Shown here in pieces: positions 1 through 64,000 of a stretch of DNA of 64,000 nucleotides. The translations under genes were made by a program, and so were the position numbers. How positions within the stretch are numbered: position 1 is the stretch's first letter; the number at the start of each line of letters is the position of its first letter. The DNA is from Klebsormidium nitens (Eukaryota; Plantae; Klebsormidiophyceae): NCBI GenBank assembly GCA_000708835.1, contig DF237048.1, positions 1 through 64,000 on the forward strand. Direction: 5' to 3'. Below the pieces are notes generated by a model. The model was not told the origin of the DNA and did not search any database. It saw only the letters and a program-made list of their open reading frames with translations.

Positions 1-279
1 TATTACGCCGTCTTGCAGACAGCCACGCAGTGCGTCGTTAAGACGTAACCACCGCCGTTTCGCTAACTCGCGGTCAACGAAATCCTGTCGAGAACGAGGT
101 TAGGCTTAACCAGTCGTAATCGTTACACTCGAAGTGATTCTCACAACCTCGCCTCGTCACCGGTGAGATTGTTCGACTTTGTTCTAGGAAGCCAGAAGCC
201 CGTCCTATCAAGTGCTTCGCCTGTCCAATCCTATCTAGTTTGTCCCCACTCTCACACAGAGTGACATTTCTCTGCACAG

Positions 280-1637
280 GAATCTACTGCGTCCCTACTC
301 TCCAAGAGATTATCCAAGTTTGCACCGGTTCCCCAACCGGCGCCCCGACCGGTCCAACCGGGCAGACGCCGGCTCCTACGACGCCCGGTTCAAGCACGCC
401 CGGTGCTACGACTCCCGCCCCGACCACTCCAACCGGGCAGGCGCCGGTTCCTACGACGCCCACTCTGAACACGCCTGGTGCCACTCCGGCCTCGACGACG
501 CAATCCACGGGCCCCGTACCTACGGATCGCGCGCCTGAGACCACAAGCTGCTTCACCTCCTGTGAGATTGCCGCTTTAATTTGCTCCGGGTTGGTTTGAG
601 GGAAAGTGGAGCGGTGCTGTGCGTGAAGACGTCTTTTGCTCTTGTTCCTTTGGCGATACGTATTGGCTCGTCCGTTCGCTTGTAGTTTTTGTGTCCCGTC
701 ACCTGCCTGTTGCTACTCTGGCCGGAAAAGTGATGTAACGCGTCGTCATCAGGAAGGTTTTCATCGCCTTTCGGATGTCAGACGAGCGGTGGCGTCGTTT
801 CTCATCTGATTCACGTATTGTCTCATAACCGTGGTCAAAATACTGATGGTCTCATTCCCCTCCCGTCTCTTTCTCCTACATGACTTTCCTCAGGTTTGAT
901 AGATCCAGTTGTACTGACCAACTACCTCTCCGTGCCAGATGTTCTGCTTGAAACTAACGGTCGACGTTTTGCCTCACAGTGTCGGCCTGCGGCGATATAT
1001 GTGACGTCACCTCCTCAACTCCGAACCGTTGCTGCAACGCGGTAAGTCAGCCTGCCCTTGTCTGACTAAGGCGTTGTTCTGAACTTCAATTCTATTAAAG
1101 ACTTGCACGAATCTGCCCGGAAGTTTCACTTCCAACCGCTTTTCTTAGCTGCAAAAAAGACAAAGTTTGGGTCAATCGCGCGTTTGCCTTCGTTCGACGG
1201 AGCAGTGCATAGAAGTGTGTAATGTAAGAACTGGAGCTGACGCGAAACCCTGTCCGAGTTTGCAACAGTCGTACTCTTGATTTACGACTTCGAGCTGTCT
1301 TGCCGGATAGATATATTCCGGACTTTGGAAACGGATCAGAAAACAGAGGCGTCCATCAACTACTCGATCAGGGACGTGGATATTGGTATGGCCTCTAAGG
1401 GTGTGGATTCACGAGCTCCAATTCTCCCTATCCGTCAATTTATCCTGGCGGTTCGACCTTCATCATTCTGGATTGAGATACCTTTATCGAATAGTGTCAG
1501 TTTCTCTGAAAGCTATGATTCTGTATATACAAACTTGACCGTTGGATGTACAGGAGGGGACGGTCGGTGTTTGCTGTCCCGCTGGTTGCGGCCCCAGTAT
1601 GCCCTTCGACAACTTCTCCCTCCCCACCTGCGGCTGA
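280..1637 (+). CDS. 3' part of a Pro/Thr-rich (mucin-like linker) protein with a C-terminal Cys-rich module; 5' exons not resolved
   Basis: Exon 280-561 (acceptor cacag at 275-279, donor gtgaga at 562, phase 1) encodes repeated GQxPxPTTP units. Exon 980-1041 (cacag acceptor, gtaagt donor) and exon 1554-1637 (tacag acceptor, TGA) join in matching phase to give ...TTSCFTSLSACGDICDVTSSTPNRCCNAEGTVGVCCPAGCGPSMPFDNFSLPTCG*. Unspliced read-through stops at 599. Confidence 0.5.
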
Positions 1638-3534
1638 AGGGTTCCGTTACCCGCAACGACTTCGGTCCGCGGAACGTGTACGATACTGTCGGACAGTGGC
1701 GGGAAGTCTGGGGTCTTTTGGTTCAATGAGCGAAGGATGAGCCTACGTTCCGTCTTCTAGACGGCTGGTGCGAATGAGCTAAGCATGACGTGGGCAGTAA
1801 AAGATTATTCCTGCCTGAGGATGAATAAGTTGGTCAGACAATAGTTCTGGAATTAGGAATCGGTCAGTTAGCGCAGTTGGTTGCGTCTTGCAACCGGCTT
1901 TGGCATTTTGTGACCGAGAACATAGGCTATAGCAGTAGGCGTAACGTATCTGCTCGGCGGGACGTCAAGGACGTACAGTCACTAGGGGGCTGGTAAGAGT
2001 ATGCGCGCGTGCATTCTATGCACTAGTCTGCAGTCACCAATTTCATGCTAGAATAAACTGTCCAGCATTGCAAAGCCGGCTTAGGACAACAATTCTGGCG
2101 TAGGAATTCTGGCATGCACGCTTGTCGTTATGTAGTGAGTCTAGTTAAGTCCTAGGACCCCTACCTATTTTGGCTGCTAGCTGTACCAGATGTTGCAACG
2201 CTGACGGTAATTATGACGAGGACTCACTGAGAAAGTACTCGTGTTTTTGCAATTGGCAAGTAGAGAGTCTGCTTCTGCTAACGTGTCGGGCGATACAGTT
2301 TCTTGCTCTCACTTGAAGAGGCTAGCAAGAAGTGGTCTCAGACAGAAGCCCTGTAAACGCTGTGCCGCTCTTTTATGAAGCGATCCCCTACCAACATGTG
2401 TTTTCTGAGTATCTTATGATTCATCTCCACAAAACTAATCAGTTGGAAGCTTAATTCATTTCTCATCTTGCATTTGAGTGTTCTTTCCTACTAGACCATC
2501 TGACGCGCAAGTCATCATAACGTAACTCGGGGGGATTGTGTAGTAGTCTTGAAACAAAGACTCGAATGTGAAAGACCATGGCCTACACGTGCGCCCCGCT
2601 CATTGTGCTGAGCTCAATTTATAATGGTCTCCAAAGAAAGTTGCAAGGGCCAACAACATCTGCATACAGAGAATCCTACGGGTGTTTACTATTTTCCGAG
2701 ATGCTAGACGATTTTTACAAATTGCGCGTACAACAGGAAAATAAGGCTTACTCAGGTAAAACGGTGGATCGCCGCTCACTTTTCGACAGAACTTAAGTCA
2801 AACTTCCTGAGATGTTACATGGACGTCGGAAGTGAAAGTAAAGCTCGCCATGTCGATCCGAAAGAAAGGAATGTTGACTGGCTTGTCGTGCATGAGTCTG
2901 GTGTCTTAAGGCGCCTCCAACTTCAAATAATCTGGTGCCCGACTTGGCCGCCGTGGTTACCTGTATGCCAGATTGTCACTAGCACACGATCGAATCTTCT
3001 GACATTTTTTCGAAGCATCTGGAGAAGCGAGATATCCCATTAGTGAGACCGATTTCTTCTGATTAGTTGTGCACAAATTCAGTGCACGATGCAAGCGGCC
3101 GTGCGCGGGGCCGTCTCAGGATGTCGATCATTTACTCGTCACAAGCGTTAGGCATTCAAATGCAAATTACTTTTCTTGGTTGACTAACTCATTTCGTGCC
3201 CCCTGGCGGATGATGCTGACGGGTCGAGATCATAGGTACTCTGAACCAAGCTTGTAGCCTATAGGTAATTCAGAGGGAGTGCTCAGTGGAGATTCGCTCG
3301 CTGTAGCCTTGGTGCGTGCCGCCGGGCCGCGCCCCGCTGGCGCGGCGGCCGCGCATATCTGATCTGTGGCGGCCGCCGCGCAATCATTGCAGTCGCCTAT
3401 AACTTATACTATTAGTCCTTACCCCCTTTGTTTTGCCTACAAACGCCAGGCCCGGCCTCGGTGCAAGTCCCACCTACCGTCACCTGTCCAACCTGCCGTC
3501 ACCTGCCGTTGATCATATCCGTCTGTATGGCGGT

Positions 3535-3792
3535 TCGAAGTGAAATCCCGGTTTCTGGTCCCTGACCGACCAAAATCCGAAGGATTTTCGAAAAAATATA
3601 TAAAAGTTATCCACTTTTGGTCTCGGACTCTGCGATTTTGAGACCAAGTTTTATGCAGATACCAGAGAATCGGTAGAACTTTTTGGCTTCTGCCCCAGAA
3701 TTTTTGGTTTTTCCTGCCTTATCAGCATATTGTGAGTAAAATATATTTAATTTTTCCCGACCGACCGACCCAAAACCGGGATATAACTTCGA
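3535..3792. mobile_element. Candidate MITE-like element with degenerate terminal inverted repeats
   Basis: tcgaagtgaaatcccggtttctggtc (3535-3560) versus the reverse complement of 3767-3792 (tcgaagttatatcccggttttgggtc): 22/26 identical, enclosing an AT-rich non-coding interior. No clear target-site duplication (TSD). Confidence 0.4.
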
Positions 3793-4274
3793 CTGGCCTA
3801 TTGGAGGTAAATCCCGCGCCGTTAAATAATTTCAGCCACCATGCAATGCCGTTTCTGAGGACATTCTTCAGGTGGTGTCCGGCTCGTTGCCCGGTGTCTT
3901 CGTCCACAAAATTGAAAAGCACGCACCGTACGAGCCCCAGAACCGAATCGGGTCCAGAAGTGGATCGCGCTGACCAAGAAGTGGATCAATTTTTATGTTA
4001 TCTTGTTCCAGTCTACGCCGATCGCCGATACCTCTAGTCGTTTTGCATTTTATGACCTAAAACAAAGGATTTCAGGGCTGCAAGGACCTCCTCTTGGCCA
4101 AATTTTAATTCGTTTGCAGCCCTTGATGAGGTTTAGAAATAAAGGATATGCGGCGAAAACTGATCACAAATTGGTTCAGATTTGATCACAGCATTGCAGA
4201 TAAGCGCTCAAAAAATAAGGTGAGCCGGTATAGGGTCCCGTACGGCACTTGAAAACTAAAATTTGGCAATTATG

Positions 4275-4470
4275 TACCGTACTGCTTTTTAATTTCGGCG
4301 AAAAATAAATAATTATTTGGCCTGCTGAAAATTTTAAATAATTATCCAAGGGCGATAATGGTCGATAACGGTTCTTTTTAGCAGGTAACGCTGGGTCTGC
4401 CGAAAGTTTCAAACGTTTCATAATTAACTATTTTGCGTCGAAGGTGCCGATATTAAAAAGCAGTACGGTA
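4275..4470. mobile_element. Tc1/mariner-superfamily-like MITE (about 190 bp) with TA target duplication
   Basis: TA|CCGTACTGCTTTTTAATTTCGGC (4275-4299) and GCCGATATTAAAAAGCAGTACGG|TA (4446-4470) form a 25-bp inverted repeat with 1 mismatch. TA flanks both ends and the interior is AT-rich and non-coding. Confidence 0.6.
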
Positions 4471-4947
4471 TTATGATGCAAGGCATGCTCACGTGGCATC
4501 CCTTGTGGCACCAATGGCGCAAAAGTGGCGCAAAACTGGCAAAAGTGGCAGCTCTTCTCAAGAGCAGCGAAGGCAGGCTGCAGCTTGGAACAGGTCCCTA
4601 GCTGTGCTTCAATGCAAAAGAGGAGTTTCTGGAGTTATGCAGGGGGTCCCTGACATGCATTTGCGGTTACGCAGTTAAGTAGCCGCTAGATTTTTGTTCT
4701 GCTGCAAAGAGATAGCGATTTGATGAGAGGAAAGTGCTCTGACCATCTTTTTCGTGCGGAGATCCGTGCCCCGTTCAGCCCAGCCATTTCACAGAATACA
4801 AGAGCCGTTTGAGGAACGTCAGATTGAGAAAGGGTAGAAAAGCAGCTGGTCACATTTGATTTGCTAGCTTCTCTCACAGCAATTAGCAGTTTGCTCAGCC
4901 TCTACTTCGTGTCATCTTGCGCTTCTGTCTTTTGCTTGTGAGGCGCG

Positions 4948-4957
4948 TATATATAAG
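4948..4957 (+). promoter_or_regulatory. TATA-like box upstream of the ABHD11-like gene
   Basis: TATATATAAG 30 nt before ATG 4978. It is unusually close to the ATG, so the assignment is tentative. Confidence 0.3.
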
Positions 4958-4977
4958 GGGCTGGCGTGGTATAAGAG

Positions 4978-7900
4978 ATGGCCGCTGCGGCAAGGTGGCA
5001 GAGGGCCGGGCTGGCTGAGTACTCCTTCCAATGCATCAGATCCGGGAACATCTTTACAAAGGGCCGATGCATAGGGCCTGCTGTTACCCCATGCAGAAAG
5101 TGCGGATGCGAGCTGGACAGAAGTGCGCGACATCAGAGCCAACGGCAAGGGCAGAGAGCACATACTCAGAAAAGTTTTCAGGTAAGTGTTTCCTCGAAAC
5201 CGCATGTAATAAGGCCACATTGCATGCTATTGGCAGACAACCTTTGGGATCCTTGAATTCCAAAATTAGAAAATGGATTTCAAATCGTCAAGTTTGGGGA
5301 TCTTCAACTGGTTTGTCTCTCAGTGTCCATTCAGGGAGCCAAACAGTCCAATGTCTCGCTTGACATACAAAGAAGTATCAGCGGATTTTCGCGTTGATCA
5401 CCTTCAGTTGTCTGTACATTTGCTTTTGTTCACACGCTGCTTCTGACACCTGCCTAAACAATTCTCTGTCCTTTCGAATGCCCACTGTAAGCCCCTGATC
5501 ACATTGATCCGCTGCCAGCATCCTAAACACATCCCACTGCGGCCCGCTGTTGTTGCCTGGAACATAGCATTCTCTTCATCAAAGCAACGGCCTTTATATT
5601 CACCTAACGCGCCTAGAGGAAGCCTAGAACTAGACTGAACTGAAATCCGAGCACATGAGCTTGAATTTACAAGTTCGAAACTGTCTTTCATAGCTTTGGT
5701 CGCCATGTCTGCTGCAGTTGTTGTACCTCAAGAACCCGAACACTCATCGATTGCATCGCTTTTCAAATGGAAGCCACCGGAATGGATGCAGTTCCCAGTC
5801 GGAGATCTCAATACCTCCGACAGAACTCATGTCCCCAACGTATCCTTGATACATAGACCATAGACATCAAGTATGGTTTGTCAATCAGCAACCTGTGCTG
5901 AGCACCACAGTTCTTCGCTCCTATCATGCAGAGCACTTTCATTGGACGGAACATTGGTCTTTGGCATAGAAACACGAGGAGCACTGGAAAGCGGGCCTTC
6001 TCTGTGCACGCCACCCTGACGCGTCCCGTAGAGCACACGAGTCTAGTTGCGGAGGATCCTCCAGGGCTGCTTGCTTATGAGTTGGTACAGGGCGCACTGG
6101 TGAGGTGACGGAAAACACCTCGATTGAGACGTAGAGCCGTACACTTGGCAGCGCCCGGCAATATGGTGTTTTTGGAGTGATCTCCGGTCTGACTTTCCAA
6201 ATATTTCTATTGTTTGAATATCGTATGGGGCAGATTCTCTTTTCTCAGTTACCCGACTTGCTCCCTTGTTTGAATTTTAGTGATTGTCTCGATATCAGCG
6301 ATGTCAGATATCAAGCACTGTGTCTGCACACACGACTAAGCATAAGGCTCTGAACCATGTTCAAGACCTTTTCTTTCTGTTGGACTGTGCGAAAATATTC
6401 AGATATGTTCCGCCTAACTCAGCAGGTTCTATGTTGATGGCATTTAGAGCTCCCTAGGCTCCTATCCTGCATATTGCGCTCCTTTCACAATCGCATCAGC
6501 AAGATTCATTGGGTTTCTCAGGTGCGATGGTCAGACAACAACGGAAAGCGGACGCCGGCACCTCCAACGGCGGTGTTACTGCACGGGATCCTGGGGGGCC
6601 GACGAAACTGGAGTGAGTCTCCTATGCGAATCCAGGCCTCCTAAAAGCACTGACTTTCTTCTTCCTCGCTTTGACTTGCATCCTTGTCTCGCTCCAATGT
6701 GGACTTTTCGAAAATCTCCTGCAGTGCATCCGTGCTCGTCTGGACAGTATCAGAGGCTTCGTGACAGGATAGGCGCTCGGATGTCATTACAAGATAGTCT
6801 ACCGATTTTTCACCATGCTGAACACAGAAGTCGTCTCCTTGCAACAGGTTCTTTTGCGCGGCGCCTTGCGCAAGAGTTCCCGAACTGGCAGGTGAGTCAA
6901 CTGCAGTCTGACGTATGCTGTGGCTCCCTGAGGTCCCTTTTTGAAGTGCCGACACAAAAGACGTCAATAGGCGTAGTCGCCATGATTCCAGAGATGTGCG
7001 ATCCCGGATGGGCAAAGCAAAACGGTATTTCAGACCGAAAAAGTCCAGTCGGTAAGTTGACAACCTGCGTCCGGAATACCGTTCAACAATCCGAAGTTTA
7101 AAGTGGTGAAAGTACTGGCGTGCTCACTAGATTGCTTCGTATGTTTGGAGTGAAAGTTTTGCTTTGCCTTTCCGGAATTGTGTATCTCCAAAAGCAGGGC
7201 GACTACATCTAGTCGAACCTGGACAAGCTTGTCCTAAATGGGCGGCCATTTCAACCTTCCACAGAATGCTGCGAGTCTTCTGAGGACCAACTCCGCTTGC
7301 CGATATAAAACCCTGTCCCGTGGTAATCCTTGAAGCTAGGACGACTTGTTCATTCCTCGCAGAGGGTTCGCTATCAATTTCATATGTTGATTGACAAGTG
7401 TTGCTAAGAACTGGAGGTGAAGAATTAGCAGAGACTTTCCGGTTGGATCGGTTGCCGTCCGCCCGTGTCAACCAAAGACAATCATCTGCTGCAGTTCCTT
7501 TTAGTCGACCTCCGATGTCACGGCGAGTCTGCCGCAGTCAGGCGTCCGGGGCCCCACAGCGTTGACACCGCCGCACTAGACGTCCTCCAGCTGGTGAGCA
7601 GTGTCGGACATACTGTGTCAAAGCCCTCCACCTTTTGAGCTTGGAATGCTAGATTCAGCTGGTGAGCGATCGAAGAACCTGTTTCAGAGGCCCCATCCGC
7701 CTTTTGGGGTTTGGAAATTGAAAACGTCATCTCGAGGCAGCACCATCAATCATGTGACTCCCTTTCCCTACTCCTTCCCCTGAGAACTTTTTCCTGGTAG
7801 GAGTCTAGTGCGTCTGCCCAAGTCGTGCTTGACTTCGGCTACTGGTGTATCTCGTCTATCCGGCACTTTGCTTTATGAAAGAAGGTCTGCTGCAAGTTGG

Positions 7901-10433
7901 AGACATCGTTGCATCGATGCATCATTAGCTTTCCAGCAAACTGCTGAGTTGCGCGTTACTGTTACCCGTGCCGATTACAACAAGTGTCAAGGCTGCAATT
8001 GCTATGAGGAGGCTTGCGAAAGCAGGCTGGTGTAAATTGCAAAGGACGATCTCTTACTCGGAGCTTGTCCCTTGTGGTCGTGCGTCTGGGCGTCCAGAGA
8101 ACTCAAACTCAACCCCAAAATCTGGCCTGCCGGTTTGCAGATCGTGCAACTGAAGCTCGTTCCCCGCATGCTCATCGGGCACAGCTTCGGCGGCAAGGTG
8201 GCGCTCAGTATGGTGGAGCAAGCGAAGAAGCCGCTAGCACAGCCAGTACAGGTGGGTGCGAGTCAATTCTGTGTCTCATTTACAAAACGTCTCCAGGCTC
8301 TCCTAGCATATACTTCACAATCGTTGCATTTCGTCGAGGAGGCGGAATTCTTCTTGCTGCCGAAAAGGTGCTTTTGAACACCAAGCCGTGGTCCTCGAAG
8401 CCCGAAGACACTTTGGTCACCGAGCGAAATAGTGATGATGTGGCAATGGTCAATTCGCCCCTCGTAAAGGTTTGGTTTGGTCCACTCGCCATCGTCAACT
8501 ACGAACGCTCAGAAAAAGATATTCAGAGTCACTGCAGCACGATTGCATTCCGTCGTTTGCGCGACGAACGTGACCGTCAAAGACCGAGGCGCCCAACAGG
8601 TCGTCGGCTTTTTTCGTCCCTGATTGTTACTGCAGTTCGGGTTTTGGATGTCGCACCAGCTGTCAAATGCTCTGCGTAAAGCGCACAGCTGTGCAAACCT
8701 TGATGACGTGGCGGCATTCATTGCAGCGCCACGTTTGCAACGTGAGATTGGGAACCTCGTCAGCAGGTCAGAGTAGGCGAGCACGGATGCATCAGCACTG
8801 ACGGCACAAACGACCTAAAACGTCACATACCTCGGATCCTGGAAAGCATGAAGTCAGCTTTTCTCTCGTAGCAACTTTCGAGCCTATCTTGGCCTCTAAA
8901 GTCGCCGGACGACTAGATTGGTGACACGCGCCTCCTTAGAGATCTTACTCATTCTCGGCGACCATTGCCTGCGGCAGGTGTGGGTGTTGGACGCCACGCC
9001 GGGCCTCGTCCGAGCGGGGCTGGACGAAGAGGACCACCCCGCGGAGCTGATTGCCGCACTGAAAAAGATGCCCAAACTAGTTCCGGACAGGTGAGCCCCG
9101 CGCGTCCGTCCGAAATTACGGTCTGGCAGGAGAGTACGGGGCTTGTGTGCTTGCTACAGATATGTTCTGCGAACGTTCTTGACAGAGGGCCGGTTTGTGA
9201 GCCCCGTGTGTTCGTGCACTCGGTGCCTGGTCAACAGCCCGCCGAGGGAAGTCGTTTTCGTTGGGGGTTCAAAAAGTGGTGGATTGGGTGGACGCTTCGC
9301 CCAAAAACTCGACCCTTGATTGATAAACCGATCTGAAGCCCACATATCGTTTCGCAGCATTGAGCAACACTTGCGGGGTTTTCGACTAGCGCAAACCGTC
9401 ACCTCGAGGATCACGTGCAAAACGTAGCGATTCAAACCAAAGAACAACGGGCTTAGGCGGTGACGTCGTCGTTTGTGCAGGCGGTACATCATAGACCGGC
9501 TGATCCAGGAGGGCTTCTCCCCCGGCATCGCCCAGTGGATGACCACCAACCTTAAAAAGACGGAAAACGGCTACGGCTGGGTATTCAACTTGGCCGGCAT
9601 TTCGGACATGTACCGGTCGTACGAAGACACGTACCTCTGGTAAGTAACTGCGCAGCTCATTCTCTGTCGCAGCTTTCCATTGCCTTGTCCGCATTTCTTC
9701 TGGCCATCATGTTTCCTTACTTAGTTGCTGCAGATAGTCGAACAAGGATGGCACCGGTAGTGGATCGGTATGAATCTTGGAAGTCTGAGCGAGAGTGTTT
9801 GTTGGCAGCTCGAGAAGTGGCCGGAACGGTTTGCTGTCAATCTGCAGCCGTTCGTCAGGTCATTTGCTGGACCATTCAAGTCCCAGTTCCGATCTTCCAA
9901 AGATTGTAATTTGTGCTTGTTTTGAAGGACAATCCAAAAGCGTATGGTTCGCGACACATAACGAAGACGTCTGTTGAGTTCGTTTCGCTGGCAGCCAGCA
10001 ATTACCTGCGAACCTGTTGTCCTGCAGGTACAGCGTTTATACTGTCTAATCTACATTGTGAATTGCTCGGCAGAATGCCTCCGCTCAATAGGCATACTCA
10101 GGAATCCTTTCCTGCTGTCCGGCTTGACACCACACAGCCAACCCGTTCCTCGTACTTTTCCACAGGCGGATAGTGGAAGACGTTCCCGCGGGTATTCACA
10201 TCAACTTCCTCAGGGCGGAGCGCAGCCTCCACCGGTGGCACCGCGACGATATCGACCGAATCTACTTCGCCGAGCACGCCGCAAACTGGCAGGGGGGCGC
10301 TGGGGGCGTCCAAATGCACGTGCTGGCGGACGCTGGACACTGGGTCCATACGGACAACCCGGAAGGGCTGTTCCGGATACTGGCCCCGTCGTTTGGGCCG
10401 ACGCAAAGCCGGCAGCACGTGTTGCAAGACTAG
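4978..10433 (+). CDS. ABHD11: Alpha/beta hydrolase, plant ABHD11-like, with a probable organellar transit peptide; 9 exons
   Basis: Exons 4978-5181, 5932-6099, 6522-6612, 6848-6891, 7495-7593, 8141-8251, 8978-9090, 9481-9639, 10166-10433, all GT-AG and phase-consistent. Motifs: LAYELVQGALV, PTAVLLHGILG, LVDLRCHGES, nucleophile elbow GHSFGGK, VWVLDATPG, AGHWVHTDNP. Exon 1 is the least certain. Confidence 0.9.
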
Positions 10434-10895
10434 CAGGCCCGGTGCACGAATATTATGTCGCTGTGTTTGAAAGGTTCGAATGAAACGATGCCATGTAGGT
10501 GATTTCAATAACTATGTTGACGAGTGTAGAGCTGTTCCAAATGGTGCAGCCACCGCTTGTCTTAAACAACAAATCCAACTGATGTGGTGGCCGAAGATAT
10601 GGCCCGGGCTACACGCTCAAAGAAAGCTTCCTGCCACTGACACGCACTGCCTGGCTCGGCATTATTTGACAAAGGTAAGCCCGGGCCGGCCCCTGCCGTC
10701 CGCAGTGCTTGCTGGCATCATGCTAATCAGGTCAGCTGTTAACATAGCCATGTCATCATTATGTAAGTGTCGATGATAGGTACATTGGGACTCTCAGCGG
10801 CTCAGTCCATTGTTACTAGCTAAAGACATGCAATCATGATAATCGCGGGGGGCCCGTGCTGCAATCTCAGAGCGCCCGTGGCATATACATACTGC

Positions 10896-11011
10896 GTAGT
10901 GTGTGGAGCTCAATGTATTTTATGCAGCTAGTGCGAATGGCCTACCGGCATGCCGGTGGGCCATTCGCACTGCAATTTGAATTAAGTAGCTATAATTGAG
11001 AGCTCCACTAC
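10896..11011. other. Long imperfect hairpin/palindrome in the intergenic region between convergent genes
   Basis: Core 10930-10971 (agtgcgaatggcctaccggcatgccggtgggccattcgcact) is a 42-bp palindrome with one T-G pair. Outer arms gtagtgtgtggagctcaat (10896-10914) and attgagagctccactac (10995-11011) are also complementary. Confidence 0.75.
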
Positions 11012-12004
11012 TGCCATACCTCTGTTGCATGACCCCGCGATCCCATCCGGAAACGTTTTGGATTGAACACTTCATGCAGTAACTCCCATTTCACTTTAGA
11101 GCCATTAATTTCACTTAGAATAGGCGCCCGGCCAGGAGACGGATAGGGTTGGCGCTTGGTATGGTACGTTCGGGTGCGGAGCGCGGGTGATTCTGTCGAC
11201 GTTAGGGTTTTTGTTTTGTTTGCCCGGGTAGCTCGGACATTAAGTGAAATCAGAGTTACCATTATGGATTGAACATGCGTTTCCATAATGATTGTCGCAT
11301 GGGTTGTCTCAAGCCTGAGTACGTATATAGCTAACCGTGAACATTCTTTCGACATGGGACTCCATCCAGGATTTTGGTATCCTGTGCAAGCCTGACCGCT
11401 GGGTGGCCAGGCCAGCCAAATTGTAGCGCACCATACGAACCACAATGATGCATATGCATGCAGGCAATCCAGCATGTTTATGGCAACTATGCAGAAGCAG
11501 GTTTCACATTAAGTCAAGCGCCGCCAACCTAAGATTCACATCCTCTGTAGCTCATGCAGGTACCGTTGATTGGGCGCACGTCCAACTGAAAGAGAGTAAA
11601 GCACTGCAGCCTTTCACTAAGTATCAACATGCTCAAACAACCTAAATCCTACCTAGAAAGCAGCTCGCATAAGTATCGTCGTACCTTTGATGGTCACTTG
11701 ATCTGAGCTACTACAGCTAAGTTGCACCCTAATTAGGCCACACAAACACTAGATAAGGGTTTTTCTAAGCAACTCCGCCTGCTTAAACAGACCTTAACCC
11801 TCTTTCTTGATACCACTTCTCTTGCGCTAGGACTTCTGAGAAACCCCAGCGGCTATGCTTCCGGTCTACCTAAGTCTTTCCCAAGCAGCTCACTATGAAA
11901 CAGCACACGCATCTACTTGGCCCCCACCTGCAAGTACTTGCTGGATAGACTAAAGGGTCTCCAATTGCCAATAGATGGAACTTACAACAGTGATTGTTGC
12001 CTCT

Positions 12005-14234
12005 CTAAAAGGTGAGGATGGTAGGTACAGGCTCCTCCGTAGACTTGTGCTCGCTCGAAGAGCCAACCTTAGAGTCAGAGGCATGTGTGGAGGCCAGTTT
12101 CTGCACAGAAGAACTTGGTTTAATTCTGCATTTGCATTCTTTTGATTAGCGCGTGATAAAAGCGGAATTTGATGGAAAATGGTCTTGACTTTATCGTAAC
12201 AACCTCGCGTACAGGTGTTAATAATGCGAAACTGATACCCATAAATCGGACGACCCCCTTTCTTTGATGCATACAATGACTGGTCTACAATTTAGCACAG
12301 TCCGGGCAGCTTGTCTGCTCTGTCAACCAGCCATGACTCATTGAAGAAAAGACTTACCTGCTTTTTGCTCAGATTCTGCACAGAATGTCGTACCCAGGCG
12401 CAAGACGATACACATCTCTTCTCACCATACAGAACCTCAAGGTGGATGCAGCCAGCGAGTGCCGGCGCTCGTCAAGTGTACGAAATGCAGAATACTGTGG
12501 GAATGGGTTGGTATCAAAGTGCTTGACATACCTCTTCATACTTGGACTTCTTCTCCAGAAGCTTCTCCATCTTCTTCGCAATCTTCTCAAGCTTCTCGTG
12601 CAGGTACTTCGGATCCTTCTCCTTATCTTCCTTCTCCTTCTTCTTCTTCTCCTTCTTCTCTTCCTTCTCTTTCTCCTTTTTGTCCTTCTTCTCCTTCTTC
12701 TTCTGCAGGGAGTCCAAGGTAGCTTCAGAGCCTTGGCAAGTGTGATAATTCAGTGGGTCGCAAGCAGTCAGCCTCGAGAACAGCCGCGAGAAAAATCAAT
12801 TGATCAGAAAAAGCAGCGCGGATGACTGTCCGAAGCAGACGAACAAGAGGTAACAAAGTGTGAGCCTGCTCGCATATTTCACTAAGATACGAGTTCCATT
12901 TCTTGCAACTTCAGGAAGTCCACTCTCCCATGCCTGGATATGATGAAACTCAGTGAAGGTGTTGTCAGCCAGCTCGAGCAGTACGAGCGAGCATGCAACA
13001 AAACAGTGATCTCTTTCAGAACCAGTGGTTGCTGTCCCCAGCCTAGCCTGTTACATTTTTCCATTCAGAAAAGAGAAGCAACGAGTCAACTCTTAGAACG
13101 AAGTTGGTTGAGCAAAAGCCAACACTCGCTGCCTCTCACCTTCTTGCGCTCCTCCTCGTCACCGCTTTCCTCATCATCTGCGCTCTCCTCGTCCTCTGAC
13201 TTGCTCTTGTCCTTCTGCACATGAGTCAGAAGAGGACCTAAGAGAGGCTTTCCATTCATTGGGGGACGACAGCAGAAAGCTGTGCAGGTGTCTACTTTTG
13301 GTGACTATAAACATCAGCTCCCAGGCACAGAGGTAGGCTGCCACAGAAAAAGAGGATCGAGAGCAGAAACAGCTAACTACAAGCAGTAATCGGATAATTT
13401 GGAATGCAAGAAGCGCCTACTTGAGGAAAACCCTAATAATTCGCGCCAGACATTAGCTACCAGAGGGACAATATTGACTGACTGTGACAGCCACATGTGC
13501 TTACCTTGTCCTTCTTCTCCTTCTTGTCCTTCTTTTCCTTCTTCTCCTTCTTCTCCTCCTTGTCCTTCTTCCCCTCCTTGTCCTTCTCCTTCTGTATACA
13601 GCACAAAGAGTTGCGTAAGTGCTACTTTGAAATACTAGTTGTCCCGAAAACATGGTCACTGTCGTCAAAGCTTCAAGGCTGCAAGTACTCAAAATATGAA
13701 GCAATAACTGGACTATGTGAATCTCTTCGAAGTATTAAATACTGACAAGCAAGTTGGGCACGAATTTGGTTGATGAAGCGGCGAGAATGCTGTTTCAAAA
13801 GACAGGTCGGGTGTGAACCAGAGGGGGCAGTTGACCATTCTGAACATATGAATCAGAGTTTTCTTTCGTCTAGTTTCAAGAATCAAAGCTCAACCACCGA
13901 TTCGACAACTTGAAAGACACTTCTCTTCTGGTCTGCTTTTCATTATTCAACCAGCAATACAGCGCTGTACACATAAACTTGCGCCGCTGCTGCTTATCTC
14001 TCCAATTATGCCAATTGCAACTTGGGATCGAGCAAGCAAAGTTTGGTAGTGTCGACACAATGACCACACCTTCTCAGGCTCCTCCTTGGTTGCATCCTTG
14101 CTGGAGACCTCCATTTTGTCGTCTGCGTGCGCTTCCTTCAGCTTGGAACCATCCGCCTGCAGCTTCCCCTTGATTTCCCCTGAATCCAACCTGCTCTCGG
14201 CGAGCTTGCTTACCATTGGCTCCTCTCCCCCCAT
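12005..14234 (-). CDS. KED-like Lys/Glu/Asp-rich protein; 6 exons
   Basis: Minus-strand exons 14234-14070, 13591-13505, 13214-13140, 12702-12532, 12375-12358, 12100-12005, all GT-AG and phase 0. They encode K/E/D-rich tracts followed by KDPKYLHEKLEKIAKKMEKLLEKKSKYEE. The last two exons are less certain. Confidence 0.7.
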
Positions 14235-15021
14235 GCTTCAAGTTGATGATACAAACCTCGCAAGGAACGTCAGAAATGGAAGCACGCTCGGACAGAAGAA
14301 GACAGAGGCGCCTCAGGACTTGCCTAGGAGCAATCAAGCGGGAATCAAGCGTGCGCCTTTGCTCCCTTGTTCACAAGTTTTCAGGATGAAAGCAGGCCTA
14401 CAAACGATACATAAGCTATATATCGAGGCTATACGCGATGTCCTAAGGGGATCCCGGGTGTTGGTTCCGACCTGCGTCGTGAGTGTGCCAAGTGGCAGAA
14501 CAAACCACGTGCGTAGCTCTCTCAATCAGGCGGACTGCGATTATGATCCCCGCATTGCATTTGGTAGGAAGTCCGAAGAACAGCATGGAGGCATTCTTCC
14601 TGCTGTAGCCAGTGTAGGTTCGTGCACCTGGCCTGCTCCTATTAGTGAATCATACTGATCAACAGCTTTTCACACAGACTGAGATTAACACAAGAACGCT
14701 CGTTGCAAAGTGGTGGTCGCTGTTTGAGAGACGTTGGCGACTTGTCCAGCGTGCGCTGGTGTGTACACCCTGCGATACAGATCTGCATCGCTGTGCGTTC
14801 AAAGGTTCCTGTGGAAATTCCTCAGGAAGTTGGAACTCCTTACTGTGGACGATCAATTCTGGCATCAATGCTCACATCCATGCAATTCAAGCAGAGCGCT
14901 AACTGAGCAGAAGTACTCTAGTCAAAGGTGGACCCGCCACCATTCACACCACCACTGGTCTTCAAATATGAGGAGGCGTCAATAAGCTGTAGCAAAGTGC
15001 GGGCGTGACTAACTCTGAAAA

Positions 15022-16374
15022 ATGACACCTGCAATGGGTCTCTGGGCCATTTTTGAAACTGCCTGCTACCCGGTCGCCCAAGTCCTGCTCCTGTGCTTGG
15101 TCGGCGCAGTCCTAGCTAGTCGCCGAGTCAACAAGTTCTCTCCCGACGCTAGGAAACACTTGAACCACATGGTCTTTCTAGTCTTCACGCCCGCGCTCGT
15201 ATTCGTCAACCTAGGGCCGGCCGCCACGATCGCAGCACTCTGGCAGTGGTGGTTCCTCCCTTTTAGCGTCCTGATAAACACAATCCTTGGGGCCTGTCTA
15301 GGTTACTTAGTTGTGGCCTTGACCAAACCGCCGCCGCACCTAGTTAGGCTGACAGTCGCTTGCTGCGCAGTTGGGAACATGAGCAACCTTCCGCTGGTGC
15401 TCATCGGAGCCATCTGCTCGAACTCAGGCGCCGTCTTTGGGCCCGAATGCTCTTCGCAGGGACTGGCGTACTCGTCCTACGGAATGGTGATGGGAGTCAT
15501 TGCAATGTGGGTCTTCGCTTACCCATACCTCGAGCCCCCCCATGAGACTGATGAGCTGCTCAACAGTCTATGCCACCGTGAGCCTTCTGAGGAACCTTCC
15601 TCTCTCTCGGCTGCGGAAGACATAGGTTCAGACAAAGAGGGGGTGGCGTTTGAAGCAATGGTTGATGGTCACGATCAGCCACAGCCAGCGGGAGGTTGTC
15701 CACCGATAACTTGGTCAGATAGATTTGAGAGCAATGATGACAGGGGTCTTTCACCGGGACTACAAGCAACGAGGGATGTTGTAAACTCCAGTACGGAGCC
15801 ATTCGCCGATGAGCGCATTCGGGGTGGGCCGAAATGTTGGGAGTGGCAGAGTTTCTTAGGGCGTCAAAGGTGGGATAGGATAATCACCCCTCCGGTTAGC
15901 GGAGTGATCTGTGCAATCCTAGTGGGTGCAATCAGCCCCCTCAAGAGCGCACTTTTCGGGCCGAATGCACGATTCAAGCTGCTGACGGACGTCATTGTGA
16001 ACTTAGCAGCCGCGATGACTCCGTGCATGATGCTGGTGTTGGGGGGGAACATAGCGGAGGGCCCCAGAGCGTCAGCGTTGAAGGCTCAGACTATTCTGGG
16101 CATTGGTTGTGTCCGGCTGATTGTCCTGCCGGTACTAGGCATTGGAGTTCTGAAGTGCGCAGATGCGCTGTCGCTGCTCCCTCCGAACGACCCCCTCTTC
16201 CGGTTTGTGGTGCTCTTGCTATCCGCTATGCCAACCACACACAACATTGGCATAGCCGCAACGATGCACGGGACCCGGGAGCTGGAGACATCGGCGCTTC
16301 TCTTTTGGTCCTATCTTGCCTCCACGTTGACCATACCTGTATTCATGATGCTGTTTTTGTACTATCTCCTTTGA
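15022..16374 (+). CDS. PILS: PIN-LIKES (PILS) auxin efflux carrier family membrane protein, single exon (start may be ATG 15034)
   Basis: 450-aa ORF with two hydrophobic TM bundles separated by a hydrophilic loop. PILS-type motifs: PVAQVLL, VFTPALVF, WWFLP, CAVGNMSNLPLVLIGAIC, PCMMLVLGGN, DPLFRFVVLL, AMPT. Confidence 0.93.
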   Translation: MTPAMGLWAIFETACYPVAQVLLLCLVGAVLASRRVNKFSPDARKHLNHMVFLVFTPALVFVNLGPAATIAALWQWWFLPFSVLINTILGACLGYLVVALTKPPPHLVRLTVACCAVGNMSNLPLVLIGAICSNSGAVFGPECSSQGLAYSSYGMVMGVIAMWVFAYPYLEPPHETDELLNSLCHREPSEEPSSLSAAEDIGSDKEGVAFEAMVDGHDQPQPAGGCPPITWSDRFESNDDRGLSPGLQATRDVVNSSTEPFADERIRGGPKCWEWQSFLGRQRWDRIITPPVSGVICAILVGAISPLKSALFGPNARFKLLTDVIVNLAAAMTPCMMLVLGGNIAEGPRASALKAQTILGIGCVRLIVLPVLGIGVLKCADALSLLPPNDPLFRFVVLLLSAMPTTHNIGIAATMHGTRELETSALLFWSYLASTLTIPVFMMLFLYYLL

Positions 16375-17548
16375 AAGCCAGACTCCCAATCCAAGCATGC
16401 AAGCACCGATCGCCACACATAGGCTCTGAATCAGCCGCCTGAAACAGCTCCGGCCAATGATCAGTTGCCATAAGTAAACAAACTTATGGCACGGGTTGCA
16501 AGTCACTGACCACAGTCTGCATGGCCATGATCGAGATCAGGCTCTGCGCACATGCTCAGTATACTTCTGTAGAACTCCTCTTGAACGCTGATTAGTCAGT
16601 GTACTTTTATGATAGGTTAGCAGGCTTGGATAAAACGCCCTGCATGCTTCACGCCAGACTTTGATTTCGAGTTGTTCAAAATGTCCTGGCCAGTGACATC
16701 TACCGTCATATGTACTTAGCTACTAGCGCCACATGAGCCCGCGGGCCGTAAGGATCCAGATGACTTGACCAATAGCTGCATTACGATGTTAGATATGAGT
16801 TGTTCAATCCTGAGATCATGCATTGCTACCGTACAATGCAGCAAAACTGTAGATTGCGACGTATTGAACTGCAATGATGTGACGGCGCACGCGTGTGATC
16901 CCATCTTTGCCGGCGCGCTTGTTTAATGTTCAAACCTCAATGTTGACGATCATGGTGCATGCTAATGCAATCATGCACGCTCGGCGCCAAACTTATATCT
17001 GTTCCACTCGTAATACAGCTATATATAGCCATGCATGATGTCAACTTCCTGATCGAATTATATCTGCAAATGAGCCTAACACATGTGTGCTACAACCCAA
17101 GATCCTACAGTGCTAGGCCGATACGGTAGATTTATGAAGATTCGAACGATTTGTGTCTCTGTTACCAGGTAACGCTCTAGCTCAAATGATTGACCATCAT
17201 TCGTAAGGACATCATTTTTCCATATGCAAACAGATGGTGGACACTGACAGCCTGTCAAGCTGCCCATTCGCCATGAGAAACTCAGCTCAACTCTGGAATC
17301 AGAACAAACAAACGTTCGATGAGCTGTTGATCGCCTTGACAAATGAAGACCGTAACCGACAGACTATGTAGCCCACTGCCATGCAAGTTTCTCCTACTGA
17401 TTTTGACTTTATGAGTAGGAGAGACTCAGCGAGCTTGAGTGCATTCGCTGGGCGCAACGCCTAATAAGCTGAATCCGAGTTTGTCAACATCAGACGCAAC
17501 TGTAACTTATGTACCTGACAACTCCGATGCAAGACTCCGTTCCTCGAC

Positions 17549-23517
<5,969 letters not shown>

Positions 23518-24260
23518 GACGGTGCCCTCTGAATAACTTTGGCGCAAACCCTGCAACTTTAAAACTGCTCTCAGTCACCTTTTAAGAGCTTGTGTCCAGA
23601 TAAAGGAATCCAATTCGTCTCATAAGGAAGGAAGATATTGAATTGGCAAGCACAAACTTCCTTCCTCTCACAAACTGCTCCCGGTCTCCGTCGATTGGTC
23701 CACAAAGCCCTCTTCAAATCTGCCAAACTCTTTGACACGAGGTAAGATAGTTCCTGAGAAAGGCGTCCAAGGTCACAGATGCGCTGCAAAGCGCACAGGT
23801 CGGAGCAAGGGAGGAAAGTCGGAAGCTAGCTCTGGGCTGCAAGAATCGAATTGCAGCACCCTGGGCCTGGCCCTGGGCCTTTGACTCTGACTCTGAGATT
23901 CAATCGAGACTAGACATTGCGGCTCATGGTGTCGCTGAATATACTCACTTGGTCGTGAAGACAAGGAAAGTTTCTCATACCCGAGCACCCTTGGGCTTCG
24001 CTTTGAGGGCTTCTGTCGCATCTGAGATGGTCGGTAGATATCCGCCGGCTGGGTACACCCCATAAGCGGCGACCGCATGTGCCTTTAAGAGTTGTATGAC
24101 GTCATCAATTTTTCAAATTGTCAAGGCTCCAGCTTCCATGGCGCTGCCACGTGGCTTCCCCCTCCGGAGTGCGGCGTGACCGAGTAAATGATGCATTATG
24201 CTGTGCGACTTGATCACTTCCTTGCATGCGTTGTTTTCATGTCCAAGAATCGAAGCAACA

Positions 24261-27200
24261 ATGGCGTCTCCTTGCTGCTGGGGCCCTTCTGGCGGACTTG
24301 GCGAACTGTCATGGAGGGACACGGCGGGGCAGGCAGCCGTCCGACTTATGATGGAACTCAGCATGTTGAAGGGACGACTCCAAGAACAGGAGGGGAGGAC
24401 CAGGAATGCGGAAGAAAGAGTAAGTTGAAATCTGCTTATAACACCAAGACATATGCATCAAAGTGTAAGGTCTCGCAGCATTGCTTTGTGTTTTACCGGC
24501 CTGGCATCTTCTACATGCCATCGCTGAAGCAATAGTCGTTGAAAGTTCACAGCATTGCGTTTTTAGGGTTTGCAGGAAAAGGGACCTTGTGCTCTTATTT
24601 CGACGTCAGGAGATGAATTAATCAATCTGCAGCTTATGCTGGATGACTAGGTTCACAGAGCGGGTATGGAGCGAGGAAAACTTCTAGTACGGTACCTTGG
24701 TTAGTCCAACCTTGCTGTGCTCACTGATTACGACAAGCAATGCACCAATTGCTGGATACTTTGTGAAGCGGGCTGCTCACACAATTTCACAGCCAACAAT
24801 TCTTCAAGCAGTGCATTTAACCCTATGATATGTGCAATTGCTTTTTGGCATCTAGGATCTCAGATGGCAGTTCCACTGTGCCTGAGCTTCCTGTGCTGAT
24901 CCAGTCTTCTTCTCAGTCTACATTCTATCATTTCCTTTTTCCTCCACTCCCAACAGCAAGGGCTCATCCTTTTCCTGGGTTTAGGTCCAAGCTAGACTTC
25001 TCAAGCGGCTCTGCTCAACCAGGCGCAATTACATCGATACATCCCGAAAGCCAGTTCCGCAATCTCAAAGGGCTGAAACTGCAGCGTGCTCTTTCCAGGC
25101 AGCTGTTGCAGAGAAAGAGCGCGAAGCACACCGGAAGACGCTTCAGCAGCTCCAAGCTGCAGAGAAGGAGAACGAGACCCTGCTGAACGTTATTCAGAAG
25201 CATAGCGAGATAATCCAAAGGGTAAAGCACAAGGAACAAGAGCTGGACACCGAAGCAGGCGGGATCAAGGTCGCTCTTAAGAGTGCACAGAGTGAGAATG
25301 TGGAGCTGCGAAGAGAGATGGCGAGAGTGACGAGGGAGAAGAACGAAGCGGAGCACCTGGCAGGGTGAGAACAGGGACAGACTTTCGTTGCTGCGGAATG
25401 GGCGCATGATTTGCCGTACTTGTGAAGAAGTTTTGTGGCAGCTTGAGTGTCTGGAGCAATCGACGGGGTATTCCTCTTACATGATGACGCGGAAATGTCA
25501 GATTGAAGCTTTGGTGGGAAGGAAGAACCTTTCAGAAGCCGTGGGGGGGACTTTGCTCAATAGTGACCCTCTTTCCAACGAACAGGTCGCCAACGTCTTG
25601 GAACGCTGAGTTCAGCAAATGGCACAGTCACAAACGTGGGATTATTAGCCAAAGGTTGAAGAAAGTATTTGAGAGACGAACGACTTATGCCAGAGCTTTC
25701 TCCTATTTCAACCCACTTTCTCTGGTCCGTCAGGCAGATTGCCTTCGCGCTGTCAACGCTGAGCTCAGCGAGGGGTACAGCCACAACAAAGACGTAGCGG
25801 CAGTGGAAAGAGGCTTACTTTTGATCTCAAGCTTCGAAATCGAAAGCTCATCGTTATCTGAAAACGAAAATTCAGCTACTTTGCATTCTCCACACAGGCA
25901 GATCGCCGATGCCCTCGACGCTGAGCTCAGCAAGGGGCACAGCTACGACGAGGACGTGGCGGCGGTGGAGGCGCGGTTGCGCGAAGCGCAGGCCGCACAG
26001 GAACAGCTGGCGCAGGAGAAGCAGGACTTGCAGCGAGCGTGTAGCCGCATGACGCGGGACCTCAAGTGAGGCTTCATTTCTATTCCNNNNNNNNNNNNNN
26101 NNNNNNNNNNNNNNNNNNNNNNNNNNNNNNNNNNNNNNNNNNNNNNNNNNNNNNNNNNNNNNNNNNNNNNNNNNNNNNNNNNNNNNNNNNNNNNNNNNNN
26201 NNNNNNNNNNNNNNNNNNNNNNNNNNNNNNNNNNNNNNNNNNNNNNNNNNNNNNNNNNNNNNNNNNNNNNNNNNNNNNNNNNNNNNNNNNNNNNNNNNNN
26301 NNNNNNNNNNNNNNNNNNNNNNNNNNNNNNNNNNNNNNNNNNNNNNNNNNNNNNNNNNNNNNNNNNNNNNNNNNNNNNNNNNNNNNNNNNNNNNNNNNNN
26401 NNNNNNNNNNNNNNNNNNNNNNNNNNNNNNNNNNNNNNNNNNNNNNNNNNNNNNNNNNNNNNNNNNNNNNNNNNNNNNNNNNNNNNNNNNNNNNNNNNNN
26501 NNNNNNNNNNNNNNNNNNNNNNNNNNNNNNNNNNNNNNNNNNNNNNNNNNNNNNNNNNNNNNNNNNNNNNNNNNNNNNNNNNNNNNNNNNNNNNNNNNNN
26601 NNNNNNNCCTTCTTGGTCATGGAATCATATAGGTACACCGAGCTTGTTAGGTAGAGCGTTGAAGCTGCTTCGGGGCCTCAAAGAAGCGATCCTGTGGCCA
26701 CATTGTGAGGCTTGGAAACTAAGCGCAGACCGCTTGGCTTGGAATTCTTGTGTAACATGTCGTACGCCAGAAATGACTGTCGCAACATACTGCTTTCAAG
26801 TTTGCACTGTTCTCTGCAGCCCGTCGATGAACGCAGGGTCGAGTTGCTTGCAGTGCTCAGTATATCTCGGTTAAGCACGGGGTCAGAGGCCGGGTCTGTG
26901 GGGCGATTGACTGTCCGACCCCTTCCGCATTGTCCTTTTAATGAGACGGTTTTGAGTTTTTGTGTACAGGGCTGCAAAGGAGAGAGTAGAGGAGGCCGCC
27001 GTCAAGGAGCGTTCCGCTTCGATCAAGCTCGGCAAGGTGAATATTCACGCTATTGATGACGGGAATCCGAAAAGTTGCGGCACTTTCTGGTTTGCCAGTT
27101 CAAGTTTCGAAACTCAAAGGTTCTGAACCGGGATGCGCTGCTGCTGGTCCCCGTTCTGAGTTCTTACCTCCTTCCCGCCCTCGATCAGAATGAATATCCA

Positions 27201-29491
27201 TGGAAGATCGCGGAAGGTTCACATTTGCATCACCTGCATATACCTAGCCCATAGCGGGGCACTGAATGTGACCCCACTGCTGACAGGCGGCAGTCGAGGC
27301 GAGCCAGATCCGGAAACAGCTGGACGCCCAAGCGAACCGGAACAAGGAGCTGCTGTCCGAAAACGGACGGTGAGCCGTCCGCTTCCGTTCCACCTTTGGA
27401 GTAATTACTTTGTTCGCACAATCTGGCGGTTGACGGCAAAACGTCAGCAATGCGAGGTGGTTGACGAGAGTGGCAACAAATTCTCGATGAGTGACGGCGC
27501 GCTTTCGGAGCGAGGTACGGACTGATGATCCGCTTTTGCCTGTACGAACTATTCTTTCTTTGGATCTTGCCCTCAGCCAAACGTCCAAGGTTCAAATCCG
27601 GTCATAGGCAGGTTATCTCTAAATCTCAAGAATGATAACGACCAGCCAAGAGAATATGAAGCTCCGACCAACACGGAAAACATAACCCAAAAAAGGACCA
27701 GCTCCGCAAACGAATCCTACCCGTCCCAGTACGGTTTCCTTGTCATCATTTTGGCTTATTGTTGCCTTTCTCGCGTTTGAGACTATGTGGGCCCATGTTC
27801 TCAACAACCGACGTTCTTCCGGGCCTCGTGCGCTGCCGTGTACTCTGGCCATGACGACGAGGCTAAAATCTGGGTGCGGTAAAACTCGACTTGCTGTAAA
27901 CATCCGACTCGTTCGCAATCATACAAAGTGCTGCCCGTGCTGCGACCACCCGAGTGGTCAGTAACACGGTCAACGGACGAACCGAGGGTCGTTGCTTACG
28001 GACAGGCTTTACACGCGGTCAATTCGCACGCCTCACGTACAATTGTGCGCGCACTGACCACCCGAATGGGTAACAACGGAATCAAAGAACGAACCGAGCC
28101 TGACTGCTTACGGACAGGCCTTCCCTTCTTGCTTTCTGCGCAGCTTACAAGAAACGTGCGCGCTACACTTACCTAATCAGTCACGACGAGGTCAGAGAAT
28201 CAGCCTGATTTCAGGTCAGCCCTTGACCCGTGGTTTGGAGCAGGTTACAAGAGGAGGTGCGCGCGCTGCGAATCAACGACTGGGTCATCATCCCAACCCA
28301 GTTCAGTGCTTATCGTCTGCCCTTAACCCGTGGTTTCTGCGCAGGTTACAAGAGGAGGTGCGCCTGCTGCGGGCTACACTGGCACAAAGGGAAGTCCTGA
28401 TTCGAGACTTGAGAGAAGGCGTCGACACCAGCGCATCTGCGGAGGCGGAGATGAAGACCCTAGAAATCAGGTAAACCACAACCCATGTTAGACCAGAAAC
28501 AGGTTTAAACAGGTCCGGTGTGCCGTTCAGCCTGGCAAGTTGAGCGCAGCCTAACTACTTTGCCGTGGGTACCGTGGCGGCCCTGGAGAGCCGGTTCCCG
28601 TTCCGTCCGGCAGGGCGTTATTAAGCTCAGACAGGGAAGCGGAGTCAATGGGGAACAGGCGACATCTTTTTGAAACGCAAAGCACGTGCAGCTCGCGGCC
28701 GATGAACATATTACGTGCGCGACCCAATCGAAGCCGAAGTCAACCATCTTCGCACCAACCGCCTTTCTGCGTTGTCGTTGTGTTGCTCTTGTCTCCTTTA
28801 TCCTGGAGGAGGAACGGTGCGTTTTCAATTACTTTCGTCCGTTCGCAGACCAGAACGCCGGCAGACGTTGTGCCGCGAGAGTCGTTGAGGCGGGTCCTTG
28901 CCACTTGAAAAGACAAACGCCTTTTGAATCTCTTCTTTTGATCCGTTTCCCTGACCGCAGTCACGAAAAGAACGAGGAATTCGACAAGGCCACCTGTCGC
29001 GGACGCAAGCCCTCTGCTGTAGTCTCGACTTTCAAGGCTTGGACCTTGAGAGACCTATTTTCTTGAGAGACCTATCCAATCTTCTCGTAAGAGATTGCTG
29101 CCAGCAGAGTGACGGCTTATCCGCCGGTCTCGCGAACGCGTGTACACGCACACAGCGAGTATCGTGGTCAGCTTGCGCGCTTGGCAATCTCCTCTAGGAA
29201 ATGCTGACTAAAGTCCTTCTGATGTCTGCAAAGGAAGGAAAGAACCTAACCTCTTTCCGTTTTCGCTGCAGGCGGTCGCCTTCCGCGAGCAGTCTACCTG
29301 GCAAAGGCACGCCCCGCACGCCGTCCGGAGAGCGCTCCTCGACGAGGATCTCAATGAAGAAGCTGGGCGATGGTAGCGGGTTTGTCGACAAGCGTTGCAC
29401 CGACGGCCAGCTTTCTGCGCGTTCCGTTGAGCCCGGGTTTGAGAGCGGAAAAGTTGAGCTGAGCCGGATCCCCGTTGCGGCAGCTGGCTAG
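24261..29491 (+). CDS. Coiled-coil protein of unknown function; about 7 exons, head-to-head with the MAPK
   Basis: Exons 24261-24419, 25099-25364, 25898-26065, 26970-27036, 27287-27369, 28345-28470, 29272-29491 are phase-consistent and rich in E/K/R/Q/L/A heptad-like sequence. The start codon and the terminal exon frame are uncertain. Confidence 0.7.
26087..26607. other. Assembly gap (N run) inside an intron of the coiled-coil gene
   Basis: 521 N. Confidence 1.
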
Positions 29492-31045
29492 CGACGGTCA
29501 CCCGGGGGAACGAAACGAAATGACAATACGAAAGCTTGAGAGGGCGCCTACGATCGATAAGGCGGGGAGAACTGAGCTGTTTCGTGTATAGGATGACCGG
29601 CCTGTCTAATTTGCAGTGCAGCCGGCTAGGTGCAGTAGGTGGCAAATATACTAATGTGCTCCTATATATAAACTATAGGTCTAAGTGGCAAGGGCGATCC
29701 TCGAAGAGATGCAGTGACGTCATGGAGGCAGTACTGCACACTTGATAAGATTCACCGGCATGCCCATCACACATTGACCGCTTTTACAAAAACTGAGCCG
29801 TTGCGACTGGCGAGTTGCGTCAGTGCTTGCTTCACCGGTACTAACTCCTGGAAAGCAATTATTGGATGCGGTGCCAGTCCTTCCCGCGTACCGCGTGCTT
29901 CATTGCGCGATCAAAGGTTACGACTACCATCTTAGCGGGCTAGGTATAAACGAAATAAAGGTGGCGAGACTCGTCGGCGTGTACGATGTTTTAATTGCTT
30001 CTCTCCTACATGCACTCGCGTATACACGGGTCGCCCGCATGCATGCCACTGATAGAAATGTTGACTGAGTACGGTCAGGTCCAGCTGCCGCCATGCTTAT
30101 CTGCAGACTGACCGCGCGCGCTCGATCCGACGTTAGTATCGTACGGTATTTGGCAAAAAGGGCCGCGGCCGGCGCGGAAGGTCTAAAGATAAGACGTGCT
30201 TTTGAAGGCGTCGATCAACATACCGCGAGCCTGCTAGAATGTTTAATGTTAGAGCACGTACACCGTGGCGCCAAACTCATTCATTCCAATCTCTGGCCGA
30301 GCCGCACATGCATGCTCATAGCAGCTTGATACGATGCGGTTTAAATGTGACGTCACATGCGCAGATGAATCTCCACAGCCGGAGCTTTCATACACGTTCC
30401 AAGTTGCATCTTGGACGTGCTTCGCAATGACGTCTAGTCTTATTGATATGTTCGTCATCTTTCATGCTGCTTGGGTGTTGTAAGTGAGTCAAATCTGATC
30501 AGCACTGCGGCAGACAAGCCGGATCGCCTCCGCCTATAAGCAGGCACAATCAACAATCTATTGGTTCACAATCTATTTTAGCAACCTCGTTTCTAGCATT
30601 ATTACTTCAACCCTTAACCTCTCTAGATGGACCAATTTGACGGCCCAAAGGCTGCTTATGCAGCAACGGAGCAGCCGTTACAACCTGCATGGACGCTAAT
30701 ATAAAGGCCAGAGCAGAGCCAGTAACTCTGACCTGATCCTTTGTGCAAGCGACCGCGCGCTACTGAACTTGTCCTACGCAGGCTTTGCTTGAAAATCTTT
30801 AGACGCATAAGCTTTCTGGATGCTGGAGGGCGAGCCGGGGGACGTGGTCAAACGCCTGATTATTGGCTTGCTTCCCCTTTTGCACTTTCTTAATATGTTA
30901 CAAAACTACAACTCAAGATTAGTAACCCTCAGTCTAAACAACAAACAAGACTAACCCGTTAGTACGTACCCGCAACACCCAAACCCCAACCCAACCGAAA
31001 GGACAACTCGTTTCCCTGTGCTCCCTAGTGAGAGTGCGTGCGAAA

Positions 31046-33948
31046 TCACATCGACTTTGTCCTTGCAAGCGCGGTTGACGCAAGCGAGAGCTTCTCACGA
31101 AGCTCGTGGCCCCGGCTGTTCGCCACATGAGACCAGTATATCGCGTCCATCGTTCTCCCTGCCTCGTTTTTGGCGACCACTTGCTCTCTTTCGCCCACCT
31201 TCTGCGTCGCCCCCGGACACCCACACTTGCAGTACCGGCCGCTGATCGGGGCATCCAACAACTCGGAGGGGGGCGCATACAGGCCCCTAAATCGGGCGTC
31301 GCTCGGGGCGACCCTTGAGAGAGCGGGGCCTCCTGCGGCGTCGCCCTTATTTACCTCCCTCAGACGAGTAATTTCCAATGCTTCAAAAAAGTCGGAAGCG
31401 TCGCCCAAGCTCTGAGTGCGCCTGAGGACGTGGGGGCTGGGAGGCGCTCTCGCAAGCGGCTGCGGGTTCGGGCGGGGCTCGGTCACTTTCTGGAGGGTTC
31501 CCAAAGGCTGGGCAACGGGCCCCCCGAACGAGGAGATGCTCGAAGGCGCTGACTTCGGGTTGCGGGGCAAGTTGAGCTTGGGCGGCTTGGCGAGGGCAGC
31601 GCTTGGGGGGCTTCCGGGGGCCTTGTTTTCCGGCGCGCCGCCGGTGCGCGGGCCCCGGGGGCGGGTATCCGTGACAAAAGACGGCTCGGACAGGGGCCCC
31701 CCCAGAGTACGCGCGCGACCGCTCGCGCGCGGGTTGCGCGTGTGGGGGGGAGGTCAGGTGCGCCTTCCCGGGGGGGGGCGTTTCGAGGCCCCCGTCCACG
31801 CAGGCGGCCATCGGGTGGCGCGAGAGGCAGATCGGGCAGCGCACCGCGCGCAGGCGCGGGTTTGAGGGTTTATCCCCGCGCAGGTCGCCCTGCACGACCA
31901 GCTGCATGCACGCCAGGTGGCAGAGGTAGCCGCAGTGCGGCGCAAAGAGCGTCTCGCCGCAGCTGAGGGGGCGCACGCAGATGGGGCACGCGGGGGCGCG
32001 CGCAGGGGAGGGGGCCTGCAGGAGCGGAACGGAGTGAGGTTGGGAACGGAACCGGAGGGATAGGAAAAGGTCGTGTCGGAAGAAGAGAAAAGGTTATATC
32101 GTTCGGGGAGGAGAAGGGCCCTGTAATGAACGGACAAAGGAGGGTTTTGGTTGTGCGACAATATTTACTGGTTTCAGAAGAGTAGGTCTCCAACGCTGCG
32201 TCCGAAAAAGGGCCGCAAGAGAACAGGCTGGAGTTCAGAGGGGAAAGCAAAAAAGCGGAACGCGTTCGGACAAAATTGCCTGGTCAGGCGAACGGTGTCC
32301 TGCACAGAGAGGAGCTGCAAGAAGCAGATAAACTGAGCGTCGGAAGTCAAGCAAGGCAGAAAACAGAACCGTACTGATCGATTCAAAGCGGAGGCAATCT
32401 GAGAGAATCTTGATCGCTGAGAGCGGACAAGAGTACAAAAAGTGGAAGCCAGAGCATCATTTGCGCTTGCAGGGCGCCTTCAACCGCAAGCTTAATACAT
32501 AGATTAGGTTTACTGTGGTTTCTTCTTCTCCTTAATCTAACATAGTTACAATCTCCTCTGTGTCTTTTGGACGAGGAAGGTGATACCAGGATCTGAGACT
32601 TCCAAGCTGCGCAGAACGCTTAGTTCATGAAGCGGGCGCAGACCAAGTCGATGTGCATGGTCTATCAACGATGTTCGGACAGAGCAAACGATTCGGGTAA
32701 ACAGGATTCCGGTTGAGCACCACAAAGATTTTCTGAAGGCTTTCTAGAAATTTGCAACCTTCAAACCGAAACCAATTAATGCGGATGCCACATTTTCAAT
32801 TGGGTGACGGCGACAGAGATTAATTAAATAAAATTCGATTTATTTTTTTTGCTTTTTTTATTTAGCAGAGCCACAGCCTTTCAACAAAGACTGTTGGAAG
32901 ACATTCGTTCATTTATACGGATACAGAATGGAAAATGATCAGCCAAGATAAAAAAAATTGCGTAGACGGTAAAATGAGGAGAGGAAAAAGGAGTAAGGAG
33001 TTTCCCCTGGAAACACTGAGTTGGGGGAAGGCAAAGCACGTCTGAAGACGAGTTCAAGGAGACAAAGACTATCAAATAGCCACTACTGTTTAAGCAAGCA
33101 AATAGGGAACTGCGTCAAAGTTTGAATGAGGCCAGATCATCTTTCCATCGGACCAACACACATTTATCTGGCTGAAAGGTCGAAAATTGAAGGGTTTTTC
33201 GACACTCTTATTCGAGACAGTCCACAGGAGATGATCTGATACATCATTTAGAAGGTGTTGTCACAAACAGCTGTCTCGGATTAGCAGTCTGCTTCAGTGA
33301 CAGTACTAAAGAACGCAGGGTGCGCTCAATACTGAACACCCTCAGCGAGGCAATCGCAGAGCATTGAGGGAAACCTCCCCAGCATGGCTGCCTGCGATCT
33401 GAAATACACCCTCTCGGTTTTTATCTCTTGCTGTACTTATTTGAAAATTGAAGCAATGACAACTTTCGCTACAGGAGGCTGGATATGTAACAGCAATCTG
33501 AGTTGAGGAAGTTGGTCTTTTCCAGCTGCGAAACCCTGGCTGTAAAAGCGCTAATAGACAAACAAGATGGAGGCAGATCAGAAAGGCGCCTCACCTCAGA
33601 CTTCCTTTCTCCGGCTACCAGTGTGGAGGAGAGCTCTGTGGGGAGCCATTTGGCCAAAGTGACGCTGGGGCGCTGCGAGGGCAACACAGAAACCCCCTGG
33701 GAAGTTGTCCTCAGCTTGCCCCCTCCATCTTCTTGCTGGCTACTTCCTTGAGTAGCTGAGAGGCTGCGGCCAAGCAATGGCTGGCCGGTGTCGCACATCT
33801 GGTGTCCAGTCATTCCTTGACTCTTCACTGCTCCCCTTGAGATCGTGTCTGTGAAGCGAAAAAGAGCAGCTTGATAGTCAGCTTTGCATGGCTGCTTCTT
33901 GCCTAGGTCTGATGTGGAGCGCATAGACTCTGAAATATTAATCTGAAA
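31046..33948 (-). CDS. RING-H2-like zinc-finger protein with a long Pro-rich tail; partial model with an apparent frameshift
   Basis: The exon starting at 32015 (ctgcag acceptor) encodes CPIC-x14-CGYLCHLAC-x23-CPIC. The downstream frame (to TGA 31048-31046) is offset by one base around 31750-31700. A probable upstream exon is 33948-33595 (phase 0-0). Further 5' exons are unresolved. Confidence 0.55.
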
Positions 33949-36900
33949 CTGTGGAATGTAATCAAAGATGAAGTGGAGGTCAACCGGCAAGCTCTTCTCG
34001 TATGGAAGTTGAGAGGGTTTCGATCTGATTTGCCGGCAGATTTTAAATATTCATATTAGCTGTGCTTGTGCCAAAACATCATATCAGACTACAGGCACAA
34101 AATAGATGTACTTCAGGTCAACCAAGGAACTCTCAATCAAAAGAGTACAACATCTATCAGGTCACAACCGAATCTTGATTATGAACTGCGCCAATGAGGA
34201 CTTTCACAGGTGCCAACAAAGAATGGTTTCTATACTTGTGAATGATGCCGGACTTTAACCTAGCATTGGCAGGCCCGTTGTGGCCAAGTAGCTGGCAAGC
34301 CTTTGAAGTGCTAAACTGGCGCATGCTTGAAACAAGCTGTCACTGAAACGTGCAATCAGTTCAGGGATTGTCCTTAGAGAGAATGGATTCAGGAACGAAG
34401 CAGAATGCCAGCCTATAGACACGCTGATGCGTAAGTGATATGAATTAATGCTCCATCTGGCAGGCAATAAACCAAGTATCCTCCCTCATTGGTATAAGAG
34501 CAAGAGGCTGGTCAACAAAGCAAGAACCAACAGACTCACCAACAGGCACCCCATGCTTCTGGCTCTCCACCACAAGCAGGAGGGACTTGAGCAGCAAGCT
34601 GTTTGCCATAACTTCATGCCAGCAGGAAACTCAAGGGGCCGCTATAAGAATAATGTCGCAGACAGTGCTCCCCAGCACTCCTGCACAGAGCAGAAGCCCC
34701 TGTAATCCTGCATTTGGGGGGCACATGCTTAAAGAGGTGCGCTGAGCGGATTTTTATTGTCACTGAGCTGCTCATTGGAAGCCTACCGGTGCTGGAGAAT
34801 CCCTTTTGAGATTGACGTCTGACAGTGAAGGTAAAGAATGCTTCCTGACCTGCCTACAATCTTCTCTTGCACGGCAAATGCTTGTGAACTCTGGGAGATG
34901 CAATGAGACCAAGGCGTTCATTCTCGATTTCCGCAGGCTGGCAGACTTTGCCACCACCTATTTGTGGTCTGCAGCAGCTGACAGTGAGAGAGGCACGATT
35001 TGCAGAAATATCTGATATTAGGTTCTCAATGCCCATGTGATATAGCAACGGAACTGAGAATTCCGGCAACCGAAAACCCCATGGTCAGCTGATCAGTCCG
35101 ACTGCCTCATCTAAGGCATTTCAGTAAGCTTGGCAAATGTGACGTCTTTCATTGCAACTTGCACCACAGGTCCAGCCTCTTATACGATACTGTAGCTAGT
35201 ACCTAAACGCTTTCTGTCCGTCGTCAAAAGCATCAAAAGTGCCTTTTTTATTCAGCTGGATAGTAAGCTTGATGTTCCTGTCTGACCATCTGACAACGTT
35301 CTGATGTCATAATGCACGAGCTGTAGTACAGCTGTCGATATTGCGTTTAGCCGTGATCTCTGTCAGAAGGGATGTAATCCGCAGATTTGGTCTAACTGAT
35401 TCTCAGCCTCAACTTTGCTGAAGCCTGGACTTGAGGTTGCACTACAATGTGATCAACGTGATCGAGCTGCCAGATCAGATATTTCTGAGCAACCTCTGAC
35501 CTCATGTGCTTGATTGTCCATGTGGAGCCTGTTCGGCAGGCAATCATGGCTTCCTTATAAGCAGGGACTCATGGCGTGACGGTGAACGTTGTACCAAAGT
35601 ACAGTACTCAAACTTCAATACCGGTATGTCAAGCCTGCCAATCTGCCAGACTAGATTTATAGCTAGCTAATAGTAGCTTTTGTACGGGTTTTGTACGTGA
35701 CCGGCATTGACCTGCTCATCCATGCTCATCTTTGAGTGTGGACTTCCAAGCCTGCCAGCCTAATAGAAGACAGTTAACCTGTTCAGGCTTCTCAGTCGTC
35801 CGATGTGCGAATGGGCCATCATCGGCCGTCAGATGGAGAACCGTGGAGCACGACCGGACGACGCGCGATGACACCGGGGGTCCATGGGCCGGGCCCTTGT
35901 AAGTTTCTACCGGTCTGGGCGCGTGCCCGGCCCCTACTACGCCGACAACTGCGGTATGACCGAGCACTCTGCCTCGCGCTGTACCGTTGATGCAAAACGG
36001 ACAAAGAAGCCAAACATTTTTGGGAATAGAATGCTCGTCGACGCAATGTGTATTAACAGGGCACTGCTCATAGAGCACAACCGAGTGACTTTGGTGGGGT
36101 TGGTGGGCGGGTTAGGGTGGGCTGGGGTGGGCTTTGGCGGAACGACTTAGGGTGTTGGTTAGGTTTATGTCACTGTATTTAGGTTTGTAGTGTTGGTCGG
36201 AGGCTCCCGGGCCAGAGACCGTGCAGTGGTGGGTACCTTAGCTTGCAACGGTACTTGAAATCAAGCTTGCGCGGTACCCACCTTTATTGGACGAGCGCCG
36301 ACTTGCGTACAAGTCCGAAAAGAGTTTGGCTTCTTTGTACCCCTTGCACCGTTGATACAGCCAAACCGTAGCGTGCGGACGGAAGGCTCGTTCAGCTCAC
36401 CAACGTTTTCACAACTGACGATCTAACGGCTTATATTCAGCAGCCAACCATAATCGAACAGTCATCCTGTCATCTGTTTTTCGCGCCACAAGCGGCAAAG
36501 CCTGTGTCACTGTCGGATGTGTGGGTATGCCGACCTACCTAGTTGACCTTCTTTCTGTTCAAGTTCAGAGTCTATCCTCATATTCGCGTTTAAATTTCTT
36601 ACATCGAGGTATTGGAGGTCACTCTCGGAATTACTGAATACAAACTTGGTCAACAAGTGGCAGGCCCCGACGATTCACCAAGACTCGGGAAAGATTTCGA
36701 CAGCGAAACAGTCTCTCTGTCCAAATCCGGGCGATACCTATATATCCCCTCAGGGCACGAAGAATCCGGTGAAGTCAGGTAAAGTCTTGTGGAATGTTCC
36801 CATCGCTGCATGCCATGCAGTGCATGATGCACGATTTGACGGCAGGCTTTCAAAGTTCAGGAGGGGAACGCTCTACAGCGAGGGCATACTAGGTACCTAA

Positions 36901-36990
36901 TGCGCAGCTCTTCAGCCAGGAGGGGTGCGCGAAAAGGTGGCGCATTTTGTAGGGAGGCAGCTCCTCTTTGCGCTTGATTGAGCTCACAAG

Positions 36991-38079
36991 ATGGGGCGGG
37001 GAAGCGGGTCCGGCGCCGGGAAGGGGCTCGCCCTCTCGGCCGCCCTGATGCAGAAGATTCTGCTGAGCTACCTGTATGTGTCGATCTGGATCGTGCTCAG
37101 CGCGGCGGTCATCCTGTACAACAAGTACATCCTGGACCGCAAGATGTACAATTTTCCATATCCCCTCACGCTGACCATGTTCCACATGGCCTTCTGCTCG
37201 TCCCTGGCTTTCCTTATCATTCGGGTTTTCAAATGGGTAGAACCGATTGGGTTGACGCGCGAGCAGTACATGGAGTCCGTCGTCCCAATCGGGGTGCTTT
37301 ACGCGCTCAGCCTCTGGTTTTCCAACTCTGCCTACATTTATCTCTCAGTTTCCTTCATCCAGATGCTCAAAGCACTCATGCCGGTCGCTGTCTATTCCAT
37401 CGGCGTGGTCTTCAAGAAGGAGGTCTTCAGCGTGGAGACCATGGCTAACATGCTGGGGATCTCAGTTGGAGTTGCAGTAGCCGCATACGGAGAGATCAGG
37501 TTCGACGTTTTTGGGGTGATCCTCCAGCTCGGGGCGGTGGCCACAGAAGCAACCCGGCTGATCCTTGTCCAGATCCTGCTAACCTCCAAGGGGTTGAAGC
37601 TTAACCCGATCACTTCCCTGTACTACATCTCCCCCGCCTGCCTAGCCTTCCTCACCATCCCCTGGGTCTTCATCGAGATGCCTCGGCTGCAGCAGATCGC
37701 CATGTGGCGGTTCGACCCGTTCGTATTCCTGTCCAACGCGTCCGTTGCTTTCGGGTTAAATCTCGCGGTCTTCCTTCTGATCGGCAAGACGAGCGCGCTG
37801 ACCATGAACGTGGCGGGGGTGGTCAAGGACTGGTTACTGATTGCCATTTCCTGGTTCCAATTCAAGGACCCTGTGACAAGCACCAATCTGTTTGGGTACA
37901 GCCTCGCGTTCCTGGGGGTCTGTGTGTACAACCACGCAAAGCTAAAGAAGGCCGTGCAGAAGGAGGCCTCCAGGAAGCCTGAGGGGGACGTGGAGAGGGC
38001 GGAGGCTGAGGAGAGGGTTCCGCTGAAAGACATGGGAGAGGACAAGCCGCTAGACTCCCGTGGTGGGGGCCAGAGTTGA
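36991..38079 (+). CDS. UAfT: Nucleotide-sugar/triose-phosphate transporter family protein, closest in motif to Arabidopsis UDP-arabinofuranose transporters (UAfT clade); single exon
   Basis: 362-aa multi-TM ORF with [83 protein letters not shown]. Substrate assignment is by similarity only. Confidence 0.88.
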
Positions 38080-40678
38080 CCGGTTAGGGTTACAGTTGCA
38101 GGACGGTTAGAGGTGGAGAAAGCGCAGCTTTCGCTGGCAGAGGGGGGAATGGAGAGATGCGTGGAGGGTGGCAGGTCTGGTGAGGTGGCGAGCACAGATC
38201 GGCTGCAGAAAGGGGACCGCTCCCGGTGGGCAAAGGAAACGACTAGCTCCTCAGAGTGCACAGCAGGTAGGCGCAACTAGCGCGGAGAGTTTTTGGAACG
38301 AGGGAGGTGTCCGAAAGCGGCAGTCCGCAGAGATGTGTCTGGTGCCAGCTTGCTGCAGCAGCAGGTTAGGGTTGCGCTCCAGGGCTCACAGTGTAAAGAA
38401 AGTAGACTCTTTTTCTTGGCCAGTCAGGCAGCAATATGGACAACCCGCAAGGGTCGTAGCTGCGTACATTTCCAATGTGACATTTCCAAGCGCATGGTAT
38501 CCAACCAATCGCCCATTAGATTATTGTCCAGATTAATCCTGTTCCATCGGTGACACGTCTTTTTTCCAGATTTGTGCAATGGTTGCCTTTTCCAGCTTTC
38601 TTTCCGCTGCTCGTTGCTTTCTTCATTGCGGTTTGCTTTTGTTCAGCAGAAGGTGCTGCAATTGGTCCTCCAAATCTGAACTGATTGTCAAACTGCCTCT
38701 TTGTACGGTTTCCGGAAAGATCCAACGACAGCCCCTTGAACAGTGAATGGATGTTTCCCGTGTACACTTCTGCAATGTACCATTTTGTCTTTCTTCATGC
38801 AGCTCTGAGACCATTTAGCAGAGCCTGTGTTTGCATATGTCCCCTGAGCATGCGCTTACTTCCTGATAGCAGCGACTTCCTTCTTGGAATGGAATGCTTT
38901 TTTGTTTACCAGATTGTCGATGCTCTTGAGCTCTCGCACATTGCCTGTTTGCTGCAAACCTACCGTCAAAACTCAAACGCAGGCCTACCAGATCAGCATT
39001 TGTGCTCAGTATTCAAAGGCAATGATGGTCAAAATGCTTGTTCTCTTGACCATGAGGTTGGACGGGCCTGGAAGCTTGTTCTGTACACTTTTGGACTAAC
39101 ACATCCAAATTGCTGTCGTCGTCTCAAGCAAACGGCTTTGCAAGTCTGACTTGACAATGATACAGTAGAGGCTGACGAAATGGGCCACTCAGTAGGAGAA
39201 TTTTTCGATGCCCCAATCTATTCGTCAATACAGTCGCTAAAATTGTGTGATAACAATCTTCTCAGAAAAAGAAAGCTTTGATCGGTGTTCCATTGAAGAC
39301 CAGATGTCAATTGTAGCACTTACACATTCAAGACTTTGGATTGGGGACTGATCGGGGACTGATAGCATTGCTGTTTGCAACATGATTATCTGTTTGGATG
39401 GCATTCTGCTCATGGATCAAGTGAGGTGGTGGTATTCTGGCATGGAAACTGCTCGACTTGGCTTTGGACCAAATGCCAAGACTACTACGGCGTTTTCCCC
39501 TCCCTCTTGACTGATAGGCTTGGACAGGCTGGAAACATGGTGCACGAGCAACTAATGTTGAGCTACAAGTAGTTCAGAGCTTATAGTTGCACCTAGAATG
39601 CCGATCTTTCTTTGATCATGTAACTTGAATTGAAGCTGGGGATCAATGCCAGCAAATTTTTGGGGAGCAACCACCTTGAGTCATGCCAGGTTTCAGGCTG
39701 GTGCTCATGCTTAAATTGCAAACCTTCAGTGTCAGAATCCCCAAATCTCATGTCGCCTCCTCCAAAAAGTGATGCAATTATTTCTGGCTGACGAAACATG
39801 CTAGCACGTTTGCACCATGATGGTCTGAGCAACATTTTGGTCACGTAGCGTGGCCTATCACATGAGCCTAGGTATTTGAGTTTGCTGCAGTACATGCATG
39901 CTAATGCCTCACACGCAAGATACTATGCATGCGTACAGTTGGAATGTACCAATCACGTCGAAGCGCGACTGCATGCCGCATACCTATGTGTAACCGTCCC
40001 TTTGGGCCATTGCAAGGGGTATCGCAGTTCCTTGTCTGTTTTAGCTAGTACCAAAGTCAAAAAGGCTGACGACCAATGTTGAGTGCAGTACACGTCCTCA
40101 GTTACTCTGAGAGAACATGGTATATCTGGTCGCAAGAAGATTGCAGGAGCTTCGGCTGACAAAAAGCTGTCACACATGCCTTTCATGTTGAAGGTTTTGC
40201 AGCATGAGAAGGTCGATCTGTGATGCAATCATTATTTCGAATGTATTCAGACGACACCATGCATGCTTCACAATCAAAGGATGTATATATGCTGGACATA
40301 GTCTTGATTCCTTCAACAGTGTACCTAAGTTGGCCATGCCTCATTCAAGCTTTTAAGGATGTGAAATTCACACTAATCGCGCTATGAAGGCAACCGAGCT
40401 TGTGAGCAGCGTCCCCTCGACAAGGACCACAATGACGTCAGCTACAGATGCCAGATTCGAGATCGATTTTGAAGAAGGCATGATCATCAACGCAAAGTCC
40501 ACAAGCCGACTGGCGTTTGTACCATGTCATTTCAAGCGCCTAGCTTTTGACGTTTCTGTGATGATCATCGCAAACATAGGGGATTATAATCTTACAATGC
40601 ATGCCAAATGCTGGCGGAATCCTGCCGCCTGTTGTATGATTGCCACAAAATCATTGTCGCAAATACGTGCAGTTCGGC

Positions 40679-43600
40679 TCACTTTTGTGAATAGTCCCGT
40701 GCTCCAAAAATCGACGACCCAACTCGTACGTTTGTACTCCCCATCTCGGTCTGCAGATTTAAGCTGACAGCCGTCAGTTCTGAAACGAAAGATTTGTCGG
40801 ACACATTCGATCAAGAACTAGTGACCCAATTTTGTCCTTATTGTTGGAACCACCACCTTCACAAACGAAGTCGAAGCTGCTGAGACCGCCCCTTCAAACG
40901 CGGGCGTTTCCAAAGAAGTTGGCAGATGTACATAAACGGCGAGAAAATCTCATGACTCTTCTTAAAAATCCTCAGGCAGATGCAAAGGACCAGGACTCAA
41001 GGAAACTCTCTCGCCCAAGCGCCGGACCATAAGGTCGATCTGGCCGAGAGTGAAAAGAAAAAAGACAAGCAGATCTCTTTCCAAATGGGAGTCCTTCTGC
41101 CTTCTTCTGTTGTGCATGAGATGGGCCCAACGAAGAAAGCCCTCGGAAGAGTGGAACCGAGCTTTGTCGTCTGTGTCGTAGGGCCAGGGAACGACTCACC
41201 GCAGCTTCGAAGTCCTGCGACATGCCCATACTCAACTCGAGGTCGTCCTCCGGCAAGTCGAGCTCTCGACAGACCCGCTGTCGACAGTCTAGTAGCATCT
41301 GCACGCAGAAGAAGACGACACAACGTTACGAGATCTATTCGCCAGTCTAATCTTGGTCTGCGGACGAGCTGACTCTTTCCTTCGTTACTGTCATCGAGTC
41401 ACGAGCACTCCTACTAGTTCGACTCTTCCGGCATTGGTGGCCGTTGACATAAGCTCGGCCAGATCTTTGTTAACGTGCTTTCCGTATTGTCTGCATCTTC
41501 ATCACCCTTTCCGCCGGACGGTTGGCCGTGCTTGAGGGCTGGCTGCCGTCTGTCTGAAAAGAGTGGCATAACGACTTTCACCGGCCCAGTCTCTCTGAGT
41601 GACCAGGATTTCGAAAGGACTTTCGGGATAATGACAGAAGGTGTTTGTTGTCCGGATAATGACAGAAGGTGTTCGTTGACATTATGAGCCAATTGCTTTA
41701 CGAAGCAAGAGGCCGGGGACACGCAGACGCCTTCCCGACTAGCCGATAGATTCATCCCTAAACGCCGTGGTCAAATAAGAGTACGATTTCCAACGACTGC
41801 CTACGCACAACGTCTGCCTTTGATGCTGGTGCTATACATACGAGACTTATATTGCTTCGCTTTATACTTTCAAGTCTCCTCGTAGAGTGACTCTGTAAGC
41901 CATGGTCATGACCCGTTGCAAACGGCTACCATTCCAAGTCATTCCAAGTCAAACTAGAAATTCAAGCTTCAGTTGACCGATTTAGTCGCCACAAGCGCAA
42001 ACTTCAGCCGGTATGACCGCGTGCCTAGATGAGCGACCACGTGGTGAGGTCATTTAGAGGAGTCTCGGGACTTTGCCAACTGCCGGAGAATGCCCCAGAC
42101 GAGAATGGACCCACACTGCTTTTGCTTCCTACAAAGCCCTAGGTCAAAGGATGCGGGTATCGAACGGGCGTTGCCAACGAGCGTACCTGGAAGTTTTCCG
42201 GTTTCGACGTGTAGTCCAGCATCCCGATCGTCATCAGGCCCGCTAACCGCAGGTTTGGACACTGGTTATGCACGTGCTTCGCGAGATCCACGCACTCGTT
42301 AGGCTCGACGCCGTACTTGGCTGCACACCAGAAGGAGAAGAAAGAAAGTGGTTAGGCGTTGATCATAGGAAGATGCGTTGGTCGCGTTGGTCCCGTTGGT
42401 CAAGATAGAGTTCCACCTCTTATCCGATAAGCTGAACGGAAAGGAACCTGGTGAGGTCTTCGCATGTGCTTCAGCTCCACTTGACAGCGACCCAAGGAGG
42501 GCTCGCTGATTGAAAGGGGTTATGCATTAAGAAAAATTTCTGCCGTCAGACTATCATTAGGGCTCAGTGTCAGTTGCTAAGCACTAGAAAGACGGTCCAC
42601 ACACTTCCTGGGCTCTGCCCTGTGCTTCTCTGAACAATCGTCAAAAGGTGATACGTCTTTCGTATCAAGCTTGGCTTTGGGTCTCCCTAGGATGCTTGCG
42701 CGCCTATAGGCCATGTACATAATACGCCTGATCGTGGAAGAGCAGATTGCGGTTTCAAGGATCAAGTCCGTTCGATTCGGTAACCCAACATGGTTCAGGA
42801 GCTAGGCAACAGCTGGGTAAGCTTTTATCTCAACAGTGATCTGACTACGACGTTTTCAATGACCCAACCTAAAGACTTGCTAGCAGCCACAATCTGAAGG
42901 CAGGGACGCGCAACTGAAACAATCACCCACGACGACTTGAAGAGGCTAAGTGGCCCTATCGAGCCGACGTCCCCGAAACCTCTTCAGGTCCATTAAGCTT
43001 TCAGGTGGCATCCAAGGCCGATCCGTCGTCATATTGAATTCAAACCGCAATAATAAGAAGACTCTGCTGCGATTGTGCTCGCCTTCAGAACGAAGGATTG
43101 AACGCACCGTCAACTCTGCGGAGTGACTGCCTGAACTACCTAGCAACGAGGTTCCTCGGGAGGCCACAATATTACGATTTTCACCCGACGCACTTTCTGT
43201 TCCTATACCTCGAGGTCGTTACGAGCAGCCCACTCCTGCCACACCGCATCGTACAGCTCTAGACACTCAGCAACTTCACACCAGCGGCAATCGCAGACAA
43301 ACTAAACACAACAGCGTGCGCCACTCACTCTCCTCCCCGCTCGTGTTCACTTGCACCATGACCTTGAGCTTCTCGTCCCGCTGCGCGCCCTCGCAGGCCC
43401 TGTTCAGGTGGTTCGCGATCTTCTCGCTATCTACCGTTTCGACTGAGTACAGGTTCGGCACCGCTTGCACCAGGGCCTTTGCCTTGTTGCTCTGCAGATG
43501 ACCGATGAAGTGCCAGTGCACGTCGCGCGGCATCTCGGGCGCTTTTTCTAGCAGCTCCTGGACGTAGTTCTCGCCGAAGTGGCGCTGGCCGGCGTTGTAA

Positions 43601-44888
43601 GCCTCCATGAGCATGGAGACGGGCTTGGTCTTGCTGACGGCAACTAGGCGCGGCTGCGGGAAGAAAGCTTTCAACGTTAGGGTATCAACGTTTTTCCGAG
43701 TCTCCCGGCTTTAAGAGTATGGATCAGACTTGAAGGGTCACAGTAGGGGCGGCGGCAGAAAAGAAACACAATTATGCAGGTCAAGATGAGTGAGAGAGGC
43801 ATGAGGTGGGGTTTTAACCTGTGAGGGGAACGGGGCTTTCACTTGGCTCCGCAAACCGCAATAAAACAAGGAGACATGCTCTTAACGAGCACTCGATCAT
43901 CTTCAGCCCTGAAAGCATGAAAACAATCAGGAAACTGATTGCGTTTCCAACGTTGAAACTCGAATGGCTTGTTTGTGACTTGCGATTCTCTTAGAGAGCT
44001 GTTCATAATTATGCTCCCAAAGTGGGGCGCTGATTGCAGATATGAGGGGCACGATGAAAGCAGTCGACCAATCCGCCAGCGCCCATGACCGTGACGAACG
44101 AAAGAAGGTAGGAAAAGAAGCGCCGTTGAAAAAATGATGAGGCTGATGTTTGGGCATGAATGAACCCCCAGCCTCTGAGCTACTTCAGGCCACTCTTGGA
44201 ACAACATGTATTGCAAGTAGGAAACCCATCAAAAAGATACACCGGTTGATGCTGCAATGAGTATGATATCTTCTGCAATCAGTAGCATATCTTCAAGTAG
44301 GGGCTCTCAGGGGCGTCATTCGCAGAGCAGCCACGCGAACACAACTTTTTGACAGGCCTGGCTGTGAATGTGTAATACAGCACTGAATATTTCCCCATAT
44401 AAACTGCTCTATTTGTGTATACGTTCAATCAAAGCACAGTTGTATTGGGAAAGCGTTGATGCCACCACCACAGCATAACCTTCGGACCAAGGAAGGACAT
44501 CTTTCTGGACTAGGGAACTTCACTTTTCCACTAATGCTGTGCCCTTTGTCTCCGCATGTTTCCACGCATGCTCACTACTTTAGCCAGATCATTGGGCAGG
44601 CTGAAAGCTTTCATTCCTCGAGCAACTTTTTTTCAAGAAGCCCTCACAGCATTGCAGACTTTCGCAAACAAAAGTAGTGGAGCGAAAACATCATACGCAT
44701 GCTAAAGTGACTATTGGAAGGACCTCGATGAATGCACTGGCCGGGCGAAAATCGCAGAAGCAGTGGCTCACCGGCTGCGATCTCCCCGCTTTCTCTGCTG
44801 CCTTTTGCACTTTGGCCAGCACATCTCTCAGTGCCTTCCCCACTGCAGTCTGCGCAACAGAGGATGCCATCTCCTTGTCGTCGCTCAT
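40679..44888 (-). CDS. PLPBP: Pyridoxal-phosphate homeostasis protein (PLPBP/YggS family); 5 exons
   Basis: Minus-strand exons 44888-44772, 43653-43329, 42320-42187, 41298-41200, 40750-40679, phase-consistent. Motifs: LVAVSKTKP (PLP lysine), [61 protein letters not shown]. Confidence 0.96.
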
Positions 44889-45458
44889 TCAACGACGCCT
44901 TCAGTCTTCAGAGAATTTCGTTCGCGGACAACGAGAGCAACTCCTCCTGCTCGCCAACTGCCTATTCCAGATCTTGATGCCAAACTCTGGTCGATCACAG
45001 TCTGGTGTTCAGTGCTTGCACTTCTGCAGGCCTTTGTCATGTTTGATATGATGCTGATACGCATATAATTCTTCACAGATTCAGCCCATACGAAACAATT
45101 TTCTGAACCGTCCACAAGTCGATAAAGCAAATCCGAGCAGCTCAGGGATAAACAAAGCCGTATATTCAGGCAGTCTACCGAAGCATAAGCGACTTGAAAG
45201 CAATGCGTTGCAGCCATCATGCTTGCTGCCAATGGAATTTGCATGAGCAAGAACGAGCTAGGACCTAGGTAGGTGTTGGAATCAGTGGAAGAGCCCCTTC
45301 AGGACCTTGGCCGCTCTGGACCACAATATACACTTCAGGACAAGCTTTTCTGGCCTTAGGCTTCAGCTCTTTAACTTTTAAGAGGACGTGCACTGGTCGT
45401 ATCAAGCTTTTCTCCAGCTTCCACTTTAAGTATCTGGTCCAGTGTCTGTTCCGCCACC

Positions 45459-48384
45459 ATGCCGCAGCGGCACTCCAGGAACAACAATGACCTCGCCATC
45501 TTTACATACGAGGAGAGGAGGGCGCTAGGATATGGCACGCAAAAAGAGAGGCTTGGGAAGGACTCTGTGAAACCCTTTGATGCCTGCTCTTTGTGCCTCA
45601 AGACCGTGATTGACCCCATGTGCTGTCAGAAAGGCCACCTGTTCTGCAAAGAGTGCATCTTTGAGTGCCTGCTGGCGCAGAAGAAGGACATTGCAAGGTG
45701 AGAGAGCGCACTTTTTGCTTATTCTTTCCTTGTGGCACTTGAATATGATTGTCAAGAAGAATCGAAGAAAGAAACAAACAGGGGGTCTCTTGAACGAGCT
45801 GGTAGGACGGTGATGTTAGTTCATTGGCGCTTTCATTCAGGAGCGAACTCAAGCAGCCCCTCCTTTAGGAACTGAAACCCAGCGGGGTGCTTTGGAGTCT
45901 GCATCAAATATGTTAAGACGGGTTGAGAATGAGAGTCTGAGCTCACTTCCAGCCAGCCAAGGTTGTGATCCAAATCAATGAGTTGACGGGACGGTTGGGT
46001 CTGAATAAAGATGTTGCATATGAAGACTCAGTCAGGTCTCTAGATGTCTAGTAGGCTTGTGGTTGTATTCCAGTTCATTTTCTATTCACCTTGCCGTCGC
46101 AATCAACGAAGGCCGAGCCTTACATCTTGTTTCTCCCATAAGTGTGGCTAGCAATATATGCCCTCCTTGCTACCTTGTCGCCTTCCCTGCAATGGAAGGG
46201 TAAACTGCAGACCCCAGCACCATATTTGCGTAGTAGATTGCAGTAGTGGTTGCGTGCCCTCAGCCTTGCAGGAATGCTTTGATATGTCTCCTTCCAGATA
46301 GCTTGCTAAGGACTTTGCGACCGCGCATCATGGACACTTCTATAGACTGAAGTATGTGCTGAGACCTGGTTTGGCGGGTGTGCAAACTACGCTGCAATAG
46401 ATGCAATACTTTTTGAGGTTATGAGAAATCACAATTAAAGCAGATACTGGATGATGCAAGAGAAGCAGGTGGGGAATCAGAAACCAAGCTCTGAAAGCTG
46501 TCGTTGTCGATATCTGAAGAGGTAATTCTGAATTGTAAAATGGGCAGGTCTTTTCCGATGTGGACCAGTTTGGATCACCCGGGGGTTGAGGGTGACGGGG
46601 TACTTTCTGAGCAGTACAGACGTGTGTTCTTTCACAAATGCATCAGCCGTTTGTGTTGCAAGCAGCCATGGCCCTCCGAGTTGCCAGGGCAATCCCTGTG
46701 CATCCTAACAACAGGACGGAAGCCTTTCAAAATTGTCAAGAGATTCTCTGGATAATATCTCTTTTAAGATGTCTGCGACAGAGGAGACCACAGGAGACAG
46801 AGTCAGAATGACCATCTTCATGGCCGCCAGCATAAAAGGGTACGAAATGACCACCGCTGCCCCATTTTTATTCGGTCGCCGCGTGTGCTCAATCAGCAGC
46901 TTATGCCAGAAGCTGCTTTAAGGGGCTATTTTCGAAATGGAAGAAAGAAGGTAACGACGTTTAAAAGCGACATTTTCACGATGGTAACATTCTATGCAGG
47001 CAAAAGGCCCTGTACGAGGCGCAGTTGCGAGAGGACCAAGAAGAGCAAAGGCAAAAGGAGTTGCGCGAACGGGAGGCGCAGCTGGCGGCGTTTGACCGGC
47101 AGAACAACGGGGCCCTTCCAACGGCCGGCGAGCGGCGGGCAGAGGGGGAACAAAGCGCAGGCTTTCATGGAGCTTCGAGCAAGAAGGTGAGTTGGCTTAT
47201 CCTTGTGGTGTTAATGTGACGGGTTAAGCGCAGACGATTTATGAGTTCGAGAAAGGAACGAGAGTAGTCAGGCTTGTCTGATAGTTCGAGCAGGCGGTGC
47301 CACGTGCGTTGGCCCCAGATGAGAGGGCCGTTTGCCGAGGCTGGTTCTGGAGCCAGTGCAAGTATGGCAGGTTGCTGCTGTAGAGGTTCGGCCGAAGTCA
47401 AGGTCACCAGTCCGTTTGTTGCAATTAGGGTCCTGAATACTTACCTCCGAGACCCACTCGAATGACTGGTCAAGCATCAATCGTCGGGGCTGACTCTTTG
47501 CTGAGGACGGTGAAAGGTTCCTTCAATCGTGATGGAGAGGGATCTGGACCTCTCGGCTTGTCGAGAGGGGTCCTGTGCAGCAAGACGTGCACAGTATACT
47601 GAGACGCCAAGCGAGATTGTTCCATCTGGCGCTCGCTCAAGCACCTGTAGGATTTGTACCCAGCATCTGTCAGGCAACAGACAAGCTGTCTATTTGCACC
47701 TTGATAGGGTGGCGGTACGATTGAAAAGTAACCCATGCCAAGTCGCATGCGCTCACTTGCTCGACGAAGTGCGTCAGGATCTGCACGTCATCTCCGCAAC
47801 GTGAAGCAATGGTAGCCGAATCAGGGCGGCCTATCAAGTGGTGTGCAGCGCGATCCGTACAGTGTCAACTGAACAAGCTCTTGCCTTTGCAGGTGACGGA
47901 CTTCGAAGCTGAGGCCGTCCGCAACATGAAGGCGTTCTGGTTGCCGCAATTGGCCCCCCAGGCCGAAATTAGGGTAGAGGCGCCGCAACTAGAAACCAAG
48001 TGTCCTGTAGCCTCGGAGAAACTACGCCTCAAAGACCTTTTCGCCATCAACTTCACACCCGACAAGCACGTCGATGAAGGGCCGGGGGCCAAAGACCGCT
48101 TCATTTGCCCGTCCTGTTCATCCACGTTCACTAACACCTCTAGTTTGGTAGCGGTCTCGACGTGCGGGCATGTGCTGTGCTCGAAGTGCGCGGCGAAGTT
48201 CGTCGAAAAAGAGAAGGCGTGCTGTGTGTGCGCTAAGCCGTGCAAGTCGAGGCAACTGGTAGCGGTAGAAAAGGGAGGGACGGGGTTCGCCGGGCATGGG
48301 GATGGCTTGGTAGCGACGGCAGTGAAGGCGCTGGGGGTAGGAAGCGGACTTTCAGATGTTCGGCCAGCAACTCGTGTAACATGA
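45459..48384 (+). CDS. NOSIP: Nitric oxide synthase-interacting protein (split RING/U-box-like E3 ligase); 3 exons
   Basis: Exons 45459-45697, 47000-47186, 47893-48384. Motifs: MPQRHSRNNN, YGTQKERLGKDSVKPFDACSLCL, GHLFCKECI, KAFWLP, KLRLKDLF, FICPSC, CGHVLCSKC, GGTGFAGHG. Confidence 0.95.
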
Positions 48385-49232
48385 GTTTCTGTGTTTCCGA
48401 TTGAGGATTCATTCCTCGCCCTAGCTTGTCCTTGATACTCCGGTCTCAATGGAATTCGGTGGAAATCTGGGTCTCTTGCATGGAACGAGATCAGACGTGT
48501 TTTCCCGTTCTCAAGTATGGCAGCATGTTCCTAAACCGATATGCAATGATTATCACTCCGAGCTTGGTTGAAATTCACATCTGAGCACCGGCAGTTGTCT
48601 TCCTAATGAACGTACTTGCATGCCCTGATAAATCGTCCAGATCAGTCAAGCCGCGCCGCCTAGATCGATTTGACTGTGCGCCCTGTGCACGTCAGCCCAA
48701 GTTCTTACGGGTGCGCAAACTTCAAGCAAGTATATACAATATGTATGGTAGGCTCTCACGTTGCGCGCGGGTGGCAAGGTCGGGAGCAATTACAGCAGCC
48801 AAACTGGAAGCTTGAAGCCTGCTATAGACTCACTGATGTTGCGCGTCGTGGACATGTGCATGCTTTGACCAGCTTTGATCAATCGCGGCCTGAACATGCG
48901 TCATGAATGCATACGTTGATTGCCACTGATGGGTCAGCAGCCGCAGAATTTCAGGACTTGCGGAGGCAGATACTAACCCCGTGACCTAGCTGCTCCAAAG
49001 TCACTTGATTGAACATGATTATTGATTGCAACCGTCGTCGATATCCTACCGTCTTCCGACCATGGAGCAGCCCGGCCACCAACTTTGATGGTGCGCAGCG
49101 CAAAGACCTCATTGGATCATCCGAAAGAAACCATCATTCATCGCGCTGGTGATTGCTATGGTTGAACGCGCATCTCAATACCATATGTGCGGCAATCAAC
49201 GATTGCCACATAGCTACGAATGGCAATCGGTT

Positions 49233-49324
49233 GCTGCAACACTGTTTTGACTGCTGACCGTGAGTCACCTTGACTAAGGCTGCAACAATGTTGTGACTGC
49301 TGACCGTGAGTCACCTTGACTAAG
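49233..49324. repeat. 46-bp direct tandem duplication
   Basis: gctgcaacactgttttgactgctgaccgtgagtcaccttgactaag (49233-49278) is repeated at 49279-49324 with 2 mismatches. Confidence 0.95.
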
Positions 49325-49501
49325 GGCATGTTGACAGAAGGATTGTGCTCGGTTTAGAAAGGAGACCAAAAGCTAACCTAGAAGTGACATGCTCCGTACT
49401 TGTACCCACCCTTAATCCCAAAATAACCCCACACGTCTCCCAGGCACATACGTTGGTCAACATGGCTTCTAGTCAACATGGATTCGAGAGTCAACGCTGT
49501 T

Positions 49502-49845
49502 ATTGTTGACAGAACCCGTGGAAGGAGAACGCGGACTACAGTTTTCAGTTCTGGACCCCCACAAGAGCTGTTACCCTGTGCGCGAGCTTCGAAAGACTTG
49601 GTGTAGCTTGAGGTTGGTTGAGCGGTAACGTAGCCTTGACTAGTCTGCTCTTTGACCGACCGATCGTAACCCCACCGGGGGCTAGAATACCTACCTGGCA
49701 TGCAAATACGGTACAAGACTGTGACCGGGCCGGCCAAAGCCAAGCGACCGGGTGACCAGAAAAGTAACCGTTCTTTGAGCCACGTACGCGCGCATAGGAT
49801 ACCAGTCGGTGTGACGTTCTCCTTCCATGGGTTCTGATCAACAAT
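49502..49845. mobile_element. Foldback/MITE-like element with ~31-bp inverted repeats
   Basis: attgttgacagaacccgtggaaggagaacg (49502-49531) versus the reverse complement of 49815-49845 (attgttgatcagaacccatggaaggagaacg): 1 indel and 1 mismatch. Confidence 0.5.
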
Positions 49846-49977
49846 GTAACCTGAGACATCTGGCTGCACAGAATTCTGCTGACATCAGGATCGATCTGTC
49901 AAGGTATCAGAGCGCCGAATGCTGTGGCCGAGGCTAAAGCTGTAGCCGCTGCCGGGCGTGGTTCGACACCGAGTGTC

Positions 49978-50020
49978 CTCCAACGGTGACAACGGTCCTC
50001 CAACGGTCCTCCAACGGTGA
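49978..50020 (+). promoter_or_regulatory. Cluster of four CAACGGT motifs (MSA/MYB-core-like) about 260 bp upstream of the A2M start
   Basis: CAACGGT at 49981, 49990, 50001 and 50012. The copy at 49999-50008 (TCCAACGGTC) fits the MSA consensus YCYAACGGYY. Confidence 0.45.
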
Positions 50021-50276
50021 CTCTTACCCTCCATTCAGAAGTTCGACTTCGATCTGCAATCACTCGCCCAGCCTTAGAAGCATAGAGACTGCGATTTCGT
50101 CGAACGCAGTTCGACTTTCAACACGAAGAGCCCTGCAAGAGACAGCCTGATTGGCGCAAGACTAATAAATACATCTGATTCAAGTTCCAAAACCTGCGGA
50201 TTGCAGACCAAACAAAGCAAGCAAGTCCAGGAAAAGGCGCTCTCCAACCAGCTCAGACGTTTCTGTATCATCAACC

Positions 50277-53200
50277 ATGGCAGCGCCGCCAAGAACTCTC
50301 ACCGGTGAGTCCTTTGAATGATTGTTGCCCTTGAGCGTCAAGTCCGTAAAGGCTTCAGGATGTTTCCCAGATTGCTCACTGATTGAACAACTTGCTTGGG
50401 AAATGCTGTCACGAAGGAGGGATATTGAACAATGCTCCTAGGCGTCTCCAGCAGGTGGGGTTTTTTCAATATGCTGCGGAAATTTGATTTCAGGCAGCCT
50501 TTGAGCTCGTCTCCGGGTCGCGCTTGCTCCTTTTGGCACAGTCCAAGTGAAATTGGGAAAGAGTCTTGTTCAGTTCAGCGCAGTGTTTTGAACCCTTCTC
50601 CTTGTCATGGACCATGATGCACGCTGGTTTCACCATCAGAATGAGCACTTGAACTGTTAGCGCAGATCAGGAGCTCGATGACATCCTTTTCTGCTGTCTG
50701 GTTTTGAAGACTTTTCTACTACTATATGAGATTCGAGGAAGGTTGGCTTTGTCCACAAAAAATTGGGAGTTCGAAATTGAACAGCTTCCGAGATCCCACT
50801 AGTCAACAAGGAGCGATTCAAGGAGCAGCAGGAAGAGCTTTCTTCTGTGATCACCGTCAAGAAGTTGGTCTGCTCTGCTGGGGATCGCCGCTGTTCGGCA
50901 GTTTGCCAGCATCTTTTCGCAGACTATTCTCTGGTTCAGCATTTGCGCTAAACTCTCAAGTACCATGCCACGGCTTCTGCCAAATGATTTCTTTACAACC
51001 TAAAAGCTAGGTTCCCATCCCATGGCACATTTTTCGGCAAGCTTTTGTTCAAGCGTGACTTCCGGATTCTGTTTCGAAAGCAAGGACGCCCTCTCCGTGT
51101 CCGCTTCCTCAAAATGCATTCTTCTTTTTTTCGTACACTTCGTGAAGTCGTGCAGAGTCAGAAAGAACCTGTTTTCTCGAAGGTTTTTCAGAGCACGTCA
51201 TAGTTCAAGAGGTTTGTTGTGCGTTTGTTCAATCGTCTTCACTTATGCTTTCCAAGAGGCATCATGTAACATTCATAACGTTACTTTGTTCATCGTTCTT
51301 CATCAGCAGGCTTGCTTGTGGCTACGCATGAGGATCAATTATACTCAAATTTTGCGATCCCTGTTCCAACTTTTCCTTGTCCAGCTTTCAATGGCTGAGC
51401 TTCCAAGATTGCTTATCCACTGCCTTACTAACTTCATTTCTATGGATACCAAGTGGCCTTTCTGACCATCTCTTATGAACATTTTCCGCAGCCCTTATGC
51501 ACCCGGAATGGAAGGAGTGTGCGGAATGCCTCTCACCAGAGGGCCGCTGGAGCACCCACGTGTCCACCGACAAGCCGATCTACCGCCAGGGTGACACCTT
51601 CCACATCCGCGCAGTCGTGCTGCACCCCATCACGGGGGAGCCGGTGTCAGACGAGAATCCGCAGAACCGCGCCTACGACATGAACGGCACCATACAGGTA
51701 AGATCTTGGGCCGTATGTTTCAGATGTTGCAGCTTGCCAAACGGATGGAACCTTTGAACGTCAAAGCGGGTATAGCTGGAATCCTCTCAGGGATCATGCA
51801 TTTAATGTAAGAAGGAAACAGCAAGCTCTTTCGTTCGCTTCACGATTTTCGGCGTGTCTTTTCACGCTCGCATCAAGAGGACGAGTTAAGAAGCTATTGT
51901 GACTCTAACAAGTGCTAGCTTCTTTCTCAAAAAGCATCCATGTTGTTTATAGCTCGAAATATCTTTGCACAGATAGAACGAAGAAAGGACCGTGCTGGGA
52001 TATCGAATAACGGCGTTCAAAAGACCAGCGCAACTCTCTCTTGCGCAGGTCATATCGCCAAAGGAAAGCGTGGAGGCGACTATGTACATTGACGGCCCCA
52101 TGGAAAGCGTGATGTATAATAAATGGAGTGTCCCCGAAGGTCTGTCGGGGGGTGAATACACTCTTCGATACACGCCGCGCGGCTACAGCGGTATGGGTCG
52201 GAACAGCCCCCCAGCAGAGCGCAGATTTCAGATCCGCGCTTTCCGGAGCCCCAAGCTGAACGTGAGGGTGGAATTTCTGGGAAGGGGGTACGGCCCCGGG
52301 GATGAGGTCAGGGCGAAGGTGAGAAAGCAGGAGTCAGAATCATCGACAGGGTTCCAGGGGTTGAGGACTGTAGAAAAGTCGGATTGTATTAAAATTCTGG
52401 AAACCTCTATTGGGTCTCTGCAAGATATAAAACTTCACAGATATACAATGGAGCTCGTTCTGTGACGCCTGACAGTCCGGCAAAAAGGGCCCGGGGGCGC
52501 ACGAACGAGCATAGAAGCCTTTAGAAGGTCTAGAATAACGCAGTATATACCTTCGTTCCTCGTTCTTTTTGAATGATATCGTTCACATGTGGAAGGGTGA
52601 CAAGTCAGCAAGGCTGCAGTTCACGTGGTATCGTTCCGCGGCGGCCTCGGAAACAGACAATCTCGTACAAACAGACATTGGTCTGGCCCGTACCGTTATG
52701 ATCAGCTTCTCATTCTCAAACTACAAAGGAACGCTTTGCCAAAGCGGTATGACCATCCATTGAATCTAAAATGTGCTTCTCCGTTCATTCAGCCACATTT
52801 CCACCAATCCTGTCCGTCCAGGTCTCAGTAACCCGCGCCGAAGGCGGCGCGCCCCCGGCCGCGACTCCCGTGACGCTCTCCGCGCGCGTCGACGGTGCCC
52901 CGGTTCACACTTCCCCGGCGGCCCTCGACGATTCGGGGGTATGCTACGTCACCTTTTCGCTCCCCCCCGAAATGAAAGAGGGCCTGGGCGCGCTGAACGC
53001 GCTCGTATCCGACGGGGGAACCGTCGAGAGCGGCAGCAAAACGATCCCGATCGTGCTGCAGACTGTGAACTTGGAGTTCTTCCCCGAAGGCGGGGTGCTG
53101 GTTCCAGGTGGGAATCTCAATTCCAATGTTTGGAAAACTGTTTTGCAATCTGATTAGTAGCATCTGATAGCTCGTCTACAGAGACAACGATTCATGTTCA

Positions 53201-56200
53201 AAGCGACGTGGATTTCTTTCAAACGAAGTGGTAAAAAATGCGCTCTTAAGATGTCTAGTTGTTCGAGAGATGCTTGCGCGAAATTCGCGAGATGCAGCCT
53301 TGACGCGAAGTTCCAAACACGAAGTAGCAGGATCTGGACGAATAGGTACTACGATTGAAAATAACGATATCATTAAGCCGCTACCTTTCTATTCAGGATC
53401 TGATAACATCAATCATACCGGCACAGGTCTCGAGAACCGGGTCTACTTCGAAGCGCGCGACCCAACAGAGGAGCCCGTCGACATCGCTGGAGAGGTGTGG
53501 GCGGTCGGTGGGAATGCGCCCCTTGCCACCTTTGCCGCAGTCCACGAAGGCTGTGGAAATTTCGTATTCACACCGATCGCCGGTCAGGCGTACGAGGCCC
53601 GCATTACCAAACCGGGCAACATCAAGAAACCGGTGCCGTTGCCAGCGGTAGAGGAAGCGATCGCGGACGGGCTGCCACGTGTCGTTCTGCGAGTGGACGG
53701 TTTAGCCGATGCGGAGATGGCCGAGGTGGAGAAACCTCCAAACCCCGAGGAGTTTGCGGTCGACGTCACCGTCGCGAGCGCGGCCGCGGCGCTCTTTCGG
53801 GTCGTTCTGTACAAGCGCGAGGTCGCCCTCGACAGCAAGGACGCGGTGATCCTCTCCCCGGGGGGGTCCAAGAAGCTGTCGCTGCACCCCCCAGGACCGG
53901 AATACGCGGGCGTCCTGCGGGTGACCGTCTTCGCAGAGGACGGCGACGATTGGACGCCCGTCGCGGAGCGGCTCCTTTACCGCGTGCCAGAGAAAAATCT
54001 CCACGTGGCAGTCTCTGGTGGCTCCAGCGCGAGCGGCGGGGGGGACTGCGTCCCTGGGGAAAAGGCCCGGGTGGAGGTGGCGGTAACGGATGCGGCAACG
54101 GGGGAGCCGGTTACCGGGGCCGTGGTGGGGTTAAGCGTGGTGGACAACAGTAACCTGGAGCAGGTGGAGCCGCGCAGGCGGCCGCCGCGCCTGCCCGCGA
54201 TGGCGCTGCTCGAGGACGAGGTGCGGCGCCCAAACCCTTCAACCCCTTAACCCCTTGAAAATAAAACTCTTAACCCTTAACCCTTAAATACTCTTACACT
54301 CTTGAACCGGTTAAACCTTTAACCCTGAATCCTTACACCTGTAAGCATTCAAACCGTTGGACCTTCGAATTTTACAGGCGGCGTGGCCGAAAGCATCCGC
54401 ACCGGCAACCATCTCAACGGTAGAAACAAAAACTTTGATGACCCGTTCAACTTTGATGATCCGTCCGGTCGCAAAGGCTTGGAAGCTGAAGCGCTTCAAT
54501 TCTGTCAGCCGCGAAGCCTAAACTTCGACAGTTTTCGTTGTTCGGGCTCTTGTTTCAAAACCGCTTGTGGCACAATGGGGAAAGCGCACGAGACGGGCAC
54601 GAGAACCGTTTAAGCCGCTCTAGTTGCTGGAGAGAATTCGACCCGGGCCATGACAAAATCTCGCGGTGTTGAGAACGAAGTCAGCGTTCCACTTTCGGCC
54701 ACGAAGGTCTTTGGCCTGGAATCCAGAGTCGTCCGTATCTATTTCTTCAGCGGTTATCACATCGTTCGAGAAGATACATGTTTGGTGCCAAAGAAACGGT
54801 TCGGCCTGGTTAAGATCTAGTGGACCTACTTCTAGCTTGGATCAACCTTCGCAGAAGTGGCTAGCGATCGATCGGCTCTGCTCCTTGTGACAGGTGGCGC
54901 ACCTGGATGACTCCGGCGCGTACATCGACGGCTCGGATCTTCCCGGCGGCTCAGACCCGTCCCTGGCCGTCGATCTTCTGCTGGGCACCCAAGGCTGGCG
55001 CCGCTTCCTGTACCGTGACCCCCTGGAAAAGCTGCTCGAAAACGGTATCGAAGACCAAGGCCAAAAGGTACGGACCTTATCAAGAGTCTGGTGACGTCAT
55101 GTCAAAGTCCCGGGAGCGATCTGCCTTGTCTTTCCTGCGGCCTGTTGGGATCGAAGCTAAGAGATCAAAGGCATAGACTTGTCAAAAGCGTCGCAAGAGG
55201 ATGAGATGCAGAAATGATTTGGCCATTTGGGTTTCGCCACCCAGCCTCTGCCGCTTGGCATCGTTCTCGAAGCGAAAAATGTAAACCGTTGCCTCTTCTG
55301 CTAATCCAACGCGGCACGAACCGATTGTGGTTGATCAGTTTTGTTTGAAGTCTCAGAAACTCACTGCTCGCAAGAAACAAACGGAACTGTGCGAGACGTG
55401 CATCAAGTAGTGAAGTTGTTAGTGGGTCGGTAACTCTGGAAACACGAGCTGCAAGTTTTTGCTAGCACTCTGTCAATATCCTCTTGCAGAAGCCACAAAT
55501 AATGCATCAAGAGCGGATGAAGTACATTCAGGGACTGTACAGGGGAGTCAGGGTACCCGGCCAGGGATCGAAACAACGCTTGCACACTGCAAAACAGTTG
55601 CGTCGTACAAGGCGTAACACTCGAGTCGTCGAGGCTTCAGCCAAGACCAAGCAAAACGCTCGTTCTCATTCAGCGCATCTTTGTCCTGACACTCGATCGT
55701 GCATCAAAAAGCGTAAACAGCACAGCGCCACATCTGACATCTGACAGGAAAGCATCAAAATAACCAGTAAAAGAAGAAAATGAACGAGAGTTTGCTGCTT
55801 TTTTTGGCAGGCGAAGGCGCAGCGCGCGGCCGGCGTGCGCGTCAACAAGGATCCGTACGGTCACTCGTACTACCAGGGGATGGCCCCGGGCGCAGCTTTT
55901 GGCGCGAGCGCGGGCGCGGTCGGAGGAGCAACGGAGGACGAGGAAGATGAAGACATGGGGTTCAGCTTGTACGATGCTGATGAGTGAGACATCTGAACCC
56001 TTTCTTGTATGTTCGTCGCGAGGTCAAGGTCTATGATATTGAGGAGTTAGGTAAACCCTTTCTTGTATATTCGTCGCGGGAGTAAGGTTGCAGTTACACG
56101 AGATCTTGCCCGATCAGAAATTGGAGGTGATAAAGTACTTGAGTTGTTGTGTCCCACGTCTAGGGTCTACGAGCGAAGGGCTGAACATTTTTGAATCCTC

Positions 56201-59200
56201 TTTTTAGCTTTGATGCCAACGCAACTCAAAAATACGCTACTGTAGAGCAGACGGGGTCTGAAATCGGCAATCATCCAAATACTTAAATTCTCAAGTCGTA
56301 AAAGTCCACAAGAATTGTTCTACGTATTCCATTCCCGATCAAGCGGCTTCCGGGAAAGACCTAATTTGTGCCTCGACCTCAAAATGTACAAATCAAATTA
56401 CATCAGAATGTTTGGGTCTCCAACCAGAAGATAAGCAGAGCGCGGACAATGCCGTTTCAGCTCACTGAAACGGCAAGTTCGGTCTTTTCGTCCTCTGCAA
56501 CCGCAATCGCAATCGCACCCTATAACCGCACTCCTCGCCTTGTTTCCGCAGGTCAGTCGGCCTTCAAGGCGTCCAGAGTGTTTGGAGCCTCCCAGATGAT
56601 GGGATATATAGCTTCTAGGCAAGAATAGAGACTCGACCATTTTCTATGATACATTATTTTGTAGTCTTACCGTTGGATCTAATGTCCGCTTTTTGACGCA
56701 CTAACCAAACATGCAACAAAAGAAGACACTAATCAATGAAACAATAAAAACACACTGAGATAAGATGAAACAATGCTTTCTGCAGGTCAGCACGGCCGGC
56801 CGGTCTTTTGGGCGCCGTCTTGGGCCGTCGCACGCCGACTCCAGCAGCAGGCTCGACCGGTCCCTCGCCCGGTGACGCTCCCCCGGTCACATCCCCCGAT
56901 GAGCAGAACTTGCCGGAGTGGGCGGGGAATGTCCCCGAGCAATCTGAGGAAGGGGCTCAGGCAGCAAAGGATGAGGGCGACCTGGAGTTTCCATTTGCTG
57001 ATCTGGACGCTGACGTGGATCTCGATGAGGAGGACGAAGCTGACGTGGAAGGTGAGGACAAGTCTGGATAGACTCGACGAGATTCTTGTGTGCATTCATC
57101 ACTTGGATTTACGGTCCCTTGTCACAGTTGTGCATCCGATGCTTCGAAGCGGACTGTTTACGTTTGACTGCCCAACCCACAACTGAAGAAAGCCTGAGGT
57201 TTTGAAATCTCAAAGACCGGTAGTGCTTCTCTTCGCGCAATCGCAAGCGAGGCAACCGCCGACTCCGAAAGGGCAAATCTGGGTTTCTCTGAGAACAATC
57301 TTCAGATGGTTGAAGTAAACCAGACGACCCGACCGCGAACCAGATCCGCTGTAAAGCGGAGTAGGCTTTCCCACCGGCTGTTTATTTGTTCTTTTTCCAC
57401 CACCAAACTTCTATGTAGATTGCCTCCTTGCGCGAGAACCGGTTTTCGAGATTTCCCTTTTCCTGTGCCGCAGCGGAGCGCGCGAAGAAGCAACAGCGGA
57501 TTCGCGCTTCCGTCAGAGTCTTTGCTCACGAGCGACAATCCACAAAGAAGCTGCACCAAGCATACCTGAGGTAAACCGCCGCTTTCGTCAATGTCAGCAC
57601 CTTTTCGAAATAGTATCTGAACAGTTGACGTCTTGGACAGTATTCTCATTGTTGACTTCTTGGACCGCAATCGTCGCTTTCAAGAGCTGCTCTTAGGGAT
57701 GATCTCCTTCTCTCAACAATCAGACCCGGAAAGATTGCACAACGGTCAAATATCCGCAATTTCCAACATTTATGTTCTTCTCCCAGAACCTTGTGACGAC
57801 CTATTGTCCACTCAGACAATCTCTCTAGAGATCATTCAAGGAGTTCAGGTAGTTACGCTTTCCAAGCCGTTCCCGTTCCGCTCCTTCGTTCCGCCGCCCT
57901 GCCTTCGTAGGTTGACTAATCTGCAGGCCGCGAATCGTCACGGATCCTGGCTTCAGCTATTTGATGCCCTTATTTGTTTCCTGGTTCAAGGACGGGTCCA
58001 TTACGAGGAAAGCAATCAAAACTTCCCTTCGTTGAAGAGCGAGACTCATTCGAACGCTTTTTGCTTGTTCCTTTGTCACCCGTGATTGATCCTCGAACGT
58101 AAATCATTACAATTGGTTTTGTTGAATTAAGGGCTGACTTTTGCATGATAAACTCCTGCAGGAGCATCCGCCGGTCTGACTTCACGGAGACGGTCTACTT
58201 CGCCGCATCCCTAGTTACCGACGCGCGCGGCCGCGCGGCCGCGGAGTTCGACCTGAGCGACTCCATTACGTCCTTCGCCGTCATCGCCGACGCCCACAAA
58301 GCCGTCGAATTCCAAACCGAGGGCGAAACCATTACCACCACCGTTACCAGGAACGGCACGACCGTTAAGGCGACCGCGAAGGGATCCTCCCGGACCGTCC
58401 GCACGTCGGCGCTCGGCGCGTCGAACGGGGTCTTCAAGATCCGGTCGGTGAAGCCGTGGATGCCAAGTGCCCCCTGGAGCTCACGACGACCGACCGGGTG
58501 CTCCTACCGGTCACTCTGACCAACGTGACGTCAGAGAACGTCACGGTGGCGGCTAAGGTGGGAGTGCGGGGGCCTCTGTCGCTGGAAGCAACGGAAGAGA
58601 TCACCGGCGGGGCGCCAATGGACGTCGACGCCCCAGGGGATCCCCCGGCCACTTCCACAACGCTGAAGCAGACTCTGGAGGGCGCCGAAAGCGTCCGGGA
58701 GATCGTCCGATTCGTCGCGGGGGGGGCCGCTCTCACGGCGGCGTCTAAGGCCAATCCTGACGAGCCCACCCCCCTGGCGCGGGGATCGGTGACGGTAAAC
58801 GCCGCGGCTTCGGTTCGGGGGGGTCCGAAGAGGGGCGGCCAACTGCACAAGGATAGCGTCAAGAGAACGTTTGCGGTGTCGCCGAAAGGATTTCCCCAGG
58901 AGCAGTCAGTTGGCGGAATGCTCAAGCCCGGAGGGGAAAATAGAGTGGGCGGGGAGTTTGCGCTGCCGGAGGACACGCAACCGGGGAGCGTGGTGACGTC
59001 AGTCACGGTGTTCCCGTCGCCAGTGAGTCTGTTTCTGCTCGCGCCATCTTTCGTGAGGCATGACGATAAATCAAGTTACATACCACCAACTTTGCGGCTC
59101 AGGCTGAATGGTCGTGCTTTATTCATCTCACGGAGGCGTCCAGTCCCGTGCCTAGTTCCCTGATCTACCCTCACTTCGTCCTCGAAACCCTTCTCTTCTC

Positions 59201-62200
59201 AATGCAACATTTCTCTCTGATACAACAAAGCGGATCTTATAGCCTCGAATGAACTTCCTGATCTTTCTTCAGAATCTTATCGACACTTTCCGTCCTGAAA
59301 ACAGGTGCCCATGTGATTGTCGATGACTCCCGGGATCCTGTTCGCAATCTCGCTGAAAGAGACCCGCTTATGCCTTGCGCCAATTCCGCAGAAGCAGACC
59401 GTAGAAGTTCCTCGTCTTTTCCAGGTGGCAAGCCTGACGAGCGCCGCGCAGGCTCTCGTCCGCGAGCCGTACGGCTGCTTCGAGCAGACGTCAGCAGCCG
59501 TGTTCCCCAACGTCATGGCGCAGCAGTACTTCAAGACGCACCCCGGGGCGTCGCCAAAGCTTATGGAGAAGTCGTATATGCTATTGGGCTCCGGCCTGGA
59601 GCGGCTGAGGGGATTCGAGGTGGAAGGGAGCGGCGGTTATGACTGGTTCGGAAAGGCGCCCGCGCACGAGGCGCTGACCGCATATGGGCTGCAGCTGTTC
59701 ACGGATATGGCGCAGGTAGGAGCCCGTATATCCGTTGGGTAAGCTCTTATGTATCTTTTCCAGAGAGGATTCTGCGCGGAGTGGCTTTTGGGCCGGTAGC
59801 ATCGGTTTCAAGAGCACTTCGCATCTTGCAGATAACTGTATGGATTGCGAAAGCCGAAACAATTGTTTTAGTTACATTGCCGGCCTCGTAGGTGATAACT
59901 CGTTCCTGCGCAATACTGAGCAAAACGGTGGCTCAACAATTCGTCAGCGTACGTCACGGCTGTTGACATCTTTTTCGAAGTTCGTTACAGGAGACACGGA
60001 CTGAATAAACAGAAGGCAGCGCCGCTTGTCTACGCTGGTGTTCTGCTCAGGTCCGCTGAGGTTCCAAAGTGTCGAATCCAATCGGTAGCTAGAACCGGTC
60101 GCCACGAAACTCCCGGGCCCACTCGGGCCTGTTTGGTCCCGGCTCCATGCCCTTCAATGTTCTTTTCTGCTGCCTTTGTTGTTCCGCTGCGAATAAGTTT
60201 GTAGTGACTCCCGCAACCGTTCCGCAGGTCTACCCCGTCCCGAAAGACATGATCCGCCGGACTCGCGACTGGCTCCTGAGCCGCAAGAACGACACCACGC
60301 GCGCGTTCAACATGCATACGTATACGGTGTGGGGCGGAGTCGGCGCGGCGCCTGCTGACGTCAACAACGCCTACATCGTGTGGTCGCTGACGTGTGCCAA
60401 CATGGGCGACAGCCTGGAGCCGCAGGTAGACTAATTCTAAAGTTTGCTCTGTTGAAACACTTGTGGTCTTCAGAGACCAACAATCAAATCAGCCCAAAGT
60501 CTAACATTCACATCGGAAACCTAACATTTTAGCACAGACTCTGAATTTCGAAACCTGAAACTCAGCTCCCAGTGCCAGGATCCAAGCTCTCAACGTCAGA
60601 TGCGGGAACTCTCAAGCTTTGCGATCCAGAACCTCTCAGAGTACGTTTCAGAAAGGGAAAGATAATACAAACCGCTTCTTGCTCTTCGCGCTTTGTTACA
60701 AGCAGTCCACCGTCCCGCTCAATACTGCCTCTCGAACGTCCGCTCTATGTGCAGATTGCCAGCCTAGTGGAGCAAGCGGCGACCAACAAGGACCCGTACT
60801 TTGTTGCCATGGTCGCCGACACGCTCTACAAGGTGGGGCGCAAGGATGAGGCGGGACAGCTGGCACGTGGCCTCCAGAAGCACCAGGTAAGAGACGTGTC
60901 GTACCGGAAGCAAGTACCGAAACCTGAAACCTTCATTCCATACCGGTTTGCTCCCTTCTTCAGAAGGACTTCGCGATTGGTACCTTCGAAGCAAGAAAAA
61001 ACGTTTCAGAGGCAGAGGAACCTTTCTTGTGAAGATGGACGAAGGTTAGCCGTCGCCCTTCCCAGCTCATCTTGTAGTGCTTGACGAGTTTGATACGTTG
61101 TTCCATGTTCGCGTCCGTTTCGCGACGGGCACATTCGACGCACAGATTCTGTGACATATCCCGGTCTTGAGACTCATATTCCTTATCTAAAGTGACTCTG
61201 CAAAAACATGGGGACTTATTGCCAGGATGTTAGAGAGGAAAAAGATCCCACAAAGCTTCTACCTGAAGCGGATTCTATCTTCAGTCTTCCGCAACTTTTC
61301 ACGACCCTACTCGAATTTTCGAAACTTCTGGACCCGCAACCCTTACACCCCGAACTCTGCAGAAGGCCGACGGTTCCGTCCGTGGCGCCACGACGTCAAT
61401 CACGCGCTCGGGCGGCGACTCCCTGCTCGTCGAAACCACTGCCCTGGTCGCCCTCTGCTGGCTGAACGACGTCGAAACCTTCGGCGCGGCCGCGCGTCGC
61501 GCGATCGACTGGATTGCAACTAGGTGCGCGGGCGGCAGATTCGGATCCACGCAGGCGACCGTGCTCGCGCTCAAAGCGATTGTGCGCTATGACGTCGCGG
61601 TGACGTCAGCGCGCGCGCCCGGGACGGTGCACTTGGTCGTGGACGGGGAGCGCGTGGAGAGCATAGCGTATGGCGCGGGAGCGGTGGGCGCCATAGCATT
61701 TGGGGACGTGGCGCCGCGGATGAAGGCCGATGGGCGCGCGCGGAATGTGGAGGTGGAGATGGAGGGCGGGGCGCTTATGCCGTGCGCGATCCAGGTGACT
61801 TCATAGCGCATACAACCCTCTTCTCTCGCGCAGAACCGCTGTAAGCCAAGCGTTGCTTTTTATTGGAAGCGGACTTTGTTCGCGTGGGCGCATCCTAGAA
61901 GCGCCGGCGAGCGTTTCAATTCAGGCCCTTAGGCACCAGAATAACCCAATAGATGTCTCTGGCAAAACGCCAAGGGCGTCAACAATCCATCTCTTAGATT
62001 CACTTAACTCATCAGAAGGTGATTGACTCCACTTCATTTTAGTAAGATCCTTTGATGCTACGTCTCTGGTCATATGGTCATGTTCCGCGTGTAACATTTG
62101 GCAACCCACCCGCTCCGTTTCCGCTCCAGCTCCGCTACCACTCGGAGCGGCCCCCCTCCGCGGCCGCGGATGCAGTCGCGCTGCGCGTCGCGCTGGCGCA

Positions 62201-63313
62201 GCCGGCCGCCCGGGATGGCGACCTCGTCGAGGTTTTGGTGACTGAGAAACCAGACGAGGCGCTTCCGATCCGCCCAATGACATTCCGCTTTCCGCCGCAG
62301 GTCCGCTACCACTCCGAGCGCCCCCCTTCCGCGCCCGCGGCCGCGGTCGCGCTGCGGGTCGCGCTGGCGCAGCCGGCCGCCCGGGAGGGCGACCTCGTCG
62401 AAGTCCTGGTGACCCTGAATAATACAAAACCAGACGAAGAGCTGCCCATGACGGTCGCCATCGTCGGCCTGCCGGGGGGCCTCGAGCCGCGGCACGACCA
62501 GCTCAAGGAGCTCGTGACACGTGGCGACGTCGCGTTTTACGAGGTATGGATCCTGCAACTCCCGGAAGCTCTCGGCTCTTTCGCCAGGGAGCTCAGTAAT
62601 TGCCAGGTATCTTTGGTGGAAGGACAACGGAGCAAGTAAGCGGATCACTGCATTGGGGTGTCCTCCACGTCGGCTAGGAGGAGGTGCATTCAAGTGAAGC
62701 GTGGTCATTCCAGCATGGCAGATAGGTGCATGATTGCACGAAAGAGCCGTCCAAGCGCTCAAGTCCGTTCTCTCGTCGACGCGGGAAGATGCGGTTTCCC
62801 TAAATTGGCTGAGGCCTCCGCTTCTTACTGCGTTGTTGACACTCCGCTGAAGATACTGCGCTGTTAACGTCACGCCACTCATCTTCGAATACACCTGAAC
62901 GTCCGATGGGCACGTTTCTTGGCGTCCTTATCGTTCTCTCCAACCGGAGCTTCCCTTGAATCTGGCATCTGTTACCAAGCCGTCACCTACTCGCAAGAAT
63001 CATTCAGTCCTCCAATCTCGCATCTGTTATCAAGCCATCACCTACTCGCAAGAATCATTCACTCCGCCAAGACGAGAAGAAGGAGCAGGTCCCTCAAAAG
63101 CTCCACTGTCCTTTTTGATTGCAGATCCGCGGCCGTGAGGTCATCTTCTACTGGCGCGCCCTGGCGGCCAATCAGACGGTGGCGCTGCGCGTGGAAACGA
63201 CGGCCGCGGTTCCGGGCGAGTACATCGGTCCCGCGTCGAGAGCGTATCTCTACTACACAGATGAGCTAAAGACGTGGGCGGAACCCCTGAAGTGCAGCAT
63301 CGCCCCAAAGTAG
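50277..63313 (+). CDS. Alpha-2-macroglobulin / thioester-containing protein, bacterial-type, about 1,550 aa, 16 exons, with one apparent frameshift
   Basis: Exons 50277-50304, 51492-51697, 52049-52318, 52822-53107, 53427-54220, 54894-55067, 55811-55983, 56786-57051, 57474-57570, 58162-59022, 59425-59715, 60228-60425, 60755-60886, 61363-61794, 62301-62543, 63125-63313 (4640 nt; all junctions phase-consistent, one internal shift at ~58456). Motifs: STDKPIYRQGD (MG2), FFPEGG, DLLLGTQGWRRF, RRSDFTETVYF, LSDSITSF, thioester PYGCFEQT, GRFGSTQATVLALKA, GLPGGLEP, GPASRAYLYY. Confidence 0.92.
54232..54335. repeat. Degenerate telomere-like (TAACCCT/AACCCCT) microsatellite just inside A2M intron 5
   Basis: aaacccttcaaccccttaaccccttg...ttaacccttaacccttaa...tttaaccctg. 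Confidence 0.6.
62101..62300 (+). repeat. In-frame partial duplicate of A2M exon 15 with its own acceptor
   Basis: ctccag|CTCCGCTACCACTCGGAG... (start 62130) mirrors ccgcag|GTCCGCTACCACTCCGAG... (start 62301). The offset is 171 nt (57 codons) with no stop. Confidence 0.9.
62965..63065. repeat. About 55-bp intronic tandem duplication (A2M intron 15)
   Basis: gcatctgtta(c/t)caagcc(g/a)tcacctactcgcaagaatcattca at 62965 and 63020. Confidence 0.9.
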
Positions 63314-64000
63314 AGCCTCAGAGGAGATGCACTAGTTCAACCTGGAAAATTTGTGCATGATGTTTTGAGTAGAGGTTCACTCATATGACAAGCTGGTGAT
63401 CGTCTTACTTTCAGGAGAACAGGGTATTCTGATTGGCGGTACACTAGCATGCCAGACATCGTCGCCCCAGAAAAAATGATTTCTTTTTAGGGAGTTCGAA
63501 GATAAGAAAGGGTGACTTCACTTGCTTTGCCATAGATGTTCGCAAAGTAGGGCTTTATTACATGGCATACTCCCGGCACATGTACGATGTGAGTGGCTCC
63601 ACAACCAATATGATATGGTGGTTGTAATGTCCATAACAAAGAAGGCATGCGCCCGTCGTCTCGAGCAATTGTCCCCTCTGACCCAGGAGCCAATTGCTTA
63701 GACTGCAAACTCTGGCAGACCGTCGTCCATGCGGGTTACATGGTTTCCTCCAACAACATCGGGGCCCCCGAGCCGTGCATGAAAAACAATGGGGCCGGGA
63801 TCAAAGAAGGTTGGAACGCTTATTCTGATCATTATCGCGAATTTCGCGGCATATGGTACTATGGGCACATATAATTCTCGAATTAGCGTGATCATCCCGG
63901 CCAGATTTTCATACTAGGCTGCAAGCGCGCTAATCATTCATGAACTTTAATTAAGCTATTGAATGTCTTCGTACGTGTACGCACTTCGATTCTCCAGGCT

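Follow-up and report, generated by a model that had tools for sequence, protein, structure and literature searches.

The locus at 50277-63313 (+) of the window, a stretch of 64,000 nucleotides that makes up positions 1-64000 of Klebsormidium nitens NIES-2285 scaffold DF237048.1, raises the question of whether a streptophyte alga has a working thioester protein and where such a gene came from. Thioester proteins are treated as an invention of animal innate immunity with a separate bacterial branch, and a literature search found no publications on Klebsormidium macroglobulin genes. A sequence-only reading had seen a full macroglobulin domain layout over 16 exons with an intact thioester, and had proposed old horizontal transfer followed by intron gain. 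Our analysis supports a modified answer: the locus is most likely one of three A2M/TEP-superfamily paralogues in K. nitens, the third copy, transcribed and spliced, in which a recent 7-nt deletion shifts the frame and removes the thioester domain (TED) from the product.

The locus can be modelled as 16 exons separated by 15 GT..AG introns (GC content, 65% in exons and 48% in introns) and is collinear from ~51500 to 63313 with full-length bacterial and algal homologues. De novo RNA contigs in four runs demonstrate spliced transcription, which removes the possibility, raised with the original reading, that the locus is silent. Five of the 15 introns are seen directly as contig joints, and a sixth (59715 to 60228) is backed by a loose contig end whose sequence resumes at 60230. 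Homology is the only basis for exon 1 and for several 3' junctions, and all of the RNA evidence comes from one study, probably of the sequenced strain. The features are as follows.

50277..50304, + strand: putative exon 1, from ATG, 9 codons plus 1 nt (MAAPPRTLT.), placed by phase match to the 51490-51491 acceptor
51492..51697, + strand: exon 2, N-terminal end running into the first MG domain (STDKPIYR), from Pfam MG2 and the junction model
51497, + strand: GenBank start ATG, within exon 2
52049..52318, + strand: exon 3, GYGPGD motif, from homology and the junction model
52822..53107, + strand: exon 4, FPEGG motif, from homology and the junction model
53427..54220, + strand: exon 5, the largest N-terminal exon, MG domains and a weak A2M_BRD match, 3' junction in RNA
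54894..55067, + strand: exon 6, DLLLGTQGWRRF motif, then the first part of the putative bait region, RNA joints 54220/54894 and 55067/55811
55811..55983, + strand: exon 7, putative bait region with EDEEDEDMGFSLYD at 55934-55975, RNA joints
56786..57051, + strand: exon 8, acidic, low-complexity putative bait region, RNA joints
57474..57570, + strand: exon 9, last part of the putative bait region (RVFAHER...), RNA joints
58162..59022, + strand: exon 10, A2M-domain (MG7) and CUB region with the frameshift inside, from homology and an RNA contig
58455..58456, + strand: site of the 7-nt deletion, where the paralogues read GTTCTAC or GTTCTCG (..KPF[YS]VD..)
58517..58519, + strand: premature TGA after the frameshift, where GenBank gene KFL_000990110 ends
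59425..59715, + strand: exon 11, start of the thioester domain with PYGCFEQT, from Pfam and an RNA loose end
60228..60425, + strand: exon 12, TED, from homology and the RNA loose end at 60230
60755..60886, + strand: exon 13, TED, from homology
61363..61794, + strand: exon 14, end of the TED and second half of CUB, from homology
62118..62413, + strand: in-frame 171-bp tandem duplication (copies 62118-62242 and 62289-62413, 88% identical)
62301..62543, + strand: exon 15, C-terminal MG8/RBD-like domain with the acceptor preferred by homology
63125..63313, + strand: exon 16, ASRAYLYYTDE motif and stop codon (63311-63313), from homology

At the 5' end, RNA contigs reach 146 to 305 nt upstream of ATG 51497, and sampled words of 51190-51496 were absent from runs X1 and X3 (word share, 0.00), which carry at least 146 nt of upstream transcript; a 5' UTR contiguous with ATG 51497 is thus ruled out. 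The ACCG/GTGAGT donor at 50304 and a ccgcag acceptor at 51490-51491 agree in phase, and the locus product P0155 maps to exon 2 at 98.6%. Near the 3' end, the tandem duplication doubles the exon 15 acceptor and the first part of the exon, giving alternative acceptors before 62130 and 62301; GenBank uses the upstream one, as indicated by the 57-aa difference between its model (686 aa) and ours (629 aa).

The plant-like neighbours and spliceosomal introns, together with the RNA, mark this as a genuinely nuclear gene. High similarity to bacterial proteins could mean that bacterial DNA contaminated the algal genome or that the locus is an assembly artefact, but 15 GT..AG introns with spliced RNA contigs, the eukaryotic genes that flank the locus on its 206-kb scaffold (Mem_trans, TPT, NOSIP/Rtf2, and others), and two paralogues on other scaffolds with intron positions in common (12 of 15 are common to all three) effectively refute this explanation, whose probability we consider negligible.

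PYGCFEQT lies at 59467-59490 (GCFEQ at 59476-59490), and the other motifs listed in the original reading, GYGPGD, FPEGG, LLLGTQGWRRF, and ASRAYLYY, are all found in plus-strand open reading frame pieces. Among Pfam models, TED_complement matched exon 11 alone at 38.9 bits (cut-off, 22) and MG2 matched P0155, with its N-terminal MG array, at 53.2 bits (cut-off, 32.8); A2M, weakly on exon pieces, and bMG10/A2M_recep were also matched, A2M_BRD stayed below its threshold (19.6 versus 22.7), and an NCBIfam search of the exon pieces gave no match. A ~200-aa acidic, paralogue-divergent segment between GTQGWRRF and RVFAH..DFTET occupies the expected place of the bait. An AlphaFold model of the C-terminal 798 aa of paralogue P0154, 72% identical to the DF237048.1 copy (pLDDT, 83; pTM, 0.76), matched native C3, C5, A2ML1, A2M, CD109, TEP1, and ECAM in Foldseek with E values of 1e-32 to 1e-35; judged on this paralogue, the predicted fold has the MG7-CUB-TED-MG8 arrangement.

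Pfam matches, collinearity, and introns agree with the proposed 16-exon layout, but its continuous frame does not hold. When the otherwise near-identical DNA of the three paralogues is aligned, this copy shows a 7-nt gap in exon 10, between 58455 and 58456, where both of the others have sequence. Upstream lie 2,588 coding nt (862 codons plus 2 nt) and downstream 2,052 nt, neither part with internal stops, and the deletion is exactly where homology to the paralogues changes frame. Each of the four runs yields a 780-nt RNA contig that matches the genome over 58219-58998 without a mismatch or gap, so the frameshift is not an assembly error. Neither a micro-intron nor a different splice choice restores the frame: homology to the paralogues runs unbroken up to and beyond the missing 7 nt, and the contig shows no splice in this stretch. 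The mRNA as sequenced would give an 883-aa protein comprising MG domains, the bait region, the start of MG7, and 21 out-of-frame residues, without a thioester domain, and would leave the CUB, TED, and MG8 coding sequence downstream stop-free and well conserved, yet out of frame. As a result of the deletion and the premature TGA, GenBank annotates the locus as two genes, KFL_000990110 (872 aa, MG2) and a 686-aa gene (TED_complement), which are two halves of one frameshifted gene. The thioester motif is thus intact, as first claimed, but sits in a broken gene whose bait half is separated from its thioester half.

Downstream of the lesion, 115 of 127 conserved columns are kept, compared with 113 and 119 in the intact paralogues, and by this measure the deletion looks recent. 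The undecayed downstream half also fits continued use. A premature stop is expected to trigger nonsense-mediated decay; k-mer depth of the transcript is ~10 upstream and ~13 downstream of the lesion, with no obvious depletion. An orthologue contig, L004 (SRR23617307), stops 87 nt into exon 10, before the deletion site. As the RNA comes from one study, probably of the sequenced strain, the deletion may have arisen in the laboratory strain rather than characterize the species.

Could a full-length thioester protein of ~1,546 aa still be made, through ribosomal -1 frameshifting or recoding at 58455-58516 or from undeleted alleles or cells? The 2,052 stop-free nt conserved as in the intact paralogues and the similar mRNA depth on both sides of the lesion would agree with this, but the change of frame in homology falls exactly at the deletion, and no insertion-bearing contig was reported in the four runs, although contigs do drop rare variants. 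Where the two open frames overlap (148 nt), no frame contains an X_XXY_YYZ slippery heptamer, so programmed -1 frameshifting was counted out. We regard continued full-length synthesis as very improbable. Only a little less doubtful is the reading in which two working genes exist, one for the 883-aa N-terminal MG/bait part, which might serve as a decoy carrying a ribosomal-P-stalk-like motif, and one for a CUB-TED-MG8 protein started from internal ATG 58618. It matches the GenBank models exactly, conserved residues are kept in both halves, and L004 has preserved the P-stalk-like motif of the N-terminal half amid diverging flanks; against it, no transcript start or contig boundary was seen at 58520-58618, and a single contig spans 58219-58998. 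The bait would also not be covalently linked to the TED, and we know of no mechanism for an A2M without that link. Exposed thioesters hydrolyze, as is established for C3 and A2M, and a TED half without MG1-6 would leave its thioester open to hydrolysis. The frameshifted single gene remains our preferred reading: the DF237048.1 copy is most likely a young pseudogene or carries a strain-specific lesion, and its thioester is probably not made.

The one continuous MG/bait-to-TED polypeptide that this copy lacks is present in both paralogues, each with a continuous ORF: P0153 (1,575 aa; DF237321.1), named "alpha-2-macroglobulin" in GenBank, and P0154 (KFL_005520040; 1,573 aa; DF237501.1). They resemble the DF237048.1 copy in identity (60 to 78% per exon), domain order, GCFEQ, and the absence of a signal peptide; only the latter has the 7-nt deletion, the 171-bp duplication, and a different bait with a ribosomal-P-stalk-like motif, and its RNA depth is much below that of P0154. 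In the intact paralogues, we infer a live thioester.

The closest nonalgal relatives are proteins of Planctomycetota, Myxococcota, Melainabacteria, and similar bacteria (36 to 45% identity), in line with the earlier assignment to a bacterial GCFEQ type instead of the animal GCGEQ type, and at least 583 GTDB species-genome loci encode relatives with a signature motif. The locus contains GTQGWRRF and GCFEQ[TA]S, and trees place it inside this Planctomycetota/Myxococcota-type GCFEQ macroglobulin family. Its bacterial members, named [quoted passage not shown] (1,350 to 1,450 aa), are spread over Planctomycetota, Myxococcota (Myxococcus, Corallococcus, Archangium), Melainabacteria, Kiritimatiellota, Lentisphaerota, and Sumerlaeota. 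They are collinear with the algal proteins over the whole length, and STDKPIYR, GYGPGD, YPEGG, DLLLGTQGWRRF, PYGCFEQTS, and PASRAYLYYTDE are invariant or nearly so. They differ in a shorter bait (~150 aa versus ~190 to 230 aa), the absence of introns, and an N-terminal signal peptide or membrane anchor in nearly all those examined, some having anti-sigma zf-HC2 N-termini.

The algal proteins also have eukaryotic relatives, with ~30 to 40% identity and the GCFEQTS thioester in common: Mastigella eilhardi, Dracoamoeba jomungandri, and Protostelium nocturnum (EukProt transcriptomes), Anaeramoeba ignava KAJ5074214.1 (named "macroglobulin / complement"), and P0003, a EukProt Trinity protein that has the longer bait region of the algal proteins, opening with K(E/D)KF(E/K)R. 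The best non-self match of P0003 is a Klebsormidium protein (917 bits, versus 704 for the best bacterium); a profile built from P0003 and the window exons scored poorly, yet retrieved a K. nitens paralogue. The Klebsormidium trio is supported at 100/99, its union with P0003 at 100/100, the grouping of these with Mastigella and Dracoamoeba at 99/95, and the clade of all eukaryotes, including Protostelium and Anaeramoeba, at 94/87; another tree gave these groupings 96 to 97 SH-aLRT. This clade is nested in the bacterial core family (core support, 100/100) and is weakly sister to two Planctomycetota sequences (72/55); the trees single out no specific bacterial donor. The two Anaeramoeba introns lie at positions different from the algal ones, which agrees with introns having been gained by an initially intron-less gene.

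These results fit an old bacterial origin with introns gained later, the core of the initial proposal, but not a transfer specific to Klebsormidium. That the gene passed long ago straight from a bacterium resembling Planctomycetes or myxobacteria into the green lineage, or that of Klebsormidium, with no part played by other eukaryotes and with introns gained afterwards, is unlikely, if somewhat less so than the alternatives above. In its favor are the bacterial best-scoring nonalgal matches of the algal proteins, the weak Planctomycetota sister position, and the lack of intron positions in common with Anaeramoeba. The P0003 match to Klebsormidium, the 99/95 and 94/87 groupings, and a signal-peptide loss common to most eukaryotic members speak against it, although the eukaryote grouping at 94/87, with its long branches, may reflect long-branch attraction.

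The animal proteins A2M, A2ML1, CD109, insect TEP1, and C3/C4/C5 share the native MG7-CUB-TED-MG8 fold (TM, ~0.6 to 0.67) and CxEQ in the TED, but have 15 to 18% identity and GCGEQ in place of GCFEQ; the algal proteins have no signal peptide and no anaphylatoxin or C345C domains. The bacterial monomeric thioester A2Ms YfhM/ECAM and Salmonella SaA2M match in fold (4ziu; TMt, 0.74), but at ~1,650 aa carry a lipobox and extra N-terminal MG0 and NIE domains (PMC12939704), whereas the algal copy (~1,546 aa) has no hydrophobic N-terminus and weak sequence similarity to them. The family is not of the YfhM type: in a PDB sequence search, human A2M was the nearest solved structure (1e-20), ahead of SaA2M and YfhM (3e-5 to 4e-4).

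Before MG1, the Kyte-Doolittle 12-residue maximum is ≤0.64 in P0003, Mastigella, Protostelium, and the three Klebsormidium proteins, exon 1 of the DF237048.1 copy being putative; the Anaeramoeba protein begins with polar MGQKPTKQEAE and the Dracoamoeba protein has a signal peptide. All but three of the bacterial homologues examined have an N-terminal hydrophobic segment (maximum, ~2 or more). The predicted loss of the signal peptide is thus shared by most eukaryotic members, and the absence of an N-terminal hydrophobic segment suggests an intracellular, nonsecretory site of action. By the standard A2M scheme, a protease would cut the exposed, fast-evolving bait region and induce a shape change, upon which the Cys-Gln thioester in the TED would bond covalently to the protease and trap it.

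The bait of the DF237048.1 copy includes the acidic, ribosomal-P-stalk-like EDEEDEDMGFSLYD (55934-55975, +, exon 7), kept in L004 as EEDEDMGYSLFD while the flanks diverge. A highly speculative and improbable reading is that the Klebsormidium/amoebozoan branch is an intracellular thioester trap and that, in this copy and its orthologue, the EDEEDEDMGFSLYD/EEDEDMGYSLFD bait mimics the P-stalk C-terminal peptide and would lure and capture P-stalk-binding attackers in the cytosol. Candidate attackers would be ribosome-inactivating proteins or pathogen-delivered proteases, and the truncated 883-aa product might persist as a decoy.

At the DF237048.1 locus, the practical point is an annotation correction, from two GenBank genes to one frameshifted gene; P0154, the intact and best-expressed copy, is a concrete protein for testing. 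In a 2026 review of A2M evolution, the words plant, alga, and protist are absent (PMC12939704). Here, a streptophyte alga has a spliced, expressed three-gene thioester family belonging to a eukaryotic clade common to amoebae and Anaeramoeba and nested among bacteria. The question thereby shifts from a single green-algal transfer to an old family, patchily retained or spread from eukaryote to eukaryote, that is possibly intracellular.

The + strand locus at 50277-63313 is a real, expressed paralogue of the alpha-2-macroglobulin (A2M) family, of bacterial type, disabled as sequenced by a 7-nt deletion. Motifs that the sequence-only reading had listed (GYGPGD, FPEGG, LLLGTQGWRRF, and ASRAYLYY) were all found in + strand open reading frame (ORF) pieces across 51.5 to 63.3 kb, and the codons at 59467-59490 (ccg tac ggc tgc ttc gag cag acg) encode PYGCFEQT, as it had stated. 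Exon-sized pieces matched the Pfam models MG2, A2M_BRD (weak), A2M (weak), and TED_complement (38.9 bits; cutoff, 22); an NCBIfam search with these pieces gave no match. Three annotated Klebsormidium nitens proteins emerged from an exhaustive HMMER search (query, the largest exon) and two subsequent word-index searches. Two of them, "alpha-2-macroglobulin [Klebsormidium nitens]" (P0153; 1575 aa) and KFL_005520040 (P0154; 1573 aa), are full-length paralogues from other scaffolds, with per-exon identities of 60 to 78% to this locus. The third, KFL_000990110 (P0155; 872 aa), aligns to window exons 51497-58516 at 95 to 100% identity; its record is the 206-kb scaffold DF237048.1 of GCA_000708835.1, in which record and window coordinates are the same. 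GenBank divides the locus into two genes:

51497-58519, + strand: gene 1, 872-aa MG2 protein (KFL_000990110)
58618-63313, + strand: gene 2, 686-aa TED_complement protein

Bacterial contamination is excluded because the window holds ordinary eukaryotic neighbors (Mem_trans of the PIN/PILS type, TPT, and NOSIP/Rtf2) and two paralogues lie on other scaffolds. Long intron-less ORFs at 15022-16371 (Mem_trans, PIN/PILS type, 450 aa) and 36991-38076 (TPT-family transporter, 362 aa) lie in an otherwise intron-rich region. Assembly gaps (N runs) occupy 19878-20065 and 26087-26607.

The full-length paralogues contain Pfam MG2, A2M, TED_complement, and bMG10/A2M_recep. By sequence, the nearest PDB structures are human A2M (1e-20), CD109 and A2ML1, TEP1, and complement C4, whereas SaA2M and YfhM score weakly (3e-5 to 4e-4). 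An AlphaFold model of residues 776-1573 of the paralogue P0154, not of this copy, has a pLDDT of 83 and a pTM of 0.76. Its predicted layout is beta, beta, alpha-barrel, beta, beta, and the model matches native C3, C5, A2ML1, A2M, CD109, TEP1, and ECAM with E values of 1e-32 to 1e-35; the modeled fold is closer to native forms (TM of ∼0.6 to 0.67) than to C3b (∼0.3).

A homology-guided junction search placed 15 GT..AG introns and thus 16 exons, the same number as first proposed; GC content is 65% in exons and 48% in introns. In four RNA runs from one study, about half of the sampled words from 58100-61900 were present, equal to the exonic share there. De novo RNA contigs from the four runs, placed on 54001-60000, contained no mismatches and gave the following splice joints:

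54220/54894, + strand: GT..AG joint
55067/55811, + strand: GT..AG joint
55983/56786, + strand: GT..AG joint
57051/57474, + strand: GT..AG joint
57570/58162, + strand: GT..AG joint

These contigs show that the locus is transcribed and spliced. A loose contig end at 59717 resumes at 60230, supporting the exon 11/exon 12 junction; the 3′ junctions beyond it are predicted positions, placed by homology. The remaining loose ends and the high-depth bins were assigned to the locus of P0154, whose expression is much higher. RNA depth was 50 to 330 at 58001-58400 and 58801-59200, versus ∼10 elsewhere, and came from KFL_005520040 contigs that share ≥95% identity with this locus in short segments (paralogue positions 15729 and 16365). 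One such contig runs on into that paralogue's intron, which is retained; another is spliced.

At the 5′ end, RNA contigs extend 146 to 305 nt upstream of the ATG at 51497 (counted from contig coordinates), and in X1 and X3, the two of these runs among the matches listed, no sampled word from 51190-51496 occurs; an intron end must therefore lie immediately upstream of 51497. At 51490-51491, the acceptor ccgcag|CC is phase compatible with the donor ACCG|GTGAGT at 50304, downstream of an ATG at 50277. The N terminus of this copy is thus predicted to be MAAPPRTLTALMHPEWKE..., in agreement with the start at 50277 first proposed.

The claim of an intact thioester protein holds for the encoded motif but not for the reading frame, which is broken in exon 10. 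The frame matches the paralogues as far as ...FKIRSVKP, upstream of 58455, and the homologous VDAKCPLELT... from 58456 on is in a different frame. In a DNA alignment with near-identical flanks, exactly 7 nt are missing, which in the paralogues are GTTCTAC or GTTCTCG, encoding F-Y or F-S. The deletion is real because a 780-nt RNA contig in all four runs covers 58219-58998 and matches the genome with no mismatch and no gap. Neither the upstream coding part (2588 nt; 862 codons plus 2 nt) nor the downstream part (2052 nt) contains an internal stop, and no slippery heptamer lies within the overlap of the two open frames. Translation is predicted to end at the TGA at 58517-58519 after 21 out-of-frame codons, giving an 883-aa product that lacks the thioester domain. 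Among columns ≥90% conserved in non-Klebsormidium homologs, 115 of 127 are kept downstream of the lesion, compared to 113 and 119 of 127 in the intact paralogues; two of the 12 losses are the deleted residues themselves. Because this conservation matches that of the intact paralogues, either the lesion is recent or the downstream part is still in use.

Exon 15 carries a 171-bp in-frame tandem duplication (copies at 62118-62242 and 62289-62413, 88% identical) that doubles its acceptor and first 125 nt, creating usable acceptors before 62130 and 62301. The 686-aa length indicates that the GenBank model relies on the upstream acceptor; splicing there would add 57 duplicated residues to the C-terminal domain. 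The P0153 model has a ∼60-aa segment (residues ∼1181 to 1243) that neither the other copies nor the bacterial proteins match, and it shows odd extra intron positions; the segment may be a retained intron.

The bait region in exon 7 includes EDEEDEDMGFSLYD (55934-55975, + strand), which resembles the C-terminal peptide of the ribosomal P-stalk. At 2279-2473 of an orthologue contig from SRR23617307 (L004), EEDEDMGYSLFD is kept in an exon that is 56% identical overall, and the DMGF core was not seen in the aligned sequences of P0153 and P0154.

The closest nonalgal proteins are bacterial (1350 to 1450 aa), all with GCFEQ. At least 583 loci in GTDB species genomes encode relatives with a GTQGWRRF or GCFEQ[TA]S motif, mostly in Planctomycetota, Myxococcota, Melainabacteria, Kiritimatiellota, Lentisphaerota, and Sumerlaeota. 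The best non-self match of a EukProt Trinity protein (P0003) is a Klebsormidium protein (917 bits; best bacterium, 704). A tree of the exon 5 region pointed to further eukaryotic candidates, and cluster look-up gave Mastigella eilhardi, Dracoamoeba jomungandri, Protostelium nocturnum, and Anaeramoeba ignava; the Anaeramoeba gene is on a 1.65-Mb nuclear contig. The main tree (43 rows, 1242 columns, LG+C20 PMSF), which is subject to long branches and composition bias, gave the groupings below, and quick trees were concordant with it.

Groupings in the main tree (UFBoot/SH-aLRT)
Klebsormidium trio: 100/99
Klebsormidium trio and P0003: 100/100
These with Mastigella and Dracoamoeba: 99/95
Nine eukaryotic-type rows: 94/87 (single clade in 92% of bootstrap trees)
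Core family, eukaryotic-type rows included: 100/100
Eukaryotic clade as sister to two Planctomycetota: 72/55

One betaproteobacterial sequence and Bacteroidota-type sequences fall outside the core family. Given this support, a bacterial origin is favored, as in the old horizontal transfer first suggested, but not one specific to Klebsormidium. The history would be either a single old transfer followed by extensive loss or eukaryote-to-eukaryote spread. Intron gain after arrival, also part of that suggestion, fits the 12 of 15 intron positions common to the three algal paralogues and the two Anaeramoeba introns at differing positions.

We found no paper on these genes, and the words plants, algae, and protists are absent from a 2026 review of A2M evolution (PMC12939704). 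GenBank had already named the family; new here are the frameshift, with the split annotation that it causes, and a eukaryotic clade common to Klebsormidium and amoebae.

Environmental sequences (P0043, from a cluster of 14 members, P0088, P0084, P0131, and P0134) also fall within the eukaryotic clade. On an ENA metagenome scaffold (L085) and a GCA_902530625.1 contig (L086), the genes look split by prokaryote-style gene calling. Because environmental genes appear fragmented in this way, these members suggest that further uncultured eukaryotes carry the GCFEQ A2M family.

Upstream of the first macroglobulin domain, all but three of the bacterial homologs examined carry a hydrophobic N-terminal segment. 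The segment is absent from the three Klebsormidium proteins, P0003, Mastigella, and Protostelium; the Anaeramoeba homolog begins with MGQKPT, and that of Dracoamoeba has a signal peptide. One of the few signal-less bacterial homologs, from a Myxococcota MAG (L037), begins with MGILDKILDAF, resembling MKIFDKILGKK of Protostelium. In the trees it branches close to the root of the core family, and it may represent either a eukaryotic-type sequence binned wrongly or a lineage of bacteria lacking the signal. Judged by sequence, the proteins without this segment are probably not secreted, which would be unusual for a thioester protein.

Follow-up and report, generated by a model that had tools for sequence, protein, structure and literature searches.

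A ribosomal stalk-tail look-alike in the putative bait region of an algal macroglobulin gene

In the duplicated alpha-2-macroglobulin (A2M) and TEP genes of animals, the domains of the protein are kept and the baits are hypervariable. The A2M baits described so far have about one-fifth of the length of the algal insert reported here. To our knowledge, no known bait copies a ribosomal peptide. Integrated decoys, in which a copy of a host target is carried inside a sensor or trap protein, are known from the NLR immune receptors of plants. The proteins known to bind the tail of the ribosomal P-stalk are GTPases, a kinase, and N-glycosidases, and not proteases. The tails of the plant stalk proteins P1, P2, and P3 read EEsDDDMGFSLFD (EESDDDMGFSLFD), with DMGFSLFD as the green-lineage form (PMC6637900), and in the solved complexes of stalk tails the acidic part contacts basic residues and GFGLFD lies in a hydrophobic pocket (PMC5086656, PMC2632931). 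A literature search found no non-ribosomal protein described as carrying a copy of the stalk tail, no stalk decoy, and no paper that pairs Klebsormidium nitens with macroglobulins. The CAGE complex (bioRxiv 10.1101/2025.09.22.677704) was set aside as a comparison, since it belongs to another family, in which the beta-sandwich domains bear only a resemblance to MG domains.

Here we describe a macroglobulin gene of the green alga K. nitens (assembly GCA_000708835.1, contig DF237048.1), one exon of which encodes a close look-alike of the stalk tail. The window, that is, the whole stretch of DNA that was analysed, comprises positions 1 to 64,000 of the contig (64,000 nucleotides). The features that concern the insert and the exons around it are as follows.

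53427..54220, + strand: large exon with a weak match to the bait-region domain A2M_BRD (PF07703, E 0.0063), seen in RNA contigs and 82% identical in amino acids to the closest relative, L001
54894..55067, + strand: exon that closes the conserved A2M_BRD part (LLLGTQGWRRF) and opens the insert, in frame between the GT..AG joints 54220/54894 and 55067/55811
55811..55983, + strand: exon of the finding (exon 7), which opens with the conserved stretch AKAQRAAGVRV..PYG and continues through a Gly/Ala hinge and an acidic run to the stalk-like motif; based on the RNA contig joints 55067/55811 and 55983/56786, translation, and alignment to relatives
55934..55975, + strand: stalk-tail look-alike motif EDEEDEDMGFSLYD; based on sequence, a PDB search, a shuffle test, and the L001 counterpart EEDEDMGYSLFD
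56786..57051, + strand: second insert exon, Pro/Gly-rich and then with the acidic island DEGDLEFPFADLDAD...DEEDEADVE; based on joints and translation, the island being conserved in L001
57474..57570, + strand: third insert exon, with the basic segment ERAKKQQRIRASVRVFAHERQS..; based on joints, 78% identical in L001 and with a recognisable counterpart in both L002 and L003
58162..59027, + strand: exon with the start of the A2M domain (PF00207), by Pfam; contains a 7-nt deletion

Four RNA runs from a single study were used, which contain one-third of the words sampled from 53400-59399, as expected if they cover exons only. The joints were taken from assembled RNA contigs, the resolution of which does not extend to rare isoforms or expression levels. 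One contig in each of the runs X1 and X3 (2483 and 2642 nt) links the exons at 54220/54894, 55067/55811, 55983/56786, 57051/57474, and 57570/58162, all of them GT..AG, and the joined sequence holds a single open frame that runs from the large A2M_BRD exon into the A2M-domain exon. Exon 7 begins after the acceptor CAG/GCGAAG at 55811 and ends at the donor GA/GTGAGA after 55983, and its translation consists of AKAQRAAGVRVNKDPYG, the Gly/Ala hinge GMAPGAAFGASAGAVGGAT, EDEEDEDMGFSLYD, and ADE. The contig joints and the one open frame show that this exon belongs to the macroglobulin transcript, and because it has 173 nt, skipping it would shift the frame; it is a constitutive coding exon of the gene. 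A sequence-only reading of 55811-55987 had already located the motif at 55934-55975 and a read-through stop at 55985-55987, both of which are there, and had set inclusion of exon 7 in the A2M transcript as a check, which the X1 and X3 joints bear out.

Over its exons, the gene gives Pfam matches in the canonical order MG2, A2M_BRD, A2M, TED_complement, and bMG10, the last of which is the C-terminal domain of bacterial A2M. Since the exons were scanned singly, the matches to MG2 (E 2e-5), A2M_BRD (E 0.006), A2M (E 6e-4), and bMG10 (E 0.007) each stay under the cut-off, whereas TED_complement lies above it (38.9 and 28.4 bits against 22). The closest matches outside the algae are bacterial A2Ms, at 30-33% identity, and YfhM and the Salmonella protein are among the PDB matches of a family profile. 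With E. coli YfhM/ECAM and the Salmonella A2M, the algal gene has in common its matches to MG2, TED (CxEQ), and bMG10; it differs from them in having introns and in that no lipoprotein or signal sequence was seen. By domain order and nearest matches, the gene is an intron-rich, bacterial-type thioester alpha-2-macroglobulin of a green alga, and we designate it a lineage-specific paralogue, “type A”. No conserved sequence was found 5' of 51488. At the putative start at 50277 (MAAPPRTLTGESFE), neither a hydrophobic leader nor a signal peptide is seen, which is consistent with the cytosolic location that had been proposed for the protein but is weak evidence for it; such a location is possible.

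Between GWRRF and RRSDFTETVYF, the protein has an insert of about 200 residues, which is formed by the end of exon 54894-55067 and the three small exons and is placed between the Pfam matches to A2M_BRD and A2M (PF00207). By sequence, this would be the position equivalent to the bait, and the earlier placement of the motif in the bait region stands in this sense. The motif also lies between LLLGTQGWRRF and RRSDFTETVYF as that reading had it, but two further exons (56786-57051 and 57474-57570) precede the RRSDFTETVYF exon (from 58162). The insert contains 20% D+E and 40% G/A/P/S/T, has a net charge of -19 and several acidic islands, and is probably disordered. When it was to be placed on solved A2M structures, the sequence and profile of exon 10 (from 58162) gave no relevant match, and the exon-5 profile matched the MG2 parts alone, owing to its bacterial rows. 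Like the bait of the bacterial type-I A2Ms, the insert occupies the slot between the bait-region domain and the A2M/MG7 domain; unlike that bait, it is split over three exons and is strongly acidic, with conserved islands. The pattern among paralogues recalls the A2M/TEP proteins of animals, which, unlike the algal protein, are secreted: the tails of the insert cannot be aligned, whereas the flanking exon 54894..55067 keeps 82-88% amino acid identity in L001, L002, L003, and L005.

These relatives come from word-index searches with the large upstream exon and with the A2M-domain exon, which led to ORF-sized pieces on eukaryote-like contigs, and the comparison covers five loci.

L001: closest relative; same exon-intron structure, exons 71-94% identical in DNA, introns unalignable; motif present
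L002 and L003: about 68% amino acid identity to the window gene; motif absent
L005: second gene from the same sample as L001; motif absent
L004: exon 10 90% identical in DNA; on a contig without the bait region

In L001, exons 5-10 form an open frame that uses homologous GT..AG sites, and the DNA identity amounts to 85-87% for the two flanking A2M_BRD exons. The lengths of its three insert exons depart from those in the window by 27, 15, and 3 nt (9, 5, and 1 codons), all multiples of three, and these differences, together with the open L001 model, suggest that the insert is under coding constraint. Exon 7 of L001 keeps the start KAQRAAGVRV.K.PYG and has EEDEDMGYSLFD in place of the motif: 10 of the 12 residues are identical, the two aromatic residues are swapped (F/Y), and there are three synonymous differences. 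The hinge between the start and the motif has only about 30% identity, with in-frame indels. Another acidic island, DEGDLEFP[FL]ADLDAD, has been retained in L001 as well. Conservation of the motif is thus seen in one pair of sequences, and a binomial estimate for keeping 10 of 12 residues is about 3e-4 against the identity of the hinge, but about 0.07, which is not remarkable, against the exon-wide identity of 59%. In L002, L003, and L005, the exon shares the start ERAAGVR and then runs into other acidic tails without the motif (the exon of L002 ends in EDMGGEQGWEEE); in L002 and L003, EDMG stands as far from the exon end as it does in the window. We read L002 and L003, on this sequence pattern, as orthologues of another paralogue (“type B”), so that the motif would be a feature of the type-A lineage. 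The expectation that close orthologues conserve the motif therefore holds for L001, the sole orthologue-like locus available, and not for the paralogue lineages of L002, L003, and L005.

With the core of the plant tail, the motif shares seven of eight residues, the eighth being Y for F, and the Ser of the green lineage is present. The pattern of an acidic run followed by MGF[GS]LFD appears as EDEDMGFSLYD in the window, EDEDMGYSLFD in L001, and DDDMGFSLFD in plants. Local alignment to the plant P2/P3 tail scores 56. Of 5000 shuffles of a 600-residue stretch of the host protein, none scored above 43 (mean 23, SD 3.3); when shuffles of the exon and of the insert are included, the means range over 18-23 with an SD of about 3.4, and 43 is again the maximum. 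Since the score exceeds every shuffled one, the likeness goes beyond composition. By rough extrapolation, the chance of such a match would be about 1e-6 per 600 residues, that is, well under one per proteome and a few over a whole scan. The motif pattern was not found elsewhere in the six frames of the window or in L001-L003.

The database searches point to the same family at a lower level. In a phmmer search of the PDB at E<=10, 15 of the 17 sequences retrieved were C-terminal tails of P0, aligned through the final residue (E 0.45-9). The whole exon matched no Pfam family at E<=10. The Ribosomal_60s profile (PF00428), the test proposed by the sequence-only reading, has a cut-off of 28.1 bits; a 38-residue piece reached 8.3 bits and the exon of L001 reached 14.7 (E 0.046), so that this check came out negative (8-15 bits against 28); for the L001 exon it was nevertheless the sole family reported, over profile positions 49-88 of 88. 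The Ribosomal_60s matches cover only the last 15-40 profile positions, and nothing of the N-terminal dimerisation part. No database significance for the likeness was reached in the PDB, Pfam, or representative-protein searches. In other words, the resemblance to the P-stalk that had been claimed is upheld in its green-lineage form and against shuffled controls, but passes no database threshold. Among 1.84 billion representative proteins, phmmer with the exon retrieved two bacterial “putative Ig” repeat proteins, which match its PYG..G/A/T-rich part and are unrelated, and no others; metagenome scans with exon 7 and with the TED exon gave no matches, and the word-index search with exon 7 gave one candidate, none being scored. 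Readings of the segment as an FFAT-like or LC3-interaction motif were set aside, the residues they would require 3' of the motif not being kept in L001.

The algal segment and the tails of P0/P1/P2(/P3) have in common a flexible Gly/Ala-rich hinge, an acidic run, and MGFSL with an aromatic residue and D. The differences are that the algal protein is large and non-ribosomal and has no N-terminal domain of a P protein, and that acidic residues stand where plant tails have a phosphorylated Ser. A further difference concerns position: the motif is internal in the spliced reading frame, followed by ADE and more than 100 further residues of the insert, and the near-C-terminal stalk tail that had been envisaged for the read-through form is thus not what the spliced frame encodes.

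The reading that we prefer, and to which we would give an even chance, is that this hypervariable bait carries a short linear motif specific to the lineage, which is probably a docking determinant, with the proteins that bind stalk tails as its obvious candidate partners. The insert of the type-A gene would be the segment that differs most among the paralogues, as in other A2M/TEP families; its acidic run and MG[F/Y]SL[F/Y]D would copy the green-lineage stalk tail and be kept under constraint; and the motif, as we infer, would present an acidic-plus-hydrophobic peptide to the basic patch and hydrophobic pocket of stalk-tail binders. Such docking would give the type-A paralogue a target different from those of its sisters, and the thioester trap would fire only once the disordered bait beside the motif had been cleaved. 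If the motif is functional in this way, it would be the first reported stalk-tail copy outside the ribosomal proteins, as far as the literature search found, and the first A2M bait that works through mimicry of a host peptide, and a protease trap of bacterial type, which a green alga has acquired, would then be tied to surveillance of the machinery of translation.

The main objection to the docking reading, a serious possibility that falls somewhat short of an even chance, is that the resemblance is incidental: a bait or spacer of low complexity and acidic composition, perhaps adapted to proteases directed at Asp/Glu, may have come to look like a stalk tail, and its retention in L001 may reflect modest divergence. 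An insert with 20% D+E, a net charge of -19, and several acidic islands offers room for such a coincidence, the statistics are below threshold in all databases, and the type-B acidic tails at the same place differ, sharing only EDMG and an aromatic residue. With a third-codon-position identity to L001 of 81% in the large exon, 12 residues could also persist without selection. On the other side, the shuffle test shows that the match is not a product of composition; the identical residues of the exon cluster at its start and in the motif, whereas the 25-35 residues in between have diverged and contain indels; and the Ser of the motif is the very residue of green-lineage tails, not just any variant. 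Should the resemblance be incidental after all, the insert is simply another hypervariable bait.

A stronger version of the docking reading, akin to the cytosolic decoy-and-trap put forward from the sequence alone, is an intracellular trap in which the integrated stalk-tail copy makes the bait a lure for stalk-docking enzymes or toxins, or for a protease that attacks the tail, and in which these are captured covalently through the thioester once the disordered segment beside the motif has been cleaved. We consider this unlikely. The bait position and the likeness agree with it; the known stalk binders, however, provide no protease step. Since no ribosome-inactivating protein is a protease, the docking of one would not by itself set off an A2M trap. 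The comparison with the integrated decoys of plant NLRs, which would make the motif a copy of a pathogen target, is a conceptual analogy only, family and mechanism being unrelated. The frame of the gene, moreover, is broken before the thioester domain, as the following features show.

58517..58519, + strand: premature TGA in the shifted frame; based on translation of the spliced transcript and of 58163-58519
59473..59487, + strand: thioester motif GCFEQ in the TED exon, by ORF translation; 3' of the frameshift and out of frame with the upstream part

Nucleotide alignments with L002, L003, and L004 place the 7 nt missing from the window between 58457 and 58458. The three loci have the intact frame (KPFYVDAK, KPFHVDVK), which translation finds intact in L005 as well, and in the window the conserved continuation VDAKCPLELTT... 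lies in another frame than the spliced one. The RNA contigs over 58219-58998 match the window without gaps, deletion included, which shows that the sequenced organism really has the deletion and that it is no slip of the assembly. A 20-nt GT..AG “micro-intron” at 58448-58467 that would restore the frame was rejected, since the contigs are unspliced there and its removal would take away the conserved VKPF.VDAK. The frame from bait to TED is thus interrupted by a stop 5' of the thioester domain, and the motif-bearing protein of this genome cannot contain that domain. Because the downstream exons are open and GCFEQ, identical in L002-L005, is kept, the break must be recent. The window gene is a recent pseudogene or the source of an N-terminal fragment only, and the trap is disabled in this genome. 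If the trap reading were nevertheless true, the gene would have been a guard of the translation machinery of an undescribed kind, and the 7-nt deletion would have removed it from this strain recently. A natural experiment is offered by the paralogues, some of which have the motif and some not, and by one strain whose motif-bearing gene has just been broken.

Common descent, in which the hinge, acidic run, and motif were captured into the A2M gene from the last exon of a P1, P2, or P0 gene, is in our view very unlikely. The P proteins do have a Gly/Ala/Pro hinge, an acidic run, and MGFSL[FY]D in the same order, and the HMMER alignments, about 35-40 residues long, extend to where the P0 tails and the Ribosomal_60s profile end, but the scores are far under the family thresholds. 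It is the type-B genes that make capture unlikely: paralogues without a stalk-like tail share the ERAAGVR exon start and the offset of EDMG, which favours evolution in place.

The remaining alternative concerns the intron that follows exon 7.

55984..56785, + strand: intron 7, with the donor GTGAGA and an in-frame TGA at 55985-55987; based on the joint 55983/56786

That an isoform retaining this intron yields a truncated protein ending just past the motif, with a near-C-terminal stalk-like tail, is highly improbable: read-through does give an immediate stop in the window (GAG TGA) and at the same place in L001 (ATG TAA), but any phase-2 GTGAG/GTAAG donor produces one, so that it is expected in many introns, the distance from motif to stop is not constant (4 residues in the window and 8 in L001), and intron 7 is without contigs in the four runs, with zero depth in the bins 56000-56599, although contigs drop rare forms. 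The stop noted by the sequence-only reading is therefore present in the DNA but is a trivial by-product of the donor, with no contig depth in the intron to go with it.

The RNA contigs also hold a trace of another member of the family. The loose end of one contig encodes ASLTQALEAL, which is the TED form of L002 and L003 with 6 mismatches in 30 nt, whereas the window encodes ASLTSAAQAL. A second A2M gene is thus expressed in the same organism.

Compared with four related loci, the alpha-2-macroglobulin (A2M) gene of the window lacks 7 nt at 58457/58458, and this deletion shifts the reading frame to a stop at 58517-58519, upstream of the thioester domain. The same 7-nt deletion is present in the assembled RNA contigs. 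In the exons 3' of the deletion, the reading frames remain open, which argues that the frame break is a recent event in the history of this gene. In the related type-A locus L004, about 260 nt with intron-like ends (~905-1165) lie inside an exon that is unbroken in the window (~58590-58630); in other words, the presence or absence of an intron appears to differ between these close relatives.

Other RNA contigs match the window at 58173-58237 and 58969-59025, but they overlap the window gene by only 57-65 nt and are divergent beyond. Their recorded depth is ~100-630, compared with ~9-13 for the contigs of the window gene; genes cannot be ranked by contig depth. The continuation of one of these high-depth, short-overlap contigs takes the form seen in the type-B relatives L002 and L003, and therefore at least one A2M gene other than that of the window is expressed.

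Within the bait-position insert, the exon following the one that carries the stalk-like motif (a look-alike of the P-stalk tail) encodes a second acidic-hydrophobic island. Between the window and L001, the closest related locus, this island is conserved to the same degree as the stalk-like motif, and L002 has a weaker counterpart, VAFPAVDMGGEMEVDD. The positions of these features and of the upstream neighbour of the A2M gene are as follows.

Near 57000-57051, in exon 56786-57051 of the window: second acidic-hydrophobic island, DEGDLEFP[FL]ADLDAD...DEED.ADV
L001 3260-3540: counterpart of the second island region
47725-48381 of the window, + strand: upstream neighbour gene, Rtf2-type RING finger (Pfam PF04641, 34.6 bits)

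The bait interval of the type-B relatives contains an additional stretch, a putative exon, at 10908-11354 in L002 and 13041-13520 in L003. Both loci keep it open, with in-frame indels. Its translation includes MAPPGAM... and acidic runs, together with EEEAGF[GK].GESAF, which faintly recalls an acidic run with GF after it.

Several repeats were also observed. Shortly after the start of intron 7, a direct repeat of ~30 nt occurs twice (55996-56030 and 56052-56086; aaccctttcttgtat.ttcgtcgcg..g..aagg). Towards the 3' end of the A2M gene, the translation of 62046-62636 contains a tandem pair of ~50-residue copies, RYHSERPPSA..ALRVALAQPAAR.GDLVEVLVT, which may reflect either a duplicated exon or a duplication within an exon. 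A 55-nt unit at 62959-63070, in the space separating the gene's last exons, is present in two copies with a 91% match.
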